Shown here: in pieces, positions 1 to 36,997 of the stretch
How the letters are laid out: each line of letters starts with the position of its first letter
How positions within the stretch are numbered: position 1 is the stretch's first letter
Source: Sphaeroforma arctica JP610
Taxonomy: Eukaryota
NCBI RefSeq assembly: GCF_001186125.1
Contig: NW_014039997.1
Coordinates: forward strand, 1-36,997
Direction of reading: 5' to 3'
Length of the DNA: 36,997 nt
The notes under the pieces: generated by a model
Seen by the model: the letters and a program-made list of their open reading frames with translations, nothing else
The model's database searches: none
What the model was told of the DNA's origin: nothing
Position numbers and translations under genes: made by a program

Positions 1-148
1 GTATGTATGTATGTATGTATGTATGTATGTATGTATGTATGTATGTATGTATGTATGCATGTATGCATGCATGTATGTATGTATGTATGTATGTATGTAT
101 GTATGTATGTATGTATGTAGATATATATACGTGTGTGTGTGTGTGTGT
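1..148. repeat. (GTAT)n microsatellite followed by short (GT)n
   Basis: Directly visible tandem GTAT units 1-118 and GT units 131-148. Confidence 0.97.
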
Positions 149-1626
149 CAGTATGCACGTACAGTATTTTTAATACAGCCTGCAAGGGTTGATTACCCGA
201 GATAACAAGCGCTCTCAGCTCATTTGACTTGTATTCCGGCCAGGTACATCTCGACAGGTACACATAGACCAGTCCATAGTCCGCAAAGGCCCATATACTG
301 AGGGCCAGAGCAACACCGTACCAACCTACCGATTTTACCATCACGATCTTTTGGACTGTATATACATACACTAGTATGTGTATGTGATATACTAGATGGA
401 ATAACAGATATACAAGGCTGCATTAGGTTCTCACTTTGATATTCTTGTCATATATGTGTGGTTCCGAGACCCCCCGCTGCAAACCTCATATTTGGTTCAT
501 TAGTAATTTATGGTTGGTGCTGGACAATATGCACTGTTGCGTGTATACAATGTACAATTTCTATTATCGAGACCCTTTTTGAAACAACATCAAGAGTCTT
601 TTACATACACATAGTTATATACACATAGCTTATCACTTCAAATCAAATGACATATATAGTGACACACACTCGAGAATGTGTACATATTTTGACTTCGTGG
701 TACAATAGCCCTCTCAATTTGACTAATACACCTGATATTTATCTCCTTTTTTTTTGAAGTTAAAAACAGAATTCTAAGTCTAAGAAGGCCCATATACCGT
801 CTGTAGTAGGGCGTAGGGCCGTAGTCCCCCACATTTTCGAGTAAATTGCCATGACGATTCACGAATAAATAAAGGCCCAACCCATGACGTCATTTCTTTT
901 TGTACCCCATGCAGTAAACGTTGAACGGCAACGCAAAATTTAAAATTCTGGAATACATAATGTTCGTGTGTAATTATGTAAATATAGTGTTAATAGGCTG
1001 CTATTTTTTAATTTAAAAAAACGGGATTTAATCGTTATAACGAGAATTGGACTGCTTTCGGCCCAACACAATAAACAAATAAATCGTACCCTCTGACGGT
1101 CTGACCTCTGTTACTGTAACTCATGGAGTCATGGACTGCTTAGGGCCATAGGCCCTTTGTGCACATAAAGGGCGCGAAAGCAATGGCCAATTAAAAGGCA
1201 ATACTCAATGAAAGAAGCATAATGAAATAATGATGCATTTATTTTGAAAACTTGTGTGAATATATAATGTATTTACATAGCCGCATTGTATAATTCAGAA
1301 GACTATGATATTTCGACTTCATGTTTCTTTTATGTACTACAACAGTGGCTAATATGCATATAAAGTATCTATGACATATGTGCGTATATACAGATCATCT
1401 GAAATATACTAATTGCAATTGTTTGTACCATATATTCCCGTCTCAAGTAATAATCACCACTGAGACCAACATTGCCCCGCAATGCATGCCACATTTATAT
1501 AGTTTAAATTAAGTAGCGGTAATTGATACTATAGTTACATATTAAAGACTTCGATACACAACAATAACGACATTAACAGCATTAACTCACGGACCTGCAC
1601 TATAATATACAACAATACAAAGCAGC

Positions 1627-9446
<7,820 letters not shown>

Positions 9447-11077
9447 CCTCAGCTGTGGTCTACTGAGGTGTAGACTCTTCCCGTCTCCGAGTAGTACGTA
9501 GGATCGTGAGCCTTCATTACAGCAAACACAAATTACACAATAGATTTATCAGAGCGTAAACCAAAACACGCTCTAGCAAATATCAGAAGAGCCGAATGAG
9601 GGCCACACAGACACCGCCCATTCGTATAAGGACAGCAATTTAGGCCAAAAAAAAAAATGTCAAATGGGAATACCAAATAAGGTCGCTTGCAACACTTGCA
9701 TCCAGCACGGTAAAATTGCGCAACTGCAATGGAAGAATTCAAACTGAGTCAAGCAACGACTGGGCGAGAGCTTAGAACATTAGGATCAGGAAAATGTCAG
9801 TTTCTTCAGAGTCTGACAATCTCATACAGTCCGCAATACGAAGGCGAGATAATCTCACACACTCCACAATTTATGGGTGAGATTACTACCAATCAAAAAG
9901 AGTGAATCAATACACAAAATACGATGTATACAGCCTCATAGACCATACATGGGCCCACTTAGTCTCAATCCACCTACTCGTTGGATAACACAGTCATCGA
10001 GCCTGAACCAAAAAATATAGTCATCAGTACAAACGCCAGATAGAGTCCCACGAATACAGTCGGCTCCCAGAGGTGTGAAAGAAGCTTATCACTACAGCTG
10101 AAGACAAAAAATATTCTGCACGATGATTATGCTAAACAAGGCGTGTGTGAGTATTTCTCGGCCCGTTTCGGCCGTAGGAATCATCAATTCCAAGTATGTT
10201 ACGTACCTTCGCGATACTTTACTGCGATAAAATATATCATAACGCCATACAGCGATCGATTCGAGAAACCCGGTGTTGTTTTTTCGTAATACATTTTTTA
10301 TTGGTCTCGAGAAATTAGAATGTCATTGATTTAAATTGATATGTAGACCAACTGCACGCGAATCCACCCCTGAGCAAAATGCAACATATAAATATGTTGT
10401 TGCGTGGAACATTGTGCTAAGACTAAGATTCATTTGATCCTCACGTATATCATTTCCGAATAATTAAACTTTTGCACATTATAAACATCTTGTAGGTACG
10501 TCCTATCTCACAGATTGATACCGTAATATTTTTCCACGCATTGCCGGACGAACATCTGACCTCTCGTATCCAATATATCGCTTCAAAGGAAGATGAACGA
10601 GTGTGAACTTCTACACCTAAATATTTAATAATTGCTAAGAACAATCGCACAGATATGACAATGTTGAGCAAACAAATCTACAAATGGGGTGCAAAAGTAC
10701 AACAAATGCATATTTATTTTAATAGCTAGATGCTTGTTCGTATATGACTGAATAGTGTTTTAAACAACAAGAGGGTGAAAGTATATGCACGTGCACATGC
10801 AAAATAGGTTGAGTGCACCGTCATATTTGTGGGGGAGTTTATGCATGTTTTAATTCCTTGCGTGCTATCGTTTTTAAGAATATTACGAAGCCAGACAAAC
10901 TGCTGCTTTATAAGCATGTAATTTATTTTTGAATAATTAATTTCATACTCTATGACTATCCCATATATTTTTTAAAGCTACTGCATACGTTTATAAAAGC
11001 CTGTGAAATAAATTATGTAAAGTTAGATATGAGTTTTGATTTCACAACTCTCGGCTGGCATCTGAGGAAAATTGGGA

Positions 11078-11256
11078 CATTGAAAGGTAGATATCATCTT
11101 ATACAGATTGATCATGAGTCTCTAGAACCACTCTGCTCTTCATCGGTATCGCCAAATATGATTATTGTAAGGACTTATCGTACATGGCTGATAATAAGAA
11201 TCATTTCGCTACCTTTGATGCTAAGTACCTGGAGAAATTTCTGAACCGGGAATTTG
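11078..11256 (+). repeat. Dispersed direct repeat, copy 1 (~180 bp); possible DNA-transposon relic
   Basis: CATTGAAAGGTAGATATCATCTTATACAGATTGATCATGA... also occurs at 12742. Confidence 0.85.
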
Positions 11257-12741
11257 AGCTATGGAGGATTTAGGGCGCTGGTGCTGAATATGTAAAACTG
11301 GTATTATTTGTACTTTTTATAACCACACAATACCTTTATTTCTAGTTGTGGCATATTAGTCAACGTTACGGGTGTTACTTCGTCGTGACGTTTGCAACGG
11401 AGCATAGAAACCCGTCAGAAATCAATTATCTCCCGCGCAGTAGAACGAGCCCCATTTAGAGCACAGATTTATAGAAACCAAAAGAGGCGATATTCGAAAA
11501 TTCGAAGCTCAAAACATTCGTTTTAGCCACCACTGCAATCATGTCCTTTAAATAGGGCCCAGTAAGCACTGTGCGTTGTTCCCGGGAAAGGCCACGCATT
11601 CAACATCGGCATTTGCTGATCTAAGTGAACGCGGCAGCAAAATAGAATACTATGACACTTACTATCATTAGTAAATCGCCACTGCCCTGTGTAAAATGCA
11701 CAGAGAGAGAACAAAACCTACTCAAAGACGTTTTCATCATGAGAGAACCGACACCAGAAAGTTCACAGCCGACACGCACAGATATATTGTAGTGATGCGC
11801 GTAGTGACTCGCTTTGATAGCTTTGGGTGTATACATATACAGATATACAAACTTTAATCCGCATGCATGTGAATTAATTTTGGCCCAGATGAAAAAGTGT
11901 GTGATCGTTTATTCTAGATTTGAGTAGTCTCGACACCATGCCAGTCATTTATATTCTAGGCCGCTCACATGCAGATGCGTGTACCCTTGCCAGTCATCGT
12001 TCCAGACAAGACCGCGTGGGGCCTCCACTGTTTCCTTCATACTGGAGCGAAGCCGCATATCTATACAAGAATGAATGAAGAGAATGGTTTTGCTCCACCT
12101 TGTGAAAAACACAGACCATACAACTCCTAGTAATATGAGGTCACACATGAACACTAACCAACAAGAAAATACCAAGAGGGGACATGTAATGAGCATAGAA
12201 AGCGTTTACCCAGTGCAAGGGACAACGTATCGTCACAGGGAGTCTCAACTTCAAGGTCGCAGCCGGAGCTTCAAATGGGAGCTACCAGTCAACAGAAGAG
12301 TATAAGCTATACTCAAGTCTCTATAGATGCCTCTTATGGTATCTTCACACGCCAATGTCTGCTAGAGTTGATGAGAATCAGCATTTAACTGAGACTCAAC
12401 AACGATGCGGAGTCGAATGGCAAGGTCTGTAGATTTATTGCAGAATAATTACGCAAGTACTGAAGCAGAAAAGTATTAAGCAATAAAGCAAATGCTGACA
12501 CAAAAGAGAATATAGAACAACCAAGCGTAAATCATATGTGAATGCTTTGCGTAATTTAAATGTATGAGGAATTCCCAAGTGTTAGGGTAAGTACGGGAAC
12601 CAACCCACACGACATGTATATCAAAGGCGGATATGCTGCTGCGATCCATTTGAATATATATGGGTTCGGGTTTAAATAGTTTGGTCAGGTTTTATTTGAT
12701 ACGTTATAGCAAGACATTCTTTGAATGATCGATAATAGGGG

Positions 12742-12936
12742 CATTGAAAGGTAGATATCATCTTATACAGATTGATCATGAATCTCTAGAACCAACCACT
12801 CTGCTCTTCATCGGTATCGTCAGATATGATAGTTGTAAGGACTTATCCTACATGGCTGACAATAAGAATTGTTTCGATAGCTTTGACGCCAAGTACTATC
12901 TCGAGCAACTGGATAAATTTTTACACCGAGAATTTG
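12742..12936 (+). repeat. Dispersed direct repeat, copy 2
   Basis: Aligns to 11078-11256 with substitutions and small indels. Confidence 0.85.
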
Positions 12937-14559
12937 GAAAGTGCGAAACCAATCGTAAGCTGTATTCTATTTTTTCCGGGGGAAGGGGAGGGAGGGAGGG
13001 AGGGGGTTAAGTGTTCGAACTCAGTTGTACCCAAATCACTCGCCTGCTCCAAGCTGAGGTCGGCTTTGTTTCGCCGTTATCCCTGGTTCTGGTGTCGAGG
13101 TGCCTTATTCTTTCCAAAGCTGATATTATTTTTGCATATCACCTTTGTTATTTACATTACTAGACCTTTTTCTTTATTTTTTCGCAAATAAAATGACTAT
13201 TCACTGCTACTAGGTTCCATATTGTCCTCAATTTAGAAGTGCATTCAAAACTTGCTTGTATCACAGCAACAAGTAGTAATTTCGAAATGCACATGGCGTT
13301 CACTCAATAATCTCAAGAATGCAGTCCTGGACATATGTATATACAACTACATATCTTGGGCGTTAAAAATAGTATTATCCACACACAGCCACGTCATTCG
13401 TAGTGTATATGTTTTTTCTCATTTAGTCATCGATATACGTTCAGCCTTGGTCTGCTTTCCATCGTACTGGAAGTACAGAAATATGGATTTCCTTAGTAAT
13501 CTTGCAGTGCTTTAATATATGTTTTCTGTTTCAGTAATAAATTATATTGCGACCAAGTGTGTGAACCTGTTGGTTTACATCATTTCACGTGATTGTAGTT
13601 TTTCACGTGCGTGGTTTATGATTTTAAAGACGCCGCACATGATTTGGGCCCTTACACACGTTAAAAATATATTTCGCCTCCTTGCACGCACTTTAAATGA
13701 GAGGGGGCAACAAATGCTCGTATTATTTGAACATAAATTTACGTATATCCAGCTTCGGGGCATGCACGAAAAATAACGATACTTGCATATTTAAGTATAT
13801 TGGGTACTTACAACGTAAAGTGCTTCCAAATAAAATTATCTCTCGTGTTGTTTGTCACTTATAGTGATATCAAGTACCTTAACGAGTTTGAAATGAAATC
13901 TTTTGCACTTGATGTAAGAATTTCGACTTAATTATATTCTCAACAAGCTTCGTGTTTTTTGAATCGCGCATACGTATTACTACAATCCCACTCGTATTCA
14001 TGCTGGCTAAATTTGTCGATATAAATTCGCCGCTATTCCCAAACAGTCCACCTCATAGCTTTTCAATTATTTATAGCAGTAGTTAGGCCACATGAGAATC
14101 CAGTTACTAATTTCTTAGACGGATGCACGGGGATACGAGGTGAAGATAAGCTGATATGCCGAAAAGATCTTTGGAATACGATGAGCTCAAATTCATGTTG
14201 TTTATAAACTTAGAAAATCCTGCTTTCAGGGATAGTCATTTTCACTCATTGCGATCTTCTTGGACATTCCAGCTTATATGTAGAGTCGATGATGCAACAA
14301 ACTTGAAATTAGTGATATTAAACGTGTCGACGACTAGAAGCAAAAATGTTGCTTAAGATCCATATTTATGTATTCTTGCTCTGCTCTAGCGGTCATCAGA
14401 ATGATCGATTGCTATTGAAAACGCTCCGCCTACGCCGATGTAGAATTAAGGATGTTCACTAGGAATGAAGCGACTGAGGGGGGGGGGTGATCAGTTATAG
14501 ACCATAAAAGGATCAAGAAAATTATTAGATCACCTCCCAATATACCACAAAAGAAGACA

Positions 14560-14655
14560 TTCAAAGTATAGGGATACACCGTATGCAAAAGTGTATCGGT
14601 ACATATGTGCAACGTAAAGGTCGGACGAAAATTGATGCAAAGTCCGCAAAAGGTG
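14560..14655 (+). pseudogene. Possible Ty1/Copia post-integrase (SH3-like) relic
   Basis: FKV*GY..YVQRKGRTKIDAKSAKG loosely resembles the Copia LRVFGC.AY....R.KLD.KS.K motif; short and degenerate. Confidence 0.3.
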
Positions 14656-16859
14656 GGCAAAAACGAGGAGTAGCAAACGCAGAGCAAAAAAGTAATAAGC
14701 AAGTAAATACTTTCTCAAGTGATCCCATGCAAAAGTATGTGCAAATGCAACACAAGTCTCAAATAAGGATGTGTATGCTCAAAATACCAAACCGACTCCA
14801 TTAGCGCATCATTTGCAACAAAGAAGGACGTCATGTAGAATAGAATTTCTGCGAAAAACAATCCTAGGGCATTAGCTGCTATGCCTAAATATGCACAACT
14901 ACAATTCTCAGCAGTGTTCTCCTATAGAGGAGCAATAGGCTGCCAGTAGATTTAGGCAGCAGTGCTCGGATTATAAGACGGGAGTATTATCAATTCGATA
15001 TTTAATTTATACGCACCAAGCAGCAATACAAGTCACCAAGCAGTAATACAAGTCCTACTTGATGCGATCACAGCTTCAAAATAGTGAAGCTTGTTGTCGA
15101 CAAAGATACACCATAACGAATGGGTTCTCCCTGTAGTCAACAAAATTGAGACTTGACTGCAGTCAAGTAATGACTTGACCGAATTAGCCCAGCGTCCACG
15201 GTAGAGTTCCCAGGACATACATTAATATTGTTGTGGATGCATCTGAGGAGAGGCTGGGGTGTGGAAATCCGGGCCTGCTGCTTAGCCATGTTGATGTTCT
15301 GTTTGTAAGTATGCGTAACACAAGCAAGGCGATGTCTTCTCTGTGTCCTAGTTAATGTTTTCAATGATGGCGAGGTTGCCAGTTGATTGATGAACCTCAG
15401 AAAAGGCGGCAACCTTTCTGTACGTATGTGGATGAGTATTGTTGTTAGTCATGTTACTAAGGTTGTTCGATACGAAATACTGTAGTTTTTGTTAGGCATT
15501 GTCAGTTGTTGAACATTGTAAAACACTTCTCTTTCTTTGTAGTGGGTATTCTGGTATTCTGCATCTAGCAGGACGCCCGTCCTTAGCCTACTATGTACTA
15601 TCGGCTACAAAGATGCCAAACTTATCAAATGTTGATCGAATCTTTTTCTGAGTTGATCTCGTACATTGCTGACCAGTGGACAAAGCAGCAGTCGTTTGCC
15701 CATCGTGCAAAGCTATGTTTGTCTGGGTTTAGTGTCTTGAGGGCTACTGTCTAATATCGATATGTATATTTCTAGTGAGCTGACCAGTACAAATGATAGA
15801 CAGAATTCAAACAAATAATTATTTTTTATTGAAACCCGAGAAGTAATTGTATGTCGTTAGGGTGTGCGCATAACTTTAAATATGAAAGCTCTGATTGATA
15901 TCGACAACGCTTAGATTCACTCCTGGATGTGCATCTCTTATTAAAAGCGTTTCCGCCTTGCTTCTTCTTCTTCTTTAGGTTTATAAGGTCGTTGATTTTT
16001 CTACCCTTTGTTTCATCCTTGTTTCTTTAGTTATCTGACTAACTGTGGGCATAAATGGTAGTATACAAATCCCTGCCCAAGTAGTTCTGTGTAAGTGAGC
16101 CAATGGTTGTACCATTTCTTGCGTCTTGGTTAGTAGTTTTCAATCAAGTTCGTTTTCATAAACTAAAGGGCGTGCGACTCGTTAAAATACTGTTTTCGTT
16201 TCGATCGTTTGCCTACATCCAATGAATGCACTATGTTCAACAATTTGAAGACGAGAATATTTAAATGTATAACCTTCGAGTGATCAGGTAAGTTTTGCTA
16301 GGTTGGGACCAATGATATTCCGTATAGAGGCGGTAGCTATTTATAGCGTAGCGCAAGTTTGTTGTTTCAATCGTGTAGGTCTTTCTTGTACACGAATTCT
16401 CCGTGTGTGGAGCGTTCTGTGTGTTTATTTACTTACGCATAGAGTATTCGTGCTTCATGCGCCATTGCGGTTGAAGTTGATACATGCTTTCTTCTCATCT
16501 CCTGATCTTGATTCACCCTTGCCACCTCGGCCGAAGATGCAATAGTTTGAGCATATCTTGTATGTGCAGTAGATCTTGCTTACTTTACAGGTGTGATAGT
16601 GGCTAGCAGCGTCTCGATTGACGTGCTTTGTAGAACAAAAAGAACACTATCATCAGATCTAGAATAAAACTACAATTAGGTACCAATAATGGCGCACCCC
16701 AGGAACAGTCAAGTGATAGGTGTCAAAGGTGTCAAATATACTCACCAAAATATGTCATGTCTAAAACACTTACGTGTGAACGCACATGCCTAGAAAGTGT
16801 ATGTGCATATATAACCCTCCATATATGGTGGAATGAAGCTACTCTACTTACAAAAAAGT

Positions 16860-17545
16860 ACACAGACACAAGGGGTAAATTACGATGAGACATTTGCACC
16901 CAAGTATTTACCTGCTCTCATGAGACTCTCTGTGGTCAAAACCGAATAACGCTCAGTAAAGAGCTTTTAAGTCTGAAATAAGACTCAGTCAGAAAGTGAC
17001 ATTGGGAACGGCGCGTCTGCTATATATATTAATCACGATCCTATGTGGAACAAGACTCTCTCTACCATCGGGTGATGTGAAGATACCCGTGTATATGGTT
17101 TCGGATGAGTCATCACTTCTATCTCATTAAAGTCTCTATTCCACTAATCGGTCCGGTCCTCTGGTCCGGACCTCAAATAATCACCCAGGTCCGGTCCTCT
17201 AGTCCGGTCCTCTGGTCTGGACCTCAAATAATCACCCAGGTCCGGTCCTCTAGTCCGGTCCTGGATTCCTCTCTTGCAGGTCCGGTCCTCTGGTTCGGTC
17301 CTAAACTTCTCTCTCAGGTCCGGTCCTCAGGTCCGGTCCTAAATATCCACCTAGGGTACTTTATCAGCCACACAAAGGTGGAACGTTGAACAGATGTAGG
17401 CTGATACGGCCTACCATTACGCAGACTTGGACGAACCGATCTTCATACGTCCCCCAAAAGGCTCCGGTACTGTAGGGCTCCCAGAAGACTTCATTGTGTC
17501 CTTTAAAAGAGCATCTACGGTCTCAAACAGGCAGGTCGCCTATAT
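16860..17545 (+). pseudogene. Ty1/Copia reverse transcriptase N-terminal fragments, interrupted
   Basis: TQTQGVNYDETFAP at 16860-16901; WNVEQM*ADTAY...LDEPIFIRPPKG and frameshifted KSIYGLKQAGR at ~17378-17540. Confidence 0.85.
17150..17342. repeat. GGTCCGGTCCTCT-based minisatellite with a ~51-bp higher-order unit
   Basis: About ten GTCCGGTCCT-like units; CAAATAATCACCCA spacer occurs twice. Confidence 0.9.
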
Positions 17546-17699
17546 CAAGTTAAAGCTCTTAGGGAAAATATTATTTATTTCAAAAGAGATAAGTTACAAT
17601 GTATGTACATATTGTATGGCTCTCATAGCCATTGTAGTGGTACGGGATGATCGATGAGAAGAAGTGGTCAGTAAATTCCCATTTGAAACTTGGGCCAAG

Positions 17700-18245
17700 T
17701 GAGTCGACGATCGAGAATATGCGCTTGGACAATTCAGGCCGGTGCTGACAAAAAACTGACACCATCGAGTGTGCCACGTATTCGCTTGCTGACCTACCAA
17801 GTAGTGTACCCACCTCTGTGGTACGGATTTGGTCGGCACCGTGTAGTGCCGTGGAATGGGATAGTGCAAATTACGAAACACCGAGTAGGACCAGGTTATC
17901 CATCATAATTCGGTTGAGGAGCGAGGTTGGGGGTAAACCAATGCCGCATCAGACCATGGATACACTCGGCATGTGCAGGTTGGCCTGGATCGGAAGTATC
18001 ATAGGCGGAACCAACAAGCGCGATGACCAAAATTTGGAAGTAGTACTTCAACAGCGTGTTTAGCCGGGGAATGAGGAACATCTGCTGATGTGTTAGAGAC
18101 GGGTGGGGGTACTGGGATTGTTCTGCATGCCGGAGAAAGGATCCAAGGTGTTCGTGGAGGGTCCAGATGCCGTGGAAGTCGTGGCACTCCTGTAATTGCT
18201 GGAGGAGGTCAGGGCCAATGGGAGCGTCGGATTAGTTGTTGGATG
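17700..18245 (-). mobile_element. 3' portion of the LINE-like element, continuing from 26763 across the solo LTR
   Basis: Removing the solo LTR and one GATG TSD restores LCLACPGSYKFTTSHFAC|IQQLI, a C-terminal CCHC-like motif; left boundary approximate. Confidence 0.55.
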
Positions 18246-18410
18246 TGTAAGTTTCGGTCTATTAAGGCGATATTAACGCCTCAGAGTAAATAAACGCTTA
18301 GGGTAAGTCTAAGTATATCAAAATTTAAAAGTAAATAACCGAAATGAGTCTTTTAGTAAAGTTAGGTATACCTCGTGAAAACAGCAATACTCTGAGGGAT
18401 TGTGAGGCTG

Positions 18411-18494
18411 AGACATTGCCTATATATAATCCTCTCAGTACTGTTTTCGCCCAGACATTGCCTATATATAATCCTCTCAGTACTGTTTTCGCCG
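18411..18494. repeat. 42-bp tandem duplication inside the solo LTR
   Basis: AGACATTGCCTATATATAATCCTCTCAGTACTGTTTTCGCC occurs twice; single copy in the 31996-32750 LTR. Confidence 0.9.
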
Positions 18495-18611
18495 AAGGGA
18501 TTTTATTTAGCGCTTCGTTGTCGCTCTATTATATGTTTCGTTTGGGCGAATCCGAGAGACTCATAAAATCCTATCTTTAGAAAGAAAAGAAAAAAAAGAA
18601 AAAAATACTCT

Positions 18612-19333
18612 TGTTGTGCGCTGTAAATGTATTAATAGTGCGCTTAAGTTTTGCATAAGAAAACTACTGTCAAGTGATAAAAACCTAGTTTATTCGCGTT
18701 CAGTCTAATATACGTGTTGTTACTCACGATAGAACTGAACTTATATTATTGTAAGAGCTTCCTTTTATACGTAAGCTCATAACTGTGTAGCTTAGTACTA
18801 AGGTTCCAATGCATCACAATAAAGAGATGTAGTCCAACAAAGGTACAAGTACTTGCCGATCCCCTCCCATCTCCGCCTCACTAGGGAAAAGGCGACAAGG
18901 CATGCATGTGGCACAAGCTTCCTTCCTCCACGTATGCCTTATACACCAATGATGCGTGCCTCCATAGGTATACATGTGCCTTGACACACATATACTGAAT
19001 CTGATCCATCTCTCACTTACTAGCACGTGCTGACATGCGCTACATAGCTTCCCTAGGCCTAACAGGCACACCGTGCCCCTCCCTATTACGTAGCATTGCG
19101 CTATACAACACGCGCCAGGATGTCATCGCGTAAAACATGAAGACTTGGAACTGTAAACCCTCTAACTTAGGAAGCTAAAGAATAAACTAACTAAAACCTA
19201 AGTTTATCCTCACAAACTTGGTTTATCCAGCAGTTTTTAACCAAATATTTTAGGGAGACATTTGCATCCTAAATTTACTCTTTCAGGGCCAAAAGTGACC
19301 TTGCTCCCAGTTTAAGGGCTACTGCGCCTTACA
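18612..19333 (-). repeat. 3' LTR of Gypsy-MT (722 bp)
   Basis: Near-identical to 25641-26361 (~26 differences by manual count); weak purine-rich GAGAGGCG immediately upstream on the - strand. Confidence 0.95.
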
Positions 19334-20043
19334 CGCCTCTCGGATGTGGCCAACTAAAATGTGAACATAAAAGTTGCAAAAGCCGACACGTAGTAACCAC
19401 AAACAGATGTAAATCATGCACACAGCCGTGTACCAACATCCAAATCACATCATAACCGGCCGTAAAAGACCATGGAATTCAACAAGGCCGCCCTCATTAC
19501 ACCACTAAAAGGAACTGAAACTGCACATAAAAACAAAACAAGGGATGAACCTCAATCACCCATAGTAATCACTTCCATGCTGTATGCAAAGATGAATCAC
19601 AGCATCACCAACAACTGCTATATCCATCACCAACAACTGCTATATAGGTGAGCGTTTCCTTCCAACAATCCAGTACATCACGTACAATTACTGAACCATT
19701 GAGCGCACACATGACTTACTATAGGCGCACCCTCTATGACCCTCACCCTTGGAGCGAAACTAGCGAAAGCCAGGTGTGACATAGTGATGCAAATGACACC
19801 TGGATGGAGCCATGGATGAGTGCGGCGTTCGACCACGACCCCCGCAATCCCCCAGACTATGTCCCATTTCAATGGGACTCTACTTACAGTCATGAGGGCA
19901 ACCTCAGGCGTTATACGGCCTTCGAACACATGATGGAGAAGACATATAGACAACATCCACCCGTACCATGGTGTGCACGCGAAAACAAAGGGAAGTATCA
20001 CGACAATGGAGGAATATTTCGACTTGCAGCACTATGAGAGGAT

Positions 20044-21215
20044 CTATCGACTGAGTCGGGCCCAACGAGAGCGCGACAGCAAGAGGTAAGTACGGTGCAA
20101 ACGCAGTTGTTTCTTTTTGAACGTGACCAAATGCATGACTGGTCCATCATGTCCCGTAACCTCCGCGGGACGAAACCACCGAGCACGTAGTTTGTGATGC
20201 CCTACGTCGCACCAGAAGCGGACTTGCGTTCCAACTGGAAGTAGCTGTGTATCTTGGCGTGATTGGTTAGCATAATGCTGCTGCTGCATGCGGCGTCGTA
20301 TCATCCAATCGGAGTGCTACACGATCTCTCACTAGTGCACTCAAACCCTGATTCGAAACCAACGTTTCACCTATCTTCCGCTGCAGCGAACCCCTCTGGG
20401 GACCATCATAAACTCTGCCCGTGTGCAGAAAAAAATGGTGAAAAGCCCGTCTGAGGCACCACCGTAGCATTGTAGGCAAGCATGGCAACATAGATGTTAG
20501 CCACCCACTCATGGCAAATGTCTGTGTCATCCATTTTAGATACCCATTTACTAATGGTGCGAATGGCCCTTTCTGCACGGCCATTTCCCCCATGATGGCC
20601 AACTGACGTTAAGTGTACATGGCTACCCAAATTAACACAAAACAGGTCAAAAACAGAATTGCCAAACTCCGTGCCGCGGTCGGCCACAAACTGGAGCGGC
20701 ACACCCCACGGTAAGATCTGTTCACGAACAAACTGAATGACACCTTGAACGTTTTTGCTGGATTGAGTAAATACTCTGACAGCCAAAAGTTTGGACGTCT
20801 CATTGACCGCTACTAACACCGAACACTCTCCTCCCGGTGCTTTGGGGATCTCCAAGAAGTCCATCAACCAGTTGACAGAGAGAACCACAGTGCGCTCCGG
20901 TTGTTAAAGAAGCCCCAGTGGTTCCGTTGGAGGACACCCATGCATCTGGCAAGGGCCGCATACACGTCCAATCAACCGTACCTGCGGACGCAACCCCTCC
21001 CAACCATCGACCAGTTGACAGAGAGAACCACAGTGCGCTCCGGTTGTTAAAGAAGCCCCAGTGATTCCGGTGGAGGACGCCCATGCATCTGGCAAGGGCC
21101 GCATACACGTCCAATCAACCGTACCTGCGGACGCAACCCCTCCCAACCCAGAACGTCCCTTACAAGATGTTGCAACAGTGCCTGGGCAGCATGGACATAT
21201 GCTACATGCAAATAT
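20044..21215 (-). pseudogene. Integrase (HHCC zinc finger, DDE core, GPY/F-like tail), disrupted
   Basis: LHVAYVH...CGPC; MDFLE, ADRGTEF, NGRAERAIRT; KLRARWFRP; contains stops and a 143-bp duplication. Confidence 0.92.
20861..21146. repeat. 143-bp tandem duplication in the integrase
   Basis: 20861-21003 and 21004-21146, about 4 substitutions. Confidence 0.92.
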
Positions 21216-21787
21216 TGCAATGCCTTCACCACCTGAGCCCCTGACAGCGGCACCCCCCACAGAGAACGTGACGGGCACGCTAACAATATCGGCCAGGGGT
21301 CAACGGGTAAGGGGATGGCTGGACGAGTACGTTTCGATGGCGGCTGGTGACTGTCAGCACCGGTTATCGCCTCCACCGGGCCAGACTCTTCGTTACTACC
21401 ACTGGGCGGAAGTACACGTGGGCGAGCAGGCTCAAGACTGTGCCTCCCTACTTCTCGAGACAACATCCGCTGCTCGAAAGACACATCCGCCCCGGCTGCA
21501 ACGACTTGCGGACGTATCTCCCCTTTGTCCAAGGCCTGGGCCAGAATAGTAGGGTGCATCTCTGGGTGAGACACAGCCAGCCCAATGACGGCAGCCGCAA
21601 CCCCAGGAAACACTCCTGTACGCACACCTTTCCCGCTAATCATAGGAGAACACACAAGTGGTGCGTTACTAGGCAAAGGGCGAACTGAAAGCAACGAACT
21701 CTCACTCGGCAACGCCGTCACCGGAGACACCGCTAAGGAATCACAGCGCTGCCATAGATCAGCGGAGACCTTAAACTGCCGAGGCCC

Positions 21788-22190
21788 TAACCTGCACGCA
21801 AGGGTGACAAAAGAAGGTGGACCAGTGGGTGAGTGTCCAAAACGCGAGAAGATACCCTCCATACGCGGGATTACCGTAGGCTCATCCGCCAACAAGGAAC
21901 ACAACTGCAGGAACCAAGCCGCCGAGGGCCAATACGGACATATCAACGTGCACCAGGCCTGGTCTCTCTGCGCCTTCTCAAGGACAGCTGTCGACAGAGT
22001 CCAAGGAGGGTTCATAAACCAATTAACGGTAGGGTCGCCCCAGAAACGTGCAAAGACGCCACCTTGCAAGGTTGGCGAGCAGTAGTAAGGCAATAGATTG
22101 CTGCCTGGGAGTGCCAAACCGTTCGCTGTGTGGGGTCCCCACCGCTTTTCCAAGCGTCGAAAGTATGCCGACGTCAGCATATATTCCTCC
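21788..22190 (-). CDS. Dam-like DNA N6-adenine methyltransferase domain within Pol
   Basis: EYMLTSAYFRRLEKRWGPHTANGLA..SNLLPYYCS..VFARFWG...WFMNPPWTLSTAVLEKAQRDQAWCTLICPYWPSAAWF matches the DIRS/phage-Dam MT pattern; NPPW at 22001-22012; open and in frame with RNase H. Confidence 0.88.
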
Positions 22191-22279
22191 GTAGTGGGTA
22201 GCTGGACCAGCGGGTCCGCCCATGACACTCGGAAGCTCACTCTTTGTCCCTGAACCTTGAGAATAGGGTCAATAGACAC

Positions 22280-22672
22280 ACACAGACGCGATAAAATGCC
22301 TGCCACCGGGGTATCTACCCCAGGCACATGGATTTTTTCTACGTCGAAGTCTCTCAGAACGTCGTAGTAACGCCCCATGCGACGCCCTCGTACATCATCT
22401 GGAAAAGCAGCACGGGCTTTGCTGAGCATCGCTAGAAGGGGTTGGTGATCAGTACATAAGCGGATCGGAAGAAGAGCTCTTCTAAGCACCCGCGAATTCT
22501 TCTTGATACCATACACTAAGGTAAATGCTTCCTTGTTTGTAATGTGGTATGCGAACTGAGCAGAGTCGTACCTAGATACAAAGAAGCATACTGGGAGTAG
22601 GACTTCATCTCGTAGGACAGCTAATTTCCCACCTACCCCAACCGATTCACAAGCATCAGCGTACATGACCAT
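22280..22672 (-). pseudogene. Ty3/Gypsy RNase H domain
   Basis: YADAC..GVGG.L, NKEAF, TDHQPL, HVPG...VAGILSR; separated from RT by an in-frame TAG at 22673-22675. Confidence 0.93.
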
Positions 22673-23530
22673 CTACTCCTTAGGGCGAGGTTCGACAAAG
22701 ACTGCACAAGACTGCAGACATTCATTTAAGCACGCAAAGGCCTCACGCTGAGGTGCTGCCCACACAAATTCCACCTTGTCTTTGAGCAATGCTGACAAAG
22801 GGGCTAAAATACGTGCGAAGTTGGGTATGTAGTCGGACCACCACCCCACCGTGTGGTACCATGACTCCAGTAGGTCCTTGGAGGTAAGCTCTTGCAGTGA
22901 TAGCAATGCCTCCAAACGTCCCAAATCGATCGTTGATCCTCGATAATCAATTAATCGGCCCAGGATCACTACTGGCTTCGTATATTGTGTAATGCTACAT
23001 TTAGAGAGCCTCAACTGTACTCCATATTGTGCACAGCGAGCAACTAGTGCCAACAAACATGTCCAGTGCTCCATAGGATCATCGTGTGCAAAGGATATAT
23101 CATCGATATACCACATGATATCCATAAGTCCAGCAAATACATCCCCCAGCATCTCTTGGCAGCGACAAGATGCCTCCTTGAGACCAAAGGGCATTCCTAC
23201 AAATGCAAAACGGCCAGCTGGAGTTACAAACATAAGGTACTTCCGAGACGCTGGAGCCACACGACGTTGGCACAACCCCTGCCCCATATCTACTGTCATC
23301 ACCCAGCGCTTGCCCTTGAGCGTTGATAGATATTCTCTTTCTGTAGGTATGTAATGTGGCTCAGCTCGAAGTTGTGTATTCACCCGCTTTTAAGTTGATA
23401 CAGCAGCGCCAGTCATCTACTGTCTTAGGAATGACCCCAGGTTTCTTAAACACTAAGTGCGGTGCTGAACACAATTCTGACTTATCGATGCGCTCAATTA
23501 GCCAAGCATCTATCTTCAACTGGAGTGCTT
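22673..23530 (-). pseudogene. Ty3/Gypsy reverse transcriptase
   Basis: APHLVFKK..DWRCCIN (frameshift near 23385), VDMGQG, MPFGLKEAS, YIDD at 23099-23110, KC, LG, YIPNFARILAPL. Confidence 0.96.
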
Positions 23531-23959
23531 CTAGCTTCAAAGGGTCCTTGTCAAAACAGCTGACGTACTGCGGGATGGCATCCTCACTCTCACTAATCAC
23601 CAGGTCAGGTAAGTTGAGGAAGCGCAGGGCCAGGTCAGCTAACAGTTGTTGCAACACCCCTTCCGTTGCCCCACATATACTAGCTAGATCCTTGATGCCT
23701 TCAATGCCTAGAGGTGGATCCTTCTCCTCGTCCCACACCTCATACTCTTGCTCCTCTGCTGCCCACTCAGCTGTGCAATAACGTTTCGGTTCTCTAGCCA
23801 GCACACGCCCTTCTAACACCTCTTCTGTCACCCCTACTCTTTTCTGCAGCGTCTGAAACACCGCTTGCTCTCCACTGACACTACCGGTATCTGTCACTAC
23901 AGTCCCAACCTCCTCTGCCTTACCCATCAGTTCCAGGTAGGCAATTGTTAACTCAGCTT

Positions 23960-24317
23960 GCGGCGCCACACAAAGCACACCTTGCTTCCACATCAGGTGC
24001 CACTTATGCTTTTGTAATGTGTTGTATCCTATCAGTAACTCACAGCCAATTGGTACTTCTGTGACGACTAGGCAGTCTATCCAGTGTTCAGCAGTGTGAC
24101 CACCCCAAGTAACCACCGCTAACTTTACTCTTGTAGCCCCTAGCGGCTGCAGCAACCCCATGTCCCCTACACCAGTGAACACTTCACCTTCGTACTGGTG
24201 TACTTTGACTTTTAACTCGGTTGCAATTGTTTGAGTGATTAAAGTAGGTGTAGCCCCTGAGTCCAGATAGATCTTAACCCAGCGTGAACCTACCCAAGCA
24301 CCTGATACCCCCGCAAG
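23960..24317 (-). pseudogene. Retropepsin aspartic protease
   Basis: VKIYLDSGAT (~24253-24280) and LLIGYNTL; in frame with gag after a TGA. Confidence 0.9.
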
Positions 24318-25593
24318 TCACTCCTGTCCCGGGGTCACGAAGTTAGTGGCACTTGCCACCACCGACACCTTGTCATTGCTCTTGTTGCTTACTACCGCAT
24401 CCTTAGCGCCATCCTTAGATACATGCTTCAATGCTACTACCACAGCCGCCTCATCCCACTTTCTCTTAAGCGCTTCCTTTTTCCGCTTCTTGAACTTCTG
24501 CGCAGCACCTTGTGGGACAGTTCTGCTGCTGGTCTTGGCAACACAGTCTCTCTCAAGATAACTCGCACTTCCGCAGGAGTGACAACCAGAGTAACGATCC
24601 GAGCCCGGTACCTGCCCCAAGGCTCCTACCACACCTCCAGCACGATTGCCCTCTTGTGCGGACGGCCTTCTTACTAGCAGTAAGTCACTCTGGATTTTAA
24701 CAACCAGGGGGGGTTCACCTGCTTCATAAGCGCTTTCTACCGCCACTCTATCTTTCTCTAAAGGGTAGCAAGCAATGGCAAAGTTTCTTAAGTCCACTTC
24801 AGTGGCCTTGAGTTTTGTCATGACCTCTTCCCCAAACACTGGATATCTCAACATCGTCTCTATGTCAGCTTTGACAAAGGTGTCTGCTAGCACTGGTTCC
24901 ACCAGACAGGCCACCGCTTGAGCCCTTTGCTTTGATAAGGTGTAGAAGTTCTCGATGACGGCACACAGCCGCTCACCTTCCACAACATCGTCATTGCTAA
25001 TAAGTTTTTTTTAGCAGCAGTCATTAGGCTATTAGCCAGGGTGTCTTCCTGTGTACCTTCAGTGGCACCTGCAGTAGTCTTCTTGGCCTTTTCATCTCGC
25101 ACCGTCAGGTTCCAATCTTCAATTCTCTGAGCACCATACCCCCATTGAGCCACGAGGTCCAGGCCGCAGTAAGTACAGCTTTGAAAGCATTGAACTTAAA
25201 TTCCTTAGGATACACTACTTTCAACGCATGGTCATTCGATATGGATTCTGCTAAAACCTTAAGTTGGGGCGCAGGATTTACCAACAACATTCTCGTTGTT
25301 CTTGCTTCCATCAACACATAAGCCATTGTCCATTCCGTAGAAACCAGCGGTGTAGGCACCGCCGCCTTCACCTTGCTCGATAATTCCTCCTTCAGAATCT
25401 GGTGCAAGATAGCATAAAGATCTGTGCAACGGGTGCCATTGTCATAGACATCCTTGGCGATCCCACCTCTGTCATTCTGCATCGTCATACGGACACCATT
25501 CCAATCCACCAGAAATTCATGACGAGATGCTCCATACTTCTGCTTCCCCGCATAGGCTCCAAACCGGCCCTTGGCTGCATCTGAGATCGACAT
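24318..25593 (-). pseudogene. Gag, frameshifted into three ORF pieces, with a degenerate zinc knuckle
   Basis: ORFs 25105-25608, 24887-25153 and 24318-24983 directly after the 5' LTR; CHSCGSASYLERDC (CX2CX4[H>Y]X4C). Confidence 0.8.
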
Positions 25594-25631
25594 TTCAATA
25601 TCCCACACTATTAATTGTTGTATCTATGAGT

Positions 25632-25640
25632 ACGTATATT
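25632..25640 (-). promoter_or_regulatory. Non-tRNA primer-binding site (AATATACGT), putative self-priming
   Basis: Abuts the 5' LTR with no TGG; exactly complementary to 25736-25744 inside the LTR. Confidence 0.6.
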
Positions 25641-26361
25641 TGTTGTGCGCTGTAAATGTATTAATAGTGCGCTTAAGTTTTGCTTAGGAAAAACACTGTC
25701 AAGTGGTAAAAACCTAGTTTATTCGCGTTCAGTCTAATATACGTGTTGTTGCTCACGATAGAACTGAACTTATATTATTGCAAGAGCTTCCTTTTATACG
25801 TAAGCTCATAACTGTGTAGCTTAGTACTAAGGTAACAATTTATCACAATAAAGAGATGTAATCCAACAAAGATACAAGTCTTTGCCGATCCCCTCCCATC
25901 TCCGCCTCACTAGGGAAAAGGAGTCAAGGCATGCATGTGGTACAAGCTTCCTTCCTCCACCTAAGCTTATACACCAATGATGCGTGCCTCCATAGGTATA
26001 CATGTACCTTGACACACATATACTGAATCTGATCCATCTCTCACTTACTAGCACGTGCTGACATGCGCTACATAGCTTCCCTAGGCCTAACAGGCACACC
26101 GTGCCCCTCCCTATTACGTAGCATTGCGCTATACAACACGCGCCAGGATGTCATCGCGTAAAACATGAAGACTTGGAACTGTAAACCCTCTAACTTGGGA
26201 AGCTAAAGAATAAACTAACTAAAACCTAAGTTTATCCTCACAAACTTGATTTATCCAGCAGTTTTTAACCAAATATTTTAGGGAGACATTTGCATCCTAA
26301 ATTTACTCTTTCAGGGCCAAAAGTGACCTTGCTCCCAGTTTGAGGGCTATTGCGCCTTACA
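25641..26361 (-). repeat. 5' LTR of Gypsy-MT (721 bp) with TATA-like and poly(A) signals
   Basis: TG..CA termini; on the - strand TATAAAAG (25791-25798), TAATATAAG (~25769-25777) and AATAAA (25718-25723). Confidence 0.95.
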
Positions 26362-26766
26362 CTCTTGATGTCCATAGTTATTGCATTAACCAATAACTTG
26401 CCACTTATCAAGAGTTACCGACTTAGCCTTCATCCGACTGGCACATCTGGTTGGCTGAACGGAGAATAAACTAAGCAACGCTAATAGTCCTTGGAAACCT
26501 ATGTTCGGTTGAGCCATCTCGTTACCGAAGTATTCAGATATAAATAGATTTGGAAGGTAAATATAGTTCTATTAATAGAACTAGAGCAGATCTTATATTT
26601 GGTATTTTACTGGGGCCTTTTTTTGGCCTTGTCCAATTATCTGATATATAAAATGGAAAAGGTATTTAATTAATAAAAACCGTTAAAAGCCATTTAAGAG
26701 TTTACGTACTTTAAGAGTACGTTTATATTACAAGATTCTAATGTGGAGGCCCGGCTTTTACAGATG

Positions 26767-28958
26767 CAGGCAAAGTGGCTGGTGGTGAATTTGTAGCTAC
26801 CGGGGCAGGCAAGGCAGAGATGTACGTAATCGTTCCAATCATAGCACAGAGTCGGATTGGTGTAGGTTCGAAGCAGCGGTTAAAGCTGTCGTGTCTGGCT
26901 TTGTCTCGATTTGAGGTTGGCGGTTAGCCCATGACCAGTTGGTAGTAGTATTGGTGCCGGGCCATTGCCGCGATCTCTTTGTTGGACCAGCGTTTCGTTG
27001 AGTTCTTCCTAATGTCGTCACAGCGTCGGCGGAGGGCTACATGGTCGGGTGTACGCCCGCCCATGGGTTTGTGTACAGTTTTCAGGTGGGCATAGATACT
27101 GTACGGGAAGCACAGTGATGGTTTGTCGTGGGCCCAGGCGGGTTGCGTCAGAGGGGTGAGTGGGTTTGTACTGGCTATTGAGTAGAGTTGTATTCCCAGG
27201 CAACCTCCGAGGTAGTCCGCGAAAGGTCGCGCGGGGAACAGGCCACAAAAGTGGAGTAAGTTTGTTTGATGTTTGATAAACCTAGGGTATTTAGTGCCCG
27301 TGATGATGGCTGCTGCTCGGATGAATGCTGAGTTATAGCGCTCGAACAGGGGGTTCAGCGCCAGGCAATAGTGTTCAGGCCATATGTAGCCGTGGATAGG
27401 TGAATGTTTTGAACAGCACCAGTCGGTTGTGGGAGTGTCACCAGCTGAAGCTATGGAAGCCATAAGCGCAGAAAGATACCCAAGGACAATGCTGCAACCA
27501 GGGATTCCATATGTCTGGCGAAGTTGATCCCTGGTTCTCCGTGAGAGAGTGGGAACCTCAGATATTAGGAGAGTTTAGACTTGGCATGTGTGGGCGGCAT
27601 CTTCAGGGAGAGGTAGCGTGTGTTCCAAGGTGCGTCTGCGAGCGTCGGCGTGATAGGCTCCCCATTTATACGGAGGGTTGGTGCCGCGTGTCGCAAGTCG
27701 GTAGATCGTACTCGGGTTTGATGGCACCCTGTTCGAGGCCAGATTTGCGTCTCCACGCATGAATGTCGTCTAAGAAGGGCCGGAGTGGAACCGGTTGGGG
27801 GGCTTGGATCCGTGTGCCGTCGACAATTAAACTAAGGAATCCATGTTGATAATAAAGAGCTAGGGGCCAACGATTGAGTCTTGTAGGATGTCATTCGTTC
27901 AACGGAATAGAGGCGAGAGCGTGCCGCGGTATGTCACTCGGGTAGGGACCTTTTAAAATAGCGCGCGGAGACAGTTGATCTAGTTTTAGGGCATTCCAGC
28001 GTGGCGCAGGAGTACCATATGCGTGGGAGAGCAACCTTATCGTATGCTTTGGTAATATCCAAACATACGTCATTACACTCCTCTTCCGACTGTGTCTCAG
28101 ATTTCATGGCGGCGAGTGCTTGGGTAAAACAGGAGTATCGTGATTTGAAGCCAGCTTGGATAGCATGGATTGCAGAGCCGGGGTGGCTCGTAATCAGCTT
28201 AATGAAGCACTTTGCGTCTGACTATTTGAGTTAGCGTGATAGGGCGGAAGTCGGCGGGGGAGGTGATATCTGCATCAGCCTTTTGGGGGGGGTGCGCTGT
28301 CAGGAGGCTGCAGTTCAGGGATGCAGGGAAGGTACCCGCCTTCAATAGCTCAGTGAATGCTTCGGCACGGAGTCTAATCAGTGGGCTATTGGCGTCGGGG
28401 CGTCCTAGTGGCCTGCGTTCGGTGGAACGCTCCACTGCAGCCTTCAGGAGGAGGATGTGGATCCCGTTGGGATAGCATAGTCTCCATTACATCGTCGGGG
28501 TGTATGGCAGAAGTTACATCTGGCAAGGTTCGGTATCCGGTGGAACCACGTAAGGGTTTGTTGAGTTGAATAGCTTCTCAAAGTAGCCAGTGTCATCGGC
28601 ACCCAGTATGCAGGGTTGGCGCGGAGACCGTCGTTGGTACGCAAAATCTTTAAACATGTGAGTATGGCTTTGGGCGGTCAGACGTGGGCGGAACGAGGGG
28701 TTTGGCAGCCGCTAGACCCAGTGTCTGTTTATGTCGTAGTCCCCCGAAGATTTGTGGGTTACCGGCATAGCGCCAGATGCGGTCGAGGATCCGTAGCAGC
28801 CCTTCCACTCGTCTGTACAAAGTGAGATACGACCGTAGTAGGTTCTGCTGCGCCCGGATTTTGGCTTGGAATAGTCGCGCGCGGGATTTGTTGCGTAGGT
28901 GATAAAGTCGATGGCGGAATTGGTAATATCCATGAGAGGGGAGGCATTGATCCGGAGG
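26767..28958 (-). pseudogene. Non-LTR (LINE) ORF2 reverse transcriptase, degenerate
   Basis: YFEKLF, PNGIHILLLK, DFRPITL, QAGFKSRYSC, LDITKAYDKV (~28033-28063), DILQDSIVGP*LF (~27863-27892), FLDD (~27765-27776), terminal CLAC..H..C. Confidence 0.88.
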
Positions 28959-29621
28959 TGACACGTAAACTTCGATAGATATTTCTATGTCTTAAACTAT
29001 GTTATATAAACTACGAGATAATTTAAGTCAGTTAGGATTTAGCAGTGGTAGCTTGTGTAAGAATGATCGGGACTGCCTCTTGGTAAGAGCCTTAGTATCC
29101 TCGATCACACAGGACGTACCTCTAGCTGTTCTTTATTGAATAATTTTCACTAGAAGTACTAAGTGTTCATGACCACATGTCTAATTTATAGATAGACATA
29201 AGAACGTAAGTCAAGTTAATACATTAGCTAATATAAATAAAGTTCCATCTGAAGAAAAGTTAAAAAAATTGTCTAATTTATAGATAGACATAAGAACGTA
29301 AGTCAAGTTAATACATTAGCTAATATAAATAAAGTTCCATCGGAAGAAAAGTTAAAAAAAGAAAAAGACTTATTGGATTTTGGAGATTGGCGGGAAGACC
29401 AAATCCTGTAAGTAGTAGTTCAGAGATTATAAAATTTAGCTTATAATATCCTACATAATAGAACCAAGTAAATGAGTCATACCAAATACTCAGGCTATTG
29501 GAGCCATCAAAGTGAATTTAGAACACTTTGGAAATATTGGGGAAAAAACTTGTATTAAAATATTTTAAATACAAATAGAAACCAATGTGTTATCTCATTT
29601 GATCTTGATATTTTTGACTGA
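28959..29621. mobile_element. AT-rich insertion splitting the LINE, with a 92-bp tandem duplication (29178-29360)
   Basis: Sharp drop in GC content; CCGGAGG on both flanks (28952-28958 and 29622-29628); family unknown. Confidence 0.5.
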
Positions 29622-29649
29622 CCGGAGGCCGTATTTCTACAGGCGGCAT

Positions 29650-30100
29650 TGTTGGCATTTGTTGGGGCCGATGCATTTGTTTCGTTGGAAGTATCTGGTG
29701 ATTGAGTTCAAAGATGTAGTCACCACAGATACCGTAGTCCGTCAGCTTATAGGTCTGGAGGGTGGTGGAGGCGGTAGGCCGGTGATACGCATGCTCTGTA
29801 CCAGTTGAGCCGCCAGCATAGAGGTAGTCCAAGTGTCACGTATTACGCAAGGTAGTCTCGATCGTGTCCATACGTAGTCCGTGATTTGTAGATAGTCATA
29901 CCTCTGGGCTTGAAGTTGAAGTCCCCCCAAACGACGTTTGGTTGGAAATTGCCAATCTCGGGGGAATTCATGTATTGCCTGACGTCTACTTCGGTAAGTG
30001 ATTTGAGTGGGAGGCAGAACACGGCTATATGAACGCCAAGAACACAAAGAACACCGCGTACGATGAGGAGTGTACAAGTTGAAATTTCGATGAGTGTAGG
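29650..30100 (-). pseudogene. LINE AP-like endonuclease relic
   Basis: VVWGDFN (~29915-29935), LDYLY and LTDY (SDH-like), upstream of and co-oriented with the LINE RT. Confidence 0.7.
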
Positions 30101-30894
30101 GTATTGTGCCGTGTTGTGTGATGTAGAATATTATAGAGTGTGTTCCAGCATATATTATTAAGAAATGTGGTGTTATGCCAGGTTTCAACCACACACATAA
30201 CACACGTAACGTTCAAACACTTATCTGTCCATGTTGAGTCCTTGTAAATTGAAGAGCGTCATCCTCATTGGTCCTAACACTGTTCATCTTCGGTCAACAC
30301 TACTGGGCTCTCTTCCTTATTATTGTCAGCCATTTCTATATAGTTGCCTGTCGCCAAAGAGTCTGTCGTGGAAAGTTGAGGCTGCGTATGTATTGGTATC
30401 CATCATGTCTGATTGTGTCGGGAAGACCGTTGGTATGTGGAGTCGTTTAGGCTGCCCACGTACACTCGCTGGTATTTTAGCGTTTGCCGGGATTCGTGCG
30501 CTAGGTAAAAAGAGGTTTGCATCATGTTTTGCTTGGTATGCCTTCTGGAGACGGTCCGTAGTAGATCGGAGGATGTCTGCGGTAGTGGAACTAACAAGAG
30601 AAATTAACAGTAGAGCATTCATGCTGCGGGCAAGCCTTTTGGCACTCGTTCATGTGTGCAGTGGGCCTCCTGCTTGGTGCGGAGATAGTAGATTAAAGCT
30701 GTTTTCGTAGCGTCGGGATGTTGTTGGGAGTGAGGGTTGATGGTTTCATCAATTCGCCATTTCCACATAAGTGCTGCATGTCGTTTCATCTGGGCGACAG
30801 CGTCGCTAGGAACACAAAGGCGGACAAAACTCGTGAAGCTCCTGCGGCGATTTGATTGAGAAACCGGTTTAGACGGGAGATACCAAAGAAAGTG

Positions 30895-31390
30895 GCCATG
30901 GGGTTCACCAAAGCGCTTCTGACCCCTGCATGTTGATTATCAATGAGTCCAACTTCTGCTGCATAATATTGCTTTGCGTCGACGATATGATCATTTGCGG
31001 TAAACGGGCGTGCCCACGTACAACAATTCAAAGCAATCATATCCAAGGAATTCAGCTGCAAGAATTCAGGACTACCGAAATGGCTACTTGGCGTGAGGGT
31101 GCTATCAAAAAATGACTCCATCAGCCTCAGATAACTACATACCTGAGGCACTCACCCCCTTTGACTTTACCGATGCGCACACAGCGCCAACATCGGCCAA
31201 ACAAGATATTCTAGATGCCAACGAAGGTAGCCATTACCAATGCCCATACCGCCAACTGATCAATACACTCCAATATCTCGCAATCCTAACGCGCACAGAC
31301 ATCTCCTACCCGCTCAACAACCTAGCTCGATATATGACCAATCCTTTTATGGGACATTAGATCGCCGCTATTCATATCTTGATGAGACAA
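30895..31390 (+). pseudogene. Ty1/Copia reverse transcriptase C-terminal part
   Basis: MGF..QSASDPCM, LCVDDMII (YVDD variant), LLGVRV, PYRQLINTLQYLAILTRTDISY..NNLARYMTNP. Confidence 0.9.
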
Positions 31391-31414
31391 CACTACCGTT
31401 TTTAGAGGGCTGTT

Positions 31415-31715
31415 TCGACAAAAATAACACTATCATCAGATCTAGGACACAACTACAATTCGAAACCAAGGTTGGTACACTTCAGGACAGCTGTCAAAGG
31501 CATCAAATATGCTCACCAAAATAAGTCATGTTTAAAAATTTACGTGTGAACACACATGTTTAGAAAGTGTATGTACATATAAAATCCTCCAGATAGGGAT
31601 AATATTAATTATTTCAAGAAAGATAAGTTACAATGTATGTACATATGGTATGGATCTCATAGCCGTTGTAGTGGTTCAGGAAAGATCGATGGGAAGAAGT
31701 GGTCAGTAAATTCCC
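31415..31715 (+). repeat. Repeat homologous to 16630-16825 plus 17561-17680
   Basis: Shared AACACTATCATCAGATCTAG, TGTCAAAGG..CTCACCAAAAT, TTACGTGTGAAC, AGATAAGTTACAATGTATGTACATAT and GAAGAAGTGGTCAGTAAATTCCC. Confidence 0.85.
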
Positions 31716-31995
31716 GATAGGGTAGAATAAAGTTACTATACTAACAAATACTATATGGTTCTATATCTCCTAACAGTCTTGTGGTCGTCTTAAAATAATA
31801 TACAGTATCGATGCGCATTGTAGTGTTGTCCAGGTGTTCATTAGTCATACTCAACTAGGATGTGGTATTGCATGCGTATGTAGGACGCATAACGCCCTTG
31901 ATCGTAGAGAGTTTTACAAATTCATCTTGTCTTAGTTTTTCTTCACTGGGTCGGGTTGAGGAAGTACCAGAAGTTCAGTTGCTTCGGTGTCTTCC

Positions 31996-32750
31996 TGTAA
32001 TAGCCGGGCCTCCACATTAGACTCTATGTTATAAACGTACTCGTAAGCAGTACGTATACTAAAAACGTACTCTTAATAGTACAAGGAACCTAAGTTTCCT
32101 AAATGGGGGTTTAATGGTTTAATTAATTAATACCTTTTCCATTTTACATATCAGATATTTGGACAAAGCCATTAAAAGGTCCCAGTAAAATACCAAACAT
32201 AAGAGTTGGTCTAGTTCTATTAATATAACTATATTTACTTTCCAACTTTATTTATATTTGAATATTTCGGTAGCGAGATGGCTCAAGCGAATATAGGTTT
32301 CTAGGAACTATTAACGTTACCTAGTTAATCCTCCGATCAGCCAACCAGATGTGCCAGTCTGATGAAGGCCAAGTCGGTAATTAAGTGGCAAGTTATTGGT
32401 TAAGACAATAACTAAGGACATCAAGAGTGTATCTTTTCTTCTTTTTCTACAGATAGGATTTTATGAGTCTCTCAGATTCGCCCCAACGAAACATACCATA
32501 GTTTCTAATAGAGCGACCACGAAACACTAAATAAAATCCCTTCGGCGGAAACAGTACTGAGAGGATTATATATAGGCAATGTCTCAGCCTCACAATCCCT
32601 CAAAGTATTGCTGTTTTCACGAGGCATACCTAACTTTACAAAAAGTCTCATTTCGTTTATTTACTTTGAAATTTTCACGAAACTTAGAATTTACCTACGC
32701 GTTTATTTATTCTAAGGCGTTAATATCGCCTTGAGAGACCGAATCTTACA
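31996..32750 (+). repeat. 5' LTR of Gypsy family B (755 bp)
   Basis: TGTAA..TTACA termini; homologous to the split solo LTR; followed by gag-like ORFs. Confidence 0.88.
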
Positions 32751-32877
32751 CATTTAAAAGTTAGCAAAGGTATTAATTACTTAGACTACTTAAGTGTAAA
32801 GGTAGATTACCTACCACACAAATTTTCTTGTCCAAGCTAGTCCTTGAGAGACAAGCTAGTAGTCATAAGTTAAGATT

Positions 32878-34193
32878 ATGACCAAGAAAGACAAAACTCC
32901 TTCTAAGAAGCGTAGAGTTGAAAAGAAGAAGATGGAGAGAGAAGCCGCTAGCGCTGCCGTAGAAGCAGCCGCCGCCGCTGCCGATGCGTTTAACCGCACA
33001 GTAGCCGAAGCACTTGCCTCCGACAATAATAGTCAACAAGACAATGCTTCAGATAAGGATGTAGCCACTCCGATTAAGGAGACTACTCCCACTGACAGAG
33101 CCCGAGGGCCAACTATTGCCTCAACTTCAAAGCTTGCATTTACGAAGCCAAGAAGTGAGACAAGGGACACGTCTCACGACGACCCAACCAATTCTTCTGA
33201 CGAATCTCAGAAAGAAAAGTTCCCAATTATAAGGGAGTCCCCAATTATAGGGGACAAGGACAATTCTCAGAAGGAACCTATGACTGAACCAGATGAGGAG
33301 GCAAGCTCAAGTAGCAAACCCGAATCTACGTCCGAGACTACTAAGCCAGCGCGCATAAGTAAGTTAATTACTGAAAACACTGATCTTAAGAATCAGTTAG
33401 CCATCCTTATGAAAGACTTGACTGTTGGACATGTAGATCGATTGTATAGATCAGAAAAACCTACACAGCACTTACGCGAGCATGTTTCTCCGGGATTACT
33501 GAAGCCCTACAGAAGTGGACAAAACGTCGACAGGCAATTACGCCCGAAGAGCGTAAAGACTCGAGCGCTACACCTGTGGCATATGAGCCAAATGTGCTCA
33601 ACGTATCGATACCTTACGAGGTACTACCACCAGAACTTCAGGATAATTACTCGCCTGTTCTGACACCCGGCCGTGAGTCACCCGTCCTTGAGGGTATTAT
33701 AGACCCAGAGGCAGGTAGAAATACTCCGCCACCTTTACCCAATTGGAATGACAATCGTCGAAAACCAGTTAAGACTGGGTATGTCATCCAGACGCACGAA
33801 TCAACTATCCGAGGGACAGAGCACCGAACGGCCTCGACCATGGATTTTACAAGGGGTAATAAACACTCCCGTAAACGTGTTAACGAAGTCGAATTTAATC
33901 GCTTCGATCGCACAGCATTGCACCAGCCCGCAGAGGATTTCCACTCTGACGAGGTGACCGAACTTAACAAATCGGTCGACGATTACACCATTAAAATGGA
34001 AATCGCCCACGATGCGCATCATGCTGATGATGTATCATATTTTGCTATTATGATTACGATCAAGCAAAAGCGCATCGATCAGCTACTTCAGGCCCAACGT
34101 GGACAAGACCACAGGGATAACCAGAAGTACAAGGGACATATCAGTCGATTAAGTCGAACAAGGATGCCAACAGCAAGCAGGTTGAGTTTATAA
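32878..34193 (+). pseudogene. Gag-like ORF(s) of family B, frameshifted
   Basis: 261-aa and 205-aa overlapping ORFs 127 bp after the LTR; low complexity, Lys-rich N-terminus; assigned by position only. Confidence 0.5.
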
Positions 34194-34302
34194 ACAACCA
34201 TGACCTCGACACGCTAACCCGTACGCTTAATGCGTTTACGGTCATGCTGGAGACGAATGATATCGCTCCCCAGCAATGGATCGCCGCTTAATGCAGACGT
34301 TA

Positions 34303-34667
34303 NNNNNNNNNNNNNNNNNNNNNNNNNNNNNNNNNNNNNNNNNNNNNNNNNNNNNNNNNNNNNNNNNNNNNNNNNNNNNNNNNNNNNNNNNNNNNNNNNN
34401 NNNNNNNNNNNNNNNNNNNNNNNNNNNNNNNNNNNNNNNNNNNNNNNNNNNNNNNNNNNNNNNNNNNNNNNNNNNNNNNNNNNNNNNNNNNNNNNNNNNN
34501 NNNNNNNNNNNNNNNNNNNNNNNNNNNNNNNNNNNNNNNNNNNNNNNNNNNNNNNNNNNNNNNNNNNNNNNNNNNNNNNNNNNNNNNNNNNNNNNNNNNN
34601 NNNNNNNNNNNNNNNNNNNNNNNNNNNNNNNNNNNNNNNNNNNNNNNNNNNNNNNNNNNNNNNNNNN
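34303..34667. other. Assembly gap
   Basis: N run. Confidence 0.99.
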
Positions 34668-36216
34668 AAACACGCCCATTCAGAGTTATATTCTGAAGCT
34701 AGATGCTGACCTGAAACGTCCAGATAACAAAGGACAAGGCACAGCGATGATGCGAGTTCCTGGTTATGCACGTGTTCTGTAAGAACATGGGAATAACGAC
34801 CGTGAGAGCCTGTACACCGAGTTGCGACGTAAACACGCTACTGAGGCTCGAGACAAGGGACATGAAACAAAGTTTCATCTATCCCGACCTACGTGGGAAC
34901 AGTTTTATGATACTGTATCCACCCTTTTTCCCGCACACCGAGTAACATCGAAGGGAAAAGCGGCAGTTAAGAAGCCGCGAGAGCACACCGATCACGGGTA
35001 CGTATCCAGGCAGACATCAAACGAGAGACCCCAACATACACGTGCTCGTGACTCCACTCTATCCACGTGACCCAATAAACGGGCACGCGCGGTGGCGAAG
35101 GACAAGGAACCTCCATTTAAGGAGATTAAGAAATGTGCCGACGCACAGTGTGGGTATGACATGTACCAATTGACCCCTAACGGTTATTGGAATGGCAGGC
35201 ATGCATCCACCTGTACACACTTTCTTATTAAGTACGACAAGTGTGAGAAGACCAATGGCTATCACACTAAGTCTTGTGACAAAAAGCCCGACATTAAGTT
35301 GGAGTGAAAGTACAACCAGGTACAATCGTTACACAGACAATACAACGACTCTTTAGATGAGCGTGTAATAATCCCTGTATAGTGCAATGGAAGTAAAATC
35401 CTTGCGTTGATTGATCCTGGTTCTGAAATTTCATGTATATCCGATCGTTTTGCATTAATGAAAGATATCGAAAGGAGAACACAAACAACTCACCTCACTT
35501 TAGCAGATTATAAAACTTCTACGAGTGATACCATGGCCACAGATGTTAAAAAATATTCCTGGCCGATGATAGGAATATCACTACCCAAGCTGTGATAGTC
35601 AAGATGTCACAGAAGTACGACATTATAGACCTGCCCACGTCCGAGCACACAAGCGACCGTTACGTATGTTACTTCTTTGATGTGGCGTCACGGTTTAACT
35701 TGCTCTATCCATTAAAGGATAAGAGTACGCAGACCGTGGCAATTATGTTGCCAAGTCTTTGCACGGGTGGCCAGGTATTATGTGCACTGTTAACGGTAGT
35801 GAGTTCTGCGATGACGTAATGGAATCGCTAGTACTCGTATCAGGCATATGCCATAAGAAAGGTGTGCCATATAAACCGCAAACGCAAGGCGCGAATGAAA
35901 CGTGCCCTAGAAGATTTGAGTTCTTCTTGCGTACTGCATTAACGGATGATGCAGATGATTGGCCGTACCACCTTAAGTGGGTACAAACACAGATGAACGA
36001 GTGTGCTGATCCGGTTACAGAAACTACACCCGCTCACTATTTTTGTGGCAGATATAGTGAGTTATAAATACCCTTTAACAAGGATGAACCTGATCACCAT
36101 GAGTTACCATGGTTAGTGAAGGTACAACGTATTTATAACGTTGTATATCCTTGCTTGCGAGAAATACGCAATATAGCCTTATTAAAAAGGCAAAAGCATT
36201 GGAACAGCACACTCGT

Positions 36217-36997
36217 TCATATGTGTTTGTCTTTCTTATGGCATATGCCTGATACGAGTACTAGCGATTCCATTACATTATCGCAGAACTCACTAACGTT
36301 ATCACTGCACATAATACCTGGCCACCCGTGGTCAGCAAAGACTTGGCAACATAATTCTGCCACGGTCTGCATACTGTTATCCTTTGCTGGATAGAGCAAG
36401 TTAAACCGTGACGCCACATCAAAGAAGTGGCATACGTAACGGTCGCTTGTGTGCTCGGACGTGGGCAGGTCAACCAGATCAATAATGACCCTGCGCCATG
36501 GAATATTTTCGGTCACACTCCCAAGCGGTGCAAACCTATAGCGCTTGATCTGATTGAGATCACAGTCTGTAGGCAAAAACATATTTATTGCACTCATATC
36601 TAAACATACCCTGACTTTCTTAAACGATCCGTCAGAGTTATGTTGGTCTACGGCTAGCAGTGCCAAGTTAACTGGCGTCTGTTGATAGTTAATTTCTATC
36701 ACTCCATCTGCTAGCCATTTCTCAACTTGTTCTATTACCACAGCCTCGTGTCTCCAGGATACATAGTTCCTTGAGGGACACTTTAACTCTGTAAAGTCCA
36801 CCTTGGTTAAGTCAAGGCTGACATACCCGTGGTTAAAATTGTATTTTGCCCAATCTGTGATCTTTATCTTCTTATTAACTAAAGTCGAATCTATGATTTT
36901 GTTCGCAAAGCCAGGTATTAATGCCTTGACTGTGTCTGACGGGGGCTTATTGTCTGACTGTTCCTTTAATCGATCTATGTTATTTGGTAGACCAGTT
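36217..36997 (-). mobile_element. Second, convergent Gypsy copy: RT N-terminus fused to integrase core; truncated by the window end
   Basis: EQVEKWLADGVIE..KKVRVCLDMSAIN joined to APLGSV..PWRRVIIDLVDLPTS..CSDNVSEF; 36231-36471 is an inverted repeat of 35628-35861. Confidence 0.85.

What the first reader, a model, noticed from the sequence alone, without database searches (positions are those of the whole stretch)
21788..22190. Ty3/Gypsy LTR retrotransposon carrying a Dam-like N6-adenine DNA methyltransferase between RNase H and a DDE integrase
Seen: inside the 541-aa ORF (21047-22672, -), right after the RNase H end (HVPG..VAGILSR), there is an uninterrupted ~135-aa domain: F..L...WGPHT, N..P.YCS, F.R.W, W.MNPPW, VLEK, LICPYWP...WF. 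Established: [DN]PP[YWF] is the catalytic motif IV of amino-methyltransferases. An RT-RH-MT arrangement with a phage-Dam-like MT is characteristic of DIRS-type tyrosine-recombinase retrotransposons. This element instead has direct TG..CA LTRs, a 4-bp TSD, an aspartic protease and an HHCC/DDE integrase, so it is a genuine Ty3/Gypsy. Inference: a Gypsy lineage captured or retained an m6A (or m4C) methyltransferase. It could mark its own cDNA or LTR, for example to mimic host transcription-associated 6mA or to evade silencing or degradation. The Asp expected in the HTxD motif reads Asn here, possibly from decay of this copy. I cannot confirm whether such Gypsy-MT families have already been reported.
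Basis: partly seen in the sequence, partly recalled or inferred. Interest (0 to 1): 0.9.

Follow-up and report, generated by a model that had tools for sequence, protein, structure and literature searches.

The report
Dead Gypsy element with methyltransferase-fold domain
A broken, single-copy Gypsy-type jumping gene carries a domain related to adenine methyltransferases between its RNase H and integrase, which likely served to mark the element's own nucleic acid; the arrangement is real but was described in a 2026 preprint, and this copy belongs to a drifted branch that standard domain searches miss.

Summary
A 7.75-kb Ty3/Gypsy element (minus strand, 26361-18612; TG..CA LTRs 3.5% apart, 4-bp target duplication, PR-RT-RH-MT-IN) carries a ~150-aa domain of the retrotransposon Dam/PCIF1 family. 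Pfam Dam misses it, but 952 relatives are found, 26 of the top 30 hit PF05869, and the predicted fold matches CAPAM/PCIF1 (Z 11). It is no mis-assembly: contigs from several studies reproduce it, the RT is excluded from the DIRS-like subclades (AU p 5e-5), and three diverged sister contigs touch the domain. It is not new: bioRxiv 10.64898/2026.05.21.726589 describes DAM-LTR elements, including an ichthyosporean lineage, and this scan met the architecture before in other genomes. The nearest named relatives are Sphaeroforma arctica proteins (48%). This copy is dead (stops, frameshift, 143-bp duplication; motif-I acid lost). What it adds: its branch has drifted SAM-site motifs, 0 of 4 S. arctica relatives keep NPP[FWY], and none reaches the Pfam model that such screens use. 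Activity is unproven; the preprint's E. coli assay was negative.

The parts
25641..26361 (-). 5' LTR, 721 bp, TG..CA
18612..19333 (-). 3' LTR, 722 bp; 25 substitutions and 1 gap against the 5' LTR
26362..26365 (+). Target-site duplication, one copy (CTCT)
   Evidence: an uninterrupted paralog of the flanking repeat (32057-32753, inverted) has the 4 bases once
18608..18611 (+). Target-site duplication, other copy (CTCT)
24318..25593 (-). Probable gag, in two frames and broken (assigned by position; no Pfam hit)
23361..24317 (-). Aspartic protease (YLDSGA) and start of RT; frame break near 23385
   Evidence: PF13975 E 1.6e-5
22673..23389 (-). RT core (YIDD) and thumb; ends in an in-frame stop before RNase H
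   Evidence: best PDB hits 8R0S 3.5e-17, 4OL8 4.7e-16, Ty3-G Gag-Pol 7Q5B 3.4e-15
22283..22672 (-). RNase H; the conserved Asp of the terminal motif reads Gly in this copy
21776..22225 (-). Dam/PCIF1-family N6-adenine methyltransferase-fold domain; motif I Asn at 22123-22121, GGVF in place of the second acidic motif, NPPW at 22012-22001
21290..21775 (-). About 160-aa linker, with a short K-x-V-R-x-G stretch also seen in S. arctica relatives
   Evidence: by eye
21083..21226 (-). Integrase HHCC zinc finger
   Evidence: PF17921 E 0.19, weak; H..H..CxxC visible
20861..21146 (-). 143-bp tandem duplication (97% alike) with an in-frame stop, splitting the integrase
   Evidence: contigs break around it, with a 139-nt contig at raised depth,
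20406..20903 (-). Integrase core with D, D and E residues; truncated; no chromodomain found downstream
   Evidence: PF00665 E 3.3e-8; best hit Ty3-G, E 0.005

Best explanation
This is a broken Ty3/Gypsy LTR retrotransposon whose Pol frame carries, between RNase H and integrase, a domain of the retrotransposon Dam/PCIF1 adenine-methyltransferase family, which in active ancestors would likely have methylated adenines in the element's own replication intermediates. Shown: the architecture, the homology, the exclusion of the RT from the DIRS-like subclades tested, the lesions. Predicted: the fold. Inferred: the domain came originally from DIRS elements and was inherited within an LTR lineage; as part of Pol it is packaged with the element's RNA and so acts in cis on the RNA-DNA hybrid or new cDNA; the mark would let the host's AMT1 maintain 6mA and keep new insertions transcribed (the preprint's model, untested there too). 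The host is likely an ichthyosporean or relative, inferred only from the nearest named proteins. This copy cannot make Pol and its motif-I acid is gone. I put the identification at about 0.95 and the active-writer mechanism for this branch at about 0.5.
For: Homology: 952 hits; 26 of the top 30 hit PF05869 at E<=0.01; 34 of 57 rows of alignment A1 at E<=1e-3. Fold: model pLDDT 83.8, pTM 0.80; Foldseek ranks 1-6 are CAPAM (best E 4.6e-4); VIA-align Z 11.1, rmsd 3.6, 158 aligned, above KsgA/Erm 8.6 and Dam 7.6. NPPW is kept; NPP[FWY] in 96 of 146 other rows. Gypsy backbone; RT on the LTR side of a 100-support branch; nesting with either DIRS-like subclade rejected, p-AU 4.6e-5. Inherited, not pasted: the stretch between the two acidic positions has 27 residues in 56 of 56 DIRS-like rows, 20-23 in 13 of 15 LTR-borne rows and 22 here; MT groups with S. 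arctica proteins at 99 and next, at 86, with a clade holding Abeoforma whisleri proteins. Three diverged contigs in the same runs touch the domain, one also the pre-HHCC stretch; their loose ends, translated by eye, keep L-P-Y-Y-C and G-G-V-F with mostly different codons, a sign of selection on the protein. The preprint reports more 6mA and more expression on DAM-LTRs than on other LTRs in two ichthyosporeans.
Against: No direct Pfam Dam or PHROG hit for the window domain, no Dam hit for 5 of 5 S. arctica relatives. The second acidic position is Gly in this branch against D or N in 141 of 146 others; motif IV reads NSLF, NAPF, NPKW, NPKW in the 4 S. arctica proteins. Heterologous DAMs gave no 6mA in E. 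coli. Iyer et al. call all DIRS1 MTase copies likely inactive (PMC4738411, passage). Best fold matches are RNA enzymes. The 6mA enrichment is a correlation and may concern other families. The window RT is a long branch (2.3) and its place among LTR elements is unresolved (p-AU 0.53 and 0.32).
Confidence: 0.5

Rival explanations
1. In this branch the domain is a non-catalytic pseudo-enzyme kept for its fold: it binds the element's RNA or cDNA, or a host partner, inside Pol, and writes no mark.
For: Branch-wide Gly at the second acidic position, shared by the window, two S. arctica proteins and (by eye) a sister contig; 0 of 4 S. arctica relatives keep NPP[FWY], and NPKW occurs in two separate proteins; structural residues P116, W123, F41, G49 are kept where covered; negative E. 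coli assay; Iyer et al. proposal.
Against: The window copy keeps NPPW exactly; S. arctica relatives keep an acid (E) in motif I; those proteins are fragments of probably decayed copies, so their motifs may be decay; 45 of the 146 other rows also lack [DNSH]PP[FWY] at the aligned columns.
Confidence: 0.33
2. The domain is an RNA methyltransferase like PCIF1/CAPAM that puts N6-methyladenine on the element's own transcript, protecting or favouring it.
For: Closest folds are CAPAM, then KsgA and Erm, all RNA enzymes; some relatives hit Pfam's PCIF1 model weakly; Iyer et al. place DIRS MTases in the PCIF1 clade; no activity on E. coli DNA.
Against: CAPAM needs a large helical domain for cap and RNA binding (PMC8287941, passages), which is absent here; Pol is made in the cytoplasm after export; a shared fold does not fix the substrate; the preprint's enrichment is on DNA.
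Confidence: 0.14
3. The domain is a DIRS fragment nested in, or mis-assembled with, an ordinary Gypsy element.
For: DIRS elements have the same RT-RH-MT order (PMC2685390, PMC3783388, passages); the window's assembly has gaps; most top hits are DIRS-like (51 of 63 RT-bearing rows lack IN and PR).
Against: RH, MT and HHCC share one open frame; single contigs span 21119 to 25669 or further with 0 differences in 3 runs of 3 studies and 21119-23700 in runs of two more; LTR-type short loop; RT not DIRS; a sister contig holds both MT and pre-HHCC sequence; public polyproteins show the same RT-RH-Dam-IN order (P0017, P0019, P0027).
Confidence: 0.02

Closest known systems
DAM-LTR retrotransposons, ichthyosporean lineage (Fernandez-Moreno et al., bioRxiv 10.64898/2026.05.21.726589; main text read whole, supplements and figures not seen)
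   Same: Ty3/Gypsy backbone with a DIRS-derived DAM-family domain, NPP motif, no chromodomain found; nearest named relatives are S. arctica and A. whisleri proteins, two of the three species named for that lineage.
   Different: This domain and its five S. arctica relatives give no Pfam Dam hit, whereas the preprint's screen used hmmsearch at E 1e-5; SAM-site motifs have drifted; the RT is a long branch not shown to join the Abeoforma-containing clade. Whether the preprint's set holds this family could not be seen.
DIRS1-type tyrosine-recombinase retrotransposons (MT domain, PF05869)
   Same: RT-RH-MT order and homologous MT domain.
   Different: Direct LTRs, target duplication, protease and DDE integrase; no recombinase found; RT outside the DIRS-like subclades; shorter loop in the MT.
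PCIF1/CAPAM cap-specific m6Am methyltransferase (PDB 6IRV-6IS0)
   Same: Closest solved fold (Z 11.1); NPP-aromatic catalytic loop.
   Different: 14-18% identity; no WW or helical domain; embedded in a Pol polyprotein; substrate unknown.
E. coli / T4 Dam (GATC methyltransferases)
   Same: Rossmann N6-adenine methyltransferase core (Z 7.6 to 2G1P).
   Different: 7% identity, no target-recognition domain; the name 'Dam' here comes from Pfam PF05869 and implies no GATC specificity.

Membership tests
Ty3/Gypsy LTR retrotransposon | Direct LTRs with TG..CA ends and a short target-site duplication | tested here: met
   empty-site paralog at 32057-32753
Ty3/Gypsy LTR retrotransposon | Order PR-RT-RH-IN with HHCC and DDE integrase | tested here: met
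   (HHCC weak by Pfam, E 0.19)
Ty3/Gypsy LTR retrotransposon | RT of the Ty3/Gypsy type | tested here: met
   PDB hits include Ty3-G Gag-Pol at 3.4e-15; LTR side of the tree; no curated reference set was available
Ty3/Gypsy LTR retrotransposon | Primer-binding site and polypurine tract | tested here: inconclusive
   No TGG-type site right after the 5' LTR and only a short purine run before the 3' LTR; host tRNA set not available
DIRS retrotransposon | Tyrosine recombinase, no protease, no DDE integrase, inverted or split repeats | tested here: not met
DIRS retrotransposon | RT nested in the DIRS clade | tested here: not met
   p-AU 4.6e-5 for nesting with either subclade of 16 DIRS-like rows; rows labelled by absence of IN and PR, not by a recombinase
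DAM-LTR (2026 preprint) | Domain homologous to the retrotransposon DAM family inside an LTR element | tested here: met
DAM-LTR (2026 preprint) | Asn-Pro-Pro catalytic triplet with a following aromatic residue | tested here: met
   NPPW
DAM-LTR (2026 preprint) | Detection rule of the preprint's screen (profile hit at E<=1e-5); a search setting, not a biological trait | tested here: not met
   No PF05869 hit at E<=1; the preprint does not name its profile in the main text
Ichthyosporean DAM-LTR lineage | No chromodomain | tested here: inconclusive
   None found, but the 3' end is decayed
Ichthyosporean DAM-LTR lineage | DAM domain in one clade with Sphaeroforma, Abeoforma and Pirum elements | tested here: inconclusive
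   99 with S. arctica; only 86 (unstarred, quick tree) with the Abeoforma-containing clade; RT p-AU 0.32
Active N6-adenine methyltransferase | Acidic residue of motif I and an intact SAM pocket | tested here: not met
   Asn in this copy (D in 142 of 146), Gly at the second acidic position
Active N6-adenine methyltransferase | Methyl transfer to DNA or RNA | not testable with these tools
   Preprint's assay on other members was negative

The most novel reading that the evidence does not exclude
The window and its S. arctica relatives form a separate, Pfam-invisible DAM-LTR branch, missed by the published screen, in which a PCIF1-like domain has been kept under selection after rebuilding its SAM pocket, and now binds or marks the element's RNA rather than DNA. 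Methyltransferase-fold domains in Gypsy elements would then be commoner than reported, and partly non-catalytic or RNA-directed.
Probability: 0.25. Interest if true: 0.55.

Novelty: new member of a known kind. Interest (0 to 1): 0.3.

Why it matters
Whether retrotransposon-borne Dam-like domains are enzymes, and on what, has been open since they were noted in DIRS elements; the 2026 preprint extends them to LTR elements without showing activity. This copy adds no answer, being dead, but its branch is a natural contrast: the fold and NPPW are kept while other SAM-site residues drift, and profile screens miss it. Comparing intact members of this branch with canonical DAM-LTRs would separate 'writer' from 'binder'.

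Tried and rejected
No whole genome is held, so sister copies could not be read in full and no dN/dS was computed. Direct searches of the domain found nothing: PDB sequences (one hit at E 0.69, profile A1, only RNase H flank and noise), Pfam, PHROGs, word-based homolog searches (251 candidates, 0 hits, 3051 candidates, 0 hits), metagenome contigs (77 pattern matches, 0 confirmed). The viral-contig scan did not run and the wide structural search was not obtained. The Atlas gave eukaryotic clusters at 0.93-0.94, one with Dam on 27% of members: a lead only. The MAFFT --add column table misplaced the N-terminal half and was replaced by hmmalign. The first RT tree (64 rows, careful search unfinished) left the window unplaced; searches use 26 chosen rows plus the window; P0122 (long branch) was left out. 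The test 'window + all DIRS-like rows' (p-AU 0.53) only asks whether the window can sit on the stem outside the ten other LTR rows: it can. One origin of all LTR-borne MTs is not rejected and not shown (p-AU 0.71). All trees are quick searches with SH-aLRT only. Expression: no RNA holder listed. No tRNA genes in the window. m4C was considered and has no support. Literature: seven searches found no report of Gypsy-borne Dam domains other than the preprint; most subscription journals are outside the library.

Full report
Observation. The minus-strand ORF 22672-21047 (541 aa) begins with RNase H (PF17917, E 3.9e-8) and ends with a weakly scoring integrase zinc finger (PF17921, E 0.19). Pfam, PHROGs and PDB sequences do not recognise the domain directly, and two word-based searches found nothing. 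An exhaustive phmmer run did: 952 proteins at E<=1e-3, 40 at E<=1e-10. Of the best 30, 26 hit Pfam Dam PF05869 at E<=0.01; of the 57 rows of alignment A1, 34 do at E<=1e-3. A profile of the hits matches the window once, at about 22225-21776 (E 9e-41), and scores 138 bits against at most 9.7 for 1000 shuffles; this is partly circular. The structure is a second line: the model (pLDDT 83.8, built with alignment A1) matches CAPAM/PCIF1 at ranks 1-6 (Z 11.1, rmsd 3.6, 158 aligned), then KsgA/Erm (8.6) and E. coli Dam (7.6).

The element. LTRs of 721 and 722 bp (26361-25641, 19333-18612) start TG, end CA, and differ at 25 sites plus one gap. CTCT flanks both ends on the plus strand, and an uninterrupted paralog of the flanking repeat elsewhere in the window has it once. 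Protease, RT and integrase core are recognised; the RT's best solved relatives include Ty3-G Gag-Pol and the integrase's best is Ty3-G. The copy is dead: a break in gag, a frame break at the start of RT, an in-frame stop before RNase H, a stop and a 143-bp duplication inside the integrase, and a truncated end. No chromodomain was found, though the 3' end is decayed.

Is it a chimera? No. Contigs of public runs span 21119 to at least 25669 with no difference in three runs of three studies, and 21119-23700 in runs of two further studies, at the depth of other single contigs, so the element is single-copy at this similarity. The best holder may be the window's own source; the others may be the same strain. 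On a 27-row RT tree the window lies on the LTR side of a branch with support 100, and nesting with either DIRS-like subclade is rejected (p-AU 4.6e-5). The rows were labelled by presence of IN or PR, or by RT position, not by a recombinase. The window RT is a long branch, and its place among LTR elements is open (p-AU 0.53 and 0.32). The MT has the short loop of LTR-borne domains: 22 residues between the two acidic positions, against 20-23 in 13 of 15 LTR-borne rows and 27 in 56 of 56 DIRS-like rows. Three diverged contigs in the laid runs touch the domain, and one also matches the stretch at the zinc finger. Their loose ends, which I translated by eye, keep L-P-Y-Y-C and G-G-V-F with mostly different codons; this suggests selection on the protein but rests on 30-base pieces.

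Relatives. The closest proteins are Sphaeroforma arctica SARC_04494 (48% over 93%), SARC_12758, SARC_09610 and SARC_11737. In the 44-row MT tree the window and three of them form a clade at 99, joined at 86 to an 11-row LTR clade that holds two Abeoforma whisleri proteins. The host is therefore likely an ichthyosporean or relative; this was not tested on host genes.

Active site. Motif IV is NPPW here (NPP[FWY] in 96 of 146 other rows). The motif-I acid is Asn here, Asp in 142 of 146, and Glu in both S. arctica proteins that cover it, so its loss is probably decay of this copy, like the lost Asp at the end of RNase H. The second acidic position is Gly in the window, in two S. arctica proteins and in a sister contig, against D or N in 141 of 146: a branch trait. 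Motif IV reads NSLF, NAPF, NPKW and NPKW in the four S. arctica proteins. None of five S. arctica relatives hits Pfam Dam. Motif numbering and the role of these acids in SAM binding are recalled from general knowledge of Rossmann methyltransferases, not from a call.

Mechanism. A domain inside Pol travels with the element's RNA and replication intermediates, so action in cis is the simplest reading (inference). I rank: N6-adenine writer on the hybrid or cDNA, later maintained by host AMT1, 0.5; non-catalytic binder, 0.33; RNA writer of the PCIF1 kind, 0.14; chimera, 0.02. None is shown.

What is known. Fernandez-Moreno et al. (bioRxiv 10.64898/2026.05.21.726589; main text read whole; figures and supplements not seen) report DAM domains in Ty3/Gypsy elements in five lineages, one from Pirum, Abeoforma and Sphaeroforma without chromodomain; more 6mA and expression on these elements in two ichthyosporeans; and no activity in E. 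coli. Their sequence set could show whether this family is among theirs. Iyer et al. (PMC4738411, passages) place DIRS1 MTases in the PCIF1 clade and call them likely inactive, which agrees with the fold result here. DIRS architecture: PMC2685390 and PMC3783388 (passages). CAPAM anatomy: PMC8287941 (passages). Seven searches found no other report of Gypsy-borne Dam domains. Earlier notes of this scan describe the same architecture on other DNA and cite the same preprint; I had found the preprint before seeing them and did not check their DNA.

Verdict. Real, correctly read, and a new member of a recently described kind. Its added value is a drifted branch that the Pfam model misses. Interest 0.3; the boldest open reading (a missed branch with a non-catalytic or RNA-directed domain) has probability about 0.25 and would deserve 0.55.

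Noticed in passing
window 18243-18611 and 26358-26730; paralog 32057-32753: The element sits inside a ~700-bp repeat with an A-rich tract that attracts contigs at thousands of times single-copy depth; an uninterrupted inverted copy in the window gives the empty site.
   Followed up: partly
window ~3260-8570 (+): Multi-exon flotillin-like (SPFH/Band 7) host gene; weak Pfam hit E 0.009 on one exon; exons read by eye.
   Followed up: partly
window 27937-28221 (-): A second, decayed RT fragment (PF00078 E 1.3e-5), with coding-like GC from about 26900 to 29000; possibly a non-LTR element.
   Followed up: no
window 35628-36996: Another integrase core (PF00665 E 8.5e-6, 36220-36996, -), part of it repeated in inverted orientation (35628-35861 vs 36231-36471, 92.5%).
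   Followed up: no
window 25600-25640: No TGG-type primer-binding site follows the 5' LTR; unexplained, may be decay or unusual priming.
   Followed up: no
window ~21650-21610 (-): Short K-x-V-R-x-G stretch in the MT-IN linker recurs in five S. arctica proteins (by eye); perhaps a small conserved module.
   Followed up: no
window 17150-17340: Array built of GGTCC-rich units with 51-bp periodic blocks.
   Followed up: no
proteins P0014, P0028: Dam-bearing retroelement proteins with a weak Tudor-like hit after the Dam domain.
   Followed up: no
window 16635-16828 and 17560-17680 vs 31418-31715; 11067-11256 vs 12731-12936; 29178-29360: Further dispersed and tandem repeats, 78-99% alike.
   Followed up: no
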